In this document: positions 1 to 64,000 of the stretch, piece after piece | How positions within the stretch are numbered: the first letter of the stretch is position 1 | Layout: every line of letters starts with the position of its first letter | Origin: an uncultured Candidatus Saccharibacteria bacterium | GTDB lineage: Bacteria > Patescibacteriota > Minisyncoccia > Phycocordibacterales > UBA9973 | Assembly (NCBI GenBank): GCA_964622505.1 | Contig: CAZUQJ010000001.1 | Location: 44,240 to 108,239, forward strand | DNA: 64,000 nucleotides | Direction: 5' to 3' | The notes under the pieces: generated by a model | The model's database searches: none | What the model saw: only the letters and a program-made list of their open reading frames with translations | Told to the model about the DNA's origin: nothing | Translations under genes and position numbers: made by a program

Positions 1-144
1 GATATTAAAAGTTTCTCAATAATGAAAAAGCACTACAAAGCATATGTAAACGGCTTCCCAGGTGCAAAGGAATTGAGAGTAAAATTAATGGAAACAAATA
101 ACGCAAAAGAAGTAGAAACCATAATAAAAGATTTCTTAGAATAG
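1..144 (+). CDS. C-terminal fragment of tRNA-dihydrouridine synthase (5' end outside window)
   Basis: Frame-1 translation DIKSFSIMKKHYKAYVNGFPGAKELRVKLMETNNAKEVETIIKDFLE* resembles the Dus C-terminal helical domain (GxPGAKELR motif); TAG stop at 142-144. Confidence 0.4.
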   Translation, partial: DIKSFSIMKKHYKAYVNGFPGAKELRVKLMETNNAKEVETIIKDFLE

Positions 145-264
145 TAAAATTGGACTTCGTAATTTATAAGGTTAGAATCATTTTGAACTTGGTATTCACT
201 AATAAGCCATAGTAGATTGACAAAAGCTTATATATATATTAGTATTTTAAAAAAATAGAATCCA

Positions 265-714
265 ATGAAAAGTGAAAATCCGTTACTTGAAAAACTTCGC
301 AAGGCCACTAACAAAGCTCAAGCAAAAGAAAAAACCAAAAATTTGCAATTGGAACAGTTTAATAAAGAAGAAACTGAGAATGATTTAAAAAACAAAGCCC
401 AAAATTTATATTTGGAATTCGTGACCAAAGAAAAGTTGACAGCTTTTGCAAATGAAAATCTTCACCAGTACCCTTTATTGTTTATTCATAATGATAAATA
501 TAGACCAAGAAAAAATAAAAAAACTGGTTATATATACCGTATTGATAAGCTTGGGGAGTTTCTGAGCGACATTCTGATTGAAAATGGTTTTGAGCCAAGT
601 GTTATGCGCGTTTCTGTTAATTCACGAACCGCTGAAATATCTTTAACGCAAAGAGAACATTGCTATAATGCGATGATTTCAGAGCCTGGATGGTATCTTG
701 GAATTGAGTGGTAA
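265..714 (+). CDS. hypothetical protein (Lys/Glu-rich N-terminus)
   Basis: 149-aa ORF followed by hairpin terminator; no recognisable family. Confidence 0.35.
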   Translation: MKSENPLLEKLRKATNKAQAKEKTKNLQLEQFNKEETENDLKNKAQNLYLEFVTKEKLTAFANENLHQYPLLFIHNDKYRPRKNKKTGYIYRIDKLGEFLSDILIENGFEPSVMRVSVNSRTAEISLTQREHCYNAMISEPGWYLGIEW

Positions 715-732
715 CTAATTTAGAAGATTTTA

Positions 733-762
733 AAAATCCCGTGCACACACGGGATTTTTTGT
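733..762 (+). terminator. Rho-independent terminator
   Basis: ATCCCGTG-cac-CACGGGAT stem followed by TTTTTT. Confidence 0.6.
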
Positions 763-946
763 TGGATGTGTAAATTGTGGATAAGTTTTTGGAGATTTAG
801 GATACTGTGCTATACTTACCTTTAATGTATATGGAAACAAAAAGCCCGATAAATCACACTCAAAAGCCGGTTTTTCGCTTCTGTATTTCTAATTTTAATA
901 ATTCTATTCCAGTCCCTAATATGGGGCTTTTATTTTAGTTAAATAT

Positions 947-2176
947 ATGACAATAATCGAAGGAATCATTGTGAATAAAAGTGAACAGATCCGAAAGCGG
1001 ATCGAGATTGATGATGTTACAGGATTAATTACAAAAGTTGGGGATCCTACTGGCGAGGCGGATATGGTGCTCAAAGATGAATTAATTTTCCCAGGATTTA
1101 TCGACTTGCATGTGCATGCTCGCGAAGATATAAGTGGTACACAAATGTATAAAGAAGATTTCCAAACAGCGGGCGAGGCTGCACTCAATGGAGGCGTAGT
1201 AGCATTTGCAGAAATGCCGAATAATCCTGTGCCTCCGGTAGATGATGAAAGTTATAATGCAAAAAAAGAATTGACCAAAAAATCTGCTGTAGAAATAATC
1301 CTCTACGCTGGCATCGGATCACAAACAAGTCCGCTTTCAAAAAATGTGCCGTACAAAGTCTTTATGGGGCAATCCATCGGTGACTTATTTTTCTCCACAC
1401 GCGAAGGTTTGGAAAATGCTCTGGCAAAATACAAAGGCTGTAATATCAGTTTCCACTGCGAGGACCCAAAGACCCTCAATGAATGTTGCGATGCAGATAC
1501 GCATGAACACAAGCGCCCACCGATGGCTGAAATATTGGCAGTAGATTTCGCCCTCGAGCTAATAGAGAAACATAATTTAAAAGGCAGAATATGTCATTGC
1601 TCGACAATGGAAGGTGTGAAGAAAATTATGGAAGCAAAAAAGCGTGGGGTAAATGTGACGGTGGAAGTTACCCCGCACCATTTATATTTTGACGAGACAA
1701 TGTTTACTGATAGTAATCACACATTATTTCAAGTGAACCCACCGATTAGACAAACAAAGGAGAATCGTTTGTACTTGATACAAGCACTCAAGAATGGCGA
1801 CATAGACCAACTCGGAACCGACCATGCACCACATACTATAGAGGAGAAGGAGAAAGGTATGTCGGGGCTCACACATCTGGATACTTTTGGAAACTGTGTA
1901 TCATGGCTGATAAAGGAGCATAATTTTACTCCACAAGAAATTGCACGAGTATGCTCGGAGAATCCAGCCAAATTTATAAATGAATTTACGGCGGGCAAGT
2001 ATGGAAAGATTGAAGTTGGGTATGTGGGTTCGTTCTCAATAATAGATATGAATAAACCGATCACAATCGAGAGTGCGAATTTAAAAACAAAATGTAAATG
2101 GTCGCCGTTTCTAGGAGTAGAATTCCCAGGGAGTACAGTTGCAATAATAATAAAGGGTAAAATTTATGCAAAATAA
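947..2176 (+). CDS. pyrC: dihydroorotase
   Basis: Cyclic amidohydrolase motifs (DLHVHAREDISG, AEMPNNPVPP, HCEDP...); followed by carA/carB. Confidence 0.85.
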   Translation: MTIIEGIIVNKSEQIRKRIEIDDVTGLITKVGDPTGEADMVLKDELIFPGFIDLHVHAREDISGTQMYKEDFQTAGEAALNGGVVAFAEMPNNPVPPVDDESYNAKKELTKKSAVEIILYAGIGSQTSPLSKNVPYKVFMGQSIGDLFFSTREGLENALAKYKGCNISFHCEDPKTLNECCDADTHEHKRPPMAEILAVDFALELIEKHNLKGRICHCSTMEGVKKIMEAKKRGVNVTVEVTPHHLYFDETMFTDSNHTLFQVNPPIRQTKENRLYLIQALKNGDIDQLGTDHAPHTIEEKEKGMSGLTHLDTFGNCVSWLIKEHNFTPQEIARVCSENPAKFINEFTAGKYGKIEVGYVGSFSIIDMNKPITIESANLKTKCKWSPFLGVEFPGSTVAIIIKGKIYAK

Positions 2177-3218
2177 AAAAACAAAATTACAATTTAAAGA
2201 CGGGAGTGTGTACGAGGGTGTAAGCTTCGGTGCTGAGCAATCTATCTCGGGTGAAGTAGTATTTGCTACAGGCATGGTGGGCTACCCCGAGGCGATTACT
2301 GATCCATCTTTTGCAGGGCAAATACTTGTAATGACTTACCCTTTGATTGGGAACTATGGTGTTCCGGACAAGAGTAAATGGGAATCTGAGAAAATCCAAA
2401 TTAGAGGTTTGGTTGTGTCGACTTACAACGAAACTCCATCTCACTCTACTTCTGTACAAACTTTAGCAGAGTGGCTCAAGTCAGAAAATATTCCCGGACT
2501 CGAGATAAAGGATACAAGAGCTCTTACTCAAAAACTCCGTATGGAAGGCTCCAAGCTCGGGAAGATTGTTTTTAATAATAATAAAATTAATTTTGAGGAT
2601 CCGAACGATAGGAATTTGGCAATGGAGGTCAGCACAAAAGAAATTAAAACTTACAATATAAAAGGCAAAAAGACTGTTATAGTTATAGATTGTGGTAATA
2701 AGGAAAATATAATAAAGAGATTAGTGGCACGTAATATGAAAGTAGTAGTAGTACCGTGGGATACAGATGTAATGAAGCTCGATATTAAATTTGATGCGGT
2801 GCTGATATCTAACGGTCCTGGTGATCCGAAAAAAGTGCAAGCAACTATAAAAAATGTGAAGAAAATTATTGCTAAAAAAATACCAACATTTGGAATATGT
2901 TTAGGCAACCAAATCTTGACGCTCGCTTGTGGTGGTACAACATACAAAATGAAATTTGGTCATCGTAGCCAGAATCAGCCAGTAGTCCTCTCTGGAACAA
3001 ACAGTTGTTACTTAACAACACAAAATCACGGCTTCGCTGTAAAGAAAATTCCCAAAGATTTCAAAGTCTGGTTTACAAATGCCAACGACAATACCAATGA
3101 AGGCATTATCCACAAAACTCTACCAATAATGAGTGTACAATTCCACCCTGAAGCAACCCCAGGCCCAAATGACACTGATTGGATATTTGATTACTTCTTT
3201 AAGAAAGCCAAAATATAA
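2166..3218 (+). CDS. carA: carbamoyl-phosphate synthase small (glutaminase) subunit
   Basis: Class-I amidotransferase catalytic Cys motif GICLGNQIL, HGFAV motif; overlaps pyrC stop, abuts carB. Confidence 0.9.
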   Translation: MQNKKTKLQFKDGSVYEGVSFGAEQSISGEVVFATGMVGYPEAITDPSFAGQILVMTYPLIGNYGVPDKSKWESEKIQIRGLVVSTYNETPSHSTSVQTLAEWLKSENIPGLEIKDTRALTQKLRMEGSKLGKIVFNNNKINFEDPNDRNLAMEVSTKEIKTYNIKGKKTVIVIDCGNKENIIKRLVARNMKVVVVPWDTDVMKLDIKFDAVLISNGPGDPKKVQATIKNVKKIIAKKIPTFGICLGNQILTLACGGTTYKMKFGHRSQNQPVVLSGTNSCYLTTQNHGFAVKKIPKDFKVWFTNANDNTNEGIIHKTLPIMSVQFHPEATPGPNDTDWIFDYFFKKAKI

Positions 3219-3219
3219 T

Positions 3220-6200
3220 ATGAAAAATACTACTTACAAAAAAATATTAGTACTCGGTTCAGGCGCTCTGAAGATTGGTGAAGCAGGGGAATTTGATTAT
3301 TCTGGAAGTCAGGCAATCAAGGCATTGAAAGAAGAAAAGATAAAAGTTATTTTAATCAATCCAAACATCGCTACATACCAAACTTCCAAAGATTTGGCTG
3401 ACGAAGTATACTTCCTACCTGTCAATGATTATTTCGTAGAGAAAGTAATTGCAAAAGAACGCCCAGATGGAATCATGCTTTCATTTGGAGGGCAAACAGC
3501 GCTCAACTGCGGACTACTACTTGAGTCACGTGGTATTTTGAAAAAGTACAAAGTGGCAGTACTTGGTAGTCCTGTAGCATCTATTGAGCTTACAGAAGAT
3601 CGGCAAATGTTTGCCGATCATTTACGCAAGCTTGGCGTTGCTGTCCCACCATCTGGAACTGCAACCAATTTTAAAGAAGCGGAAAAAATTGCAAACACAA
3701 TTGGATATCCACTTATGGTGCGCGCGGCATTTGCACTTGGTGGGCAGAAGTCAGGTGTAGCATACAATGCAAAAGATCTAAAAGAAATTGTCGATGGGGC
3801 CCTTGCTATATCGAACCAAGTCTTGATCGAGAAATATCTGCACCACTTTAAAGAAATAGAATACGAGGTAGTCCGCGACAAGTTCGACAACACAATTACT
3901 GTATGTAATATGGAAAACTTTGATCCGCTTGGTATCCATACCGGCGACTCAATCGTGATCGCGCCGAGTCAGACTTTATCAAACGATGAATATCATGGTT
4001 TGCGTGAGGTAAGTATCAAGATAGTAAAGAGCTTGAAGATAGTTGGTGAGTGTAATGTGCAGTATGCATTGAATCCAAATCCGAAAAACGGGGAGTTGGA
4101 CTACTACGTCATCGAAGTCAACGCACGCCTTTCACGCTCAAGTGCATTGGCAAGTAAAGCCACCGGGTATCCACTGGCGTATGTGGCTGCCAAATTGGCA
4201 CTCGGTAAGAGCTTGCTCGAAATCAAAAACAAAATTACCGAGGTGACTCAGAGCTTCTTTGAGCCGGCTCTCGACTATGTGGTGGTCAAGATGCCTCGTT
4301 GGGATCTGATCAAGTTCAAAGGAGCATATGAAGAGATTGGTAGCGCGATGAAGTCGGTGGGTGAGGTCATGGCCATAGGCCGAACATTTGAAGAAGCTCT
4401 ACAAAAAGCTGTCCGAATGCAATCAGGTAATGTGGAAAGCATTACAGACAATAACTTCAAAGACAAAAAGGAAATTACAAAATATCTATATACTCCAACT
4501 CCAAACAGACTTTTTGCAGTAGCAAATTCAATGCTTCAAGGTATGTCTGTGGATGCTGTTCACAAAATCACCGGTATTGATAAATGGTTCCTCTATCGAT
4601 TGGAAAATATTGTGCATATAGAACAGAATCTAAAGAAGAGTAAGAAATTGGACCATGATACAATGCTCAATCTAAAACAAACGGGGGCTTCGGATAAAAA
4701 GATCGGACAGTTGTGTGGCAAAACAGAATTTGAGATTCGCAAAGTGCGAAAGAATTTAAATATAATGCCAAGCGTTTTCCAGATTGATACGTTGGCTGGC
4801 GAAATTCCTGCACGTACAAACTATCTATACCTGACTTACCACGGTAGTCACCATGACGTGGCGCCACTTGGTGCCAATGCTGTAGCTGTGCTCGGTAGTG
4901 GGCCGTACCATATTGGATCTTCTGTTGAGTTCGACTGGTCATCTGTGAATGCAGCGCTTGCGCTCAAAAAGCATAAAAAGCAGTCAATTATTGTAAACTG
5001 CAATCCGGAGACTGTATCAACTGATTATGACATGTCCGACAGATTGTATTTTGAAAATATTTCTTTTGAAACTGTGGCAGATATTTATGAATTCGAGAAG
5101 GCACTTGGATTGATAATCTCTGTTGGAGGACAAAGGCCAAATAATTTGGCCAACAAACTAAATCGTGAAGGATATAATATTCTCGGTACAAAAGCCGAGG
5201 ACATTGATCGCGCAGAAGACCGCAACAAATTCTCGGCATTACTCGACAAGCTCGATATCGCTCAGCCAGAATGGCAAAGCTTTACCAATATCAAAGAAGC
5301 CGAGAAGTTCGCAAACAAAGAGGGCTACCCAGTGCTCGTGCGCCCATCTTATGTATTATCTGGAAGTGCGATGAATATTTGCTATAGCAAGGCCGAGCTT
5401 TATGACTTCGTTACCAAGGCTGCGGTTCTGTCCCCAGAATACCCGGTAACAATTTCCAAATTTATCGAGAATGCAAAAGAGCTTGAGTTCGATGCTGTCG
5501 CGCAAAAAGGGCAAGTAATGATTTATGGCATATCGGAGCATGTGGAGAATGCAGGAGTCCACTCTGGTGACGCGACTATAGTGTACCCAACACAGCGTGT
5601 ATATGCATCAACAGAATTCCAACTGCAAGAAATTTCCAAGAAAATTGCAAAAGAATTAAATATTACAGGTCCATTCAACATCCAATTTCTCGTGAAAGAC
5701 AATCGCCCTATGGTGATCGAGGTCAACGTCCGTGCGTCGCGCACATTCCCATTGCTTTCAAAAGCGATGGATGCCAATTTCCCCGAAATTGCAGTGGATT
5801 CATTTTTTGGACATGCTTCCAAACACGAATATGTTTATCCGAATAGTGTGGTGGTGAAGTCTTCACAATTCTCTTTCTCCCGACTCCTTGGCGCGGACCC
5901 AGTATTGCGCGTTGAAATGTCTTCGACTGGCGAGGTGGCCTGCTTTGGTAAAGATTACGACGAAGCCTTGCTCAAGTCAGTGCTATCTGCAAATAAATTT
6001 GATTTCAATAAAAAGGCTGTACTATTCTCACTCGGAGGACTTGTAAACAAAGCCAAGTTCCTCGAAGCTGCCAATTCAATGGCAATCCTCGGCTACAAAA
6101 TTTATGCGACAGATTCGACTGCGGAATTTTTCAAAAAGCACAACATCGATTGTCATGTGGTCAAAAAAGCTCACCAAGGTACTCCAAATGTCCTCGATAT

Positions 6201-6429
6201 TATCGATGGCAAAAAGGTAGCCTTTGTTGTAAACTTAAGTGATACAGTACACAAAGAGGGACACTCAGATAAAGTAATGACCGATGGCTATCGTATCCGC
6301 CGTGCAACAGTCGACAATCAGATCCCACTTTTTACCGATCTTCATTTAGCAAGAGCATTCGTCAAAGCTTTGGCCCATTACAATATTGATGATTTAGAAA
6401 TAAAATCTTATAAGGAGTATTTGAATTAA
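3220..6429 (+). CDS. carB: carbamoyl-phosphate synthase large subunit
   Basis: ATG at 3220 immediately after carA TAA (3216-3218); duplicated ATP-grasp halves (KILVLGSGALKIGEAGEFDYSG...; VLGSGPYHIGSSVEFDW...); ~1070 aa. Confidence 0.95.
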   Translation: MKNTTYKKILVLGSGALKIGEAGEFDYSGSQAIKALKEEKIKVILINPNIATYQTSKDLADEVYFLPVNDYFVEKVIAKERPDGIMLSFGGQTALNCGLLLESRGILKKYKVAVLGSPVASIELTEDRQMFADHLRKLGVAVPPSGTATNFKEAEKIANTIGYPLMVRAAFALGGQKSGVAYNAKDLKEIVDGALAISNQVLIEKYLHHFKEIEYEVVRDKFDNTITVCNMENFDPLGIHTGDSIVIAPSQTLSNDEYHGLREVSIKIVKSLKIVGECNVQYALNPNPKNGELDYYVIEVNARLSRSSALASKATGYPLAYVAAKLALGKSLLEIKNKITEVTQSFFEPALDYVVVKMPRWDLIKFKGAYEEIGSAMKSVGEVMAIGRTFEEALQKAVRMQSGNVESITDNNFKDKKEITKYLYTPTPNRLFAVANSMLQGMSVDAVHKITGIDKWFLYRLENIVHIEQNLKKSKKLDHDTMLNLKQTGASDKKIGQLCGKTEFEIRKVRKNLNIMPSVFQIDTLAGEIPARTNYLYLTYHGSHHDVAPLGANAVAVLGSGPYHIGSSVEFDWSSVNAALALKKHKKQSIIVNCNPETVSTDYDMSDRLYFENISFETVADIYEFEKALGLIISVGGQRPNNLANKLNREGYNILGTKAEDIDRAEDRNKFSALLDKLDIAQPEWQSFTNIKEAEKFANKEGYPVLVRPSYVLSGSAMNICYSKAELYDFVTKAAVLSPEYPVTISKFIENAKELEFDAVAQKGQVMIYGISEHVENAGVHSGDATIVYPTQRVYASTEFQLQEISKKIAKELNITGPFNIQFLVKDNRPMVIEVNVRASRTFPLLSKAMDANFPEIAVDSFFGHASKHEYVYPNSVVVKSSQFSFSRLLGADPVLRVEMSSTGEVACFGKDYDEALLKSVLSANKFDFNKKAVLFSLGGLVNKAKFLEAANSMAILGYKIYATDSTAEFFKKHNIDCHVVKKAHQGTPNVLDIIDGKKVAFVVNLSDTVHKEGHSDKVMTDGYRIRRATVDNQIPLFTDLHLARAFVKALAHYNIDDLEIKSYKEYLN

Positions 6430-6433
6430 AATA

Positions 6434-6958
6434 ATGAATAAAAAATTTAAAATAATTATTTTTTTATTGGGAATACTTCCTTTTCTCTATTTATTATTTG
6501 TATATTCTTCTTTTTTTTTCCGAATCGATGATAGATTGAGGATAAAGCAAGAAACTATTAGATTTCATAAAAATACAGTAGAATACAATTCTACTGTTGA
6601 TAAGATTTTGGAGAAAAATCCTGTTGAATATTGTGGAAAATCTCGTAATCGTACTCAAACTTATGTTGAAAATTATGGAGTCATAATAAACTGTGTACCT
6701 GAATATAAAAATCATGAAGAAGATCTAGACACAGGTATGTATATTATTTTTCCGTCTTGGTGGCAACCAGCTGCGGGTAGCATGGGAGGATGTTTTACGG
6801 GTTTATTTTGGAGTAATGCAAAAGTACCTGGATCATATGTGATGAGACAAGAAACAAGCGGAGTGCCTATAATTAAAAAAATTACTCAAAATTGGTATGC
6901 TTTTTCTTATGTTTCTATTTCAGAATGTAATTCAAAAAATAAACATCTTATTTTTTAG
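6434..6958 (+). CDS. hypothetical membrane/secreted protein (AT-rich, lineage-specific)
   Basis: 174-aa ORF with N-terminal hydrophobic segment; no family recognised; interrupts the pyrimidine cluster. Confidence 0.35.
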   Translation: MNKKFKIIIFLLGILPFLYLLFVYSSFFFRIDDRLRIKQETIRFHKNTVEYNSTVDKILEKNPVEYCGKSRNRTQTYVENYGVIINCVPEYKNHEEDLDTGMYIIFPSWWQPAAGSMGGCFTGLFWSNAKVPGSYVMRQETSGVPIIKKITQNWYAFSYVSISECNSKNKHLIF

Positions 6959-6974
6959 TAGTATTTTGTTATTC

Positions 6975-7004
6975 TCTTATTCGTGCGAATATGTGAATAA
7001 GAAT
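6975..7004. promoter_or_regulatory. palindromic operator-like site P1 (CTTATTCGTGCGAATA...GAATAAGAA) overlapping predicted -35 of the arsR-like gene
   Basis: Perfect inverted repeat TATTCG-tg-CGAATA nested within TCTTATTC...GAATAAGA; closely related copy at 7311-7343. Confidence 0.45.
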
Positions 7005-7024
7005 GCAGGTGGTATACTATTTAT

Positions 7025-7285
7025 ATGAAAGAGCAAGAGAAAATACTTAAGGCTTTGGCGAATCATCGTCGATTGCAAATTGTTAAATATATTAAAGAGC
7101 AAAAGCAGGCGACTGTGGGTGCTGTGGCGGGGCATATTAAATTGTCTTTTAAATCCACTTCCAAACATTTAATGGTTTTGCACAATGCAGGGATTTTGGA
7201 TAAAGAGCAAAAAGCGCTTTTGGTATTTTACTCTATATCCAAATCATTACCAAGAATCGCCAAGCAAATTATTGATGTAATTTAG
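7025..7285 (+). CDS. ArsR/SmtB-family HTH transcriptional regulator
   Basis: LKALANHRRLQIVKYI...ATVGAVAGHIKLSFKSTSKHLMVLHNAGIL is a canonical ArsR winged-HTH; extended -10 TGgTATACT (7010-7018) sits 6 nt before the ATG (leaderless). Confidence 0.7.
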   Translation: MKEQEKILKALANHRRLQIVKYIKEQKQATVGAVAGHIKLSFKSTSKHLMVLHNAGILDKEQKALLVFYSISKSLPRIAKQIIDVI

Positions 7286-7310
7286 TGATTTTCCGTGTTG
7301 ATTGTTTTAC

Positions 7311-7343
7311 TATTCGCTTATTCGTACGAATAAGCGAATAAGA
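7311..7343. promoter_or_regulatory. palindromic operator-like site P2 (TTCGCTTATTCGTACGAATAAGCGAA + GAATAAGAA) upstream of pyrB
   Basis: 26-bp perfect palindrome sharing the core CTTATTCGTrCGAATA...GAATAAGAA with P1. Confidence 0.45.
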
Positions 7344-7407
7344 AATTGTGAATGGATATTTTATTAAAATAGGTGTAAAATATAGGCTAGTTAATAATTA
7401 CAATTTT

Positions 7408-8337
7408 ATGCGTCACATACTAAACACAAATCAATTCAAAAAAGAAGACATTGAACAAATCTTTTCTACAATTCCAAAGATGGAGGAGTTGTGTGAGAAT
7501 TTGAAAAAGGGTACTCGTATCGAGCGTCCTCTTGAAGGCAAGATTATTGCTTGCGTATTCTTTGAGCCATCGACACGTACTCGGCTCTCTTTCGAGACAG
7601 CAAGTTTGCGACTCGGGGCAAAGGTGATCTCTGCCGAAAATGCTTCCGAGAATTCTTCGGCTCATAAAGGCGAAACTCTCGAGGATACTGCTCGGACGCT
7701 TTCGTGCTATGCCGATGCTATTGTGACTCGGCACTACCAAATGGGTGCGGCGGAATCTATGTCGCATTCTTCGACCGTACCGATTATCAATGCAGGCGAT
7801 GGGGCAAACCAGCACCCTTCACAAGGTTTGCTTGATTTATATACTATACAAAGTGAGCATGGGCGATTGGAGAATTTGAAAGTTGCGTTTGTTGGTGATG
7901 TACTCAACAGTCGTACACTTCGATCGCTTGTACCACTATTGATGCTATACCCAGGCAATACATTTTATTTTATCTCACCAAAGGAGCTTAAGCTCGATGA
8001 GAACTATAGGAAATTCCTACAAGATAACAATGTCAAATTTGAAGAGCTCGACAATCTCGACGGCACGCTTCCAGAAGTAGATGTGCTCTATATGACACGT
8101 GTACAAAAAGAACGATTTGCAAACGAGGCCGATTATGAAAAAGTAAAAGATTTGTTCCTACTAACACCAGAGCATGTTGCGCAATTGAAAGGCGACGCAA
8201 TCATAATGCACCCGCTCCCAAGAATAAATGAGATCGACCCCGAAATTGACAGTGATTCAAGAGCAGCCTACTTCCGCCAAGCCCAAAACGGCCTGTATGT
8301 CCGCATGGCATTACTACTTTATGTGTTTGGGTTATAG
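7408..8337 (+). CDS. pyrB: aspartate carbamoyltransferase catalytic subunit
   Basis: STRTRLSFE carbamoyl-phosphate-binding motif, HPLP motif; ATG at 7408 preferred over the GTG at 7348 listed in the ORF track. Confidence 0.9.
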   Translation: MRHILNTNQFKKEDIEQIFSTIPKMEELCENLKKGTRIERPLEGKIIACVFFEPSTRTRLSFETASLRLGAKVISAENASENSSAHKGETLEDTARTLSCYADAIVTRHYQMGAAESMSHSSTVPIINAGDGANQHPSQGLLDLYTIQSEHGRLENLKVAFVGDVLNSRTLRSLVPLLMLYPGNTFYFISPKELKLDENYRKFLQDNNVKFEELDNLDGTLPEVDVLYMTRVQKERFANEADYEKVKDLFLLTPEHVAQLKGDAIIMHPLPRINEIDPEIDSDSRAAYFRQAQNGLYVRMALLLYVFGL

Positions 8338-8340
8338 AAT

Positions 8341-8721
8341 ATGAAATTACATCATGTAGCTCTGACAATTAAAGATTTGAACATTTCGCTTCCGTTTTAT
8401 GAAAATAATTTTGGATTCAAGGAGGTGAATCGTTTTCGTCGTGATGATATGGGTGCTACAGGAGTAATGCTTGCAGGTGAAAATATTAATATAGAACTTT
8501 GGCAGTTTGATGTTTTTAAAGAGGGAGCAAAAGAGGATTTGTCGGTGGGTGGAATTAAACACATTGCATTTACAGTCGACGATGTCGAAGATTTGCATAA
8601 AAAATTTACTGATAAAGGTATTGTTTGTGGAAATATAAAAACTGGTGCAAGCGGTGGCATATACTTTTTCCTAAAAGACCCAGATGGAAATGATATTGAA
8701 ATCTATAAACCAAATAACTAA
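8341..8721 (+). CDS. VOC/glyoxalase-family protein
   Basis: MKLHHVALTIKDLNISLPFYENNFGF... typical glyoxalase/bleomycin-resistance fold signature. Confidence 0.65.
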   Translation: MKLHHVALTIKDLNISLPFYENNFGFKEVNRFRRDDMGATGVMLAGENINIELWQFDVFKEGAKEDLSVGGIKHIAFTVDDVEDLHKKFTDKGIVCGNIKTGASGGIYFFLKDPDGNDIEIYKPNN

Positions 8722-8740
8722 TGCATAAATTTAAATTGTA

Positions 8741-8774
8741 AAAAGGTCCGGGGATTTCTCGCCGGACCTTTTTG
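8741..8774. terminator. bidirectional Rho-independent terminator between convergent genes
   Basis: GGTCCGG-N10-CCGGACC flanked by A-run and T-run. Confidence 0.6.
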
Positions 8775-8777
8775 ACT

Positions 8778-9383
8778 TTATTTTTTCTCTTCTTTATTTT
8801 CGTAAAAATATTTATGAACATCAGCCTCATACCATGCTGGTGGTACTTTTTTCTGGAACCAAACACTGTTCTGGAAATTATCTAGATCAGTAGCAATTTT
8901 CCAAGCAAATGTTAACAAGAAAATGACTGAAAAAACAGAGAAAGCACCAATAGAAATATCTTGTTCATAATTAAAAGATAATGCAAGAAATGCAAGAAAG
9001 AAAGAAGGTGCCCCTATCAATAAATGTATTTTAATAGGTAATTGTTCGTCGCGATAAGTTAAAAATTCCCTCATCTCATTTTGAACAACAGATCTTGATA
9101 TTTTTTGATACTGGTAGAAAACAGAGTTTACTGCCATAAATGCAAATAAAGCATATCCACTTCCCGCCATGGGAGCGATCATGAATAGAATTACTTCATT
9201 TGCATGTTTACTGAAGTGAATATCGAGGGGATATAATATATATCTCCAAAATAACATAAATATTATTGCGATAAGCATTGATTCTAGTACGATAGGAGAG
9301 TGCTTTTTTATTAAGTTCCAACTTCTGTTCTCAGGTATAAAATTTGGGGTGGGTATTTTTGGGGTACTTTTTCTATCTTTCAT
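8778..9383 (-). CDS. hypothetical polytopic membrane protein
   Basis: 201-aa ORF with about 4 hydrophobic helices; good terminator downstream. Confidence 0.45.
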   Translation of the reverse strand: MKDRKSTPKIPTPNFIPENRSWNLIKKHSPIVLESMLIAIIFMLFWRYILYPLDIHFSKHANEVILFMIAPMAGSGYALFAFMAVNSVFYQYQKISRSVVQNEMREFLTYRDEQLPIKIHLLIGAPSFFLAFLALSFNYEQDISIGAFSVFSVIFLLTFAWKIATDLDNFQNSVWFQKKVPPAWYEADVHKYFYENKEEKK

Positions 9384-9709
9384 TTTTTTTAGTTTTTTTA
9401 CATACTAAAACAAAAATCATATTTAGTCAATTTTTTAAAAATTACCTAAAAATAAAACAAACCGCTTTATTTAATAATATGGCGGTTTGTTATTTAGTTT
9501 ATTCATAAAGCATCTCTATTTAAGAGCTTTTTGAACAACTTTTTTATATGCTGTGGAATTTTTGTTTTTGTTCCAGGCTTGTTGGGTTCTTTTTGTGGCA
9601 GACTGTAGTTGTCTTCTTCCTGTGTGTAAACCCCGTCCACACCTAATTTCAATTTTGTACTCATGGTGTTTACTTTTTATTTCACCATACCATACTGCAG
9701 ATATTAGTC

Positions 9710-9750
9710 AATCCTGTCGCTCGCGAGTGACGGGATTAATTTTTTTGTTT
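9710..9750 (+). terminator. strand-specific Rho-independent terminator 26 bp upstream of dnaX
   Basis: AAUCCUGUCGCU-CGCG-AGUGACGGGAUU is a 12-bp stem only with two G-U pairs on the + strand (C-A mismatches on the - strand), followed by UUAAUUUUUUUGUUUU. Confidence 0.5.
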
Positions 9751-9775
9751 TACATTTATTTGCTATACTACAAGG

Positions 9776-10834
9776 ATGAAAAAAGAGGAATCATCTCATA
9801 TCGCCCTATATCGTAAATACCGCCCGCAAGCTTTTGCTGATGTTGTCGGTCAGGATCATATTGTGACTGCGGTTAAAGGCGCGCTTGATTCTGGCAAGGT
9901 CAGCCACGCATATTTGCTCTGTGGTCCACGTGGTACAGGCAAGACAACAATTGCGCGGATTATCGCCCGTGAGCTTGGCACAAGCCCAAACGATATCTAT
10001 GAGCTCGATGGTGCAAGTAATCGCAAGATCGAAGATGTGCGTGAGATCCGCGAAAATATCCGTACACTACCTTTTGATTCTAAATACAAAGTCTACATTA
10101 TCGATGAAGTGCACATGTTTACAAAAGAGGCATGGAATGCACTATTGAAAACTCTCGAGGAGCCACCTGAGCATGTCATATTTATACTTGCAACGACCGA
10201 GCTCGACAAAGTACCCGAGACAATCATTTCGCGTTGTCAGACTTTTACTTTCCACAAGCCGACAGATCTTGTCCTGGCCGAAGTTGTTAAAAACACAAGC
10301 AAGAAAGAAGGGTACAAGATCGATGAAGGAGGGGCAGAGCTTCTGGCATTGATCGGTGATGGCTCATTTCGTGATACGTTGTCGAACTTGGATAAAGTAA
10401 TTTCTTTTGCAAAGAGCAAAAATATTACGATAGCTGATATTGCAGGCGTGACTGGTGCGCCGGAGCGCACACTCGTAGAGGACTTTATATCCTCAATTGC
10501 AACCAATGATATCGCACGGGGCTACGAAGTGGTCCATACTGCGAGTATTCAAAATGTAGACATGAAGATCTATATCAAAATGATCCTTTCAACACTCCGC
10601 TATGCACTCATGTTGCGCTACGCTCCGAATACAAAGGCAAAAATTGCTTCATCTCTATCAGCTCACGACATGGAATTTATTTCCGATATTATAAAAGACA
10701 AGCCGGAATTCATCACTTCTCGCACACTTTCCGTACTTCTTGAAGCGTACCAGAGTACACGTTTTGCATTTATCGCGGAGTTGCCACTCGAGCTTGCTCT
10801 TGTAGATATATTAAAAAATGACACAAAGGCGTAA
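9776..10834 (+). CDS. dnaX: DNA polymerase III subunit gamma/tau (short, gamma-like form)
   Basis: AAA+ clamp-loader motifs LLCGPRGTGKTTIARIIAREL, DEVHM, SRC; only 352 aa (domains I-III). TATACT -10 box ends 6 nt before the ATG. Confidence 0.9.
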   Translation: MKKEESSHIALYRKYRPQAFADVVGQDHIVTAVKGALDSGKVSHAYLLCGPRGTGKTTIARIIARELGTSPNDIYELDGASNRKIEDVREIRENIRTLPFDSKYKVYIIDEVHMFTKEAWNALLKTLEEPPEHVIFILATTELDKVPETIISRCQTFTFHKPTDLVLAEVVKNTSKKEGYKIDEGGAELLALIGDGSFRDTLSNLDKVISFAKSKNITIADIAGVTGAPERTLVEDFISSIATNDIARGYEVVHTASIQNVDMKIYIKMILSTLRYALMLRYAPNTKAKIASSLSAHDMEFISDIIKDKPEFITSRTLSVLLEAYQSTRFAFIAELPLELALVDILKNDTKA

Positions 10835-10967
10835 GAGTTTCTTGACAGAGTGAAGGTAATCGTATACCATATCTATAGTTATGAACAATTTTGTAACAAC
10901 ATTGAAGAAGGGAAAGAAGAACTCCATTGAGGGCACTCTTTCCTAGTTGTTGATACAATAAACTCAG

Positions 10968-11004
10968 AAAAGAAAATGCTCTCGCAAGAGAGCATTTTCT
11001 TTTT
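10968..11004 (+). terminator. Rho-independent terminator after dnaX (followed by a second hairpin at 11012-11045)
   Basis: GAAAATGCTCTC-gcaa-GAGAGCATTTTC then TTTTTT. Confidence 0.6.
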
Positions 11005-11124
11005 TAGAGCTTGGGATTTGGATATGTATCGTATCCAAATCCCAGCCTCTAAGCAAGTGTTTAGAATTTACTGGAAAATTTGTCCTTTTAAAATAATAAA
11101 TATAAAAAATAAATAATAAAATTT

Positions 11125-11607
11125 ATGGATACAGTTAATCAAACTTTTCTGATCGATGGTGGCCCCGCATTTGTGCGCCATGGCGTTTCTACTCCCGTGC
11201 TTCTTCATAAATATTATGATGAAGGTGAATGGAGTCCTAATCTTTTTTCTCTTGAAATTATTAAAGACAAAGAAGAATTTCTAAATATAAGGCGTGGTGC
11301 AAATTGCCATGCCCTGGAATTCTATTTCAGAAACCAGAAACTAACACGAGAGCTTGTTGCCAATTCAGGAGTTACAAAAATCATTATTGTGGGTACTGTT
11401 TTCAGTCTGCATGGGGATCCTCATTATGAGGTTTTAAACCTTATTCCAAATGCGCATGTCGACAAGGAATGGTTTTATGGTTTTGAAACTGCTGATGCAA
11501 TATTACAATCAAAGGAACTGGTGGCCGTATTGTTAACAAATCAAACACTGTCTATTATCAACTTGTCAGATTCAGATGTTGTAACTGTGGGTCATGGAAC
11601 TTGCTGA
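11125..11607 (+). CDS. hypothetical protein
   Basis: 160-aa ORF ending in TGA, with GCCCCAGT/ACTGGGGC terminator at 11633-11665. Confidence 0.4.
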   Translation: MDTVNQTFLIDGGPAFVRHGVSTPVLLHKYYDEGEWSPNLFSLEIIKDKEEFLNIRRGANCHALEFYFRNQKLTRELVANSGVTKIIIVGTVFSLHGDPHYEVLNLIPNAHVDKEWFYGFETADAILQSKELVAVLLTNQTLSIINLSDSDVVTVGHGTC

Positions 11608-11736
11608 GTATTCAAAAATTTTACAAAATCTTGCCCCAGTATATTTTACTGGGGCATTATTTATTGTCGTAATGTACCATAGATTATTGTCTTTTTGTTG
11701 TTTTTAGTGTACTTTATATCTATATCTACTATATAT

Positions 11737-11807
11737 TGGGGTATCGTCTAATGGTAGGACAGAGGCCTTTGAAGCCTTTAATCGAGGTTCGAATCCTTGT
11801 ACCCCAG
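11737..11807 (+). tRNA. tRNA-Gln (anticodon UUG)
   Basis: Cloverleaf by hand: acceptor UGGGGUA/UACCCCA, D-arm GUC-UAAUGGUAG-GAC, anticodon arm GAGGC-CUUUGAA-GCCUU (UUG), T-arm CGAGG-UUCGAAU-CCUUG, discriminator G, no encoded CCA; close to E. coli tRNA-Gln architecture. Confidence 0.85.
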
Positions 11808-12019
11808 CAAAAAAGCGAAGCGTTTATGGGGTAAGAAAGCAAACAAGTTTGCTTTCGACAAGGATTCGAAGACCTTGAGTATATCGCACGCATCTGCCAT
11901 CGGCAGAGCGTACGATACGAAAGGTGTACTGATCCTGTAAGGATCGAAATTCCTTGTACTCTGAGGATAAAATAACTAGCTTATTTTATCCTCCATAAAA
12001 TGCTAGAATATTGGGATAC

Positions 12020-13459
12020 ATGAAAAACTTGGTAGAAATTGTTGGCGATATCGAGCCTTTGAACATAAAGGGCTCTTTGGACGTATTGATTTCCTCTGTT
12101 TCTATCAATTCTGCGCTTGTAGTTCCCGATGCACTTTTTATTGCTATTGTCGGCGCCCAAGTTGATGGCCATGATTTTATTGACGACGCAATCAGTAAAG
12201 GTGCGAAAGTTATTGTCTACGAAAAAGATATAGAATTCAAAGATGGGATTGTATATATCAAAGTTGCTGATAGTCATGAAGCATCGGGTAAGATTGCCAA
12301 TGCTTATTATGATTATCCTTCAAAAAAATTGAAAATTATTGGTGTCACAGGAACAAATGGCAAGACAACTATTGTTACACTACTTCACCAACTGTTTCGC
12401 AACCTTGGATACAAAGCGGGCATGATCGGGACAGTAGCAAATAAAATCAATGACGATAGTGTTGAAGCAGTCCGCACTACTCCCGACCCGATCACACTCA
12501 ACGAAACTTTGGCTCAAATGGTAGAAGCGGGTTGTGGGTATTGCTTTATGGAAGTTAGCTCTCATGCGGTAGCGCTCAAACGTATCGAAGGATTGGAATT
12601 TGTAGGTGGCGTATTTACCAACCTCACGCATGACCATCTGGATTTCCACAACACTATAGAAGAATATGCAAAAGCCAAACAAGATTTTTTCACTAGTTTA
12701 CCATCCACAAGTTTCGCACTTTCAAATATGGACAGTGACAAGGGAGAGTTTATGCTGGAATCTACAAAAGCAAAAAAGTATTTTTATTCAAGAGAAAAGC
12801 CTGCAGATTTTACTGGCGCAGTAGACACCAAATTGATAGGTGACTTCAATCAATCAAATATATTGGCTGTACTTGGTACGGCAGTATTGCTAGGCGTAGA
12901 CGAGAAAGTAGCGAGAGAGGAGATCAAAAAGCTTGATCCAGCGCCAGGCAGATTTATATCATGGACCAGTCCGACTGGTACAATTGGGATTGTAGACTAT
13001 TCACATACCCCAGATGCTTTGGAAAATGTGTTAAAAACAATCCAAAATCTTGTAGGTGTCCAACACCTACATAAGGAGGTGTCCAACACCTACAAGCCCA
13101 AAGTGATTACGGTTGTGGGTTGTGGTGGTGACCGAGATAAAGCAAAGCGTCCAGTGATGGCTAAAATTGCTTATAATATGAGTGATATTGTGATCCTGAC
13201 TTCAGACAATCCCCGTAGTGAAAATCCTCAAACGATTTTGGTTGAGATGCAAAAAGGTCTACCAGAAAATTATCAGAACAAAGTACAAATAATAGAAGAT
13301 CGGCACTTGGCAATCCAAAAAGCATGCGAACTCGCAAAAAGTGGTGACTACATATTACTTGCTGGCAAAGGTCATGAAAATTACCAAGAGGTAAATGGAG
13401 TCAAAACGCATTTTGATGATATGGAAGAATTAAAAAAGTGTTTTGATAAAATGATATAA
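12020..13459 (+). CDS. murE: UDP-N-acetylmuramoyl-L-alanyl-D-glutamate--2,6-diaminopimelate ligase
   Basis: Mur ligase motifs IGVTGTNGKTT, DYSHTPDALENVL, VGCGGDRDKAKRP, DNPRSENP; ORF track start 12011 is TTG, first ATG at 12020. Confidence 0.9.
   Translation: MKNLVEIVGDIEPLNIKGSLDVLISSVSINSALVVPDALFIAIVGAQVDGHDFIDDAISKGAKVIVYEKDIEFKDGIVYIKVADSHEASGKIANAYYDYPSKKLKIIGVTGTNGKTTIVTLLHQLFRNLGYKAGMIGTVANKINDDSVEAVRTTPDPITLNETLAQMVEAGCGYCFMEVSSHAVALKRIEGLEFVGGVFTNLTHDHLDFHNTIEEYAKAKQDFFTSLPSTSFALSNMDSDKGEFMLESTKAKKYFYSREKPADFTGAVDTKLIGDFNQSNILAVLGTAVLLGVDEKVAREEIKKLDPAPGRFISWTSPTGTIGIVDYSHTPDALENVLKTIQNLVGVQHLHKEVSNTYKPKVITVVGCGGDRDKAKRPVMAKIAYNMSDIVILTSDNPRSENPQTILVEMQKGLPENYQNKVQIIEDRHLAIQKACELAKSGDYILLAGKGHENYQEVNGVKTHFDDMEELKKCFDKMI
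13049..13096 (+). repeat. 48-bp twin-hairpin palindromic element inserted in-frame in murE (copy 1 of 2)
   Basis: CTTGTAGGTGTCCAACACCTAC-ATAAGGAG-GTGTCCAACACCTACAAG encodes VGVQHLHKEVSNTY, an insertion relative to the usual MurE linker before GCGGDRD; near-identical copy in atpG at 61228-61275. Confidence 0.6.
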
Positions 13460-13466
13460 TATTTTT

Positions 13467-15206
13467 ATGGACAAAATTTGTACACGATGCAAAACAGAAT
13501 TTACCATAACAGAAAATGATACTATATTTTATCAGAAAATTTCTGTGCCACCACCTACACTTTGCCCCAACTGTCGTTGTGCGCGACGCATGGTCCACCG
13601 CAACGAGCGTAATTTGTATAAAAGAAAATGTGACGTCACGGGCAAAGATATTATATCGATCTATCGAGCAGATTGTCCGTATACTGTTTGTGATAAGGAA
13701 TACTATTTTTCTGATTCATTTGACCCATTCGCGTACGGAGTAGCCTACAATCCCGACCTGACCTTTTTTGAACAATTTTATGCATTTGCAAAGAAAGTTC
13801 CAATGTCGTCTCTTTTTATTCAAACCTCAGAGAATTGTGAATACAATCAAGACATGAGTGGTGCGTTGAATTGCTATCTTTGCTCGCGTACACACGACTC
13901 TACAAATATGTTTTATACCTATCGAGGAAACAAATCGAGTGACTGCATTGATTGTTTTCAAGTAGTAGAAGCATCAGAATTTCTGTATGAATGTGTGAAT
14001 TCTTCGAATTCAAGCAATAGCCAGTTTTTGCATTCATGTGATAAATGTTCGGATTCAAGTTTCCTATACAACTGCGTTGGGTGTATTGATTGTTTTATGT
14101 GTACTGATCAGCGAGGCAAGCAATGCTACTATAAAAACCAGCAATACTCTCGCGAAGAATACAAAAAAATACTAGATTCATATAATCTCTCAACATATGA
14201 GGGACAACAAAGAGCGCTTGCAGAATTTGAAGCATTTTTGAAAAAGTTTCCTCGAAAGAATTTGAACGTAATTCGATCAGACAATGTTTCGGGGGATGGT
14301 ATTTTTGATTCAAAAGATTGTAATAATGTTTTTAATGTGCGAACGACAGAAAATTGCTCATATATATGGGACTCTATGAGGTACAAGGATTCGATGGATG
14401 CGTATTCTGGAGCAAGTGTTGAGCTTGTCTATGAAGCAACGGCCACTACTAATCACAGTAGCAATTGTCATTTTTGTGTTCGAATATATAAAGGGAGTCG
14501 TGACTGTGAATATAGTTGGTTTTTGAGAAATTGTTCAAATTGTTTCGGTTGCGTCAGCCTCAAGGATAAAGAATATTGTATTTTTAATATACAGTATTCA
14601 AAGGAAGAGTATTTTTCTATTCTCGAACAAATAAAAAGTAAAATGATTGCCGACGGTGAGTATGGAGAATTTTTCCCTTTCTATACTTCGCCATTTCCAT
14701 ACAACGACACCGTTGCGCAAGAATATTTTCCGCTTGATAAAAAAAGTGCAGTAGACCATGGACTGCAATGGGGTGAAATGGAAGAGAAAAAGCATCAAAC
14801 AACAATGACAGCACTCGAATTACCAGATGCTATTGCTGATGTAACTGATGCAATTTTACGAGAAACAATTGCGTGTGAGCACGACGGGGAATGTGCCCAT
14901 GGCTGCACAAAAGCATTTCGGATTGTGGCCGATGAATTGGCATATTATAGGAGGAAAGGCATACCACTGCCGAAAAAATGCCCAAACTGTCGATACTATC
15001 GCCGGCTTGAGTACCGTAACCCCACTCGCTTACGTGATATAGTATGTATGTGCCGAGGAGCGGAAATGGCCAATGGGGTATATAAAAATACAGTAGCGCA
15101 TGCTCATGGAGACAGTCCTTGTGGCGAGAATGTACAGACTACGATAAAAGAAGAGGGAGGATTTATAATCTATTGCGATCAATGCTATAAAAAAGAAGTA
15201 TTTTAA
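13467..15206 (+). CDS. Cys-rich protein with N- and C-terminal zinc-ribbon modules and internal CxxC repeats (function unknown)
   Basis: N-term CTRCKTEF..FYQK..PPPTLCPNCR and C-term C..GCTKAFRIV..YYRRKGIPLPKKCPNCRYYRR are internal duplicates; centre holds >10 CxxC-x(5-10)-aromatic repeats; sits between murE and murD. Confidence 0.5.
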   Translation: MDKICTRCKTEFTITENDTIFYQKISVPPPTLCPNCRCARRMVHRNERNLYKRKCDVTGKDIISIYRADCPYTVCDKEYYFSDSFDPFAYGVAYNPDLTFFEQFYAFAKKVPMSSLFIQTSENCEYNQDMSGALNCYLCSRTHDSTNMFYTYRGNKSSDCIDCFQVVEASEFLYECVNSSNSSNSQFLHSCDKCSDSSFLYNCVGCIDCFMCTDQRGKQCYYKNQQYSREEYKKILDSYNLSTYEGQQRALAEFEAFLKKFPRKNLNVIRSDNVSGDGIFDSKDCNNVFNVRTTENCSYIWDSMRYKDSMDAYSGASVELVYEATATTNHSSNCHFCVRIYKGSRDCEYSWFLRNCSNCFGCVSLKDKEYCIFNIQYSKEEYFSILEQIKSKMIADGEYGEFFPFYTSPFPYNDTVAQEYFPLDKKSAVDHGLQWGEMEEKKHQTTMTALELPDAIADVTDAILRETIACEHDGECAHGCTKAFRIVADELAYYRRKGIPLPKKCPNCRYYRRLEYRNPTRLRDIVCMCRGAEMANGVYKNTVAHAHGDSPCGENVQTTIKEEGGFIIYCDQCYKKEVF

Positions 15207-16619
15207 ATGAAAAATTACAAACAACAATTTAAAGGGAAGAAGATAACTATTATGGGGCTGGGGCTTCTGGGTCGGGGGCTTGGGTATACCAAGTTCCTAG
15301 CCGAGTGTGGTGCGGATTTGATCGTCACTGATTTAAAACCTGAGAAAGAATTAGAAACTTCAATTAAACAATTACGAAAATTCGCAAACCCCGAAGGAAA
15401 GAGTACTTCCAACGGGGCAAGTATACAGTTTGTTTTGGGGGAGCATAGATTGCAGGATTTCAAAAACAGAGACATGATTATCAAAAATCCTGGTATACCA
15501 ATGGACTCTATCTATATAAAGGAAGCTCGCAAAAACAATATTCCGATAGAGATGGATGTATCATTTTTTGCTAAATGTGCGCCGGATGTAATGATTATTG
15601 GAGTAACTGGCACTCGTGGTAAGAGTATGACAACAATGCTGATTCACGACATTTTGAAGCAAAATGAAAAATTCTTAAAGCATCCTTCGACTACGCTCAG
15701 GACAAAAAAACCTACAGTTTTTTTGGGTGGGAACATTCGTGGAGTTGCGACACTGCCATTACTGAAGCAAGTACAGCCAGGCGATATCCTTGTGTGTGAG
15801 CTTGATTCATGGCAACTGCAAGGCTTTGGTGAGGCGAAACTCTCGCCACAGGTATCTGTTTTTACGACTTTTATGCGTGACCATATGAATTATTACAAAG
15901 ATGATGTGGATATGTATTTTGAAGATAAGGCCAACATTTTTAAGTATCAGAAAAAAGGTGATGCATTAGTTATCTTGCCTAAGATGAAAAAATTGATCAA
16001 GAAAAATATAAAAAGTAAATTGATCATTGCCAATAGTAAAGACGTAGAGAAGTTTGATTTTGTTGTGCCTGGTGTTCACCAACGCGAAAACTTGGCTTGT
16101 GCATTTGAGGTGGCAAAGATTTTCGGCATTCCGGAATCAAAAATAAAATCTGCAGTTAAAAATTTCAAAGGAGTTGAAGGCCGATTGCAATACGTAAAAA
16201 CAGTTAAAGGGGTCAAAATTTACAATGACAACAATGCAACAACTCCCGAAGCAACAATAGCAGGGCTTGAAGCATTGTCTTCTGCAAGGTTTGACCTAGC
16301 GGAGAAAAAAATAATCTTGATTGCTGGTGGTTCGGATAAAAAGTTGGATACCAAAATACTAGCGAATGCAGTAAATAAGGATTGTAAAGAAGCCATATTT
16401 TTAAAAGGTACTGGCACAGAAAGTTTTTTAACGAATAACACATTGCGAATTCCTACAGAAATTGTAGGTAACTTAAAAGACGCAATAGCTTATGCACTGA
16501 AAGTTGCCAAGAAAGGTGATATAATCTTATTTTCACCAGCATTTGCTTCATTTGGCTTGTTTAATAATGAATATGAGCGCAATGACGAATTTATGAAAAT
16601 TGTTAAAAAACTGAAATAG
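15207..16619 (+). CDS. murD: UDP-N-acetylmuramoylalanine--D-glutamate ligase
   Basis: N-terminal Rossmann GLGLLGRG, Mur ligase P-loop IGVTGTRGKSMTT, HQRENLACA, GVEGRLQY motifs. Confidence 0.9.
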   Translation: MKNYKQQFKGKKITIMGLGLLGRGLGYTKFLAECGADLIVTDLKPEKELETSIKQLRKFANPEGKSTSNGASIQFVLGEHRLQDFKNRDMIIKNPGIPMDSIYIKEARKNNIPIEMDVSFFAKCAPDVMIIGVTGTRGKSMTTMLIHDILKQNEKFLKHPSTTLRTKKPTVFLGGNIRGVATLPLLKQVQPGDILVCELDSWQLQGFGEAKLSPQVSVFTTFMRDHMNYYKDDVDMYFEDKANIFKYQKKGDALVILPKMKKLIKKNIKSKLIIANSKDVEKFDFVVPGVHQRENLACAFEVAKIFGIPESKIKSAVKNFKGVEGRLQYVKTVKGVKIYNDNNATTPEATIAGLEALSSARFDLAEKKIILIAGGSDKKLDTKILANAVNKDCKEAIFLKGTGTESFLTNNTLRIPTEIVGNLKDAIAYALKVAKKGDIILFSPAFASFGLFNNEYERNDEFMKIVKKLK

Positions 16620-16620
16620 T

Positions 16621-17406
16621 ATGGAAAAATTTTCTATTACAAATCGATATGGTTTAAAAATAGTTGGGGAATTACATATCCCAGTAAATGTTGCTGGGCT
16701 TGCTTTTGTCGAGCATGGGCTCGGTGGTACTAAGGAACAACCAAATACCATGGCCATGGTATATACATTGTTTGCCAATAATTATATTGTTGTGAATTTT
16801 GATGCGACAAATTCTATTGGCGAAAGTGGGGGTAAATATGAAAATGCCACAATGCAATTGCATTATGAAGACCTTGTGGATGTTATAGCTTGGGCAAAGG
16901 GGCAAGATTGGTATAAAGAACCTTTTGTTCTGGCAGGACATAGTTTGGGTGGATATGCAGTGGCTCAATATGCTGAAGATTACCCTGAGCAAGTTAAAGC
17001 CGTATTTCCATTTGCCCTAGTTGTGTCAGGAGCATTGAGTTATAAAAAATACGAACAGTTTAAATCTGAAGAATTTAAAAGTTGGAAAGAAACAGGGTGG
17101 AAAGAAGAAATGAGTACATCAAAACCAGGATTTATAAAAAGATTGCCATGGTCTCATATGGAAGAAAGGTTACAGCATGATTTGTTATCACACGCATCGA
17201 AGCTAAAGATGCCGATACTTTTTGTAATAGGAGAAAACGATACCTCTTGCCCGCCAGAACATCAAAAAGTGTTATATGATATACTACCTGAAATTACAGA
17301 CAAAGAGTTCCATGTTGTAAAAGGTGCACCGCATACGTTTAAAGAAGCTCATGACATAGAAGAATTAAAAAATATTTTCGATACATGGCTTAAGAAATTA
17401 AAATAA
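16621..17406 (+). CDS. alpha/beta-hydrolase fold protein (esterase/dienelactone-hydrolase-like)
   Basis: Nucleophile elbow GHSLGG, downstream acid/His residues; 261 aa. Confidence 0.6.
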   Translation: MEKFSITNRYGLKIVGELHIPVNVAGLAFVEHGLGGTKEQPNTMAMVYTLFANNYIVVNFDATNSIGESGGKYENATMQLHYEDLVDVIAWAKGQDWYKEPFVLAGHSLGGYAVAQYAEDYPEQVKAVFPFALVVSGALSYKKYEQFKSEEFKSWKETGWKEEMSTSKPGFIKRLPWSHMEERLQHDLLSHASKLKMPILFVIGENDTSCPPEHQKVLYDILPEITDKEFHVVKGAPHTFKEAHDIEELKNIFDTWLKKLK

Positions 17407-17410
17407 AATT

Positions 17411-18730
17411 ATGGAAGATTTAGATTTAACACAAATAAAACACATTCACTTTATCGGCATTGGCGGGATTGGTATCTCCGCTCTGGCTCGTATGATGCTC
17501 TATGAAGAGAAAAAGGTTAGTGGGCAGGATATGCAAGATTCGGAAATTGTCGCAGAATTAAAAAAATCCGGCGCCAAGATCACCATAGGGCAATCGCTCG
17601 ATGCTATTCCAAAAAGTACAGACTTGATCGTGTACACTATTGCTATTGAGAACTATGATCCAGAGCTTTTTGACGTATTGAAAAACCAAGAGGACATTCC
17701 GATCCGATCGTACCCAGAGATGCTCAATATTGTGACTCGTGGTAAGTACACTATCGCGATCTCTGGTACTCATGGCAAGACGACCACTACAGGTATGATC
17801 GCCAAAGTCCTCGGAGACACAGGCAACGATCCAACAGTCATAGTTGGTAGTGTGTTGACGGACATGCATACAAATTTCCTCGCGGGCAAGAGCCAGTATT
17901 TCGTCGTTGAGGCGTGCGAATACCGCCGATCATTTCTCAATATCAATCCAAACATACTCGTGATTACCAATATTGATGCCGACCACTTGGATTATTATAA
18001 AGATATGGATGATATAAAAAGTGCTTTTCGAGAGCTTGCATTGAAGGTTCCAAAAAGTGGCTTTGTCATTTGTAATCCAACCGATCCGCATATTATTGAT
18101 GTTGTGGCAGGTATCGAAGCGCAGGTTGTAGATTACGAAAGATTTTTCGATGAAAATTTGGAGCTTACATTGCCAGGAATTCACAACAAGCAAAATGCAG
18201 CTTGTGCGACTGCTGTTGGTGTATCGATAGAAATCGACCCTGAAAATATCAAAGAATCCTTGGAGCAATTTGCAGGCGCGGCGCGACGATTTGAATATAA
18301 AGGCGAGATGAAAAGTGGGACAAAGATCTATGATGACTATGCGCACCATCCGACCGAGATTGTGGCATCACTCCAAGGATTTCGAGAATTGTATTCCAAA
18401 GAAGACGGATGGCGCCTGACGATAGTATTCCAGCCACATTTGTTTAGCCGAACCCGAGCACTACTCGAAGATTTTGCAAAAAGTTTCGTTGATGCTGACG
18501 AGGTAGTACTCTTACCGATCTACTATGCACGCGAAGAAGATGACGGCACTATATCGTCGGAGCTATTGGCTGAAAAAATTACAGAGAGTGGGACTGAAGC
18601 CAAAGCATTTATTGATTTTGAAACTGCAGAAGAATATATCCGGACACTTGCGCTTGATGATAAAAATATACTAATCACAATGGGTGCCGGCGAAGCTTTT
18701 AAAATAGGAGATGCATTAATCCAAAAATAA
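17411..18730 (+). CDS. murC: UDP-N-acetylmuramate--L-alanine ligase
   Basis: HIHFIGIGGIGISALA, ISGTHGKTTTTGM, DADHLDYY motifs. Confidence 0.9.
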   Translation: MEDLDLTQIKHIHFIGIGGIGISALARMMLYEEKKVSGQDMQDSEIVAELKKSGAKITIGQSLDAIPKSTDLIVYTIAIENYDPELFDVLKNQEDIPIRSYPEMLNIVTRGKYTIAISGTHGKTTTTGMIAKVLGDTGNDPTVIVGSVLTDMHTNFLAGKSQYFVVEACEYRRSFLNINPNILVITNIDADHLDYYKDMDDIKSAFRELALKVPKSGFVICNPTDPHIIDVVAGIEAQVVDYERFFDENLELTLPGIHNKQNAACATAVGVSIEIDPENIKESLEQFAGAARRFEYKGEMKSGTKIYDDYAHHPTEIVASLQGFRELYSKEDGWRLTIVFQPHLFSRTRALLEDFAKSFVDADEVVLLPIYYAREEDDGTISSELLAEKITESGTEAKAFIDFETAEEYIRTLALDDKNILITMGAGEAFKIGDALIQK

Positions 18731-18755
18731 TTTATTTTTGTGATATAATAAATAT

Positions 18756-19649
18756 ATGAAGAAGATTTTTGCACATGGCATTATAGCAATTGCGTTTTTA
18801 CTGTTGCCGTTTTCGTTTGTGCATGCAGTAAGCGATTCTGGATTCCTCAACGACACTATATGGTATTCGGAAAAATCTTTTGTCGAAGGCGACACTATAG
18901 AGATCCATACGGCTGTTTGGAATGCAGAGGACGTATCTCTCTCTGCAAAAGTTGAGTTTACAGATGGCAACACAATACTCGGCTCACGGTCTGTCACGGT
19001 GCCAGTGCGTACATTGCAAGACGTTTTTATCACTTGGAAAGTCACAGCCGGGGAACATACGATCAAAGCTACAATTAAAAATGCGACTACAACAGTCAAT
19101 GGCAAGGCAACTGCGATTACATTTGCCGATGCCGAGCAATCGTTGCCAAAAATTTCCATTGCAAAGAAATCTATAAATGGTGTTGACGATGTTACCAAAG
19201 CTATTACTGACAAAGTAGATAGTACATTACCGGAAAATGTGGCAAAGCCTATATCAAAGGGTATTGTTTCTGTAGATACTTTCCGCATCAATACAGAAAC
19301 AAAGATCGAGAGCTTGCTTGAGAGTGTTGGTAGTAGAATTAAAACTTTTGAGGCAGCTTCAACTACAGCACCTGAGCCTGTAAAAACCGAGGAACCTACA
19401 AAAAAAACTGATACCAAAACGACCACCAAAACAACTACCAAAACCGAAGAGGCAAAAGTTGCCGGTACAAAAGAATCGACTGTAGTCAAAAAGCCTCTGT
19501 CAGGTACAGAGAAGCCGATAGCCTATGTGGAATTGTTCCTATTAAAAGTAGCTTCATTTATCTTCAAAAGTGCTGTGGCCTTCTATCTCGTATGCGCATT
19601 TTTACTCTTTATAATAGTACGATTTATCTACAAAAAGATCCGCGGGTAG
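18756..19649 (+). CDS. hypothetical secreted protein with Thr/Lys-rich linker and C-terminal membrane anchor
   Basis: Signal peptide MKKIFAHGIIAIAFLLLPFSFVHA; low-complexity KKTDTKTTTKTTTKTEE; C-terminal hydrophobic helix. The antisense ORF 18716..19489 is its low-complexity mirror image. Confidence 0.45.
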   Translation: MKKIFAHGIIAIAFLLLPFSFVHAVSDSGFLNDTIWYSEKSFVEGDTIEIHTAVWNAEDVSLSAKVEFTDGNTILGSRSVTVPVRTLQDVFITWKVTAGEHTIKATIKNATTTVNGKATAITFADAEQSLPKISIAKKSINGVDDVTKAITDKVDSTLPENVAKPISKGIVSVDTFRINTETKIESLLESVGSRIKTFEAASTTAPEPVKTEEPTKKTDTKTTTKTTTKTEEAKVAGTKESTVVKKPLSGTEKPIAYVELFLLKVASFIFKSAVAFYLVCAFLLFIIVRFIYKKIRG

Positions 19650-19688
19650 TGATTTTGCAAAAGCTTTCATTTGCCCTATAATGTTGGC

Positions 19689-19955
19689 ATGAAGCGGATC
19701 GTACTCGACATATGCATACTACTCTCAATATTCTTACTCCCGTGGTGGATTACGCTATTTCTAAGTGCTGTTGGCATGTTCCTCTACGAAAATTTCTATG
19801 AATTTATAATTGCGTTCCTTTTTGTATATGCAGTATACGGATTTGGTAGTACGGGGGTGTTGGGAAGCAAAGTGTATTTACCACTCATCCTATTTGTAAT
19901 ATTTATTGCATTTTCGTTTGTTAAAAAGCAATTTATCTTTTACCAAAAACAATGA
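19689..19955 (+). CDS. small hypothetical membrane protein
   Basis: About 88 aa with 3 hydrophobic segments, immediately upstream of and overlapping the PBP gene; ORF-track start 19671 is TTG. Confidence 0.3.
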   Translation: MKRIVLDICILLSIFLLPWWITLFLSAVGMFLYENFYEFIIAFLFVYAVYGFGSTGVLGSKVYLPLILFVIFIAFSFVKKQFIFYQKQ

Positions 19956-21649
19956 TGAAATTTAAAAATAAAAAAAAATATCATGCAGTTGATCCCGACG
20001 AGATATTCCTCGATTCCAAAAATCTTCCGCAGTTCAACACACAGCAATTCGAGGGCCGTATCGAGAAGCCGATCCCAAAGCGGGTGATATTTTTCTTGGC
20101 GATATTTCTCGGCACTATTGGTAGTGTCTTTCTGTACCAGCTCGGCGTACTTCAGATCACCAAAGGTGAAGCTTATTTGAAAAGAAGCGAGGATAACACA
20201 CTAGCCACAGTGCCAGTATTTGCTGCGCGTGGAATCATATATGATAGGAATAAAACCAAGCTTGCATGGAATACTTGGCCTTCCAAGACGGAAGCGGAAA
20301 CTTCTCAGATTCCGGATCGTACGTATATTGCCGACAATGGATTCGCACATATTGTGGGCTATGTGAGCTACCCGGCAAAAGATAGCTCGGGGAATTATTG
20401 GCAGGAATCATTTATTGGCAAAGACGGAGTAGAGAAATTTTATGATGAAAAATTGAAAGGCAAGAATGGCAAACGGATTACCGAGCTTGATGTTAAAGGT
20501 AAGGTTCAATCAGAAAATATTGTGACTCCTCCGACCTATGGCAACGATATGATCCTCGCGATCGATAGTCGCGTTCAGAAACAGCTGTACAAGTCTATTG
20601 CAGCCATGGCACAAAATGTCAAATTCTCTGGAGGAGCAGGAGTTTTTATGGATATTCAGACCGGAGAAGTATTGGCACTGACAAGCTATCCAGAATACAA
20701 TCCAAACATCCTTTCCAAAGGTCAAGATTCAAAAGTCATCAGAGAGTATCTGACTGATTCTCGCAAAGTATTCCTCAACCGCACACTCTCTGGTCTGTAC
20801 ACACCGGGCTCTATCGTCAAGCCATTTATCGGCTATGGTGCACTGGTAGAAAATGTGATCACTCCATTTAAAACGATACTCTCAAATGGTAAAATCGAAA
20901 TTCCAAATCCGTATTTTAAAGATAAAAAGACAGTTTTCAACGACCACGGAGTCTTTGGCTATGTCGACATGAAGAAGGCTATCGCCGTATCAAGTGACGT
21001 GTACTTCTACGAGATCGGTGGAGGATTTCAAGATCAAAAAGGTTTGGGGATTGTAAATATCGATAAATATGCAAAGAATTTCGGTATCAGTGAAAAAACT
21101 GGGATTGATCTTGGGGGTGAGAAAGCAGGTCTCATCCCAACTCCAGAATGGAAAAGTAAAACATTTAAAGGTGATCCATGGCGCGTGGGAGATACATACA
21201 ACACATCGATCGGGCAATATGGATTCCAAGTCACACCTCTCCAGATGGTGCGCGCAGTGGCGAGCATTGCCAATGGTGGTACATTGCTCACACCGCATGT
21301 GACAGTGGGCGATAAACAGCTCGAAGGCCAAAAAACAGTTCTGGCCGTAGATCCAAAAGCAATGCAAGTGATCAAAGAGGGCATGCGTATGGCAGTGACC
21401 GAGGGGACTGCAACTGCACTTAATTTACCTGGAATACAAGTAGCTGCGAAGTCTGGAACTGCGCAGTTGGGAGTGGGCAATACCAATACCAACTCTTGGA
21501 TCATAGGATTCTTCCCGTACGAAAATCCAAAGTACGCATTTGCAGTAATGATGGAGCGTGGGCCAAAAGCAGCTTCTGGAAATGCCACCCGTGTTGCAAG
21601 CGAAGTCATCGATTTCATGAAGCTTACAACCCCAGAATACCTCAAGTAA
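19952..21649 (+). CDS. penicillin-binding protein 2-like peptidoglycan D,D-transpeptidase
   Basis: N-terminal TM plus dimerisation domain; transpeptidase motifs SIVKP (SxxK), SSD (SxN), KSGTA (KTG-like). Confidence 0.8.
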   Translation: MMKFKNKKKYHAVDPDEIFLDSKNLPQFNTQQFEGRIEKPIPKRVIFFLAIFLGTIGSVFLYQLGVLQITKGEAYLKRSEDNTLATVPVFAARGIIYDRNKTKLAWNTWPSKTEAETSQIPDRTYIADNGFAHIVGYVSYPAKDSSGNYWQESFIGKDGVEKFYDEKLKGKNGKRITELDVKGKVQSENIVTPPTYGNDMILAIDSRVQKQLYKSIAAMAQNVKFSGGAGVFMDIQTGEVLALTSYPEYNPNILSKGQDSKVIREYLTDSRKVFLNRTLSGLYTPGSIVKPFIGYGALVENVITPFKTILSNGKIEIPNPYFKDKKTVFNDHGVFGYVDMKKAIAVSSDVYFYEIGGGFQDQKGLGIVNIDKYAKNFGISEKTGIDLGGEKAGLIPTPEWKSKTFKGDPWRVGDTYNTSIGQYGFQVTPLQMVRAVASIANGGTLLTPHVTVGDKQLEGQKTVLAVDPKAMQVIKEGMRMAVTEGTATALNLPGIQVAAKSGTAQLGVGNTNTNSWIIGFFPYENPKYAFAVMMERGPKAASGNATRVASEVIDFMKLTTPEYLK

Positions 21650-21715
21650 TTCTTTGACTTATAAGGTGTTTTCCTGTACAATTGCTTCCTATAGAATTAA
21701 AATATTTTTACACAT

Positions 21716-22180
21716 ATGGACGAGATTAGCTACATTTCAGAGGAGAAGAAAAAGGCTTTAATAGAAGAGCTTGCGACGCTTAAAACCACGAAAAGAAAGG
21801 AGATTTTAGAAGCTTTAGACTACGCTAAATCGTTGGGTGATTTGTCTGAAAATGCCGAATACCACCAGGCTCGCGAAGACCAAGGTAAACTTGAGGACCG
21901 TATCAATCAGATCGAATACATGCTCAATTCTGCTGTTATTATAAAGAAGCACAAAGGCGATAAGGTAGAGATCGGTACCACAGTGACTGTAAAGAAGGAA
22001 GGCTCGAAACAAGAAATCTCTTACAATATTGTTGGAGTAGAGGAAGCTGATATGACTGCAAACAAAATTTCCAACCGCTCACCGCTTGGATCTGCACTCT
22101 TTGGTAAAGTAAAAGGGGATGTCGTTTCTATGAATACACCAAAAGGGCTAGTCAAATACACCATAGTTGCGATACAATAG
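21716..22180 (+). CDS. greA: transcription elongation factor GreA
   Basis: N-terminal coiled coil with SENAEYHQARE plus C-terminal FKBP-like domain; 154 aa. Confidence 0.9.
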   Translation: MDEISYISEEKKKALIEELATLKTTKRKEILEALDYAKSLGDLSENAEYHQAREDQGKLEDRINQIEYMLNSAVIIKKHKGDKVEIGTTVTVKKEGSKQEISYNIVGVEEADMTANKISNRSPLGSALFGKVKGDVVSMNTPKGLVKYTIVAIQ

Positions 22181-22184
22181 GCGT

Positions 22185-23666
22185 ATGGCATCAATCGAAG
22201 AATTAAGGACTATACGTCTCCAAAAATTAGAAAAGCTGAAAGCAATGGGTATGAATCCATATCCGGCAAATGTTGCGCGTGATTATTCAATACCAGAATT
22301 GAAAGAACAATTTACTGAGCTTGCAGAGCAAGAGAAGAGTATTTCTGTAGCCGGTCGTGTAATGGCAGTGCGCGGACAGGGCGCGATCCTTTTTGTTGTA
22401 CTACAAGACAGTGGTGAAAAATTCCAAACTGTATTGAAAAAAGACGAATTACCCGAAGATATTTTTAGCCTATTTGTTGACTGCGTAGATATTGGAGATT
22501 TTGTTTCTGTTACTGGAACATTATTTGTAACAGCTCGCGGAGAGCAGAGTGTGCTTATAAAGGACTGGGCTATGGCGACGAAGTCTTTGCAACCGCTTCC
22601 AGACAAATGGCATGGTATCCAAGATGACGATGAAAGATTCCGCAAAAGATATTTGGAAATTTTAATGGAGAAAGAAGTCTACGACAGATTCGTAATTCGC
22701 TCGAGGGTTGTGAAAGCAATTCGCGCATTTTTTGATAATAAAAATTTCTTGGAAGTAGAAACTCCAATTTTGCAAAACCAAGCCGGAGGCGCGATGGCAA
22801 AAGTTTTCGAAACACATCACAATGACTATGATATAGGAATGGTTTTGCGTATTGCATTGGAGCTTGATCACAAGATCCTCACCGTAGGTGGATATGAAAG
22901 AATATATGAAATAGGCAAGAATTTCCGCAACGAAGGGTCCGACCCAACTCATATCCAAGAATTTACAATGATCGAATGGTATGCAGCTTATCAAACGCTC
23001 GAGACGAACATCGCATGGACAGAAGAGTTGCTGAAGAGTATTGCAAGTACAGTTGTTGGTAAAACAGCGTTTACCGTTTACGACAAAGAAGGCAATGCAA
23101 CTGAAGTACATTTCGATGGTGTCTGGCCAAAAATTTCTTTCAAAGATTTAGTACAGGAAAATGCTGGAATTGATATTACAACTATCACTCTCGCCGAAGC
23201 CCGCGCCGAAGCGGTGAAATGGGGTATGGATGAAAAAGAAGCTCAGAATCTGGGCCGTGGAAATCTACTCGATCATATCTACAAAAAGTCTTCTCGAGGG
23301 AAAATTATCAACCCAACTTTCGTCACTGATTTTCCAGGAGATCTCAAGCCTCTTGCTCAGCAAAATGTTGACGGTACCGCAAAAGTTGCACAGCTTGTAA
23401 TTGCTGGCGCAGAAATCACTAACCAATATGCAGAGTTGGTAGATCCGACTATCCAGCGTGAGTTGCTAGTGGCACAAGCTCAAGCAAAGGAGGGTGGAGA
23501 TGTTGAAGCCATGGATATCGACGAGCGATTCCTTACTGCTATGGAACATGGTATGCCACCAATGACAGGATTTGGTATGGGTATAGATAGATTAGTGGCT
23601 ATATTTACTGAACAAAAAAACCTTCGAGACACCATCTTCTTCCCAATCTTGAAACCAAAAGAATAA
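22185..23666 (+). CDS. lysS: lysine--tRNA ligase (class II)
   Basis: OB anticodon-binding domain plus class II motifs (FRNEG, GGxxRxxM-like ending GMGIDRLV); ATG at 22185 preferred over the TTG at 22167. Confidence 0.9.
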   Translation: MASIEELRTIRLQKLEKLKAMGMNPYPANVARDYSIPELKEQFTELAEQEKSISVAGRVMAVRGQGAILFVVLQDSGEKFQTVLKKDELPEDIFSLFVDCVDIGDFVSVTGTLFVTARGEQSVLIKDWAMATKSLQPLPDKWHGIQDDDERFRKRYLEILMEKEVYDRFVIRSRVVKAIRAFFDNKNFLEVETPILQNQAGGAMAKVFETHHNDYDIGMVLRIALELDHKILTVGGYERIYEIGKNFRNEGSDPTHIQEFTMIEWYAAYQTLETNIAWTEELLKSIASTVVGKTAFTVYDKEGNATEVHFDGVWPKISFKDLVQENAGIDITTITLAEARAEAVKWGMDEKEAQNLGRGNLLDHIYKKSSRGKIINPTFVTDFPGDLKPLAQQNVDGTAKVAQLVIAGAEITNQYAELVDPTIQRELLVAQAQAKEGGDVEAMDIDERFLTAMEHGMPPMTGFGMGIDRLVAIFTEQKNLRDTIFFPILKPKE

Positions 23667-23682
23667 AAAGAAAATTAAAAAA

Positions 23683-23709
23683 ATCCCAGACAAGTCGGGG
23701 ATTTTTTTA
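23683..23709 (+). terminator. Rho-independent terminator after lysS
   Basis: ATCCCAGAC-aa-GTCGGGGAT then TTTTTTT. Confidence 0.55.
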
Positions 23710-23981
23710 TGTAATTGTTTTAATTTTCATTTTATAGATATTTTTCAAAATGAAAATTAAGTTTGAATAGGATATTTGGTCCTGAAAATTCAGTATGACT
23801 TTTTTGACCAAATTTGATCGCGTTCATGAGCGTTTGCGTAGCAACAGGGGGCTCATTTTTTTGTGTTGTCTGGGGATCAAAACCAGAATAAAAAATTGTT
23901 ATCATAATTCATACAAATAGTACAACAATCAAATATTTTTGTCCAGTCTATAAAACCACTATAGTTATCCACAGAAATAGG

Positions 23982-24047
23982 GTGGGAGGGGAGTTTGTAT
24001 TGTGGGATGAAGTGGAGTATAATTAACTGTAGTGGGATGAAGTGGGA
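23982..24047 (+). promoter_or_regulatory. mraZ promoter with phased MraZ-box array (GTGGGA repeats) bracketing a TATAAT -10 box
   Basis: GTGGGA at 23982, 24002, 24032, 24042 and GTGGAG at 24012, all on a 10-bp register; TATAAT at 24018-24023; mraZ ATG at 24106. Confidence 0.6.
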
Positions 24048-24105
24048 ACAGATAAAATCTGTTTAAAATCAAAGGAATAATACTTCATTTTACTTTTTAA
24101 ATACA

Positions 24106-24540
24106 ATGCTTATCGGCGAATATACACATACATTGGATGACAAAAATCGGCTATCACTGCCGATGAAGTTCCGCAAAGAAATGGGGAAGCGTGTTGTGAT
24201 TGCGCCAGGACTCGATGCATGTCTTTCGATCTTTACAGAAAAGGAGTGGGAGAAGATTTCTGCCAAGCTTTCCGAGAGCTCTATGCTCCAGACTGACAAC
24301 AGATCATTCTCTCGTTTTATGTTCGGGCAAGCGGTGGATACAGATGTGGATGGCAATGGCAGAATCTTGATCCCAGAGCATCTTCGTGAACGTTCAAAAT
24401 TAGGATCCAAAGTTGTCGTCATCGGAGTTCAGAATCGCGCAGAAATCTGGAATGAGACAGTTTGGAATAAATATAAAAAATCAGTTGATTTACAAGCAGA
24501 CGCCCTCGCGGAGAAGCTAGGGCAAGTGGGAGTTCTTTAA
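24106..24540 (+). CDS. mraZ: division/cell-wall cluster transcriptional regulator MraZ
   Basis: Two tandem MraZ/AbrB-like halves, each with the DxxxR motif (LDDKNRLSLP... and VDGNGRILIP...). Confidence 0.9.
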   Translation: MLIGEYTHTLDDKNRLSLPMKFRKEMGKRVVIAPGLDACLSIFTEKEWEKISAKLSESSMLQTDNRSFSRFMFGQAVDTDVDGNGRILIPEHLRERSKLGSKVVVIGVQNRAEIWNETVWNKYKKSVDLQADALAEKLGQVGVL

Positions 24541-24541
24541 T

Positions 24542-25435
24542 ATGAAGCATATACCCGTATTGTTGCACGAATCGATTGACGCCTTGGATATCAAGGTAGG
24601 CGATATCATACTTGACGGTACGCTTGGTGGCGCAGGTCATACAGAGGAGGTTGCAAAGCGCTACGGCAAACAAGTGAAAGTCATCGGACTCGATCTTGAC
24701 GCTGATGCAATCACCCGAGCAGAAGAGCGCTTGCTACCGATAGCATATGATGCAACATTTGTTGTTTCCAACTTCGAAGATGCGGACAAAGTTCTAGACG
24801 AGATGAACATCGTGCATATCGACTCTGTTTTACTTGATCTGGGTATCAGTTCATTTCAGCTCGAAGTTGCAGGTCGTGGATTCTCTTTTATGAAGGATGA
24901 GCCACTACTGATGACTATGAAGAAAGATCCGAGTGATGAGGACATTACGGCACGCGACATAGTCAACACATGGAAAGAGGAAACGATTGCAGACATCATC
25001 TATGGCTATGGCGAGGAGAAATATGCTCGCAAGATTGCAAAAGCTATCGTCGAACACAGGAAAGAGAAATTGTTCGAGACGACTAAAGATCTGGCAGATG
25101 TAGTCATAGCAACAGTAGGCAAAGCGTACGGCAGACTCAAGATCAACCCGGCGACAAAGACATTCCAAGCACTACGCATTGCTGTCAATTCTGAACTATC
25201 AAGCATAGAACAAGCGATCCCGATGCTCTTCGCTCGTTTGAAGTCAGGTGGACGCATGGCAATCATTAGCTTCCACTCTCTCGAAGACAGGATCGTCAAG
25301 CAAGCATTCAGAAAACTCATCGATGAAGATAGAGCAACTGGGATAACCAAAAAACCAATCACACCAAGTATAGAAGAATTACAAAATAACCCACGGTCAC
25401 GAAGTAGTAAATTGCGAGTAATAGAGAAAAAATAA
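24542..25435 (+). CDS. rsmH: 16S rRNA (cytosine1402-N4)-methyltransferase
   Basis: IPVLLHESIDAL...DGTLGGAGHT SAM-binding motif; canonical position after mraZ. Confidence 0.9.
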   Translation: MKHIPVLLHESIDALDIKVGDIILDGTLGGAGHTEEVAKRYGKQVKVIGLDLDADAITRAEERLLPIAYDATFVVSNFEDADKVLDEMNIVHIDSVLLDLGISSFQLEVAGRGFSFMKDEPLLMTMKKDPSDEDITARDIVNTWKEETIADIIYGYGEEKYARKIAKAIVEHRKEKLFETTKDLADVVIATVGKAYGRLKINPATKTFQALRIAVNSELSSIEQAIPMLFARLKSGGRMAIISFHSLEDRIVKQAFRKLIDEDRATGITKKPITPSIEELQNNPRSRSSKLRVIEKK

Positions 25436-25441
25436 AAATAT

Positions 25442-25762
25442 ATGAGCACAAAAGAATTTACAAAAAATATAGCAAACGATGGAGCGCTACGCCGCCGTAT
25501 TTTTCGTATTTTACTTGGCTCGATCATCGCTCTATCGGTAGGGTACATATACCTTATCGGCTCGATCACTTTCAATGTGCTTGCACGCCGGTCACTCGAA
25601 ACAAATATAAATGAAATCAATAGTCGCGTCGGACAACTCGAATTACAATCCATAGCACTTGCCAACAGTATCGATGTATCTTTTGGAAAAGAGCTTGGCT
25701 TTACCGAGGCCCAAGGAACTATTTTTGCAAACAAAGACACAACTGCTGTTGCCTTGCGTTAA
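25442..25762 (+). CDS. ftsL: cell division protein FtsL-like (single-pass TM plus coiled coil)
   Basis: Positional (between rsmH and ftsI) and architectural (N-terminal TM, coiled-coil periplasmic part); no sequence motif. Confidence 0.5.
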   Translation: MSTKEFTKNIANDGALRRRIFRILLGSIIALSVGYIYLIGSITFNVLARRSLETNINEINSRVGQLELQSIALANSIDVSFGKELGFTEAQGTIFANKDTTAVALR

Positions 25763-25764
25763 TT

Positions 25765-27471
25765 ATGAATACTGCATCCTTTAAAACGCGCATACACATC
25801 GTAGCTCTATGCGTTTTTCTATTTGCGTGCATACTAGTGTTGAAACTCTTCTCTCTTGGTATTGTAAACCAGAACAAATATGCTGAGCGCGCCGACAAGC
25901 AGTACGCAACTCCGACCGGCGACATGTTTGACCGAGGTAACATATTTTTTACTAAAAAGGATGGCTCTTTGATCGCTGGGGGCAACGTGATGTCTGGATA
26001 CAAAGTGGCAATCAAGGCAAAAGATATAAAGGATCCAGAAGGGTTGTACACAATAATGTCACCATATACCAAGCTTACCCATGATGAATTTATAAAAAAA
26101 GCCACAAATGTCACTGACCCATACGAAGAGGTAGCTACAAGGCTTACCAAAGAAAATGCCGATGCGATTTCAGTGCTTAAAATTGCCGGAGTCTCTATTT
26201 TCAAACAGAAATGGCGGTTTTATCCCGGTGATACACTTGCATCGCACGCAGTGGGATTTGTCGCTTTCAAAGGCGATGAGCGAATAGGTCAGTATGGACT
26301 GGAGAAATATTATAATAGTACGCTCATGAAGCCAAAAGAGGACTTGTATGTCAACTTTTTTGCAGAAGTGTTTTCAAACATCGGGAAAACTTTTTCGAAC
26401 ACCAAAGAGGGCGATATTGTGACTACGATCGAGCCAACAGTTCAGTCTACTCTGGAGCAAGAGATGCGCGCAACAAAAGAAAAATGGAATGCCGACCAGA
26501 TAGGCGCGATTATTATGGACCCAAAGACTGGGGAGATCTATGCGATGTCGGCGATGCCGGATTTCGACCTCAATAATTTTGGTAGTGTAGACAATCCAAA
26601 GACTTATGCCAACCCGATTGTCGAAAGTGTTTTTGAATTCGGATCGGTGATCAAGCCATTGGTGGTAGCGGGAGCTCTGGACCAAGGGGTTATTACTCCA
26701 GAGACAACCTACACAGACAATGGATTTGTGGTTGTAAATAAAAAGACTATCAATAACTTCGACAAAAAGGCAAGAGGTTTGGCGACAATGCAGACAGTAC
26801 TCGATCAGTCTCTCAACACAGGTATGGTATTTATCGAAAACAAAATGGGTCACGACAGTTTCCGTAAATATATGAAAAGTTATGATATGGGATCAAAGAC
26901 TGGAATAGATTTGCCCAACGAGACAAGTGGTCTGGTAAAAAATCTGGATAGCAAAATCGACTTAGACTATGCCAACATGTCATTTGGTCAAGGACTAGCG
27001 ATTACCCCAATTGGTGCCATTAGAGCATTTGCAAGTATTGCCAATGGTGGGACACTAGTGACTCCCCATGTAGTAAAAGAAATCAGATACGAGGATGGCA
27101 CTTCCAAAACACTTTCATTCCCCCCTGCGAGAACGGGACTCTTTAAAAAAGAATCGACCGATGCAACAACCCGCATGCTCGTGCACGTGTTTGAATCATA
27201 CGGCAGTGGGTCGTATAAAATAGAGCATCATTCTGTCGCAACAAAGACAGGTACTGCGCAAGTGGCGCTCGAGGTGGGGAAAGGGTATTATGATGACAGG
27301 CATACTCATTCCTTTTTTGGATATTTCCCAGCTTACGACCCCAAATTTATTGTATTTATTTTTATAAAAAATCTTAAAGGTGCACGATATGCTTCCGAGA
27401 CGCTGATCCCACCGTTCGTCAACACAACAAAATTCTTGTTAAATTATTATAATATCCCTCCTGACAGGTAA
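25765..27471 (+). CDS. ftsI: peptidoglycan D,D-transpeptidase FtsI (PBP3-like)
   Basis: Transpeptidase motifs SVIKP (SxxK), SLN (SxN), KTGTA (KTG); dcw-cluster position. Confidence 0.85.
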   Translation: MNTASFKTRIHIVALCVFLFACILVLKLFSLGIVNQNKYAERADKQYATPTGDMFDRGNIFFTKKDGSLIAGGNVMSGYKVAIKAKDIKDPEGLYTIMSPYTKLTHDEFIKKATNVTDPYEEVATRLTKENADAISVLKIAGVSIFKQKWRFYPGDTLASHAVGFVAFKGDERIGQYGLEKYYNSTLMKPKEDLYVNFFAEVFSNIGKTFSNTKEGDIVTTIEPTVQSTLEQEMRATKEKWNADQIGAIIMDPKTGEIYAMSAMPDFDLNNFGSVDNPKTYANPIVESVFEFGSVIKPLVVAGALDQGVITPETTYTDNGFVVVNKKTINNFDKKARGLATMQTVLDQSLNTGMVFIENKMGHDSFRKYMKSYDMGSKTGIDLPNETSGLVKNLDSKIDLDYANMSFGQGLAITPIGAIRAFASIANGGTLVTPHVVKEIRYEDGTSKTLSFPPARTGLFKKESTDATTRMLVHVFESYGSGSYKIEHHSVATKTGTAQVALEVGKGYYDDRHTHSFFGYFPAYDPKFIVFIFIKNLKGARYASETLIPPFVNTTKFLLNYYNIPPDR

Positions 27472-27476
27472 ACGCA

Positions 27477-27518
27477 CCCAAGGTCGGACCTAGGGCTAGC
27501 CCTAGGTCCGACCTTGGG
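27477..27518. repeat. 42-bp perfect GC-rich palindrome in the ftsI-murF intergenic spacer
   Basis: CCCAAGGTCGGACCTAGGGC-TA-GCCCTAGGTCCGACCTTGGG (20-bp arms); no U-tract follows; murF ATG is 10 bp downstream. Confidence 0.6.
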
Positions 27519-27527
27519 AACACATAT

Positions 27528-45707: not shown

Positions 45708-46181
45708 ATGAAAATCTACATTGGCACTGATCATGCCGGCTTTGAATTAAAAGAGAAATTAAAAGTCTATATAGGAGAGTTGGGTTATGACGTCGCGGAT
45801 ATGGGTCCATATGTTTACGATGGTGAAGATGATTATCCAGATTTGATCCGCCCAGTAGCAGAGGCTGTAGCCACTGATGCAGGAAGTATGGGAGTTATTC
45901 TTGGAGGATCAGGCCAAGGCGAAGCAATGTGTGCCAACAGGGTCCTAGGCGCTCGCGCCGCAGTATTCTACGGCGGTGCAACTACTCAGACAGATATCTC
46001 GGGTAATACGCTCGACATGATAGCTTCTATGCGTGAGCACAACAATGCCAACATCATATCTCTCGGCGCACGCTTTATGAGCGAAGAGGAAGTCAAAGAT
46101 GCGGTCAAAAGATTCCTCGAGCTTCCATTCTCGGAAAACCCACGACACGTTCGCCGTATTAATAAATTAGACAATAAATAA
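45708..46181 (+). CDS. rpiB: ribose-5-phosphate isomerase B
   Basis: MKIYIGTDHAGFELKE... RpiB/LacAB signature; TATAAT at 45696-45701 ends 6 nt before the ATG at 45708. Confidence 0.85.
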   Translation: MKIYIGTDHAGFELKEKLKVYIGELGYDVADMGPYVYDGEDDYPDLIRPVAEAVATDAGSMGVILGGSGQGEAMCANRVLGARAAVFYGGATTQTDISGNTLDMIASMREHNNANIISLGARFMSEEEVKDAVKRFLELPFSENPRHVRRINKLDNK

Positions 46182-46182
46182 T

Positions 46183-46902
46183 ATGTTTGAAATAATTCCA
46201 GCAATTTTAGTAAAAAAGTTCGATGATTTAAAAGATACTCTTTCCAAGCTTGTCGGCGTAGTACACACAGTGCAAGTGGATTTTTGTGATGGAGTATTTG
46301 TGCCGTCAAAAACTTGGCCGTATGCAGATGGGGTAGACGAAGAAGGCAGGATTATGGATCATCATTTTAACAAAATCATCAATGAGGAAGATGGAATGCC
46401 TTTCTGGAACGAATTTGAATTTGAACTCCATTTGATGGTAAATCAAGCTCACAAAGATTTTGGTACATTCTTGAAATTGGGGCCAAAGGCTGTACTGTTC
46501 CAGCTTGAAGCCGAGGGTGAGGTGGCAGAATTCAAAGAATTCCTTGAAGGTATCGATCCGTATGTACGCGACAATATCGATATTGGCTTGTCGATCAATA
46601 TAGATACCGATTTAGAGATTGTGTACCCACTAGTACCACTCCTTTCATTTATTCAAGTCATGGGTATTGCAAAGATTGGTTACCAAGGCCAAGGCTTTGA
46701 TGACCGCGCCCTCGAGAAAATAAAAACACTGCGCGCAAAATATCCTGATCTGATTATTACAGTTGACGGTAGTGTCAATATGGAAACAGCTCCGAGAATT
46801 ATAAAAGCAGGTGCGACAAAATTGGTAGTAGGTTCAGCGTTGTGGAAAGACGATGATCCAGCCGGTGCCATCTTTGAAATGCAACAAGAGATTATTAAAT
46901 AA
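46183..46902 (+). CDS. rpe: ribulose-phosphate 3-epimerase family protein (with an internal insertion)
   Basis: IIPAIL, DFCDG.FVP, HLMV, VDGSVN, GSAL motifs; about 25-aa insertion after the first barrel strand. Confidence 0.7.
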   Translation: MFEIIPAILVKKFDDLKDTLSKLVGVVHTVQVDFCDGVFVPSKTWPYADGVDEEGRIMDHHFNKIINEEDGMPFWNEFEFELHLMVNQAHKDFGTFLKLGPKAVLFQLEAEGEVAEFKEFLEGIDPYVRDNIDIGLSINIDTDLEIVYPLVPLLSFIQVMGIAKIGYQGQGFDDRALEKIKTLRAKYPDLIITVDGSVNMETAPRIIKAGATKLVVGSALWKDDDPAGAIFEMQQEIIK

Positions 46903-46920
46903 TTGTGTTAAAATAAATAT

Positions 46921-47811
46921 ATGGATTCACATCTTACCGACGAGCAAATATTAGATTTAGAAATTCAAGCGGGCAAAATCCGCATGAGTATTATCGAGAT
47001 GCTAGCCGAGGCAAAATCTGGCCACACTGCAGGACCTCTTGGTATGACTGATGTATTTACACTGCTATATTTCCACACAATGAAGCATGATCCAAAGAAT
47101 CCTACATGGGCCTTGCGCGACAGACTCATACTTTCCAATGGCCATATCTGCCCAGTACTATATGCCACCATGGCGCATGCTGGATATTTCCCCGTAGAAG
47201 AATTGATGACACTAAGAAAATTCGGCTCACGATTACAAGGGCACCCACACCGCGAATTTCTACCGATGGTAGAGACAAGTTCAGGTCCACTTGGTTCTGG
47301 GCTTTCTCAAGCTGTTGGGATGGCTATAGCAGACCGTATCGATGGTGGGGATAAAAAATTCTATGTATTGATGGGGGACGGAGAGCAAGATGAAGGCAAT
47401 ATTTGGGAGGCAGCAATGCTTGCTGGAAAAGAGAAATTGCGAAATGTAGTAGCAATTGTAGACCGTAACTTTATCCAGATAGATGGTAATACTGAGGATG
47501 TATTACCTCTTGGCGACTTGGCGAAAAAATATGAAGAATTCGGCTGGCATGCACAGGAAGTAGATGGCCACAATATAGCGGAGCTCAATGATGCAATCAA
47601 TCGTGCACGGGCTGTAGCCAACAAGCCATCAATTATTATTGCTATCACAATTCCAAGCAAGGGTGTTAAATCTTTTGAGGGTGACTATCGCTGGCATGGC
47701 AACCCACCAGGATCGGGACCGATAGAAGTTGTCGCAAAAGACAAGCAAAAGGAAGTTGCACTCGCAGAACTACAAGCAATACAAGATAAATTAATGGCAC
47801 TAAAAAAATAA
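46921..47811 (+). CDS. transketolase, N-terminal (TPP-binding) subunit
   Basis: GHTAGPLGMTDVF...SNGH..P..YA...GDGE..EG split-gene N-terminal half. Confidence 0.85.
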   Translation: MDSHLTDEQILDLEIQAGKIRMSIIEMLAEAKSGHTAGPLGMTDVFTLLYFHTMKHDPKNPTWALRDRLILSNGHICPVLYATMAHAGYFPVEELMTLRKFGSRLQGHPHREFLPMVETSSGPLGSGLSQAVGMAIADRIDGGDKKFYVLMGDGEQDEGNIWEAAMLAGKEKLRNVVAIVDRNFIQIDGNTEDVLPLGDLAKKYEEFGWHAQEVDGHNIAELNDAINRARAVANKPSIIIAITIPSKGVKSFEGDYRWHGNPPGSGPIEVVAKDKQKEVALAELQAIQDKLMALKK

Positions 47812-47812
47812 T

Positions 47813-48808
47813 ATGTTAAACCAACAATTCCATTTAAATACAAAAATGTTTGACGATGATGTAGAGCAAGTTCCAATCCGCAAAGGCTTCGGTCAAGGGT
47901 TGCTCAAAGCTGGCGAGCTCGATCCCAATGTTGTAGCACTCTGTGCTGACTTGGTAGAGAGTACCCAGATGCATTTTTTCAGCGAGCGATTCCCCGAGAG
48001 ATATGTCGAGATCGGTGTTGCCGAGCAAAACTTGGTAACAGTTGCTGCTGGTATGGCTGCTATGGGCAAGATCCCTTTTGCATCAAGCTATGCTATGTTC
48101 TCACCAGGGCGTAACTGGGAGCAGATCCGTACCACTGCTTGCTACAACGACTTGCCGGTGAAGGTTGTGGGAAGTCATGCTGGAGTATCTGTAGGCCCAG
48201 ACGGTGGTACACACCAAGCGATCGAAGACATTGCTCTCATGCGAATATTGCCCAATATGGTAGTGATCTCACCATGTGACTCAATAGAGGCTCACAAAGC
48301 TACAATGGCTACAGCCTTGGATAAACATCCTACATATTTGCGTCTCGCTCGTGAGAAAACTCCAATCATGACTACAGACGATACACCTTTTGAAATAGGT
48401 AAAGCACAAATATTTTACACACCAGACACAGGACTCGCACAAGTGGGTATTATTGCTACCGGTGCATTGGTGCACAAAGCCATGATGACTGCAAAGAAAT
48501 TGGAAGCTGAGGGGATTAAAGTCAAAGTTATGAATATGGCGACAATCAAGCCACTCGATGAAAATGCAGTGATTGAACTTGCAAAAGAGACGGGTCGCAT
48601 TGTTACTGTCGAAGAGCATCAGATCAAAGGTGGCCTTGGTGGTGCTATTGCAGAATTCCTAGCACAGAATCATCCTACAATGATAGAATTTGTCGGAGTC
48701 AAAGATGTCTTTGGCCAGTCGGGTACACCAAACGAGCTCATCGAACACTACGGCATGGGCGCAAAAGACGTAGAGGCTGCGGTACGCAAAATCTTAATAA
48801 GAAAATAA
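47813..48808 (+). CDS. transketolase, C-terminal (Pyr plus C-terminal domain) subunit
   Basis: Pyr-domain and C-terminal domain; directly follows the N-terminal subunit. Confidence 0.85.
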   Translation: MLNQQFHLNTKMFDDDVEQVPIRKGFGQGLLKAGELDPNVVALCADLVESTQMHFFSERFPERYVEIGVAEQNLVTVAAGMAAMGKIPFASSYAMFSPGRNWEQIRTTACYNDLPVKVVGSHAGVSVGPDGGTHQAIEDIALMRILPNMVVISPCDSIEAHKATMATALDKHPTYLRLAREKTPIMTTDDTPFEIGKAQIFYTPDTGLAQVGIIATGALVHKAMMTAKKLEAEGIKVKVMNMATIKPLDENAVIELAKETGRIVTVEEHQIKGGLGGAIAEFLAQNHPTMIEFVGVKDVFGQSGTPNELIEHYGMGAKDVEAAVRKILIRK

Positions 48809-48822
48809 ATACAATAAAATTT

Positions 48823-49029
48823 ATGGAACACATGGAAAGGCCAATGACAATGAATGAAGCACGATCAGAAATACAGATTATAAACGAAATGGCAAACAAA
48901 ACGGGTAATATTGATTCTGAAAATCATGTATTTAAAGAGATAATCAAAGCATTAGAGTCAGGTCAGATCACACCACAAATTGCTGTTAACAAAGCTCGTG
49001 CTGTTTTAGAAAGTAGAGACGAGATTTAA
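48823..49029 (+). CDS. small hypothetical protein
   Basis: 68-aa ORF, no family. Confidence 0.3.
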   Translation: MEHMERPMTMNEARSEIQIINEMANKTGNIDSENHVFKEIIKALESGQITPQIAVNKARAVLESRDEI

Positions 49030-49033
49030 TTTT

Positions 49034-50023
49034 CTAACTAATTTTATAATTTACGGGAGCATTTTTTAAATACTCTTCAATTTTTTCGCGAGATAGTAAG
49101 CCTGCTTGTGCTCCAATGTATTGCACAACACTCATTGAGTTGATTGGTCCGTAGAGTAATGCATCTTTGAATTCTATTCCAAGTGCTAGCATTGCAGTGA
49201 TAGTAGATGATGTTGCATCTCCGGCACCAGTGCGATCTACTGGTTCTTTTATGTCTGGATACATTGGCAAGCTGTAGAAATTGGTACCATCGCTTGCGGT
49301 CAGTCCGTTTGGCCCGTCAGTAATAACTACTTTCTTTGGCCCGATGGCACGCATCATTTCATGAAGTTTTTTCAAGTCAGATTCTTCTGTTTCTAATATT
49401 TTTTTCGCTTCTTCTACATTGCAGAAGAATATTTCAGTATGTTCATATATTTTTTTCAATCGTTCTTTACCTGCTTTTATCTGAAATGTTCCTGGCTGGA
49501 ATGCGAGTTTTGTTTCTTTGTGATCCTCGAGCCATGTGGCTACTTCGTCATGGAAGGCTAGAGCATTTGGGTTGATAGAACTGAAGTATAGATAGTCTAC
49601 GGTAGTATCATCTGGTGGCAATTGATAAGAAAATGAAGCATGCTTTACGAGTATTGTCCGTTCTGCTCCATAGCGGAGGACATAGTGACAATTTGTAGGG
49701 TATTCTTCGGATACTGATATGTAGTTTACATCAATATTTTCTTTTTTAAGTGCGTTGATACAGTTGTCTCCATGGACATCTTTACCCACAGCGACTATCA
49801 GTGCACTTGATAAACCCAATCGTGCAGCTGAAACAGCAGCATTTGGACTGTTGCCAACAGCGTCTACGGTAACAGCGTCTTCGTAAGGAATTTTTGCTCC
49901 AAAATCAACACACAATTTACAATTACGCTTATCAATATCACAGTTTACTGTAGCATCTTTCAAAGTTATAAAAATATCGGTAACAACATCACCGAGGCCT
50001 AAAAATTGTATATGTTTTGACAT
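49034..50023 (-). CDS. PfkB-family carbohydrate/nucleoside kinase
   Basis: C-terminal DRTGAGDATSS ribokinase-family motif; start at ATG 50023 (MSKHIQFLGLGD). Confidence 0.75.
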   Translation of the reverse strand: MSKHIQFLGLGDVVTDIFITLKDATVNCDIDKRNCKLCVDFGAKIPYEDAVTVDAVGNSPNAAVSAARLGLSSALIVAVGKDVHGDNCINALKKENIDVNYISVSEEYPTNCHYVLRYGAERTILVKHASFSYQLPPDDTTVDYLYFSSINPNALAFHDEVATWLEDHKETKLAFQPGTFQIKAGKERLKKIYEHTEIFFCNVEEAKKILETEESDLKKLHEMMRAIGPKKVVITDGPNGLTASDGTNFYSLPMYPDIKEPVDRTGAGDATSSTITAMLALGIEFKDALLYGPINSMSVVQYIGAQAGLLSREKIEEYLKNAPVNYKIS

Positions 50024-50063
50024 GTTTTTATTATAGCATACTGTGATATAATGGTAGTACATT

Positions 50064-51827
50064 ATGCAATCAAACATAGAACTTGCGCAAGAAATTAAAA
50101 AGTTTTTTAAAGGGGATATCGATACTACAGACGAAACACTCGAGAAATACTCTCACGACGCAAGCGTGTGTGTAGTTCGCCCACAGATCGTAGTCTTTCC
50201 AAAAGATTCAAATGATGTACAACAACTTGTAAAATGGGTTAATGATTACAACACACATTCTGAAAGCCCGAAGCAAGGCTTAGGGCTGACAAAACTTTCT
50301 ATTACGCCACGTGCTGCCGGTACTTGCATGTCCGGTGGAGCTATTGGTGAGTCTATTATCATGGACTTTACTCGCTATATGAATGTGATCACCACTGTTG
50401 CTAAAGTCACTCCGTTTACAATTATGCCCAAGTATCCTGACGCGCATGCAGTAGAAGTCTCTGGTGTTGCGACAGTTGCTCCAGGGTGTTTCTATAGGGA
50501 TTTCGAGCTTGCGACTGTCAAAGAGGGCTTGCTTTTGCCATGCTACACCGCTTCCAAAAGTTTGAATGCTATCGGCGGTATGATCGGCAACAATTCTGCT
50601 GGGGAAAAGACTCTAAACTATGGTAAAACAGAAGACTATGTAAAAGAATTACAAGTTGTCTTTGCTGATGGTAGGGAATACACTGTTAAACCGCTTAACA
50701 AAAAGGAGCTGTATGCAAAGATCGCTCAAGGCGACTTTGAAGGTGATGTATACAAAAATATTTTTGCACTTATAAATGAAAATAAAGACGCAATCAAAAA
50801 TGCTAAACCAAATGTTTCCAAAAATTCTGCCGGCTATTATATCTGGAATGTTTGGGATGAAGAAAAAGAGATTTTTGATTTAACTAAACTCATTGTCGGT
50901 TCACAGGGAACATTGGGAATCGTGACCAATATCACACTCCATCTAGTCCAAGTAAAACCAGCTTCAAAGCTCGTAGTCATATTTATGAATGACCTCTCTC
51001 GCCTTGGCGAATTGGTAGATGCAATCCTACCGTTCAAACCCGAGAGTATCGAATCTTATGACGATGCCACGATGAAATTGGCTATCAAATTTTTCCCAGA
51101 CTTTCTAAAAAAGAAGGGTATATGGGGAATGATCAAGTTTATGTGGAGCTTTTGGCCTGAAGCTTTTATGATGCTTGTACGGGGTATGCCGAAATTAATT
51201 TTACTTGTAGAGTTTGCTGGGTATGATGATACCGAAGTTAAAAATGAAGCAAAGAAATTAGCCCAAACCTTAAAACTTTTTTCTTTCCCTATACGTATTA
51301 CAAAAAGTAAAACAGACGCAGAAAAATATTGGGATATCCGCCGAGAGAGCTTTGCCTTGCTACGCAAGCATGTGAGAGATAAGCATACCGCTCCTTTTAT
51401 AGACGACATCGTAGTCCGCCCAGAATTCCTGCCGGAATTCTTGCCGAAACTGCACACGATTCTTAAAGAGTATCCGATCACATACACTATTGCTGGTCAT
51501 GCGGGCAACGGCAACTTCCACATAATCCCTTTGATGGATTTCTCTGATCCAAATACAGGCAAAATAATCATAGATCTATCAGAAAAAGTGTACAAACTAG
51601 TGCTTGAATACAAAGGCTCTATCACTGCCGAGCACAATGACGGCCTAATACGTACACCATACTTGGTCCAAATGTATGGGCAGAAAGTGTACCACTTATT
51701 CGAAGAGATCAAAAATATTTTCGACAAAGACAACATACTAAATCCCGGCAAAAAAGTCGGCGCAACAGTGGAATATACATACAACCATATCCTCAAAGAA
51801 AAGCACTCAAAAGACCACAAGATATAA
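50064..51827 (+). CDS. FAD-linked oxidase (GlcD/D-lactate dehydrogenase-like)
   Basis: FAD_binding_4 region PRAAGTCMSGGAIGES plus C-terminal FAD-oxidase domain. Confidence 0.7.
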   Translation: MQSNIELAQEIKKFFKGDIDTTDETLEKYSHDASVCVVRPQIVVFPKDSNDVQQLVKWVNDYNTHSESPKQGLGLTKLSITPRAAGTCMSGGAIGESIIMDFTRYMNVITTVAKVTPFTIMPKYPDAHAVEVSGVATVAPGCFYRDFELATVKEGLLLPCYTASKSLNAIGGMIGNNSAGEKTLNYGKTEDYVKELQVVFADGREYTVKPLNKKELYAKIAQGDFEGDVYKNIFALINENKDAIKNAKPNVSKNSAGYYIWNVWDEEKEIFDLTKLIVGSQGTLGIVTNITLHLVQVKPASKLVVIFMNDLSRLGELVDAILPFKPESIESYDDATMKLAIKFFPDFLKKKGIWGMIKFMWSFWPEAFMMLVRGMPKLILLVEFAGYDDTEVKNEAKKLAQTLKLFSFPIRITKSKTDAEKYWDIRRESFALLRKHVRDKHTAPFIDDIVVRPEFLPEFLPKLHTILKEYPITYTIAGHAGNGNFHIIPLMDFSDPNTGKIIIDLSEKVYKLVLEYKGSITAEHNDGLIRTPYLVQMYGQKVYHLFEEIKNIFDKDNILNPGKKVGATVEYTYNHILKEKHSKDHKI

Positions 51828-51864
51828 TTTGCCGAAAAAGAGAATTTGTGCTAGTATTACCCTC

Positions 51865-52509
51865 ATGAAAACATTAATCGCAACAATGCGGAGTAAGGCA
51901 GACAAGCTCGCGACTATACGAAGTAAAGGTATGGTCCCTGCTGTCGTCTATGGAGCACACGTTGAGAATACCTCAATCTCTGTCTCTAGTATAGAGTTTA
52001 TTAAAAAATTTAAAGAGGCTGGCGAGTCGAGTACTATTGTATTGGAATTGGGCACAAAAAAGGTGGATGTATTGATCCACGATGTCTACTTTGACCCAGT
52101 CAAAGGATTCCCTGTGCACGTAGATTTCCTAGCTGTGGATATGAACAAGCCGGTAGAGGTGAGTGTACCACTTGAATTCACTGGAGTTGCGCCGGCTGAG
52201 AAAACTGGTTTGGGTACATTGGTCAAGGTTCTACATGAAGTACAGATCAAGGCGTTGCCAAAAGACTTGCCACACAACTTGATCGTAGATATTTCAAGTT
52301 TGGTTACATTGGACGACAAGATCCATGTAAAAGATATTCCATTGACTACCGGAGTTAGCATGTTGACCGACGGTGAAGAAATCGTAGCTCTCGTCGCTAT
52401 TGTCAAAGAGGTCAAAGAAGAAGATGTCGCGGTAGATCTATCAGCGATCGAAGTTGAAAAGAAAGGCAAGAAAGAGGAGGAAGGAGGAGAAGCAGAAAGT
52501 AGTAAGTAA
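51865..52509 (+). CDS. rplY: 50S ribosomal protein L25/general stress protein Ctc
   Basis: RSKGMVPAVVYG N-terminal L25 signature plus acidic C-terminal tail. Confidence 0.8.
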   Translation: MKTLIATMRSKADKLATIRSKGMVPAVVYGAHVENTSISVSSIEFIKKFKEAGESSTIVLELGTKKVDVLIHDVYFDPVKGFPVHVDFLAVDMNKPVEVSVPLEFTGVAPAEKTGLGTLVKVLHEVQIKALPKDLPHNLIVDISSLVTLDDKIHVKDIPLTTGVSMLTDGEEIVALVAIVKEVKEEDVAVDLSAIEVEKKGKKEEEGGEAESSK

Positions 52510-52565
52510 TAAGTAGGAAGGAAAAACTGCACATTTGTGCAGTTTTTTTATGGTATAATAGACGC

Positions 52566-53918
52566 ATGAGTTTACTGAAACGTCATATTATTTTTGTGAT
52601 TGTAGTGCTTCTTGTTCTGCCATTTGCAGGAGTACAAGTCTTTGCCGCTCCCACTGCTCAATTGCAATTGGCACAAGGGGACAAGGCACGGCTCGAAGCT
52701 GAGCTTGCCAAGCTCGAAGCCGAAATTGCCCAAAAACAAAAGGAACTTGAAGGTCAAAAAGGCCAGTCGGTCTCACTGTCACGGGATATCTCTATTCTCA
52801 ATACTCAAATCAACAAATCGAAATTAGATATCCAGGCAAAAGGACTCACAATCAAGAAGCTTGGCGGTGAGATTGTGGATAAAAATAAAAAGATCCAAAG
52901 CCTAACAGAGAAGATAGAGTCAGAAAAGCAGTCTCTGGCACAGCTCATCCGTAAAGAGCGCGAGCTTGACGACATGTCACTGATTGCCCTGACACTTTCT
53001 CGTGCCAGTTTGTCTGAAATGTATGGTGATGTACAAACTTTTTCTTCTATTAAAAATGCTGTAAAGAATTCTGTTGATACTATTCGAGGTGTTCGTACCG
53101 AAACCCAAACAGAAAAGAAGTCTTTGGAAGACAAAAAGAATAAAGAGACAGATATAAAGGTGGAGCTCGAAAATACAAAAAAGCAGGTAGAGAAGAACGA
53201 AGCTGATAAAAAGGTGCTATTATCGATAAGTAAAAACAAAGAAACAGAATACCAAAAAGTCTTGGCAGACAAAGCTAAACAAAAAGCGAGTATTCTTTCG
53301 GCCCTGTTTGGCTTGCGTGACACAGGAGCCATACCTTTTAGTCGGGCACTTGAGTATGCCAATACTTCTTCAAAAGTAAGTGGTGTCCGTCCTGCCTTTA
53401 TCTTGGCAATCATAACCCAAGAGAGTAACCTTGGTACTGATCAAGGGTCTTGCTACGTTACAGATCTCACTACTGGATCGGGAGTGAGCTCTCGTAGTGG
53501 CAAAGCCTTTCCAAATGTTATGAAGCCGTCTCGCGACATACCCCCATTTAAAAAAATTACCGAAGAGCTAGGACGTGATTTTATGAAAACACTTGTTTCG
53601 TGTCCTATCGGTGGTATAGGTTGGGGTGGAGCTATGGGTCCTGCTCAATTTATCCCTTCTACATGGGCAGGTATGAGCAAGAAAATTTCTGCTGCGCTTG
53701 GCAAGGCAACTCCCGACCCATGGAATGCCCCAGATGCCTTTATGGCCTCTGCGTTGTTTCTAAAAGAGCTTGGAGGGGTCAATGGTAGCTATAGTGCAGA
53801 GATAAAGGCCGCTTGCAAGTACTATGGTACCGGAGGCACCTCTTGTGCTTATGGCAAGCAAGTTATGGCGAAAGCCACAAAGATCCAGACAACCATGATT
53901 GACCCTTTGCAAAACTAA
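52566..53918 (+). CDS. secreted coiled-coil protein with C-terminal lytic-transglycosylase (SLT_2/MltB-like) domain
   Basis: Signal peptide, ~230-aa coiled coil, C-terminal GAMGPAQFIPSTW motif typical of MltB-like transglycosylases. Confidence 0.6.
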   Translation: MSLLKRHIIFVIVVLLVLPFAGVQVFAAPTAQLQLAQGDKARLEAELAKLEAEIAQKQKELEGQKGQSVSLSRDISILNTQINKSKLDIQAKGLTIKKLGGEIVDKNKKIQSLTEKIESEKQSLAQLIRKERELDDMSLIALTLSRASLSEMYGDVQTFSSIKNAVKNSVDTIRGVRTETQTEKKSLEDKKNKETDIKVELENTKKQVEKNEADKKVLLSISKNKETEYQKVLADKAKQKASILSALFGLRDTGAIPFSRALEYANTSSKVSGVRPAFILAIITQESNLGTDQGSCYVTDLTTGSGVSSRSGKAFPNVMKPSRDIPPFKKITEELGRDFMKTLVSCPIGGIGWGGAMGPAQFIPSTWAGMSKKISAALGKATPDPWNAPDAFMASALFLKELGGVNGSYSAEIKAACKYYGTGGTSCAYGKQVMAKATKIQTTMIDPLQN

Positions 53919-53944
53919 GAAATGTGTGATAGTATAAGCCCTAT

Positions 53945-54160
53945 ATGAAAAAAGATATTCACCCAAAATACAATATTAAATCTGAGGTCACTTGCGCTTG
54001 CGGGGCAGTATTTACTGTTGGTTCTACTATGGACAAAATCAATGTTGAAATCTGTAGCCAATGTCACCCATTCTATACTGGAAATGAAAAGGTGCTCGAT
54101 ACAGCCGGCCGTGTAGACCGCTTCAAGAAGCGCGCAGCTGTTGCAAAAACAAAGAAATAA
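53945..54160 (+). CDS. rpmE: 50S ribosomal protein L31
   Basis: MKKDIHPKY...CxC...[10 protein letters not shown] zinc-ribbon L31. Confidence 0.9.
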
Positions 54161-54165
54161 ATATA

Positions 54166-54283
54166 AAAATTCCTAAATAAACTCTCCCCAGAGGGTACTC
54201 AAATTTTTTGGTAAAAATTTGCTCAGTTCTCCGGCCGTCGCCGTGCGAAGCCCCTCTGGAAAGATTTATTTAGGAATTTTTTT
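54166..54283. repeat. 16-bp inverted repeats (AAAATTCCTAAATAAA / TTTATTTAGGAATTTT) flanking a GC-rich nested hairpin core; likely composite terminator/structured element
   Basis: Inner CTCCCCAGAGGG...CCCCTCTGG pairing; T-run after; architecture resembles the 39758-39854 element. Confidence 0.45.
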
Positions 54284-54310
54284 ATAACGTTTTGTAGTAC
54301 AATAAATTAT

Positions 54311-55282
54311 ATGAACTTCGATCTAGAAGAATTAAAAAAGAATCACAAGACAAGCTATCTCGCAGGTGAGTACGAGCATCTTTTGCGTGAAGAGGCAAAG
54401 GTAAATCAAATGATCACAGAGGATGAGAGTCTGCGTGAATTGGCAGTAGAAGAATTACAAAATATTCAATTCCAAAAAGAGGCGATCGAAAGACAATTGG
54501 AAGAAATTCAGAAGAAAGACAAAGAGGAAGAAGAATTTCCAAATGAAATTATTTTGGAAGTTCGTGCTGGTGCCGGTGGTGACGAAGCGTCACTTTTTGC
54601 ATGGGAGCTTGCTCATATGTATGATCGTTATGCCGAGGACAAGGGATGGTCTTGGAAGATACTCGATGAATCTAAAAATGAAGTTGGTGGATACAAAGAA
54701 GCAAGTTTTGAAATCAGAGGTATGAATGTGTATAGAGAATTGCGCTACGAGACAGGCGTGCACCGTGTACAGCGCGTACCAGCAACTGAGAAAAATGGCC
54801 GTATCCATACCTCAACAGCATCGGTCGCAGTATTGCCAATGCGCAAAAAGGTGAACTTTGTGATCAATCCTGCTGATCTAGAAATGGAATATTCCCGCTC
54901 CGGTGGTGCTGGTGGGCAAAACGTGAACAAGGTGGAAACCGCAGTCCGCTTGATCCACAAGCCAACAGGTATCGATGTGCGTTGTACGACCGAGCGTAGC
55001 CAGCTCGGCAATAGAGAAAAAGCGATGGAGATTCTCCTTTCCAAACTGCAATTACAAAAAGATGAAGAAGAAGCCAAGAAGTATTCCGCAGACAGAAAGA
55101 ATCAGATTGGCACAGGGGACAGAAGCGAGAAGATCCGCACCTACAACTTCCCCCAAGATCGCGTGACAGACCACCGCATCAAGCAATCATGGTCCAACAT
55201 CCCAGGCCTAATGGAAGGCAAAATTACTAAAATTATTGAAGCCCTATCGTCCGGAGTAGTAGGCGACGCCGACGAAGAATAA
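54311..55282 (+). CDS. prfA: peptide chain release factor 1
   Basis: GGQ motif ([11 protein letters not shown]) and RF1-specific PAT tripeptide. Confidence 0.9.
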
Positions 55283-55316
55283 AAACAGCCCGAACGACAG
55301 TTCGGGCTGTTTTTTA
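55281..55316. terminator. bidirectional terminator
   Basis: AAAAACAGCCCGAA-cgacag-TTCGGGCTGTTTTTT. Confidence 0.65.
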
Positions 55317-55325
55317 AAAAGTTTT

Positions 55326-56198
55326 TTAATTCACAGCAAATATGTTACCAAAAGATATTGAGTAGCCTCGTGCGCCAGGGTAGTCGAAATTCATTCCTGA
55401 TATTCCTAAGTTGAACAATCCATTGGTTAGAGATTTGGAATCCAAAACATCAGCCTTGATGACAAAGTCTACTGTGGTCCCACCTTTTTTAATATCGAGA
55501 TCGATCGGTGCCCATGCGTACCAAGAACTTCCTTCTTTGCTCCAATTAGTAATCGGTACTGTAGCGAGGAGGTTTTTTTTACTATCGTAAACGTATGTTT
55601 TGCCAATTTTTAAGCTTGGGTCAGTCAATGATCCTAATTGAACTTTATCTATACAAATTGGTCCGCTTGTTTTTGTAGTTGTTAGGGAAATTGTTGCAAA
55701 GTGAAAATCCTTAGTCTCAGAGCGTCCTGTACCAAACATGCCACCCTCTGGAGTTTTGCTATTTGACAGAGTATAGGATCCAGCACTTTTTGCATTACAT
55801 GTGGCAATAGTAAATAAATTGTCAGATAGATCGTACACTTCGGGAGCACTTACTAAAATCTGATAATGAAGCCCATACTCCATTATAGACCATTGACTTT
55901 GTGTCGGGATGGTAACTACATGTACTCCATCATTGTAAATTTCTGGGCTACCAGTAAAAGACATGGCTGAATCAATAACACTATCTCCTTGGAGAGAAAT
56001 ATTAATAATATTATCTTTTGCAACATTACAACTCTCCCACTTTACCGTAACTTCTTGTCCGGGTGTAAAGAACTCCCCGCCATTTGGTGACAAAACTTTT
56101 ATGTAAGGTTTTGTCGTCTTTGTACATTTAGCAGCATCAGCCTGATATGCAAACCCAACTACCAGCAAACATACAAAAATCATCGATAATTTTTTCAT
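55326..56198 (-). CDS. hypothetical secreted beta-rich protein
   Basis: Signal peptide MKKLSMIFVCLLVVGFAYQADA; no family. Confidence 0.45.
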   Translation of the reverse strand: MKKLSMIFVCLLVVGFAYQADAAKCTKTTKPYIKVLSPNGGEFFTPGQEVTVKWESCNVAKDNIINISLQGDSVIDSAMSFTGSPEIYNDGVHVVTIPTQSQWSIMEYGLHYQILVSAPEVYDLSDNLFTIATCNAKSAGSYTLSNSKTPEGGMFGTGRSETKDFHFATISLTTTKTSGPICIDKVQLGSLTDPSLKIGKTYVYDSKKNLLATVPITNWSKEGSSWYAWAPIDLDIKKGGTTVDFVIKADVLDSKSLTNGLFNLGISGMNFDYPGARGYSISFGNIFAVN

Positions 56199-56467
56199 AA
56201 TTTTTATTAAAACCACTTAATTAATATGAGTTTATTATAACATTAGATGCTGAAAATCAACACAATTTCACTTTATAGACTTGCTAGTTTATACTTGAAA
56301 TGTTATATTTTCAGACAGTAGTTTGTATGCATTGGTTTTGTTTCATTTTCGTTGTGTTAAACATTGAGAATGTAAATGAAAATCGGCTAGCGATTACATT
56401 TATAAATTAGTTATCTTCATGTTTGATATATACACGATGTATCTTATCTGAAGCGTATATTGTCATT

Positions 56468-56728
56468 ATGGCAAAGAAATTATACGTTGGTGGTCTTCCT
56501 TACAAGACAACCAATGACGAGCTCAAAGCTCACTTTGAAGCGGCAGGTCCTGTCGAATCAGCAACTATTATCATGGATAAGATGACAAACCGATCAAAAG
56601 GTTTTGGATTCGTAGAAATGGTAAATGATGCAGACGCAGATAATGCTATCTCAATGTTTAACGGCAAAGATTTCGATGGTCGAAATCTAACTGTGAACGA
56701 AGCACGCCCAATGGCTCCAAGAGCATAA
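56468..56728 (+). CDS. RRM-type RNA-binding protein
   Basis: RNP-2 LYVGGL and RNP-1 KGFGFVEM motifs. Confidence 0.85.
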   Translation: MAKKLYVGGLPYKTTNDELKAHFEAAGPVESATIIMDKMTNRSKGFGFVEMVNDADADNAISMFNGKDFDGRNLTVNEARPMAPRA

Positions 56729-56732
56729 GGTA

Positions 56733-56775
56733 AAATGAAAATCCCCGCATATAAAAGTGCGGGGATTTTCATTTG
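56733..56775 (+). terminator. Rho-independent terminator
   Basis: AATGAAAATCCCCGCA-N8-TGCGGGGATTTTCATTT. Confidence 0.6.
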
Positions 56776-56846
56776 CTAAAGAGTGTTATTTTTGCTATAT
56801 TTTAGGTGCCCAAGGAGAATGGGTAGTTATTTTTGTGTAAAAGTTT

Positions 56847-56918
56847 GAGCGTGTAGTTCAGTGGTAGAACGCTGTCCTGATAAGACAGAGGTCGATGGTC
56901 CGATTCCATCCACGCTCA
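56847..56918 (+). tRNA. tRNA-Ile (anticodon GAU)
   Basis: Acceptor GAGCGUG/CACGCUC, D-arm GUUC-AGUGGUA-GAAC, anticodon arm CUGUC-CUGAUAA-GACAG (GAU), T-arm GAUGG-UCCGAUU-CCAUC, A73, no CCA. Confidence 0.8.
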
Positions 56919-56919
56919 C

Positions 56920-57195
56920 ATGGATATAAAAAATCCAAAAAAAGAAACATGGTGGATGCCAGCGGCAATACTATTTGCTCGGATGTCGTTTTGGATAGCA
57001 GGGCCAGTTATCATAGCTTTGTTTTTAGGTAAGTATTTAGATACACGTTTTAGTTCAGAACCCAGAATTTTTATACTTTGTACCGTAATTGCATTTTTAA
57101 TATCAACAATTTCTATAGTTAGAATTTCAAAAAAATATATAAAAAAGTTAGAGATAGAGGCCAAACAAAAAAATGTCAACACAACCAGTCAATAA
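56920..57195 (+). CDS. AtpI/AtpZ-like small membrane protein preceding atpB
   Basis: 91 aa, two TM helices, position at the head of the ATP synthase operon. Confidence 0.45.
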   Translation: MDIKNPKKETWWMPAAILFARMSFWIAGPVIIALFLGKYLDTRFSSEPRIFILCTVIAFLISTISIVRISKKYIKKLEIEAKQKNVNTTSQ

Positions 57196-58138
57196 TGGAA
57201 TAAATCACAAGAACCTTGAAACAACCACTGCTCAAGAAGTGGCAAATGGCGGTCATGAAGAAATTTCTCACGAGGCAACTTTGTATGCCGAGCCGATTGC
57301 TCACATAGGATCGTTTACTATCACTAATGCTCTTTTTACTAGTTGGATTGTTGTGCTTATTATTATTGCACTTGCTATCGCAATAAGAGTAAAAATAAAG
57401 AAAATTCCAAAAGGTATCCAAAACTTTTTTGAAATCATTTTAGAGGGTGCTACTAACTTGTGTGATCAGGTTACAAATGACCGCAAGATTACCAACAAGG
57501 CTTTTCCCATAGTTTTTGCCATTTTTTTGTTTGTGCTTATAAATAATTGGATGGGTATATTGCCACTTGGAGGATTCGGTCTGATTGAAATGACAGACCA
57601 TGGCAAAGCCTTTATCCCACTTATACGTAGCGGAACTGCAGATATCAATGGCACACTACCTCTTGCTATACTCTCTGTTTTAGGGGCAAATTTGTTTGGA
57701 GTGATATCAATCGGTCTATGGAAAACTTTCAACAAATATGTTAATCTGAAGGCGTTGGGAGGGATATTTACAAAAGTTCGCAAAGATCCAATGGTCTTGT
57801 TGACTGCTCCTATAATGGTTTTCGTTAGTGCATTGGAACTTATCGGTGAATTTGCAAAGATTGCATCGCTATCATTCCGTCTATTCGGTAATGTATTTGC
57901 TGGCGAAGTATTGCTTGCTTCAATGGCTGCTGTTATGGCATATCTTGTCCCAACACCATTCCTATTATTGGAGGTTTTTGTAGGAGTTATACAAGCATTT
58001 ATATTCTCTATCCTAACGCTTGTTTATTACACAATTGCTTCTCAAGACCACGATGAACATGATGAACACAAAGAGCACTCCGAACACACCACACATGAAG
58101 AGGTAACAGATATTCCTAAATTGGCAGAATCACATTAA
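57173..58138 (+). CDS. atpB: F0F1 ATP synthase subunit a, with N-terminal extension and His/Glu/Asp-rich C-terminal tail
   Basis: Conserved Arg in SLSFRLFGNVFAGE; tail DHDEHDEHKEHSEHTTHEEV. Confidence 0.85.
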   Translation: MSTQPVNNGINHKNLETTTAQEVANGGHEEISHEATLYAEPIAHIGSFTITNALFTSWIVVLIIIALAIAIRVKIKKIPKGIQNFFEIILEGATNLCDQVTNDRKITNKAFPIVFAIFLFVLINNWMGILPLGGFGLIEMTDHGKAFIPLIRSGTADINGTLPLAILSVLGANLFGVISIGLWKTFNKYVNLKALGGIFTKVRKDPMVLLTAPIMVFVSALELIGEFAKIASLSFRLFGNVFAGEVLLASMAAVMAYLVPTPFLLLEVFVGVIQAFIFSILTLVYYTIASQDHDEHDEHKEHSEHTTHEEVTDIPKLAESH

Positions 58139-58160
58139 TTTAGAGGTCAAACATTATTAG

Positions 58161-58403
<243 letters not shown>

Positions 58404-58493
58404 TATCGCTACTGACATCTAGCAACTAGGATCTCTATCAACTAGCGGCTAGGAGTTAGGAGCGAATATTTTAAAAATTAAAATTTTATCACC

Positions 58494-58985
58494 ATGGATT
58501 CATTTATTTCAACATTTCACATAGACTGGAAGATCATAATTGCTCAAGCAATCAACTTTATAATTGTGCTTTTGGTTTTATATTTCTTGGCTATCAAACC
58601 GTTAAAAAAGGTAATGTCCGAGCGTACCATGACTATAGATAAGGGTCTGGCAGACGCAAAGGAAAATGCTTTGATGATTGAAAAGTCCAAACAAGAATAC
58701 GAAAAAACAATCGCCGAGGCCAAGCAAGAAGCCCATGAATTATTTCAAGTAGGTAAAAAGGAGGCGGAAGAAAAGAAAGCTCTGATGCTTGAAGAGGCAA
58801 AAACTACTGTAGAAAATATGGTTGCAAACGGTAAGAAAGCGCTCGAAGCCGAAAAAGCAAAAATGGTAGACGAAGCTAAAGCTGAGATTGTGTCATTGGT
58901 GGTAAAAGCGACAGAGAAATTGTTGGAGCAAACTGGCGACACTAAACTCGACGAGAAGCTAGCAAAGCAAGTAAAGAATATTTAA
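58494..58985 (+). CDS. atpF: F0F1 ATP synthase subunit b
   Basis: N-terminal TM then long charged coiled coil. Confidence 0.8.
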   Translation: MDSFISTFHIDWKIIIAQAINFIIVLLVLYFLAIKPLKKVMSERTMTIDKGLADAKENALMIEKSKQEYEKTIAEAKQEAHELFQVGKKEAEEKKALMLEEAKTTVENMVANGKKALEAEKAKMVDEAKAEIVSLVVKATEKLLEQTGDTKLDEKLAKQVKNI

Positions 58986-58986
58986 T

Positions 58987-59397
58987 ATGGCCACTTTAAA
59001 GAACAACGATATCGCATACGCAATTCATCACGCAACTGTCGACAAGGCAGGAGCTGATCTTCGCATTGCAATATCCAATTCTGCAAAATTTTTATTACGA
59101 CACAAACTTAATAGCAAAAGACGAGATATCGTTTTTCATAAATTACACGAAATACAAAACAAAGAATCCAAAATCGTCGAAGCCAAAATTTTTAGTAAAA
59201 ACAAACTTAGTCACAAAAGTATTCAAGAGATTAAAGAGTTCTTAGAAAAAAGATACAAAGCTGAAACCATAGAATTAGAAGAGGGAGTTGATGAGGGTTT
59301 AATTGGAGGGATGAAGATACAAGTGGGAGACGACATTATAGACGCTACACTTTCAAATCAATTGGATCAATTACAAAAACATTTACTACGAAATTAA
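58987..59397 (+). CDS. atpH: F0F1 ATP synthase subunit delta (short form, 136 aa)
   Basis: C-terminal LIGGMKIQVGDDIIDATLSNQLDQL matches the delta/OSCP C-terminus; position between b and alpha. Confidence 0.7.
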   Translation: MATLKNNDIAYAIHHATVDKAGADLRIAISNSAKFLLRHKLNSKRRDIVFHKLHEIQNKESKIVEAKIFSKNKLSHKSIQEIKEFLEKRYKAETIELEEGVDEGLIGGMKIQVGDDIIDATLSNQLDQLQKHLLRN

Positions 59398-59400
59398 TAT

Positions 59401-60903
59401 ATGAAAAAGAACACAATTATAGACAATTTAAGAAAAGAGATCGAGAACTTCAGTATGGATATGAAGGTAGAAAAGGTGGGCAAAGTGGTAGAAGTTTTTG
59501 ACGGTATTGCAAAAGTGTCTGGACTCTCTGATATCAAAGCTTCCGAAATGGTCACATTCGCCGGTGGGGAAACAGGTGTGGCATTGAACCTCGAAGAGGA
59601 TTCTGTTGGTATCATCATTTTGTCAGACTTTTCAAAGATCAAAGAAGGTGACGAAGTCCGCGCAACAGGCAAGATCTTGGAAGTCCCTGTTGCCGATGCC
59701 CAAATCGGCCGTGTGCTCAACGCTCTCGGTATGCCAATAGATGGCAAAGGTGCGATCAAGACAGACAAGACAAATCCTATCGAAAAAGTTGCTCCAGGTG
59801 TGGTAACTCGCAAGAGTGTGGACCAACCAGTGCAAACTGGTATCAAAGCTATCGACGCTATTATTCCAATCGGCCGTGGACAGCGTGAGCTTATCATTGG
59901 TGATCGCCAAACAGGAAAGACTGCGATCGCTATCGATGCGATTTTGAACCAAAAAGGCCAGAATATGATCTGTGTGTACGTTTCTATCGGTCAAAAGGAT
60001 TCCAAGCTTCGCAAACTCCAAGCACGTCTGGAAGAAGGGGGTGCGATGGATTACACAATCATCGTTTCTGCAGGTGCGTCCGAACCATCACCATTGGCAT
60101 ACATCGCTCCATATACAGGTGTTGCGATCGCTGAATATTTTATGGATCAAGGTAAGGATGTGCTGATCATTTACGATGATCTTTCCAAACACGCTGTAGC
60201 GTACCGCGAAATTTCACTTCTACTTCGTCGTCCACCAGGCCGTGAAGCTTATCCTGGAGATGTCTTCTACTTGCACTCAAGATTGCTTGAACGTGCTTGC
60301 CGACGCAATGCCGACTACGGTGGTGGATCAATCACAGCCTTGCCGATTATCGAAACTCAAGCGGGCGATATTTCTGCGTACATTCCGACCAACGTGATCT
60401 CGATTACTGACGGACAAATTTTCTTGGAAACTGATTTGTTCTACAAAGGTATCCGCCCTGCGGTAAACGTCGGATTCTCTGTGTCTCGCGTGGGATCAAG
60501 TGCCCAGATCAAAGCCATGAAGAAAGTTGCCGGAACGCTCAAGCTCGACTTGGCGCAATTCCGCGAACTCGAAGCCTTTGCGCAATTCGGATCAGATCTT
60601 GACGATGCAACCAAGCGCCAATTGGAACGTGGCAAGCGTGCAGTGGAAGTCCTCAAACAACCTCAATACTCTCCAGTGATTGTTGAACACCAAGTGGCTG
60701 TATTGTACGCACTTGTAAAAGGCTACATGGATGACATAGCAATCGACAAAATCAAAGAATTTGAAACAGGTTTGGTTGAATACACTGAGCGTGCAGTACC
60801 AGCATTCTTTAAAGAAGTAAAAGAAAAAGGTATGTACTCTGAGGAGTCCGAAGAAGTATTTAAAAAGTCATTAGCGGATTTCAAAACAGGATTTGTAAAA
60901 TAA
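59401..60903 (+). CDS. atpA: F0F1 ATP synthase subunit alpha
   Basis: P-loop [11 protein letters not shown] and overall alpha signature. Confidence 0.95.
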
Positions 60904-60915
60904 AAATTAATCAGG

Positions 60916-61848
60916 ATGGCAAGTACAAAAGAAATCAAATCACGAATAAAGAGTGTCAAGAACACAAAAAAGATCACCAAGGCTATGGAACTTGTTGCTG
61001 CTTCCAAAATGAAGCGCGCGGTTTCTTCGACTTTGGCATCTCGTTTGTATGCTGAGTATTCATGGGAGATTTTGACTTCGATTGCAAATAGTACAGAGGA
61101 GATTTCGCACCCACTTTTTGTACAACGCCCTGTTAAAAATATTTTACTTGTGCTGATTACTTCTAACCGTGGTCTCTGTGGCGCCTACAATGCTCAAGTG
61201 ATAAAGAAATCCCTAGCTTTACTCTCAAACGTAGGTGTTGGACACCTACATAAGGAGGTGTTGGACACCTACAATATAGATACTATTACGATAGGTCGCA
61301 AAGGTGACACTGCAATGCGCCGAATTGGACGTAATGTCATTGCAAGCTTTACCGAATTGCCAGATACAATCAAGCTTGCCGATATAGTGCCAGCGTCGTC
61401 AATGATTATAGATGAATACGCAAGTGGTCGTTATGACAAAGTCCTCGTGGCTTACACCGATTTCGTTTCAGCATTAACTCAAAAGCCAAACATCAAACAA
61501 ATCCTCCCAATTTCAAAAGAGCAGATTAAAGAATTAATAGATACAGTAGGTGAGAATGTTGATAACAAAGAAGAAATTCCTAAAGCCCACATTGACTACA
61601 CTTTTGAAGGTGATCAGGAAGCACTACTCAAATCATTGGCCGAGAAGTTGTCACGAATGCAGATCTACCAAATGCTCCTTGAATCCAATGCCTCCGAGCA
61701 GTCATCGAGAATGGTAGCGATGAAAAACGCATCAGATGCTGCAGGAGAAATGATAGATGATCTGACATTAGTATTCAACAAAGCCCGCCAAGCGTCGATC
61801 ACACAAGAAATATCAGAAATCAGCGCCGGTATGGCAAGTGTAAGTTAA
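60916..61848 (+). CDS. atpG: F0F1 ATP synthase subunit gamma (carries the 48-bp palindromic insertion)
   Basis: ITKAMELVAASKMKRA N-terminus, NRGLCGAYN, C-terminal ITQEISEI; insertion NVGVGHLHKEVLDTYN. Confidence 0.9.
   Translation: MASTKEIKSRIKSVKNTKKITKAMELVAASKMKRAVSSTLASRLYAEYSWEILTSIANSTEEISHPLFVQRPVKNILLVLITSNRGLCGAYNAQVIKKSLALLSNVGVGHLHKEVLDTYNIDTITIGRKGDTAMRRIGRNVIASFTELPDTIKLADIVPASSMIIDEYASGRYDKVLVAYTDFVSALTQKPNIKQILPISKEQIKELIDTVGENVDNKEEIPKAHIDYTFEGDQEALLKSLAEKLSRMQIYQMLLESNASEQSSRMVAMKNASDAAGEMIDDLTLVFNKARQASITQEISEISAGMASVS
61228..61275 (+). repeat. 48-bp twin-hairpin palindromic element inserted in-frame in atpG (copy 2 of 2)
   Basis: AACGTAGGTGTTGGACACCTAC-ATAAGGAG-GTGTTGGACACCTACAAT; identical to the murE copy except that both hairpin loops are flipped (CCAA to TTGG). 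Confidence 0.6.
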
Positions 61849-61852
61849 TTAT

Positions 61853-62035
61853 ATGAAATATTTTTTATACACAATTATATTTATACTTTTCGCATCAATC
61901 TTTTTCCCAATTATTCCGATAATGGATAAAGGCCCACGTTGCATTTGCAGTAACATAGGTCCATGTCCGAGTTGCGATGAACCTATGCTGATATTAGAAA
62001 CATTACCCCGAATAGTTTATAAACTTACTCATTAA
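61853..62035 (+). CDS. small Cys-containing membrane protein inserted between atpG and atpD
   Basis: 60-aa ORF, one TM plus CxC...CPSC; fills the gamma-beta intergenic gap. Confidence 0.3.
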   Translation: MKYFLYTIIFILFASIFFPIIPIMDKGPRCICSNIGPCPSCDEPMLILETLPRIVYKLTH

Positions 62036-62056
62036 AATTATTATTAACATTATTAA

Positions 62057-63418
<1,362 letters not shown>

Positions 63419-63423
63419 AAACA

Positions 63424-63867
63424 ATGTCAACAAAATTAGAATTAAAAATAGTCACCCCAGAGCGATTGATTCTCCAAGAAATGGTAGATCAAGTGACTTT
63501 GCCGACAGAAAATGGTGAGATCACAATCCTTCCAGGACATATTCCTTTGATTTCAGGATTGGCATCGGGCGATATTGTGGCCATGACTGATGGCGAATAT
63601 GTGCCAATGGCTGTATCTGGTGGATTTATTGAGGTAAAAAAGGAAGGGGAGAAAACTTTTGTAGCCATTCTTGCCGATTTCGCCGAACATGTAAGTAATA
63701 TTACTGATGAAGAAATTGTCAAAGCAAAAGCCAAAGCCGAAGAGCTTCGAAAACTCGCACTCGACAAAGGCACAGTGGATTACGAACACTTTGCAGTCGA
63801 ACTTGAACGTTCACTGACAAGAGTCAAAATTGCTGATAAATGGAAGAGTAAAAAATATAGAAAATAA
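63424..63867 (+). CDS. atpC: F0F1 ATP synthase subunit epsilon
   Basis: N-terminal beta-sandwich LKIVTPE..., C-terminal helical hairpin. Confidence 0.85.
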   Translation: MSTKLELKIVTPERLILQEMVDQVTLPTENGEITILPGHIPLISGLASGDIVAMTDGEYVPMAVSGGFIEVKKEGEKTFVAILADFAEHVSNITDEEIVKAKAKAEELRKLALDKGTVDYEHFAVELERSLTRVKIADKWKSKKYRK

Positions 63868-63884
63868 TTTGAGTAGATAGCAAG

Positions 63885-63926
63885 AAAGGGTAAACATACA
63901 TTTTATAGTAGTTTACCCTTTTTTGA
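63885..63926 (+). terminator. Rho-independent terminator ending the atp operon
   Basis: AAAGGGTAAAC-N14-GTTTACCCTTTTTT. Confidence 0.6.
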
Positions 63927-64000
63927 TTTAATTGTATTGATATGCCAATACTCCAATTTTTTCAGATATTATGCATTTTTCAATTTCATTTTGAAGCATT

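Follow-up and report, generated by a model that had tools for sequence, protein, structure and literature searches.

A small gene of the ArsR/SmtB type in the 64-kb stretch of DNA analysed here (the window) lies between two copies of a long palindrome. We give a probability of about 60% to the reading that its product is a sensor-less autorepressor with an operator on either side of its gene and a small, mixed set of further sites, and that the downstream palindrome is not a dedicated operator of the following gene, pyrB. Control of transcription has hardly been explored in CPR bacteria, which cannot be grown on their own, and the present case offers a compact and widespread regulator family of which the DNA site, the promoter and the specificity variants can be read directly from the sequence. 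This family of small ArsR proteins appears not to have been described before, and literature searches on the motif, on ArsR proteins together with pyr genes and on CPR regulators found nothing relevant.

The regulator gene and its two palindromes

The gene (7025..7285, forward strand) encodes a protein of 86 aa, identified by profile matches, a structure model and a family alignment. Both Pfam HTH_5 (29.3 bits vs. a cutoff of 22) and NCBIfam NF033788 (58.8 vs. 55) score above their cutoffs, and none of the equivalog-level NCBIfam models, including those of the HlyU/PagR/NolR/BigR/SqrR/YgaV type, reaches its cutoff with this protein. The AF2 model of the single chain has a pLDDT of 94, with helices at residues 3-12, 14-26, 31-38, 42-54 and 77-85 and strands at 58-63 and 66-71, in the winged-helix order a1-a2-a3-aR-b1-b2-a5, and Foldseek aligns it to HlyU, PagR, CadC, NolR and CzrA with TM scores of 0.81-0.84. 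The recognition helix, LSFKSTS(K/R)HL, is invariant across the family. These matches mark the protein as a true winged helix of the ArsR/SmtB fold, so that the family assignment of the earlier note, DNA-binding helix included, is borne out. It has no cysteine, hence no redox cysteine pair, and no metal-site residues; the C-terminal helix carries no His/Asp/Glu cluster, and the sole invariant histidine, H48, is within the recognition helix. Judged by these residues, the protein is a member of the fold family outside the metal-sensing subgroups. Ligand-binding features are not evident from its sequence, it has no catalytic domain, and PADLOC returns only domain-level similarity, to the Csa3 HTH.

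The upstream palindrome P1 (6964..7003) and the downstream palindrome P2 (7305..7344), both putative operators, form a 40-nt direct repeat with 85% identity, and each copy is itself palindromic; the arms of P2 (7306-7325 and 7326-7345) are 90% complementary. Both consist of four tetramers at 8-bp spacing, ATTC-N4-ATTC-N4-GAAT-N4-GAAT, reading T ATTC TCTT ATTC GTGC GAAT ATGT GAAT A in P1 (6970-6999) and T ATTC GCTT ATTC GTAC GAAT AAGC GAAT A in P2. The cores are ATTCGTGCGAAT at 6979-6990 and ATTCGTACGAAT at 7320-7331, and P2 contains a perfect 14-2-14 palindrome, TATTCGCTTATTCG TA CGAATAAGCGAATA, at 7311-7340. Its centre is 40.5 nt past the stop codon of the regulator gene, and its right end is 63 nt from the pyrB ATG at 7408. 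The earlier note had seen two near-identical palindromes around the gene, and both sequences that it quoted are present, at 6974-7005 and 7315-7346, close to but slightly off the positions it gave. Its inverted repeat also stands, but as part of the larger 40-nt copies with their four tetramers; the third half-site that it described is the outer right tetramer, whereas its counterpart on the outer left (TATTC, at 6970 and 7311) had been missed.

Allowing up to two mismatches, TTATTCGNNCGAATAA is found at two places only in the 64 kb, P1 and P2. Shuffling gives an expectation of 0.43, with two or more matches in 7 of 100 shuffles, and the match count taken by itself is poor evidence. The string ATTCNNNNGAAT likewise has just two occurrences across the whole window, again in P1 and P2, and ATTC-N4-GAAT does not occur in the 64 kb besides these two sites. 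Since a first, loose site definition (score of at least 7) yielded 0.4 chance hits per 64 kb, densities were recomputed with stricter thresholds.

An extended -10 element, TGgTATACT, is located at 7010..7018 on the forward strand. As the earlier note had proposed, its hexamer ends 6 nt ahead of the ATG at 7025, and the regulator mRNA is therefore probably leaderless. The centre of P1 is 28.5 nt 5' of the start of the -10 hexamer, at about -40.5 relative to the start, and P1 overlaps the -35/spacer region of this promoter. We infer that the protein, a minimal sensor-less winged helix, most likely binds the 30-40 bp ATTC/GAAT palindromes, presumably as at least a dimer given the palindromic form of the sites, and that, with P1 covering the -35/spacer region of its own promoter, it is most likely an autorepressor. 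At a promoter without a -35 element, however, class II activators classically bind with their site centred at about -40.5 too, and in loci with the 28.5-nt spacing the protein may activate instead of repress.

This arrangement has counterparts among metal sensors. SmtB, CzrA and CadC, with their 12-2-12 operators, are small dimeric winged-helix proteins of the same fold (TM 0.79-0.84) and in them, too, the regulator's own promoter is overlapped by a long, imperfect inverted repeat that is divided into inner and outer sub-sites. In contrast to these, the window protein lacks both cysteine and metal-binding residues, its sites are built from ATTC/GAAT tetramers in a 13-2-13 form with a second copy 3' of the gene, and the gene is unlinked to any resistance or efflux gene. 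The best sequence and structure matches of the 86-aa protein include the non-metal ArsR proteins HlyU (E 6e-13, 31% identity), PagR (similar in size), NolR, BigR/SqrR and YgaV, which regulate diverse genes rather than metal resistance. HlyU, BigR and SqrR sense via cysteine pairs, whereas the window protein has none, and we know of no case in this group in which the gene is bracketed by two operators. Another protein of comparable build is AspA, the archaeal pNOB8 partition protein, which also has an ArsR-like winged helix within about 90 aa and binds a palindrome adjoining its own gene. Its sequence similarity to the 86-aa protein is weak (E 6e-3), and it belongs to a plasmid aspA-parB-parA operon, whereas no partition genes accompany the cassette here.

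The site-gene-site cassette across Patescibacteria

We compared 84 non-redundant homologous loci from Patescibacteria, drawn from a family with at least 194 species representatives (about 200 CPR species) and 451 clusters at 50% identity. A homologous site is present upstream of the gene in 74 of the 84 loci, downstream in 73 and on both sides in 66, and this placement of sites on either side of one small gene is far beyond chance. In most loci the -10 hexamer (TGnTAnnnT) starts 12-14 nt 5' of the ATG. The distance from the centre of the upstream site to the extended -10 has three maxima, at 28.5 nt (20 loci, independent of leader length), at 8.5 nt (8 loci, with the -10 inside the right arm of the site) and at about 20 nt, and all three spacing classes of the site overlap the core promoter. 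The overlap of P1 with the -35 region, as claimed in the earlier note, is thus a conserved feature of many loci, and from this conserved geometry autoregulation is well supported by inference.

The downstream site behaves differently. Across the homologous loci its distance to a downstream extended -10 promoter shows no preferred value, and it is kept whatever gene follows, including convergent genes (FtsJ, CTP synthase and a sugar transferase), which argues against P2 being primarily an operator of pyrB. The genes flanking the cassette are unrelated, falling into 77 and 86 different Pfam families on its two sides in about 80 species. The same cassette recurs in about 200 CPR species with differing neighbours and looks like a portable self-regulating module. 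P2, just past the stop codon, completes this self-contained unit as its other conserved half and is most likely a second anchor for the same protein, which could act by cooperative binding with P1, as a roadblock between the cassette and flanking transcription, or both.

Precedents for such a layout are the genes of lambda cI (OL/OR) and of lacI (its 3' end at O3, together with O1), where a repressor gene is likewise flanked, over a few hundred bp to kb, by operators of the same specificity. The mechanisms there are cooperative looping and the roadblock of read-through transcription. These repressors belong to helix-turn-helix families unrelated to ArsR, and the promoters under control of their outer operators are divergent or downstream ones; the downstream site here, in contrast, has no consistent promoter partner. 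In addition, helical phasing is not seen here. In the 66 loci the two sites are 279-467 bp apart, within looping distance, but the best period is 12.05 bp (R 0.24, permutation p 0.16) and R at 10.5 bp is only 0.06. The missing phasing lends no support to a phase-dependent loop; since phasing is weak for loops above 300 bp, looping may nevertheless occur.

The arm sequences of the sites follow the protein. At arm positions 10-11, agreement is 0.53/0.72 within a site and 0.55/0.75 when the two sites of one locus are compared, as against 0.28/0.37 between loci. As covariation between the two sites is as strong as that within a site, it fits a shared protein rather than base pairing. The protein columns most tied to arm type belong to the wing, together with K/R47 in the recognition helix, and paralogues with 32-33% identity are flanked on both sides by their own palindrome type, ATTCTGCAGAAT. 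The sites, as far as the aligned loci tell, covary with the protein lineage. Clades also differ in the orientation of the flanking copies, some having direct and others inverted pairs. Those of the Nomurabacteria group are exact reverse complements of each other, but a reading as terminal inverted repeats was rejected as a general rule, since the inverted arrangement of that group gives way to direct copies in other clades.

Solitary palindromes

Palindromes of the window type are not confined to the cassette. Of 126 exact copies, 99 do not adjoin an ArsR gene, with at least 59 distinct intergenic contexts, which corresponds to about four solitary exact copies per cassette in metagenome contigs; no copy was found in 415 kb lying 4-8.5 kb from cassettes. 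Across contexts the 28-32 nt copies are more uniform than usual operator sets, although their near-identity is in part a result of exact-match searching. Sites precede pyrB (in three genomes), pyrF (in five loci) and about 40 unrelated genes, among them gdh, sod, uvrC, grpE, cas1, ksgA and nifU. With regard to intergenic type, none is in a divergent region vs. six in convergent regions, and the dispersed copies are mostly found between co-directional or convergent genes. The placement of solitary sites relative to promoters and start codons is not fixed, and they keep no preferred distance to an extended -10; the idea that a solitary site always lies 5' of a start codon was dropped, since this is so for only about a quarter of them. 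In 28 of 59 contexts an ORF of at least 60 aa starts within 25 nt of the solitary site, compared to 40% at random positions. The absence from divergent regions and the lack of any promoter relation are unusual and unlike a classical repressor regulon. From their position between co-directional or convergent genes, the few copies elsewhere in related genomes probably constitute a small, functionally mixed set of extra targets. A site before the promoter, a site past the stop codon and solitary copies that avoid divergent promoters together hint at a role for ArsR proteins beyond ligand-controlled repression.

These properties raise the question of whether the palindromes are primarily mobile or recombination elements (REP/MITE-, attC- or dif-like), in which case a recombinase encoded elsewhere would move the units and the ArsR protein would be a passenger or secondary binder. 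We regard this as unlikely, even though several observations point in this direction: the near-identical copies in so many unrelated contexts, the divergent regions without sites, the exact reverse complements in Nomurabacteria, the presence/absence variation between carB and pyrB described below, and accessory neighbour genes that are flanked by sites (a 246-aa gene in L091, Fic in L006 and L047, YgjV in L085, DUF1428 in L048 and NUDIX in L025), with an exact duplication of a 32-nt palindrome on both sides of the extra gene in L091. Against it, neither the cassette nor, with any regularity, its surroundings carry a transposase or recombinase gene, no integrase family is among the top 25 neighbour families listed, and the protein itself is non-catalytic. 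Copy number in the metagenome contigs is low, the orientation of flanking copies differs by clade, and neither relatives of the 86-aa protein nor cassettes were found in viral contigs. The fixed distance of the upstream site from the promoter, the covariation of the arms with the protein lineage and the separate site type of the paralogues also speak against it, and to our knowledge the site sequence is unlike the attC or dif consensus.

The closest parallel on the mobile side is REP/RAYT (the REPtron), in which a gene is likewise flanked by a pair of short palindromes that are also dispersed intergenically, mostly between co-directional or convergent genes. The REPtron gene, however, encodes an HUH Y1 transposase, whereas the window protein consists of a winged helix only, and REPtron palindromes number tens to hundreds of dispersed copies per genome, in contrast to probably a few here, judged by the about four solitary exact copies per cassette in metagenome contigs. 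A REPtron-like system without a transposase, with a winged-helix gene between its own palindromes, is a speculative variant to which we give little weight. The palindromes would mark boundaries of gene units in CPR genomes, acting there as a protein-dependent boundary of transcription (roadblock or insulator), a hotspot for the exchange of accessory genes, or both, with the pyr insertion as one example.

A probable insertion between carB and pyrB

In the window the cassette is located within a pyrimidine operon on the forward strand, comprising a pyrC-like dihydroorotase (947-2176), carA (2166-3218), carB (about 3223-6429) and pyrB (7408..8337), the last encoding the 309-aa catalytic chain of aspartate carbamoyltransferase and having no Shine-Dalgarno sequence 5' of the gene. 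No palindrome accompanies pyrC, carA or carB. Between carB and the cassette is a gene (6434..6958, forward strand) whose 174-aa product has a hydrophobic segment at its N-terminus and matches no family; the gene is part of a variable insert; L089 and L091 have different genes in this position. A candidate pyrB promoter, TGGATA-17-TAAAAT (7353..7381, forward strand), matches the consensus and also sits in the inserted DNA, its -10 hexamer 50.5 nt past the P2 centre. In the relative L090, of which PyrB is 87% identical, the carB stop codon is followed by 16 nt and the pyrB ATG, with no regulator and no palindrome, and comparison of the junction sequences places the missing DNA at approximately 6430..7392 on the forward strand. 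In L092, pyrC is followed by pyrB, again without a site. Because carB runs directly into pyrB in L090, this variable stretch (cassette, variable gene and pyrB promoter) is probably an insertion, as part of which the cassette probably reached the pyr operon. The case carries a caution, in that a regulator embedded in an operon need not control that operon; here the context suggests that it arrived with the insertion.

The earlier note had instead proposed that the protein controls pyrB, and in its fullest form this would be a dedicated regulator that responds to a signal related to pyrimidines and, via P2-type operators, keeps pyrB and further pyr genes repressed, replacing PyrR-type attenuation. 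Several observations fit. The pyrB-proximal site and the pyrB promoter, of which the motif GGTGTA(A/G)AAT is conserved in L088 and L091, are kept together in three related genomes (the window, L088 and L091), in L091 in spite of a 246-aa gene between the ArsR gene and pyrB. In addition, an identical palindrome ends 10 nt 5' of the pyrF ATG in five metagenomic loci, CTP synthase adjoins the cassette in two loci, and an Rfam search of window positions 1-9000 gave no match at E<=1, hence no PyrR-type RNA element in the pyr region. Nevertheless, we consider such a regulator improbable. The pyrB and pyrF contexts are only 2 of about 45, the rest being unrelated, as are the neighbours of the cassette itself. 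There is no site upstream of pyrC-carAB in the window, and the pyr operon of L090 does without the regulator. A conserved position between carB and pyrB, which the earlier note had suggested looking for, is not seen: pyrB follows the cassette only in the window and its closest relatives. The distance from the site to the pyrB promoter is not constant either (50.5, 51.5 and 71.5 nt), and the protein lacks evident ligand-binding features. On the preferred reading of a self-regulating cassette, control of pyrB is possible in a more limited sense: P2 is probably no dedicated pyrB operator, but when bound, about 62 nt 5' of the predicted pyrB start near 7388, it may affect pyrB as a local side effect.

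Finally, it is very improbable that the palindromes act at the RNA level, as transcript hairpins (terminators, stabilisers or processing sites) marking transcript ends, and this was rejected as a general explanation: although folding energies reach -17 kcal/mol (z -4.7) for P2 and -25 kcal/mol for the downstream site of L006, complementarity within sites is in slight surplus at outer positions 15-18, and sites often follow a stop codon or separate convergent genes, hairpin stability is not kept across loci (-4 kcal/mol, z -0.7, for the downstream site of L001), many sites in homologous loci have non-complementary arms, covariation is no weaker between sites than within them, a U-tract is absent 3' of the palindrome, the upstream site is 5' of the gene's own promoter, and canonical GC-rich terminators are already in place 5' of some solitary palindromes.

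An ArsR-type gene between two palindromes

The 86-aa ORF at 7025–7285 (forward strand; Pfam HTH_5 match) has a 40-nt direct repeat on either side (6964–7003 and 7305–7344, 85% identity), and both copies, P1 and P2, are palindromic in themselves. Each contains four tetramers spaced by 8 bp (P1, T ATTC TCTT ATTC GTGC GAAT ATGT GAAT A; P2, T ATTC GCTT ATTC GTAC GAAT AAGC GAAT A), and the 64 kb contain ATTCNNNNGAAT nowhere but in P1 and P2, once in each. Apart from slightly offset coordinates, the region agrees with an earlier note made from the sequence alone, and the extended -10 it placed 6 nt upstream of the regulator ATG is indeed there (TGgTATACT, 7010–7018). The "third half-site" of that note corresponds to the outer right tetramer; the matching outer left tetramer had been overlooked.

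The regulator is a genuine ArsR/SmtB-fold protein, as had been proposed. It scores above the cutoff of the generic NCBIfam family model; a profile of 35 homologues matches solved structures that include HlyU, Lmo1102, PagR, CzrA, NolR, YgaV, BigR and SmtB; and its AlphaFold model (pLDDT 94) has the canonical order a1-a2-a3-aR-b1-b2-a5 and superposes on HlyU, PagR, CadC and NolR with TM 0.81–0.84. Since it contains no cysteine, lacks an a5-type His/Asp/Glu cluster and passes none of the specific NCBIfam equivalog models, it belongs to the fold family and falls outside all known sensing subgroups. Residues invariant across the family map to a1 and the recognition helix, LSFKSTS(K/R)HL. All close family members belong to Patescibacteria (CPR), chiefly to Paceibacteria-type lineages such as Nomura-, Zambryski-, Taylor-, Jorgensen-, Lipton- and Doudnabacteria. 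The close family forms 43 clusters at 90% identity, with 194 matches in GTDB species representatives and, at E ≤ 1e-10, 451 representatives out of 1.84 billion searched; viral contigs yielded no member. The top-scoring representative, the 179-aa protein P0164, has two matched stretches and looks like two copies of the 86-aa domain fused in tandem.

In the first three relatives examined, the regulator gene again lies between two palindromes (core ATTCGTACGAAT), despite different neighbours: dprA and a VanY-type peptidase, YgjP-like and small hypothetical genes, or a MIP channel and a Fic/RhuM gene. Surveying 84 non-redundant loci with a generalised site (ATTC-N4-GAAT plus arms), we found the upstream site in 74, the downstream site in 73 and both in 66, several of the missing sites being due to contig ends. 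The flanking genes represent 77 different Pfam families downstream and 86 upstream, and the commonest downstream family accounts for only 6 of 79 genes. The conserved unit is therefore site-gene-site, not the pyr context. At one metagenomic locus (L094), five palindromes (2385, 2564, 2657, 3166 and 5159) surround a single ArsR gene (2706–2954), and a weak second ArsR-like match lies at 1109–1321.

Protein-site specificity and promoter geometry

Arm positions 10 and 11 differ between loci and are concordant inside a locus. Agreement at these positions is 0.53 and 0.72 between the arms of one site, 0.55 and 0.75 between the two sites of one locus, and 0.28 and 0.37 between unrelated loci; that it is equal within and between sites fits a shared lineage-specific binding protein, not hairpin selection. 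The protein columns best associated with arm type are in the wing (residues 56–68) and at K/R47 of the recognition helix, an association no more than suggestive, as the statistic ignores phylogeny. The strongest evidence that the putative operators follow the protein comes from paralogues with 32–33% identity at two loci (L066 and L032), which lie between two palindromes of a type of their own (core ATTCTGCAGAAT). At another locus (L060), a second regulator copy, 55% identical, likewise lies between sites. The second palindrome family, with arms CATTCYMAC around the distant ArsR-like paralogue, occupies 8942 and 9348 in L066 (gene about 9044–9343) and 7573 and about 7925 in L032 (gene 7634–7888, minus strand), where the two paralogue cassettes stand back to back; it is also present in three further loci (L033, L121 and L135).

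In most loci the extended -10 (TGnTAnnnT) starts only 12–14 nt upstream of the regulator ATG, which argues for leaderless mRNAs; many genes in these loci look leaderless on the same spacing. The distance from the centre of the upstream site to the -10 hexamer falls into three classes among the loci surveyed: a sharp maximum at 28.5 nt, formed by 20 loci with the window among them and kept with long leaders too; 8.5 nt, with the -10 inside the right arm (8 loci); and about 20 nt. In all three, bound protein is predicted to cover the core promoter, and autorepression is the simplest reading of this overlap, in line with the autoregulation claimed earlier. In the 28.5-nt class, the site centre near -40.5 and the missing -35 element would fit a class II activator as well.

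Judged from sequence, the downstream site does not serve the next gene as a promoter operator. No preferred distance to any extended -10 was found across the homologous loci, and the site is kept where a real gene follows in convergent orientation (L014, FtsJ-type methyltransferase; L031, CTP synthase; L034, sugar transferase). Its left arm runs into the stop codon in 13 loci. An RNA-hairpin role does not hold generally: many sites have non-complementary arms, and the L001 downstream site folds weakly (only -4 kcal/mol, vs. -17 kcal/mol for P2). The two sites lie 279–467 bp apart, with no helical periodicity found in this spacing. The second site could serve cooperative binding with the first, or act as a roadblock shielding the cassette from neighbouring transcription.

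The carB-pyrB junction

On the forward strand, the window carries a dihydroorotase-like gene (947–2176), carA (2166–3218), carB (ending at 6429), a 174-aa gene without family match (6434–6958), the regulator, pyrB (ATG at 7408, end at 8337) and a glyoxalase-family gene. In 947–8337, this CPR genome has genes for dihydroorotase, both chains of carbamoyl-phosphate synthase and aspartate carbamoyltransferase, a notable set for a group to which nucleotide synthesis is often denied; among Nomurabacteria/Paceibacterota MAGs, close homologues of PyrB are common. Known RNA families, pyr attenuators included, gave no match in window 1–9000, and pyrB lacks a Shine-Dalgarno sequence both in the window (7382–7407) and in its relatives (L090, 6985–7000).

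The position of the regulator between carB and pyrB, central to the earlier note, is not conserved across the family, and flanks are unrelated. The window and its closest relative (L088, regulator 80% identical) are the only cases with pyrB directly behind the regulator; in L087 (74% identical) that place is taken by mreB. The closely related locus L090 shares the order Dus-pyrC-carA-carB-pyrB-glyoxalase-dnaX with the window (PyrB 87%, CarB 91% and PyrC 86% identical), and at its carB-pyrB junction (6984–7001) 16 nt separate the carB stop from the pyrB ATG; regulator, 174-aa gene and palindrome are all absent from its 15 kb. The extra window DNA (about 6430–7392) holds a candidate pyrB promoter (TGGATA-17-TAAAAT, 7353–7381) besides the 174-aa gene and the ArsR cassette; insertion into the pyr operon is the probable origin of the cassette. 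The additional genes at this junction differ in other relatives. In L089, carB is followed by a 233-aa gene, a 129-aa gene and ArsR. In L091 the order is carB, a 236-aa gene, a 121-aa gene, site, ArsR, site, a 246-aa gene of no recognised family on the opposite strand (6119–6859, minus), site and pyrB, with site cores at 5744, 6094 and 6910. The two copies flanking the 246-aa gene are identical, exactly the 32-nt palindrome being duplicated; an extended -10 of its own (TGATACAAT), of the leaderless kind, stands 6 nt upstream of this gene's ATG. The 121-aa gene (5357–5722), directly upstream of the cassette, has weak similarity to nucleoside 2-deoxyribosyltransferase (E 6e-4, short of the Pfam cutoff) and on that match would be another nucleotide-metabolism neighbour.

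The pyrB-proximal site and promoter motif of L091 are orthologous to the P2 region, so that a P2-type site adjoins pyrB in three genomes. This retention leaves some support for the proposed control of pyrB; the distances to the predicted pyrB -10 vary (50.5, 51.5 and 71.5 nt), and downstream sites in general have no preferred promoter distance. P2 may influence pyrB, and the pyrimidine link in the window results from the location of the variable stretch.

Solitary copies and candidate roles of the palindrome

Searched for exact matches to the window-type site ATTCGCTTATTCGYRCGAATAAGCGAAT, metagenome contigs gave at least 120 stretches. Among the matches listed, with at least 126 exact sites, 27 have an ArsR homologue no more than 200 nt away and at least 99 are solitary (65 of the 99 with at least 500 nt visible on both sides); one contig (L129 and L136) carries a cassette plus a distant solitary copy. 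Deduplication left at least 59 contexts, and the 59 listed comprise 34 co-directional, 6 convergent and no divergent gene pairs, with 18 sites inside probably over-extended ORFs. In about 15 listed contexts an A-rich spacer of 4–16 nt separates the site from a real ATG; others include sites just after a stop codon or in mid-spacer, and the 28.5-nt promoter geometry occurs at none of the listed solitary sites. Genes directly downstream, among the matches listed, are mixed: pyrF and glutamate dehydrogenase (each in 5 loci of a single clade), Dus, Cas1, GrpE, UvrC, SOD, NifU, RecO, MazE, KsgA, P5C reductase and DUF456. Set against about 45 unrelated contexts, the pyrB and pyrF sites make a pyrimidine link no more than a hint. 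Perfect 32-nt window-type palindromes precede the pyrF (OMP decarboxylase) ATG at 4577 by 10 nt in L107 (4535–4566) and the gdh ATG at 8948 by 7 nt in L125 (8909–8940), with A-rich spacers that lack a Shine-Dalgarno sequence and are too short for a -10. In species representatives, strict extra sites are concentrated within 4 kb of cassettes, at a chance rate of about zero, with none in 415 kb at 4–8.5 kb; the genes between them are unrelated (YgjV, DUF1428, NUDIX, Fic, NYN, TGT).

Overall, the data best fit a sensor-less ArsR-type protein predicted to bind the long palindrome, which would repress its own leaderless promoter at the upstream copy and would also use the second copy 3' of its gene and a handful of further sites per genome. 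The palindromes may in addition, or instead, have a mobile or recombination role, to which the near-identical copies, site-gene-site units, insertion polymorphism and avoidance of divergent regions point; the low copy number, the tight protein-site specificity and the lack of any associated recombinase found speak against it, and the two roles could coexist. ArsR proteins that regulate their own genes from inverted-repeat operators are familiar. What is unusual in the predicted repressor system is the conserved second site 3' of the regulator gene, a palindrome type specific to each paralogue, and dispersed near-identical copies, none of them in divergent promoter regions among the contexts listed; we found no description of this family, its motif or the site-gene-site arrangement in the searchable literature. 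Finally, at three loci (L144, L112 and L192) canonical terminators, each a GC-rich hairpin with a T-run, lie directly upstream of solitary palindromes, so that the palindrome is not needed as a terminator there.

Follow-up and report, generated by a model that had tools for sequence, protein, structure and literature searches.

In-frame palindromic dimers in murE and atpG of a Patescibacteria genome: probable REP-type repeats moved by a Y1 transposase

REPs are short, extragenic palindromes or stem-loops (20–40 nt), with those bearing a GTAG head known to flank RAYT genes in the 'REPtrons' of Proteobacteria (Nunvar 2010, PMC2817692; see also Bertels & Rainey 2011, PMC3116915), and the structure of a RAYT-REP complex is available as 4er8 (Ton-Hoang/Messing 2012). 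The GT(A/G)G head of the REP super-family is described as unpaired (PMC3733652, PMC2817692). Intragenic REPs are a documented minority class (PMC3733652), with Di Nocera, De Gregorio & Rocco 2013 (PMC3733652) describing intragenic GTAG/CGTC REPs and classing RPE-4 and RPE-6 among them. The 64-kb window analysed here, by which we mean the whole stretch of DNA at its full length, contains two near-identical palindromic dimers, each inside a gene:

12020-13459, + strand: murE (UDP-MurNAc-tripeptide synthetase), assigned from ORF and translation; host of copy 1
13052-13095, + strand: REP dimer copy 1, inside murE; encodes VGVQHLHKEVSNTY
60916-61848, + strand: atpG (F1 ATP synthase gamma subunit), assigned from PF00231 and PDB gamma-subunit alignment; host of copy 2
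61231-61274, + strand: REP dimer copy 2, inside atpG; encodes VGVGHLHKEVLDTY

Both copies consist of two 19-nt units, each with an 8-bp stem and a 3-nt loop, which form a 23-nt tandem repeat and a dimer core of 42 nt. In copy 1, unit 1 (13052-13070, GTAGGTGT-CCA-ACACCTAC) is joined by the spacer ATAA (13071-13074) to unit 2 (13075-13093, GGAGGTGT-CCA-ACACCTAC), followed by AA, and copy 2 has the same build, with unit 1 (61231-61249, GTAGGTGT-TGG-ACACCTAC), the spacer ATAA (61250-61253), unit 2 (61254-61272, GGAGGTGT-TGG-ACACCTAC) and AA. The unit consensus is GTAG-GTGT-(CCA/TGG)-ACAC-CTAC, with a wider family conforming to GTAG-NNGT-YSR-ACNN-CTAC. The copies lie 48 kb apart in unrelated genes and have 44 nt in common (38/44 identical), with all six mismatches falling within the two loops, and score 53.9 bits (copy 1) and 53.6 bits (copy 2) against the covariance model. 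A preliminary description of this DNA had placed near-identical in-frame palindromic elements in murE and atpG, and both sequences are indeed found there, inside long ORFs; the 4-nt loops that it gave are in fact 3 nt (CCA / TGG), with a 4-nt-loop pattern giving 0 matches. The hairpin pattern occurs four times in the 64-kb window against 0.11 expected, and the dimer centre ACCTACATAAGGAGGTGT twice against 0.04 expected; the GT-YSR-AC tip alone is not enriched in the window (25 observed, 21.5 expected). An Rfam covariance-model search of the window returned no match to the elements, only three tRNAs reaching gathering scores, and neither a target-site duplication nor a defined target motif came to light. 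An assembly artefact, for which the preliminary description had allowed, is contradicted by the identical atpG, element included, in an independent Logan assembly of SRR12762303 (L058).

The two copies are read in the same phase (LVGVQHLHKEVSNTYK / NVGVGHLHKEVLDTYN), as claimed previously and borne out by translation of both cores. Only one of the three phases of the dimer is stop-free in each orientation, so the shared phase needs no special mechanism. It is correct that the full reverse complement creates a TAG in this phase, however another reverse-complement phase is open. As the stems are perfect palindromes, orientation is marked by the loops alone, and the difference between the copies can be described in two equivalent ways. 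The first, inversion of the loops with the spacer kept, is that of the preliminary description; in the second, which suits the data just as well, the copies have opposite orientations and the apical loop has flipped once, the reverse complement of the murE core having only 4 mismatches to the atpG core, every one within the central 8 nt. The assertion that simple insertion in either orientation would not give such a pair is not supported, an opposite-orientation insertion and one central flip being able to explain it. All loop combinations occur among the dimers of relatives.

Folding prediction, for RNA and for + strand DNA alike, puts the energy minimum at a single long hairpin: arms 1 and 4 pair, as do arms 2 and 3, leaving a 3x3 internal loop and the apical loop ACAUAAGG (fold energies -24.5 and -27.2 kcal/mol, z about -6; copy 1 RNA -24.5, z -6.6). 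The twin hairpins of the preliminary description are the alternative conformer. Pair counts across nine related dimers support both folds, with 93% of cells paired in the long hairpin and 90% in the twin hairpins, both-sided changes in 9–11/16 pairs, and the observed covariation score or percentage paired reached by 0/500 shuffles; covariation does not separate the two folds because all four arms co-vary.

The murE translation corresponds to P0121 (479 aa, 100% identical), on which the Pfam Mur_ligase N, M and C domains are found, and PDB MurE homologues match the product at E values of about 1e-72 to 1e-81. The atpG gene is neighboured by atpA (59401-60903) on one side and atpD (62063-63418) on the other. 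At the MurE insert site, where copy 1 precedes the KVITVVGCGGDRD strand, the loop is 4 residues long in 96 of the 120 closest homologues, and at the AtpG site 5–7 residues are present in 88/120; expanded loops at these sites are found in 21/120 MurE and 30/120 AtpG closest homologues. P0003, the closest AtpG relative lacking the insert (86% identical), has KDIDGA at the site, and alignment to solved structures leaves a gap at the insert points, of 10 residues for MurE and of 8 for the gamma subunit. In the AlphaFold model of AtpG, helix 86-105 and strand 120-126 enclose residues 107-116, whose pLDDT is <50. Ortholog alignments and structure gaps agree in placing these lineage-specific insertions where MurE and ATP-synthase gamma orthologues are shorter, as had been proposed, and both copies sit in surface loops tolerant of added residues.

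A third dimer, with a 19+4+19 build, is also present in the window:

27477-27518, no strand assigned: third dimer, intergenic; other sequence family, units inverted

It reads CCCAAGGT-CGG-ACCTAGGG CTAG CCCTAGGT-CCG-ACCTTGGG, a perfect palindrome with a 19-bp stem (RNA fold -41.9 kcal/mol, z -9.3; covariance-model score 50.5 bits), and is flanked by a PBP transpeptidase ORF (25765-27471) and a Mur ligase ORF (27528-28820). Its design is nearly that of the in-frame atpG dimer of the relative L062. The REP copies of the 64-kb window comprise two dimers of the murE/atpG type and this one of another type, with a covariance-model scan of the window finding no dimers beyond these three.

Outside the window, a metagenome scan with the exact 19-mer located eight loci on six contigs of sample Ga0163148, mostly single hairpins in AT-rich spacers, and in-frame dimers or monomers occur in the MetRS, RsmH, GatB, helicase-C domain protein and ScpA genes of other Patescibacteria. 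The atpG site is empty in P0003/L059, and AtpG relatives of 85–86% identity carry different dimers (period 23) at about the same loop, that of L062 in a different codon phase. At the MurE site, a small clade has dimers, found in four lineages at the same site and in the same codon phase, with a protein identity of only 67–75%, and P0126 MurE carries two dimers. The stems at this site are GGTGT, GAGGT or GACGT, switched in all four arms together, a change more in keeping with replacement or homogenisation than with compensatory mutation one step at a time. A loose genome scan with AGGTGTNNNACACCT...x2 gave 57 loci spread over numerous phyla (Bordetella, Achromobacter, Myxococcota and Thermoleophilia among them). 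The idea that these loci mark an operator or motif conserved universally was considered and set aside, an asymmetric 15-mer being common to the Patescibacteria matches only, and the loci outside Patescibacteria would most simply be unrelated REP-like families sharing a 6-bp arm by chance.

In relatives, the same hairpin is tied to Y1 transposase genes. In L065, from a different, moderately related organism (genes in common with the window 42–47% identical; those of L070, from the same sample, are 65–77% identical to the window's), two exact window 19-mers, inverted, bracket a 220-aa ORF with a Pfam Y1_Tnp score of 31 bits (cut-off 23). All four transposase loci examined (L065, L071, L072, and L073), on related Nomurabacteria/Paceibacteria contigs, are flanked on both sides by 19-nt hairpins of the form GTAG-NNGT-YSR-ACNN-CTAC, and hairpin type co-varies with transposase locus, each locus having its own stem type and one (L065) the exact window 19-mer; the flanking pair is inverted by loop sequence at L065 and L072 only. 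Gene neighbourhoods differ between L071 and L072, L065 and L073 have an upstream UDG in common, and hairpins far outnumber transposase genes in the relatives' DNA examined. The transposase family numbers 5061 homologues at E<1e-5, those with a named source coming mostly from Nomurabacteria, Paceibacteria, and Parcubacteria, and some carrying the name RayT from JGI. Its HUH motif is NPNHFHF (N82-H83-F-H85) and Y143...N147 is invariant, with H83 and Y143 present in 36/36 aligned sequences and H85 in at least 90%. The sole NCBIfam match, for 36/36 homologues, is the REP-associated tyrosine transposase (REP_Tyr_transpos), at about 28 bits compared with a curated cut-off of 80. PDB sequence searches with the transposase, as a single sequence or a profile, gave no match, and a fold search was needed: the best matches of the AlphaFold model (pLDDT 84.8) are IS608 TnpA (2a6m) and the E. 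coli RAYT-REP complex 4er8, the latter being the best-covering (TMt 0.59), with Foldseek probabilities of 0.97–1.00 among the Y1-transposase matches listed. The RAYT-specific motifs (NP(L/V)(R/K)xG and a conserved N-terminal Thr) are absent from the alignment of the transposase clade, which has YVxWNYxVH and HIYNRG instead. The transposase ORF also carries an in-frame REP at residues about 58–66 in 36/36 homologues, matching the flanking REPs.

Features in common with REP/RAYT systems are short, GC-richer palindromes headed by GTAG(G) and often occurring as dimers, a HUH/Y1 gene with such a palindrome on either side, a hairpin type that varies along with the transposase locus, and a fold matching 4er8. 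The murE and atpG elements are short palindromes in the manner of REPs (20–40 nt), with folds far more stable than those of shuffled sequences, and unit 1 has GTAG at its 5' end, as does every copy that flanks a transposase gene (unit 2 has GGAG). In contrast to REP/RAYT systems, however, the GTAG head is paired with the 3' CTAC, making a 'head' of either end, in a fully symmetric 19-nt hairpin with a 3-nt loop, dimer spacers are only 4–6 nt, dimers are both direct and inverted, and the host phylum is Patescibacteria, with very small genomes. Many copies are also intragenic, the murE and atpG elements departing from the extragenic location of REPs, with related copies mostly intergenic. The relatives' enzyme has the HUH motif and catalytic tyrosine of RAYTs and a predicted IS200-like fold, but lacks their signature motifs, is longer by about 70 residues at its C-terminus, and contains a REP inside its own ORF. 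The bracketed transposase gene of a REPtron is found in the relatives (L065, L071, L072, L073) and not within the 64-kb window, in which tblastn detected no Y1 transposase gene.

The intragenic REPs described previously (PMC3733652) are likewise monomers or dimers lying wholly inside known genes and in frame, with some genes hit twice, and with one gene bearing different REPs at nearly the same position from one related species to the next (Xanthomonas recB), a case that parallels the double dimer of P0126 MurE and the atpG and murE hot spots. They differ in their taxa (Opitutus, Rickettsia, Thauera, Xanthomonas and others), in the length of the encoded peptide (20–30 aa, compared with 14 aa here), and in their hosts, which are mainly DNA repair genes, compared with cell-wall, ATP-synthase, and translation genes here. 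In-frame REP monomers and dimers have been described for several phyla (PMC3733652), contrary to the preliminary description, which knew of no equivalent for a low-GC, small-genome lineage of this kind; its analogy with Rickettsia palindromic elements is apt, RPE-4 and RPE-6 being intragenic REPs (PMC3733652). The resemblance to RPE-1 is one of manner only, both being selfish palindromes in frame in essential genes of a reduced genome and adding a surface peptide, with the elements here differing in their size (42–48 bp), sequence, and Patescibacteria host, and in being tied to a Y1 transposase family in relatives. RPE-1 palindromes (Ogata et al. 2000) reportedly span about 100–150 bp, form a sequence family specific to Rickettsia, and are not known to have a transposase.

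It is quite probable that the murE and atpG features are dimers of a 19-nt REP-type palindrome, belonging to a hairpin-repeat family widespread in Patescibacteria and moved by a HUH/Y1 transposase. A single-strand-specific enzyme of this type (IS200/RAYT-like) would recognise the folded hairpin and cut beside it, with REPs and REP dimers being copied or moved to new sites during replication. The murE and atpG copies would stem from one master dimer, the derived GGAG second head and ATAA spacer being common to both, and the 42-nt dimer, as exactly 14 codons, would keep the frame, with purifying selection leaving only the stop-free phase in each orientation. The loop differences (or central flip) may represent inversions between perfectly complementary arms. 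Survival of the elements in essential genes would follow from their being 14 codons long, stop-free, and placed in a tolerant surface loop. We infer that the elements are mobilised by this transposase, that the source genome contains it, and that the peptides they add are carried along as neutral passengers.

An alternative involving the same class of enzyme is that the hairpins are ends or solo ends (PATE-like) of an autonomous IS200/IS605-type IS, rather than the REPs of a domesticated single-copy RAYT. Here too a HUH/Y1 enzyme recognises a single-strand hairpin, and the Pfam Y1_Tnp match, the top fold match to IS608 TnpA, the missing RAYT-specific motifs, and the differing neighbourhoods of L071 and L072 are consistent with this origin. 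In IS200/IS605 elements the left and right subterminal hairpins are distinct, however, whereas the hairpins flanking the transposase are identical perfect palindromes on both sides; neither two different subterminal hairpins with defined cleavage tetranucleotides nor the multicopy state of such an IS is seen here. Together with the UDG upstream of both L065 and L073, which suggests vertical inheritance, a best-covering fold match and only NCBIfam match that are both RAYT, and the great excess of hairpins over transposase genes in the relatives' DNA examined, this makes an autonomous IS unlikely. A second possibility is that the hairpins are selected nucleic-acid structures serving the host gene, for instance by stabilising the mRNA, by pacing translation at a domain boundary, or as the binding site of a protein, with the transposase link being secondary. 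The predicted folds are very stable, and the perfect hairpins kept at the orthologous MurE site, in proteins only 67–75% identical and with pairs changed on both sides, could reflect selection for structure and not transposase-driven turnover; many REPs have also been argued to act as RNA elements (Di Nocera et al., PMC3733652). Nevertheless, most close relatives have no insert at the MurE or AtpG site, the same hairpins are scattered in spacers and unrelated genes, and the four arms switch jointly to the hairpin type that flanks transposase genes in related lineages, rendering such a host function decidedly unlikely as the main explanation.

The preliminary description favoured a new RPE-like element whose internal perfect Shine-Dalgarno (SD) sequence, lying between the hairpins, pauses ribosomes or allows re-initiation in murE and atpG. 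The SD-like AAGGAGGTG is identical in both copies, has only 3 exact matches in the window, and is partly placed in the apical loop by the long-hairpin fold. None of the related dimers has the SD-like string, however: at the same MurE site its position is taken by ATGAATCAGGTG, GAGATACAGAGG or CAGGAACAGACG, and the dimers in the relatives' atpG have GGGCTAGCCC or GGAAGCACTG there. Furthermore, GGAG/GAGG is found at -20 to -4 of only 3/47 long ORFs in the window, many ORFs have TATAAT directly 5' of the start codon and look leaderless, GGAGG is not depleted inside window genes (38 occurrences, where composition roughly predicts about 25), and no ATG, GTG or TTG was found by eye 5–10 nt 3' of the SD-like string in the murE and atpG copies. 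With the SD-like core absent from related elements and so few window genes preceded by an SD, a translational role is not supported and the SD look of the elements is incidental, which leaves pausing or re-initiation very doubtful and removes the more exciting claim of an internal regulatory device; AAGGAGGTG would simply be a G-rich spacer abutting the AGGTGT arm, a trivial outcome of that arm and two G's. Least probable of all is an immobile origin, whether as ancestral coding sequence, as a palindrome that template switching and a 23-nt tandem duplication produced on the spot, or as an assembly artefact. Whilst the 23-nt tandem repeat of the units and the presence of an insert at the same site in MurE relatives would suit it, the 44-nt copies in unrelated genes with the derived GGAG/ATAA junction common to both, the empty atpG site of the closest relative, the occurrence of the same 19-mer in spacers and genes of other organisms, and the reproduction of the element by an independent assembly make it extremely improbable.

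Returning to transposase-borne REPs, a broader and rather tentative reading is that in Patescibacteria, whose genomes leave hardly any room between genes, a REP/Y1-transposase system routinely writes 7–14-residue hairpin peptides into surface loops of housekeeping proteins (MurE, AtpG, GatB, MetRS, RsmH, and ScpA) and that colonised sites are repeatedly overwritten to the current hairpin type of the lineage, with the REP internal to the transposase ORF perhaps acting in cis as an autoregulatory or self-recognition site. Such site-fixed turnover is suggested by the joint change of all four arms at the MurE site. If true, this reading would give REP systems a means of persisting, and of diversifying essential proteins, that has not been described before. 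More generally, the findings extend REP/RAYT-type systems to the Candidate Phyla Radiation (CPR), for which a search of the literature library on Patescibacteria or CPR with REP or RAYT found no relevant description. Recurring, puzzling short insertions in conserved Patescibacteria proteins, such as GVQHL/GVGHL, DVGRL, and PKQGFG, are explained as translated hairpins, which matters for CPR protein annotation, alignment, and phylogeny. MAG quality control is also affected, since palindromes can break assemblies, and the elements bear on the survival of mobile DNA where a genome's non-coding space is minimal.

Two further candidate hairpins were noted in the window:

41970-41988, + strand: candidate single REP-like hairpin TCGGAAGT-CCG-ACTTCCAA, inside gatB; weak, may be chance
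12963-12981, + strand: candidate hairpin GGACCAGT-CCG-ACTGGTAC, in murE; encodes WTSPTGT, no obvious insertion

The gatB candidate has 7/8 pairs and a GT-NNN-AC core, with a covariance-model score of only 8.4 bits, and its GGAAGTCSGACTTCC core is seen again in the atpG of L061 and, in L075, behind a gene. At the murE candidate, the local length is presumably equal to that of E. coli-type MurE, and an equivalent hairpin, TCACCAGT-CCG-ACTGGTGT, is found at the orthologous place in L076 MurE.

Each of the two sequences of the preliminary description is found, on reading the window, within an essential gene, in the form of a 44-nt dimer of a repetitive extragenic palindrome (REP):

12020-13459, + strand, murE (product P0121), host of element copy 1 at 13052-13095
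60916-61848, + strand, atpG, host of element copy 2 at 61231-61274

Both elements comprise two 19-nt palindromes 23 nt apart with ATAA between them, arranged as GTAGGTGT-NNN-ACACCTAC followed by GGAGGTGT-NNN-ACACCTAC. The loops are of 3 nt (CCA in murE, TGG in atpG) rather than the 4 nt initially proposed, with a scan of the window for the 4-nt-loop hairpin pattern returning no matches, and a scan for the 3-nt-loop pattern returning exactly the four murE and atpG units (0.11 expected). The copies align over a shared 44 nt with 38 identities, the six differences all falling within the loops. Whilst the flipping of both loops is a valid description of these differences, it is equivalent to an opposite orientation with a flipped apical loop, since the murE core, once reverse-complemented, departs from that of atpG at just 4 positions, all central. 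Similarly, the twin hairpins are retained as an alternative fold, the preferred one, both as RNA and as + strand DNA, being a single long hairpin interrupted by a 3x3 internal loop and tipped by ACAUAAGG; the folding energies are -24.5 and -27.2 kcal/mol, with z about -6. An identical atpG, element included, is present in an independent Logan assembly (SRR12762303), arguing against an assembly artefact.

Homologue loop lengths and structure gaps confirm that both elements are insertions, as was first suggested. Among the 120 closest homologues of each protein, the MurE loop is of 4 residues in 96, and the AtpG loop is of 5-7 residues in 88 and of at least 10 in 30, with the closest AtpG relative that lacks the insert (P0003, 86% identical) carrying KDIDGA at the site. 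Alignment to solved structures leaves gaps at the insert points, of 10 residues for MurE and 8 for gamma, and in an AlphaFold model of modest overall confidence the inserted AtpG residues 107-116, situated between helix 86-105 and strand 120-126, have a pLDDT <50. The reading phase is identical in the two copies, and because no more than one of the three phases of the element is stop-free in either orientation, this agreement is what selection would leave.

A third dimer of 19+4+19 architecture and different sequence, a perfect palindrome with a 19-bp stem, is also present:

27477-27518, CCCAAGGTCGGACCTAGGG-CTAG-CCCTAGGTCCGACCTTGGG, intergenic, with a PBP gene on one side and a Mur ligase gene on the other

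A covariance model built from nine dimers matches only this dimer and those of murE and atpG in the window. In these nine dimers, a small hand-picked set, the paired cells amount to 90-93%, changes on both sides affect 9-11 of the 16 pairs, and the GT...AC around every loop is invariant, with neither the covariation score nor the percentage of paired cells being attained in any of 500 shuffles. The DNA of close relatives shows the same sites in different states. The atpG loop is empty in L059, holds CCCGAAGTCCGACTTCGGG-CTAG-CCCTAAGTCCGACTTCGGG in L062, in a codon phase unlike that of the window, and holds a dimer with a GACGT stem in L061, the latter two both having a period of 23. At the MurE site, the inverted dimers of L074, L075, and L076 are of 42 nt and match the window's in position and phase, with stems in all four arms of GGTGT, GAGGT, and GACGT. 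A recurrent MurE insert, PKQGFG, is the translated hairpin CCCAAAGC-AAG-GCTTTGGG, which was seen at the DNA level in L073, as its reverse complement. In-frame dimers or monomers of the same REP family are found in other Patescibacteria, in MetRS (L014), RsmH (L027), GatB (L028), a helicase-C domain protein (L035), and ScpA (L070).

Several further hairpins were observed. The MurE gene of L074 (P0126) contains, at 881-922 and 1178-1219, a pair of separate 42-nt REP dimers that belong to the GGTGT type of the window and whose loops are arranged in opposite ways (CCA..TGG and TGG..CCA). L059, the closest relative, with the empty atpG loop, has in-frame hairpins of another type, TAG-NGGT-TAA-ACCN-CTA, at 7567-7585 and 10622-10640, one in atpF and one, encoding VKPL, at a second atpG site. 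The hairpin (A/C)CCAGT-CCG-ACTGG(T), encoding TSPTG, is conserved at one MurE position by two lineages that are 72% identical at the protein level (window 12963-12981, L076 3408-3426), with no length insertion. Outside Patescibacteria, each genome has several dimers of the palindrome AGGTGTC-N-GACACCT in Bordetella/Achromobacter, Steroidobacteraceae, Thermoleophilia, Chitinophagales, and Myxococcota (e.g. L005, L011, L017, and L033 among loci L001-L057), their flanks often lengthening the palindrome; these are probably independent REP families with a common stem.

The Shine-Dalgarno (SD) core noted between the hairpins, AAGGAGGTG, is real but is confined to the window's variant, no SD being present at that place in related dimers, even those of the same MurE site. 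GGAG or GAGG lies at -20 to -4 of just 3 of the 47 long ORFs of the window, GGAGG is not depleted inside its genes, and in many ORFs (e.g. 18756, 43144, and 52566) a TATAAT box directly precedes the start codon or ends a few bases short of it, suggesting that initiation in this organism is mostly leaderless or non-SD. With related dimers lacking the SD and the window's ORFs rarely SD-led, a translational role is unsupported, and we take the resemblance to an SD as a by-product of the AGGTGT arm. The preliminary interpretation is upheld in part, the element being a selfish in-frame palindrome, but without its translational role.

A candidate enzyme is found with the repeat in other genomes, no such transposase gene lying within the 64-kb window. 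The exact 19-mer occurs at eight loci in a metagenome scan, mostly as lone hairpins in AT-rich spacers, and at L065 a 220-aa ORF lies between two exact copies. This ORF matches Pfam Y1_Tnp (IS200-like; 31 bits, cut-off 23), has the HUH motif and invariant tyrosine, and is modelled (pLDDT 84.8) with best fold matches to IS608 TnpA and the E. coli RAYT-REP complex 4er8. REP-associated tyrosine transposase (RAYT) is the sole NCBIfam match, in 36 of 36 homologues, at ~28 bits, below the cut-off of 80, and the RAYT signature NP(L/V)(R/K)xG and conserved threonine (criteria of Nunvar et al.) are absent from the alignment of L065-type transposases. At E<1e-5 the family numbers 5061 homologues; where a source is named, it is mostly Nomurabacteria, Paceibacteria, or Parcubacteria. 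Hairpins of 19 nt, GTAG-NNGT-YSR-ACNN-CTAC, flank the transposase on both sides in all four loci fetched. Their stem type is particular to the locus: L065 has GGTGT, and L071-L073 have variants of GACGT.

An in-frame REP-derived peptide (GVQH/GVGH/DVQR/DVGR/DVRR plus L or P) was also observed at residues ~58-66 in all 36 aligned Patescibacteria Y1/RAYT-like transposases, in a low-confidence loop just upstream of the HUH strand (alignment A1, columns 72-90). The internal hairpins of the four loci are:

L065, 2659-2677
L071, 3361-3379
L072, 1893-1911
L073, aa 59-65 of ORF 1830-2492

Their stem type is that of the flanking REPs in each of the four loci checked at the DNA level, and the internal REP may act as a site of cis-regulation or self-recognition.

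REP/RAYT systems were described by Nunvar 2010 (PMC2817692) and Bertels 2017, and GTAG/CGTC REPs inside genes by Di Nocera et al. [quoted passage not shown] The murE and atpG elements are therefore the same kind of thing, however the hairpin here is symmetric with its GTAG head paired, the dimers are very compact, and the relatives' transposase is divergent, with its own in-frame REP. No report of REP/RAYT in Patescibacteria/CPR was found in the literature searched. The Y1/HUH enzyme would recognise the folded single-stranded hairpin and move or copy REPs and REP dimers, with insertions in essential genes presumably surviving solely in a stop-free phase and in tolerant loops; a 42-nt dimer equals 14 codons. 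Perfectly complementary arms may permit inversion of loops or centres and homogenisation with other copies, which would account both for the states of the loops and for the way in which stems at orthologous sites change in concert.

Two features unlike these dimers were also noted. A non-coding array of ~500 bp (36835-37340), between a 432-aa ORF with no Pfam match (35539-36837) and a YqeY-like gene, has roughly 22 alternating units of TGTTTTAAAACCA and TGTGAAAAACCA with variable spacers of ~9 nt and a period of 21-22 (43 by TRF); it has no Rfam match and includes a GC hairpin, CCCTCCTGCATTCGCGGGAGGG, at 36879-36900. In L062, a 23S_rRNA_IVP-family gene absent from the window lies between atpG and atpD (10974-11369).

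Follow-up and report, generated by a model that had tools for sequence, protein, structure and literature searches.

The stretch of DNA analysed here (the window; 64,000 nucleotides) carries an open reading frame (ORF) tightly packed between two Mur-ligase genes, within a co-directional string of genes that includes the following features.

11632-11656, + strand: 10-bp GC-rich hairpin (consensus match only)
11737-11808, + strand: tRNA-Gln, between the hairpin and the promoter-like site (consensus match only)
11944-11973, + strand: promoter-like site (consensus match only)
12011..13459, + strand: murE (NF001126, 2e-166)
13467..15206, + strand: gene for the 579-aa, predicted multi-zinc protein (stop codon TAA, 15204-15206)
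15207..16619, + strand: murD (TIGR01087, 6e-88)
16621-17406, + strand: alpha/beta hydrolase, downstream in the same gene string
17411-18730, + strand: murC, in the same gene string after the alpha/beta hydrolase

The 579-aa Cys-rich ORF at 13467..15206 (+) is present as originally described and encodes 40 cysteines, which make up 6.9% of the protein, as against 0.78% when the window's 46 other large ORFs are taken together; a search of the window for a second copy of the gene found none. The earlier view that the product has neither a signal peptide nor a transmembrane (TM) segment is borne out, as none is apparent and the maximum 19-residue Kyte-Doolittle hydropathy is 0.94. The gene starts 7 nt after the stop of murE, whose true start is likely the ATG at 12020 (the murE called in L001 is 479 aa long), and its TAA directly abuts the murD ATG (15207), so that the overlap initially reported between this stop and the start of murD is in fact a 0-nt spacer. 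Similarly, the proposed location in a canonical Mur-ligase operon holds for the tight packing between murE and murD but not for the gene order, which is not that of a canonical dcw cluster because murF and mraY are absent. On the + strand, no terminator-like site is found at the gene boundaries from 12011 to 18730, and the sole hairpin (16680-16698) falls within the alpha/beta hydrolase ORF; since no such site separates murE from murC, it stays plausible that the gene is co-transcribed and coupled with its mur neighbours. The upstream boundary of the putative transcription unit likely lies at 11632..11973, a region that comprises the hairpin, tRNA-Gln and the promoter-like site.

Profile and alignment comparisons divide the predicted protein into seven parts, all encoded on the + strand.

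13467..13634, + strand: N-terminal treble-clef finger, then basic helix (residues 1-56; ligands C5, C8, C33, C36)
13635..13763, + strand: second finger, degenerate, plus linker (residues 57-99); corresponds to the C-terminal tail finger
13764..14186, + strand: repeat domain M1 (residues 100-240) with some nine units of 12 residues, then a cap, a hairpin and a helix
14187..14654, + strand: repeat domain M2 (residues 241-396), an M1 duplicate that lost most Cys
14655..14870, + strand: conserved motif and variable acidic linker (residues 397-468)
14871..15044, + strand: C-terminal treble-clef finger with basic helix (residues 469-526; C470, C480, C505, C508)
15045..15203, + strand: tail finger, LIM-like/PF23477-like (residues 527-579; C527, C552, C570, C573 and H545/H547)

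This layout, by homology a PF13451 plus degenerate finger, M1, M2, the motif with its acidic linker, and a PF13451-type plus LIM/PF23477-like tail finger, extends the original structural prediction (terminal zinc modules, Cys-rich middle, soluble protein packed between murE and murD), which proves largely right. Each end of the protein is, as judged by profile comparison, a PF13451-type treble-clef finger followed by a second finger, and the two ends are homologous, as had been suggested for the terminal zinc ribbons: residues 8-55 and 480-527 share 35% identity, and hhalign pairs the N module (7-80) with the C module (479-574) with a probability of 99.7% (E 8e-26). These hhalign module and domain comparisons, as well as the conservation figures reported below, derive from a 198-member family alignment. 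PF13451 (zf_Tbcl) scores at both ends, with 26.9 bits for the N-terminal 100 aa (residues 4-41; cut-off 24) and 18.1 bits (E 0.003), under the 24-bit cut-off, for the C-terminal end; the full-length protein reaches only 22.9 bits against the 24-bit gathering threshold. The putative ligands C5, C8, C33 and C36 are conserved in 96-98% of the 198 members and C470, C480, C505 and C508 at 90-98%, and the helices associated with the two fingers are basic (family median net charge +5 for residues 34-56 and +7 for residues 494-526; +6 and +9, respectively, in the window protein), in a protein that is acidic overall (pI ~6).

Within the match between the N and C modules, residues 55-80 of the degenerate second finger pair with residues 552-574 of the tail; C70 and C75 are unconserved across the family. 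C527, C552, C570 and C573 are conserved at 96-98%, and the tail pattern is found in 186/208 family members. Searches of the PDB by sequence and by profile returned nothing beyond weak LIM-type matches in the tail finger (E 0.1-0.3), and PF23477 (zf_Tbcl_2) matches 3/47 family members at E<=0.01 (best 4.4e-5); the tail of the window protein does not match this model (cut-off 27 bits). The CxxC ... F-Y-x-K ... P-x-x-C-x-x-C-R signature common to both terminal modules is that of the small PF13451 zinc-ribbon proteins of bacteria and phages; phage proteins annotated as "putative zinc-ribbon domain" superpose on the finger (0.6 Å over 40 residues), and in a BFVD search the small finger alone was matched. 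Known PF13451 proteins are single-domain molecules of ~60-160 aa with no assigned function, whereas in the window protein two fingers flank ~370 residues without known relative.

The middle of the protein consists of two tandem copies of a ~140-aa domain made of 12-residue repeats. M1 (101-240) and M2 (251-390) align over 138 columns with an hhalign probability of 100% (E 8e-41) and share 30% identity by BLAST. The strongest periodicities of the region are at lags 12 and 24, and a given position of the repeat is occupied by a small or Cys residue. The M1 cap (C203-x2-C206-x2-C209-x2-C212 ... N224) contains most of the cysteines that are conserved at 78-97% in this domain (C194, C203, C206, C209, C212); in M2, whose cap reads F360-G-C362 ... 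Y-C371-I-x-N374-x-Q-Y-S-x-E-E-Y, only C362 and C371 are conserved family-wide. The middle had been described as carrying more than 10 CxxC-aromatic repeats; it is indeed Cys-rich and repetitive, but this count is slightly overstated, as residues 120-375 include 9 CxxC motifs, some of them overlapping, that belong to the 12-residue repeat. Most middle-region cysteines are restricted to the subfamily of the window protein and replaced by Ser, Val or Leu elsewhere in the family, so that they are more likely to be positions of the solenoid core than metal ligands. The region that follows M2 starts with a G-E-Y-G-E-F-F-P...S-P-F-x-Y-N-x-T-x-A-x-E-Y-F-P motif, of which G400, P404, Y412 and N413 are conserved at 97-99%, and has a net charge of −6 over residues 397-468 (family median; −9 in the window protein).

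The structure-prediction and profile checks recommended with the original prediction, carried out using AlphaFold2 (AF2) and a profile search of the PDB, are in line with this architecture and give no significant fold match for the core. Two AF2 models have overall pLDDT 83 / pTM 0.81 and pLDDT 82.5 / pTM 0.84, respectively; confidence in the solenoid is moderate (pLDDT 57-76 in M1) and the two models disagree in M2. The second model has beta-bridges every 12 residues. Foldseek searches of the PDB with both models found nothing at E<0.1. The weak matches of model 1 (best E 0.26, probability <=0.10) are all left-handed beta-helices, and were not reproduced with model 2 (E >5). Accordingly, a left-handed beta-helix of the hexapeptide type was rejected on the basis of the periodicity, which is 12/24 rather than the 6/18 of such proteins, the lack of a Hexapep match and Foldseek E values of at least 0.26. 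Narrow beta-solenoids with 12-residue coils exist, for example in the Tenebrio molitor antifreeze protein, with which the window protein shares the 12-residue period and the fixed small/Cys position; unlike these solenoids, it is predicted to be cytoplasmic and to contain zinc fingers, so that the resemblance is an analogy at most. Only finger models were matched when the whole protein was searched against Pfam, NCBIfam and PADLOC and six of its segments against Pfam, and the M1/M2 repeat domain has no relative in Pfam, NCBIfam, PADLOC or the PDB.

The abundance of cysteines raises the question of a metal or redox protein, which would either carry an Fe-S cluster on the C-x2-C-x2-C-x2-C run and remote Cys or act as a zinc store or buffer. 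Such a function would agree with the 40 Cys and the conserved central cluster formed by C136, C194, C203, C206, C209, C212, C362 and C371, with the JGI names of three members (two "Fe-S cluster protein YjdI" and one "small metal-binding protein") and with the recurrence of the divalent-ion-tolerance gene cutA1 as an immediate neighbour. We nevertheless regard it as improbable: there is no match to Fer4, radical-SAM or metallothionein models, the Cys spacing is not the ferredoxin CX2CX2CX3C, conservation reaches far beyond the cysteines, and bulk metal storage could hardly account for ten conserved, differentiated paralogues. A ferredoxin-type 4Fe-4S site was rejected for the C203-x2-C206-x2-C209-x2-C212 motif, which does not conform to CX2CX2CX3C(P) and lacks a Fer4 match; the conserved CxxCxxCxxC run could still bind an Fe-S cluster.

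Homology searches recovered 1,557 homologues at E<=1e-3, and the family comprises 3,516 clusters at 50% identity; every named source is a member of the ultrasmall Patescibacteria (CPR). By these criteria, the gene is genuine and conserved and belongs to a very large Patescibacteria-only family, hitherto undescribed, of soluble, zinc-rich proteins, the metal being predicted. The family is absent from the plasmids searched and is represented in IMG/VR by one fragment at a contig edge. Our search of the literature on PF13451-type fingers and on CPR Cys-rich or treble-clef proteins found no description of it. Patescibacteria account for a large part of bacterial diversity; their genomes are tiny, yet many of them devote up to ~20 kb to this one unannotated family.

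The position between murE and murD is kept solely in a 79%-identical relative (L086), which has an extra paralogue and an 8xMP gene at the same place. Relatives at 76, 73, 69, 66, 60 and 48% identity occur in contexts unrelated to mur, namely in paralogue arrays, beside glyoxalase and peptidase M42 genes (with enolase two genes further downstream) or between purL and purQ, and the murE-X-murD arrangement is found in 0/79 other species-level loci. This phylogenetic profile, a check proposed with the original prediction, does not bear out the functional link to the Mur operon that the prediction implied. An accessory or regulatory Mur-ligase subunit, translationally coupled to murD, would fit the 7-nt (murE) and 0-nt (murD) spacers and the conserved position in L086; the scattered contexts of the orthologues, the absence of the murE-X-murD arrangement from all of the other loci profiled and the presence of up to 11 copies per locus, against single-copy Mur ligases, make it a most improbable explanation. 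A component of the Mur pathway was likewise rejected, as the protein has no Mur domain and the linkage is limited to the window genome and L086. The placement is thus probably a lineage-specific accident of gene order within a housekeeping string, and the family is probably unrelated to cell-wall synthesis because elsewhere it is found in paralogue arrays beside an orphan secretion-type ATPase. A single operon context can therefore be a poor guide to function, the mur position being peculiar to one lineage.

Elsewhere, the paralogues of the family stand in tandem, up to 10-11 of them in one co-directional array; there are 1 to 10 copies per ~20-kb locus, 217/221 of them on the same strand, with a median gap of 31 nt between array copies. 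Within a locus, paralogues share a median identity of 39% (maximum 53%), and the nearest relative lies in another genome for 157/165 members; on this sequence evidence, the array paralogues are anciently diverged. The ratio of identity within orthogroups to that between paralogues reaches 1.75-1.81 for the solenoid coils and 1.30 for the C-terminal finger, and stays at 1.0-1.07 for the N-terminal finger, domain caps and tail. The arrays resemble those of Patescibacteria VirB2 pilins, which belong to the same phylum and are also co-directional and of low identity (mean 25%, maximum 54%; PMC12102498); VirB2 proteins are small membrane pilins encoded beside virB4, in contrast to soluble, predicted zinc proteins of ~580 aa encoded beside an orphan VirD4-like ATPase. 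The genes interspersed in the arrays encode PIN, Cas2-like, hibernation factor, cytidylyltransferase, AAA_33 and DUF5674 proteins, as well as three products without Pfam match; they are heterogeneous, and a constant small partner gene inside the arrays was rejected.

That 60-80% identical orthologues are found in at least six contexts, often exactly at gene boundaries within operons, might indicate a gene of a selfish, mobile or defence type that integrates between housekeeping genes, as might a serine recombinase near one pair and the PIN and Cas2-like genes of some arrays. We consider this highly improbable: no genome has near-identical copies, given the 53% maximum, domains of the nuclease, transposase or integrase type are lacking, and plasmids and IMG/VR yielded only the edge fragment mentioned above. 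PADLOC-DB defence models matched neither the window protein nor three paralogues, and the neighbouring ATPase gave only generic HerA/mad8 P-loop matches.

This ATPase, a soluble VirD4/TraD-like protein of the "orphan coupling protein" type, is typically encoded just upstream of the arrays; ahead of it, in turn, are encoded two membrane proteins of small to medium size, T1 (2 TM segments) and a 178-aa single-TM protein. Counted with an ATPase-only HMM, which leaves out the unrelated T1, Walker-A VirD4-like ATPases represent 37/988 neighbour genes and are found in 27/80 family-centred loci, the other 53/80 having none within 10 kb; all 21 adjacent family-ATPase pairs are co-directional. Conversely, the family is present in 61/80 independent, ATPase-centred metagenome loci, a proportion that becomes 31/33 when each flank is at least 3 kb long and 16/18 when it is at least 8 kb. 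A 73%-identical orthologue of the window protein (L087) heads an array of six genes and lies one gene downstream of the ATPase. The window has no VirD4-like ATPase within its 64 kb. At the level of gene neighbourhoods, the family thus has a conserved genomic association with the ATPase, which the window locus itself lacks. The ATPase-centred loci are alike: their ATPases are 73-83% identical, and they share a longer stretch of synteny to which secD and secF belong. Part of the association could therefore reflect inherited gene order rather than function. The members adjacent to the ATPase do not constitute one subfamily, and a single dedicated subfamily was accordingly rejected.

Patescibacteria encode 5,713 VirD4 homologues in 2,918 genomes, so that ~2 per genome are to be expected, and just 148 of these homologues are near virB4; the survey that reported these numbers left the orphan VirD4-like ATPases unexplained (PMC12102498). 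The ATPase studied here has an acidic C-terminal tail, whose tip, EP(L/M)I, is conserved. Known partners of VirD4, TraD and TrwB comprise relaxosome accessory proteins, which dock on the acidic tail of TraD, and effectors with a shared VirD4-binding domain. The family is comparable to such partners and clients in that it neighbours a VirD4/TraD-like P-loop ATPase with an acidic tail and its paralogues share constant terminal modules; it has no sequence or fold similarity to known clients, any interaction is inferred, and the ATPase differs from known coupling-protein (T4CP) systems by being soluble, almost never near virB4 and without a relaxase.

Taken together, these features lead us to favour, tentatively, a family of multi-zinc adaptors that act together with this orphan ATPase of the coupling type. 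Stabilised by zinc, each paralogue would serve as an adaptor, whose constant parts (both finger modules, including the strongly basic helices, as well as the domain caps and the GEYGEFFP...YN motif) may bind a partner that all paralogues have in common. A polyanion would be expected in this place: nucleic acid, whose binding by the PF13451/PF23477 fingers we assume from their charge, or else the acidic tail at the C-terminus of the VirD4-like ATPase. Because the solenoid surfaces are kept within an orthologous lineage and differ between paralogues, we propose that these variable surfaces recognise a paralogue-specific target; an array would then provide a panel of specificities for the ATPase or for a process that it drives.

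[quoted passage not shown] The coupling-protein type of the ATPase, with membrane proteins and secDF upstream, is in line with this possibility, as are the lack of a signal peptide, a PrgI/TraC-like pair 5 kb from one member and the diversified arrays, which are typical of effector or surface repertoires such as that of VirB2 (PMC12102498). We judge it unlikely, considering that the paralogues are old and, far from evolving fast, are under strong constraint, many of their residues being invariant; that at least three or four tightly folded predicted zinc sites would impede translocation of an unfolded chain; and that members lie in housekeeping operons, apparently co-transcribed. Moreover, nearly all Patescibacteria VirD4 homologues are distant from virB4, and the one that was tested is not essential for epibiotic growth (PMC12102498).

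The same basic helices, two per protein, would also suit a housekeeping family of nucleic-acid-binding proteins (RNA/DNA chaperones or processing/assembly factors) that act independently of the ATPase, with one target per paralogue. Paralogue lineages that are ancient and individually conserved, apparent co-transcription with mur, pur and glycolysis genes, a Sigma70_r4 and HARE-HTH protein within the conserved block and a finger in common with small phage and bacterial PF13451 "zinc-ribbon" proteins all point in this direction; yet no RNA- or DNA-binding family is matched besides the generic finger, the protein is acidic overall and the ATPase association is too strong to ignore, making this explanation rather unlikely.

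Within the adaptor interpretation, the solenoid family, the VirD4-like ATPase, T1 and the 178-aa protein may conceivably, if doubtfully, constitute an unrecognised Patescibacteria-specific machine, that is, a split and exapted coupling-protein complex in which the arrays of ancient paralogues would supply a panel of cargo- or target-specific adaptors, through which nucleic acid or proteins would be carried across the membrane or to the host. If true, such a machine would explain why ~2 "orphan" T4CP genes are kept per genome. Being real, ancient, unlike solved structures and tied to orphan VirD4-like ATPases, the family offers a handle on two questions: the role of exapted coupling proteins in these epibionts, and which part of the "dark" proteome underlies their lifestyle. 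In the window genome, the single copy is predicted to be expressed constitutively with the mur genes.

Finally, seven long VirD4-like ATPases contain a CxxC..(V/I/L)(Y/F)CxxC finger motif that resembles the tail of the family and is found in none of the other genes among the 988 neighbours; the two of these ATPases that were scanned with PF23477 match it at 46-54 bits.

The window protein belongs to a family that is real, ancient and phylum-restricted, with a new central domain and terminal PF13451-type fingers. Homologues at E<=1e-3 number 1,557 in a 90%-identity collection, clusters at 50% identity 3,516 (1,342 of them below 1e-30); all members are annotated as hypothetical, and every named source belongs to Patescibacteria (Nomurabacteria, Paceibacterota, Gracilibacteria, Peribacteria, Giovannonibacteria, Liptonbacteria and others). 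A few family loci (e.g. L049, L052 and L061) lie in bins that record titles assign to Gammaproteobacteria or Burkholderiales, and many in bins labelled 'uncultured Candidatus Saccharibacteria'; such labels seem to reflect faulty binning or default taxonomy, not true occurrence outside Paceibacteria-type lineages. Against the rival idea of a selfish or defence gene can be set the absence of the family from plasmids and its near-absence from viral contigs. Neither the searchable literature nor Pfam, NCBIfam, PADLOC or PDB yielded a description of the family; the fingers are of a known but uncharacterised kind, and the core domain, array organisation and ATPase association are new to the record.

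The duplication of putative zinc modules at the two termini is confirmed by 35% identity between residues 8-55 and 480-527 and, on the 198-member family alignment, by an hhalign probability of 99.7% (E 8e-26) between the N module (7-80) and the C module (479-574), a match that takes in a second, degenerate N-terminal finger, counterpart of the C-terminal tail finger. PF13451 (zf_Tbcl) matches the N end above threshold (26.9 bits) and scores 18.1 bits on the C end. The helices after the two fingers carry median net charges of +5 and +7, the protein otherwise being acidic (overall pI about 6). The middle is a tandem duplication (101-240 versus 251-390, hhalign probability 100%, E 8e-41), each copy consisting of 12-residue units (lag 12 strongest, lag 24 also high) closed by a conserved cap, C-x2-C ... 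Y-C-I-x-N-x-Q-Y-S-x-E-E-Y, and a helix. Two rare architectural variants were noted: P0197 (731 aa), possibly an artefact of assembly or gene calling, with a 183-aa N-terminal extension that resembles a GNAT-type acetyltransferase by eye, and P0261 (444 aa), with a single copy of the repeat domain.

Cysteines make up 6.9% of the window protein (40 residues), compared with 0.78% pooled over the 46 other large ORFs of the window and 2.5% in the second-richest. Conserved family-wide are three finger sites (5/8/33/36, 470/480/505/508 and 527/552/570/573) and a central group (136, 194, 203, 206, 209, 212, 362 and 371, plus 55), the latter being the cysteines on which a rival and improbable reading as an Fe-S or metal protein would draw. 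Most relatives have Ser, Val or Leu in place of the middle cysteines 124, 139, 160, 163, 176, 334, 337, 347, 356 and 359, which, judged from the alignment, look like repeat core positions rather than ligands. The approximately 370 central residues have zero sequence or profile matches in Pfam, NCBIfam, PADLOC or PDB. Two AlphaFold2 models (pLDDT 83, pTM 0.81; pLDDT 82.5, pTM 0.84) show the repeats at moderate confidence only; in the second, beta-bridges recur every 12 residues. Foldseek returned no significant PDB match (best E 0.26); the matches of model 1, all left-handed beta-helices at probability <=0.1, are not reproduced by model 2, and in BFVD the finger alone is matched, by small phage zinc-ribbon proteins.

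In the window, the Cys-rich ORF lies between murE and murD as originally described:

11125-11607, 160-aa ORF without Pfam match, followed by the hairpin
11632-11656, strong GC-rich hairpin, perfect 10-bp, scoring as a bidirectional terminator
11737-11808, tRNA-Gln, between the hairpin and murE, just upstream of murE
upstream of the 579-aa ORF, murE (NF001126, 2e-166)
13467-15206, + strand, 579-aa ORF
from ATG at 15207, murD (TIGR01087, 6e-88)
16621-17406, alpha/beta (S33/S9-like) hydrolase, between murD and murC
downstream of the hydrolase, murC (TIGR01082, 1e-125)

The product has no hydrophobic segment (maximum 19-residue hydropathy 0.94), in keeping with the lack of a TM segment noted earlier. 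Seven nucleotides separate the murE stop from its ATG, and its TAA (15204-15206) directly abuts the murD ATG, rather than overlapping it as had been claimed. No terminator-like site lies between genes from murE through murC, and co-transcription of the 579-aa ORF with these genes is therefore plausible. The hydrolase has spacers of 1 nt and 4 nt toward murD and murC; in a 79%-identical relative, too, murD is followed by a serine-hydrolase-like gene (L086 13371-13994), so that this interruption of the mur genes, though unusual, shows local conservation.

The expectation of linkage to murE/murD across the lineage did not hold, and there is no conserved link of the family to mur genes: the murE-X-murD arrangement occurs in 0/79 species-level loci. 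The rival reading of a Mur accessory has on its side the 79%-identical relative, which keeps the murE...murD position, where one more paralogue and a further gene also lie, and against it the relatives of 48-76% identity, all located elsewhere. These lie inside an array of at least five (76%), first of six and one gene after a VirD4-like ATPase (73%, L087), in a pair (69%), in an array of six (66%, L007), and between glyoxalase and peptidase M42, where enolase is found two genes downstream and another four paralogues lie close by (60%, L003). The 48% relative (L005 3038-8527) sits between purL and purQ of a purine-biosynthesis operon, with a 4-nt overlap between its start and the stop of purL; as in the window, the gene is squeezed in among the housekeeping genes of an operon.

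At species-level loci the family forms co-directional arrays, with 217/221 copies on the same strand and a median gap of 31 nt.

Family copies per approximately 20-kb locus
1 copy, 27 loci
2 copies, 19 loci
3 copies, 12 loci
4 copies, 8 loci
5 copies, 5 loci
6 copies, 4 loci
7 copies, 3 loci
8 copies, 1 locus
10 copies, 1 locus

The paralogues are old: copies at one locus share a median of 39% and at most 53% identity, and 157/165 members have their closest relative in another genome. Their differences are concentrated in the solenoid coils formed by the 12-residue repeats, where the ratio of within-orthogroup to between-paralogue identity is 1.75-1.81; it is intermediate in the C-terminal finger (1.30) and about 1.0-1.07 in the constant parts, namely the N-terminal finger, domain caps and tail. 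No consistent small partner gene was seen within arrays; interspersed genes are heterogeneous, including a PIN_3 nuclease, a PaaX_M/Cas2-like protein and a ribosome hibernation factor (examples at L054 9597-9992, L027 7740-8327 and L036 6066-6464). The edge of an integrated element may lie on a Nomurabacteria contig (L088 2585-5457), where a two-copy array is preceded, at a distance of about 3 kb, by an AAA_25 (RepA-like) gene and one for a large serine recombinase.

Clustering of 988 non-family neighbour genes yielded a single dominant family, VirD4/TraD/TrwB-type P-loop ATPases, with 37 genes across 27/80 family-centred loci and 21 immediately adjacent ATPase-family pairs, every one co-directional. 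Reciprocally, when 80 independent metagenome loci were taken with the soluble, approximately 485-aa ATPase at their centre, the family was present in 61 (up to 10-11 copies), in 31/33 of those whose two flanks each reach at least 3 kb and in 16/18 of those whose flanks reach at least 8 kb. Viewed from either side, the neighbourhood association between the family and orphan VirD4-like ATPases is strong; the window itself has no such ATPase within its 64 kb. According to a published survey, Patescibacteria genomes encode about two VirD4 homologues each, almost never near virB4, and their exaptation has been raised as a possibility (PMC12102498). The constant basic fingers might bind a polyanion common to all paralogues, be it nucleic acid or the tail of the ATPase, while paralogue-specific solenoid faces would confer specificity, so that an array would supply a panel of adaptors for an ATPase-driven process. 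On two less probable rival readings, the paralogues would be secreted cargo, or RNA or DNA factors independent of the ATPase.

Inherited synteny may account for some of the association, as the local gene order, secD-secF, a Sigma70_r4 + HARE-HTH protein, a 2-TM protein, a 178-aa 1-TM protein, the ATPase, cutA1 and the array, includes secDF. This block precedes many arrays (L101 8039-11467, L155, L143, L128, L134 and others) and could encode a split membrane-anchored coupling-protein complex; its HARE-HTH protein has about 352 aa, the 2-TM protein (T1, 440-480 aa) lacks a Walker A or Pfam match, and the 178-aa protein, also without Pfam match, carries a GEHMADRL...LWRAH motif.

The soluble ATPase (A3, e.g. 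L035 8274-9722), unusually conserved at 62-83% identity across lineages, ends in a low-complexity acidic tail whose conserved tip, (S)QEAEP(L/M)I, resembles a docking motif. Seven longer VirD4-like ATPases (620-870 aa; L058 14034-16634, L080 2130-4394, L021, L027, L046, L060 and L061) bear directly after the ATPase domain a finger, CxxC..VPFxPxxGRPVYCxxC, that resembles the family tail finger and occurs in no other neighbour gene. PF23477 (zf_Tbcl_2) scores 46-54 bits in the two scanned against Pfam, L058 and L080, and matches 3/47 family members. A long low-complexity region follows this finger, and several of the longer ATPases have a conserved C-terminal tail, EVPEDVL(R/K)K(I/V)LE.

Follow-up and report, generated by a model that had tools for sequence, protein, structure and literature searches.

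A 42-nt nested palindrome lies in frame within atpG of a Nomurabacteria-like bacterium (Patescibacteria/CPR), and a sister copy lies in murE on the same 64,000-nt stretch of DNA, here called the window. The two host genes are unrelated and essential, the copies are approximately 48 kb apart, and both are read in the same frame. The element is probably one of a lineage-specific family of nested-palindrome repeats of 42–46 nt in Nomurabacteria/Paceibacteria genomes, selfish or neutral DNA resembling REP dimers, REPINs and RPEs, which was copied from murE into the atpG loop and is translated through. We infer that it has neither a dedicated role in ATP synthase nor a ribosome-binding function. 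It was a notable discovery when palindromic repeats were found in frame within essential genes of Rickettsia, and the element described here is a much shorter analogue in CPR. On this explanation, streamlined CPR genomes would tolerate, and keep renewing, selfish or self-maintaining DNA in core enzymes. Functional adaptation would then not be the default reading of length variation in CPR protein loops, and gene callers and alignments will often meet such inserts.

Two copies of a nested palindrome

The features discussed are listed in Table 1. The focal element consists of two 19-nt hairpin units (61231–61249 and 61254–61272), each with an 8-bp stem and a 3-nt loop. According to the original prediction, the interval 61228–61275 holds the same element as the one at approximately 13049–13096; half-unit, core and repeat searches agree on this identity, and the interval encloses the 42-nt core at 61231–61272 plus three flanking bases on each side. 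Both copies follow the formula GTAGGTGT-NNN-ACACCTAC-ATAA-GGAGGTGT-NNN-ACACCTAC. They match at 36 of 42 positions and differ solely in the two 3-nt loops, TGG in atpG and CCA in murE, which are reverse complements of each other. Because of this match to the distant murE copy, a de novo origin of the atpG copy by local template switching was rejected. When up to three mismatches are allowed, the half-unit GTAGGTGTNNNACACCTAC has four matches in the 64-kb window (13052–13070, 13075–13093, 61231–61249 and 61254–61272), compared with a mean of 0.11 in shuffled sequence, and none of 100 shuffles reaches four. The 20-mer core ACACCTACATAAGGAGGTGT occurs twice in the window (0.00 expected), and a repeat search pairs 13052–13095 with 61231–61274 (44 nt).

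Table 1 Positions of the element, its parts, its host genes and related features in the window
Feature	Position	Strand	Details
atpG, F1 gamma subunit, 310 aa	60916–61848	+	Pfam ATP-synt PF00231, E = 3e-88
Focal 42-nt nested palindrome	61231–61272	+	Inside atpG; encodes gamma residues 106–119, VGVGHLHKEVLDTY
Focal element, arm 1	61231–61238		GTAGGTGT
Focal element, first loop	61239–61241		TGG
Focal element, arm 2	61242–61249		ACACCTAC
Focal element, spacer	61250–61253		ATAA
Focal element, arm 3	61254–61261		GGAGGTGT, one mismatch
Focal element, second loop	61262–61264		TGG
Focal element, arm 4	61265–61272		ACACCTAC
Shine-Dalgarno-like string	61252–61260	+	AAGGAGGTG; 9-mer from spacer and arm 3
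murE, UDP-MurNAc-tripeptide synthetase, 479 aa from the ATG at 12020	12020–13459	+	Mur_ligase domains; P0121 100% identical
Sister 42-nt copy	13052–13093	+	In murE; loops CCA/CCA; encodes VGVQHLHKEVSNTY
42-nt perfect GC-rich nested palindrome, other sequence family	27477–27518		Intergenic, ftsI-like gene/murF

An assembly or sequencing artefact, either a chimeric join or an adaptor-like palindrome, comes to mind for such a structure, given that library artefacts can yield short perfect palindromes and that the source is a metagenome-assembled genome. However, the Logan assemblies made from runs SRR12762303 and SRR12762304 match the window with 100% identity across 2118 and 3648 bases, and Logan contigs reproduce both elements, loops included (atpG copy in L214, murE copy in L215). 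We exclude an assembly artefact because these two independent assemblies, from different runs, match both loci base for base. In addition, both ORFs are intact and four further genomes, obtained in other studies, have homologous elements at this murE site, which leaves a practically nil chance for an artefact of either kind.

Neither the species-representative genomes nor the JGI metagenomes yielded another copy in an exact search for the core ACACCTACATAAGGAGGTGT. As far as sequence matching goes, this exact variant is confined to the present genome within the collections searched. A peptide search for further coding copies gave 52 candidates that share words with the query, none with E ≤ 10. 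No target-site duplication is present at the junctions, which read AAAC before and AATA after the atpG copy and TCTT before and AAGC after the murE copy, and no target motif common to the element junctions is visible on inspection. A DNA uptake sequence was rejected as the density is far too low, and an intrinsic terminator was rejected for the missing T-run and the position within an ORF.

The atpG element folds at −27.1 kcal/mol as RNA (z = −7.7 versus shuffles) and at −12.6 kcal/mol as DNA (z = −5.9 versus shuffles). The twin hairpin of the original prediction is possible as an alternative fold, but the minimum-energy fold of both window copies is a single long hairpin in which arm 1 pairs with arm 4 and arm 2 with arm 3, interrupted by 3×3 or 1×1 internal loops. 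An Rfam gathering scan of the window returned three tRNAs only and nothing at the element.

Protein context of the insertions

The atpG gene is part of a complete atp operon, with synteny in L081, and the gamma homologues come from Candidatus Nomurabacteria/Paceibacteria (Patescibacteria/CPR). When 35 close gamma homologues are aligned, the main length variation falls in the segment after LALL. From RGLCG to GxKGD the gamma segment has a baseline of 36–38 residues in 81 of 113 homologues and at least 43 residues in 26 of them; it has 47 in the window. This bears out the claim that the element is inserted in frame in atpG, at a position where orthologues have a short loop. The closest gamma orthologue (L081/P0003, 86% identity) has a short loop and no hairpin, so to speak an empty site. 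A search for an orthologue with the same peptide but without the palindromic DNA found none among the relatives examined; the long-loop gamma relatives carry other palindromes, so the original claim held on this point. The murE copy is located in the linker preceding the C-terminal domain (KVITVVGCGGDRD), which is 33 residues long in the window, whereas 93 of 118 homologues have the baseline length of 21. Overall, insertions at the gamma and murE sites are present in 19–23% of homologues.

An AlphaFold2 model of the window gamma subunit (mean pLDDT 72.9) places insert residues 106–117, at pLDDT <50, between a helix (89–104) and a strand (120–126), and solved gamma chains align to the insert stretch with gaps. 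From the length comparison, the model and the gapped structures, we conclude that the insert is an added and probably disordered surface loop of gamma. In the model, the insertion position appears compatible with the protein fold (a helix–strand loop), as is characteristic of RPEs. The encoded peptide, VGVGHLHKEVLDTY, follows ...NRGLCGAYNAQVIKKSLALLSN and precedes N, as had been claimed, although it comprises 14 codons and not the 16 amino acids first counted. Predicted gamma peptides that cover the insert are EVLDTYNIDTITIGR (tryptic) and SLALLSNVGVGHLHK.

Read along the sense strand, the host frame alone is stop-free across the element, the other two frames running into TAG or TAA, and on the reverse strand one frame is open. 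Because the unit is 42 nt long (14 codons) and stop-free in frame, it would simply be transcribed and translated. For the same reason splicing, which had been raised as something to check, is neither required nor suggested. An intron or an archaeal bulge-helix-bulge splice site was rejected, given the 42-nt in-frame insert without bulge-helix-bulge geometry.

Homologous murE elements and covariation

Elements of 42–45 nt are present at the murE linker in four other genomes, which come from other studies. The window element reads GTAGGTGT-CCA-ACACCTAC-ATAA-GGAGGTGT-CCA-ACACCTAC, that of L085 reads ACAGGTGT-TGG-ACACCTG-ATGAAT-CAGGTGT-CCA-ACACCTGT, that of L086 reads ACAGAGGT-CCA-ACCTCTG-GAGATA-CAGAGGT-TGG-ACCTCTGT, and L088 and L209 both have GCAGACGT-CGG-ACGTCTGC-AGGAA-CAGACGT-CCG-ACGTCTGC. 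We regard these elements as homologous because they have size, layout and inner core in common. Each substitution in the arms ACAGGTGT, ACAGAGGT and GCAGACGT is present in all four arms of its element, and L085 has its own variant twice, with the second copy at another murE site. The murE-linker palindrome persists across species that are approximately 70–74% identical in MurE. The peptides that these elements encode are unrelated (VGVQHLHKEVSNTY, TGVGHLMNQVSNTC, TEVQPLEIQRLDLC and ADVGRLQEQTSDVC), and the constraint is therefore not on the protein.

This bears on the possibility of an adaptive protein insertion, in which the 14-residue loop would form a new regulatory or interaction surface of gamma and MurE. 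Lineage-specific gamma loops serve regulation or interaction in chloroplasts and mycobacteria, the present insert is in frame and kept in two essential proteins, and length variation recurs at the gamma loop. We nevertheless find adaptation very improbable, given that the same peptide occurs in two unrelated enzymes, that the homologous murE-site elements keep their DNA symmetry and encode unrelated peptides, that the insert has pLDDT <50 in the model and that the closest orthologue lacks it.

Covariation was assessed in a hand-chosen alignment of ten sequences (A3). Pairing is seen in 91% of cells when they are arranged as a twin hairpin and in 94% when they are arranged as a long hairpin, compared with only 29–54% in slid controls. 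Between 25 and 28 cells are changed on both sides, and none of 500 shuffles reaches the observed covariation. Arm 1 is paired with arm 4 in 97.5% of cells, and at the two outermost positions the far arm is a better pairing partner than the near one. G-U is found in only 2 of 158 cells. The compensation is strictly Watson-Crick, unlike that of typical RNA-selected helices, and the encoded peptides are unrelated; this points to a palindrome at the DNA level, as opposed to a typical RNA motif or a peptide under selection. The orientation of the loops changes independently between copies and units, and the two window copies differ solely by such flips. In L085, L086, L088, L209 and L212 the loops are inverted (TGG...CCA and similar), which gives a perfect long palindrome.

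As the structure persists across species, the main rival is a function at the RNA level: a selected mRNA structure whose long hairpin tunes mRNA decay or processing, or slows ribosomes at a domain boundary and so adjusts subunit stoichiometry or folding during translation. Compared with shuffles the fold is very stable, pairing at the murE linker is kept across species through compensatory changes, both sites lie at domain or sub-domain boundaries just ahead of a Rossmann-type beta-strand, and insertions at these same sites are seen in 19–23% of homologues. Persistence at the murE linker and the recurrent occupation of loops could thus mean selection for structure instead. However, strict Watson-Crick compensation with so few G-U cells is the signature of a double-strand DNA palindrome, and the same architecture is found intergenically. 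In addition, most orthologues, the closest included, are without the element and unrelated sequence families occupy the same loop, so that we consider a selected mRNA structure unlikely.

Resemblance to a Shine-Dalgarno sequence

The element had also been given a Shine-Dalgarno (SD) label, which turns out to describe a resemblance only. The string AAGGAGGTG has three occurrences in the window, two of them inside the two elements. Only 7 of 58 window genes have an SD-like 4-mer match upstream, and many window start codons are directly preceded by TATAAT-like strings. In the homologous elements the motif is replaced by ATGAATCAGG (L085), GAGATACAGA (L086) and AGGAACAGAC (L088). The string is partly paired in the best fold, and no start codon lies at a usable distance downstream of it. 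Since the window genes do without SD sequences, the motif is not conserved, it is partly paired and a start codon is missing, we judge AAGGAGGTG to be incidental on the sequence context.

The same observations weigh on the proposal that AAGGAGGTG is an internal ribosome-binding or pause site, for which the perfect match of spacer plus arm 3 to an SD-like 9-mer would speak, and we hold this highly improbable. The same grade applies to its variant, ribosome hopping of the kind known from T4 gene 60 and from yeast mitochondrial byps. Synonymous Asn codons do flank the atpG element (AAC before, AAT after), and short hairpin-forming inserts that are bypassed in translation are known (PMC5009743), but matching codons for take-off and landing are missing from the murE copy, and the intragenic elements keep the frame open in 15 of 15 cases, which is unneeded for bypassing.

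Origin and comparison with known systems

In most genomes, elements at separate loci differ in sequence. The window's two copies, identical outside their loops, are therefore best read as the murE variant having recently been copied, or homogenised, into atpG within the genome. In the explanation that we favour, the older resident copy would sit in the murE interdomain linker, and its genome-specific variant would have reached the atpG loop through transposition in trans, ectopic gene conversion or template switching. Through translation, gamma would gain a disordered surface loop of 14 residues between a helix and a beta-strand, where it would be tolerated. The symmetry of the palindrome would be kept at the DNA level, with changes in one arm spreading to four arms and loops flipping between TGG and CCA, as is to be expected where hairpins or cruciforms template repair and strands are switched. 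Counting against this explanation are the low copy number, 2 in 64 kb, the lack of a target-site duplication or shared target motif at the junctions, and the Pfam result, in which none of the ten unidentified window ORFs matched a transposase family (one ORF is RmuC); the other window ORFs were assigned by inspection and synteny.

The element resembles REP dimers, REPINs and RPEs yet fails defining features of each. Intragenic REP dimers that encode 20–30 aa are documented in Opitutus, Rickettsia and Thauera, and REP units end on one side in a tetranucleotide, GTAG or CGTC, that is conserved and unpaired (PMC3733652). REP units are imperfect palindromes of 20–40 bp, and REPINs (PMC3116915) are RAYT-mobilised REP doublets. 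As in REPs and REPINs, the present element has short palindromic units of approximately 19–21 nt in close doublets that fold separately or as one hairpin, and its sequences are species-specific. In contrast to REPs, its GTAG is paired with CTAC inside the stem, and the relatives begin with ACAG or GCAG. The focal copies carry both loops in one orientation (head-to-tail), an arrangement seldom seen in REP families, whereas the relatives are inverted. The spacer of just 4–6 nt sets the element apart from REPs and REPINs, as does a copy number that seems low (two in 64 kb, both intragenic, versus tens to thousands, with many extragenic), and no RAYT transposase of the Y1 (HUH) type is found among the ten unidentified window ORFs.

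RPEs are in-frame palindromic repeats of approximately 100–150 bp with a conserved peptide that have been read as selfish DNA (PMC10969869). The present element is likewise palindromic and in frame in unrelated housekeeping genes (atpG and murE) with intact ORFs, at positions compatible with the protein fold. Unlike RPEs, it is 42 nt long, its peptide is not conserved between species and its phylum is Patescibacteria; nothing suggests relatedness in sequence, and it is set beside RPEs by description.

The double-hairpin elements of Allomyces and the sponge RHEs are short, GC-richer hairpins in AT-rich compact genomes, occasionally inside protein genes (PMC2800124), and the yeast mitochondrial byps are short blocks at 81 positions of coding genes (PMC5009743). 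The present element shares with these mitochondrial hairpin elements its very short, GC-richer, double-hairpin form at variable sites of protein genes, although its host is bacterial and not organellar. Byps disrupt the frame and are bypassed, whereas the elements here are in-frame and stop-free, and ordinary translation suffices. Similarity to MITEs lies in being non-autonomous, with terminal inverted repeats (arm 1/arm 4), and in occurring both between and within genes. However, the element is below the usual MITE size, lacks a target-site duplication and has no matching parent insertion sequence that we have seen. A full-text search for literature on CPR or Patescibacteria with intragenic palindromic repeats found no description within the library searched.

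Recurrent occupation of the same loops

Relatives carry nested palindromes of other sequence in the same gamma loop. Of the close ones, L083 has GCCCGAAGTC-C-GACTTCGGGC-TA-GCCCTAAGTC-C-GACTTCGGGC, L212 has TTCTGGAAGTC-G-GACTTCCAGAA-TAT-TTCTGGAAGTC-C-GACTTCCAGAA, L084 has a degenerate element of the CAGACGT type, and the distant CPR members L033 and L036 have a 50-nt palindrome of −56 to −62 kcal/mol. A second variable gamma site holds further elements in L212, L083 and L001. At yet another orthologous protein, L001 (18894) and L017 (18647) have elements of differing sequence at the same position. The intergenic palindrome at 27477–27518 in the window (−41.9 kcal/mol, z = −9.9) has the same architecture as the atpG-loop insert of L083, and the two have the family core GGGCTAGCCC in common. 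Applied to 605 kb of Paceibacteria loci, a strict detector found 15 twin hairpins, all of which keep an open frame, and it found 13 in an overlapping 594-kb set compared with 0 in the shuffle.

The most interesting point about these elements is that the same loops are occupied again and again across Paceibacteria. A bolder reading, which we put forward tentatively and regard as rather doubtful, is that Nomurabacteria/Paceibacteria harbour an undescribed class of 42–50-nt palindromes of palindromes, with concerted evolution of four arms, loop flips and recolonisation of the same helix-loop-strand junctions, so that insertion or replacement would be structure- or site-directed. The site-directed route would then be a hairpin-recognising single-strand transposase or replication template switching, as opposed to random insertion filtered by selection. 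If it is true that the reuse of sites is mechanistic and not a selection filter, this would amount to a new targeting mechanism. The strict Watson-Crick concerted change of four arms offers a natural system for hairpin-templated mutation. The junctions concerned are gamma site 1, gamma site 2, the MurE linker and others, in essential proteins.

The half-sites of the focal element, AGGTGT-N3-ACACCT, are perfect 15-bp palindromes placed 23 bp apart, or approximately two helical turns. Tandem sites of this kind might bind a dimeric protein, or act as a cruciform in chromosome organisation or replication, and AGGTGT/ACACCT doublets occur in many unrelated metagenomic contigs of 33–75% GC, some of them forming multi-copy families. 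We think a DNA-level site of this sort very unlikely all the same: the arms drift among close relatives (GGTGT, GAGGT, GACGT), leaving no fixed recognition sequence, wholly different sequences lie in the same protein loops, only two copies are present in 64 kb, and the metagenome matches were selected by the query pattern itself, without a control pattern. The pattern AGGTGTNNNACACCT...AGGTGTNNNACACCT gave more than 120 metagenome loci, mostly unrelated high-GC or 33-nt families selected in this way, and the AGGTGTNNNACACCT doublet pattern with YSR loops had no match in viral contigs. Among the metagenome pattern loci, the low-GC family of the window seemingly includes only L093, L102, L150 and L193. 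Within low-GC metagenomic contigs, the AGGTGT-TGG/CCA-ACACCT family is seen between genes of a ribosomal-protein operon in L102 and inside rnhB in L193.

Related palindromes in the window and in other genomes

The window holds a further perfect nested palindrome of the same length as the atpG element, in the 56-nt gap between an ftsI-like gene and murF, with a folding energy of -41.9 kcal/mol. This intergenic copy and the insert in the atpG loop of L083, a locus of related Paceibacteria, belong to one sequence family. In two other such loci, L001 and L006, twin hairpins built on TCCGCC-NNN-GGCGGA are inserted in-frame in two different genomes, in another protein each time; the L006 copy lies in the ATP synthase beta subunit, within its N-terminal domain. 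Two nested palindromes that differ in sequence, one in L001 and one in L017, occupy an identical position of an orthologous protein (...FLNALE..[insert]..REFI..PGSS...) in two genomes, and this site is the third example of unrelated sequences at one site.

Two metagenomic families (43 nt and 33 nt) were represented by L094, L099, L100, L121, L123, L124, L138, L154, L163 and others, from samples Ga0114945 and Ga0137796. Their hosts are unrelated organisms that have the stem hexamer in common, on contigs that were themselves picked by an AGGTGT-N3-ACACCT-type stem pattern.

Coordinates and descriptions of the palindromic families and of other features
Feature	Location	Coordinates	Description
GC-rich perfect nested palindrome, 42 nt	window	27477-27518	CCCAAGGTCGGACCTAGGGCTAGCCCTAGGTCCGACCTTGGG
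Twin-hairpin family TCCGCC-NNN-GGCGGA x2	L001; L006	15680-15709; 4627-4656	peptide SAKGGSASGG
Nested palindromes of differing sequence	L001; L017	18894-18933; 18647-18688	one orthologous protein
Multi-copy 43-nt element	metagenome contigs of about 68% GC		AGGTGTCAGACACCT-TTCCCGCTTTGAA-AGGTGTCTGACACCT
33-nt family	metagenome contigs of 41-47% GC		AGGTGTCCTACACCT-NNN-AGGTGTAGGACACCT
tRNA	window	11737-11807	just 5' of murE
RmuC-family gene	window	31562-32623	- strand; Pfam, E = 4e-53
ORF, 432 aa	window	35539-36837	flanks tandem array
Tandem repeat array	window	36835-37340	non-coding, about 500 bp; TRF period 43
GC hairpin	window	36877-36900	inside 5' part of array
ORF	window	37371-37862	flanks tandem array, other side
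Hydrophobic, Cys-rich ORF, 60 aa	window	61853-62035	between atpG and atpD

Other features of the window

RmuC, encoded by a common gene, has been described as a factor that keeps down inversions between short inverted repeats; the window's copy is possibly relevant to loop flipping (the TGG/CCA change in loop orientation between copies), and we claim no link. The tandem array repeats a 21-22-nt unit roughly 22 times, with TGTTTTAAAACCA and TGTGAAAAACCA alternating and 9-10 variable bases after each; it might be a set of iterons, an array for binding or a repeat RNA. A Pfam scan of the flanking 432-aa ORF returned no match.

Shine-Dalgarno sequences are essentially absent from the window, with any 4-mer match in 7 of the 58 genes whose products reach 100 aa or more. 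TATAAT-like strings often stand directly 5' of the ATG, a placement that suggests leaderless or very short-leader mRNAs. The MurE homologues P0134 and P0227 carry N-terminal extensions, such as RGSSNGRT..NLGSIPSP (alignment A2 of MurE homologues, columns 1-30), which look like the upstream tRNA gene translated by read-through and are probably gene-calling artefacts of those records.

The spacers of the atp operon are variable in the clade, as seen from their differing ORFs: the window's 60-aa ORF has no counterpart in the closest relative, L081, its position between atpG and atpD is taken by a 23S_rRNA_IVP gene in L083, and the related locus L212 has an 89-aa ORF in the atpA-atpG spacer.
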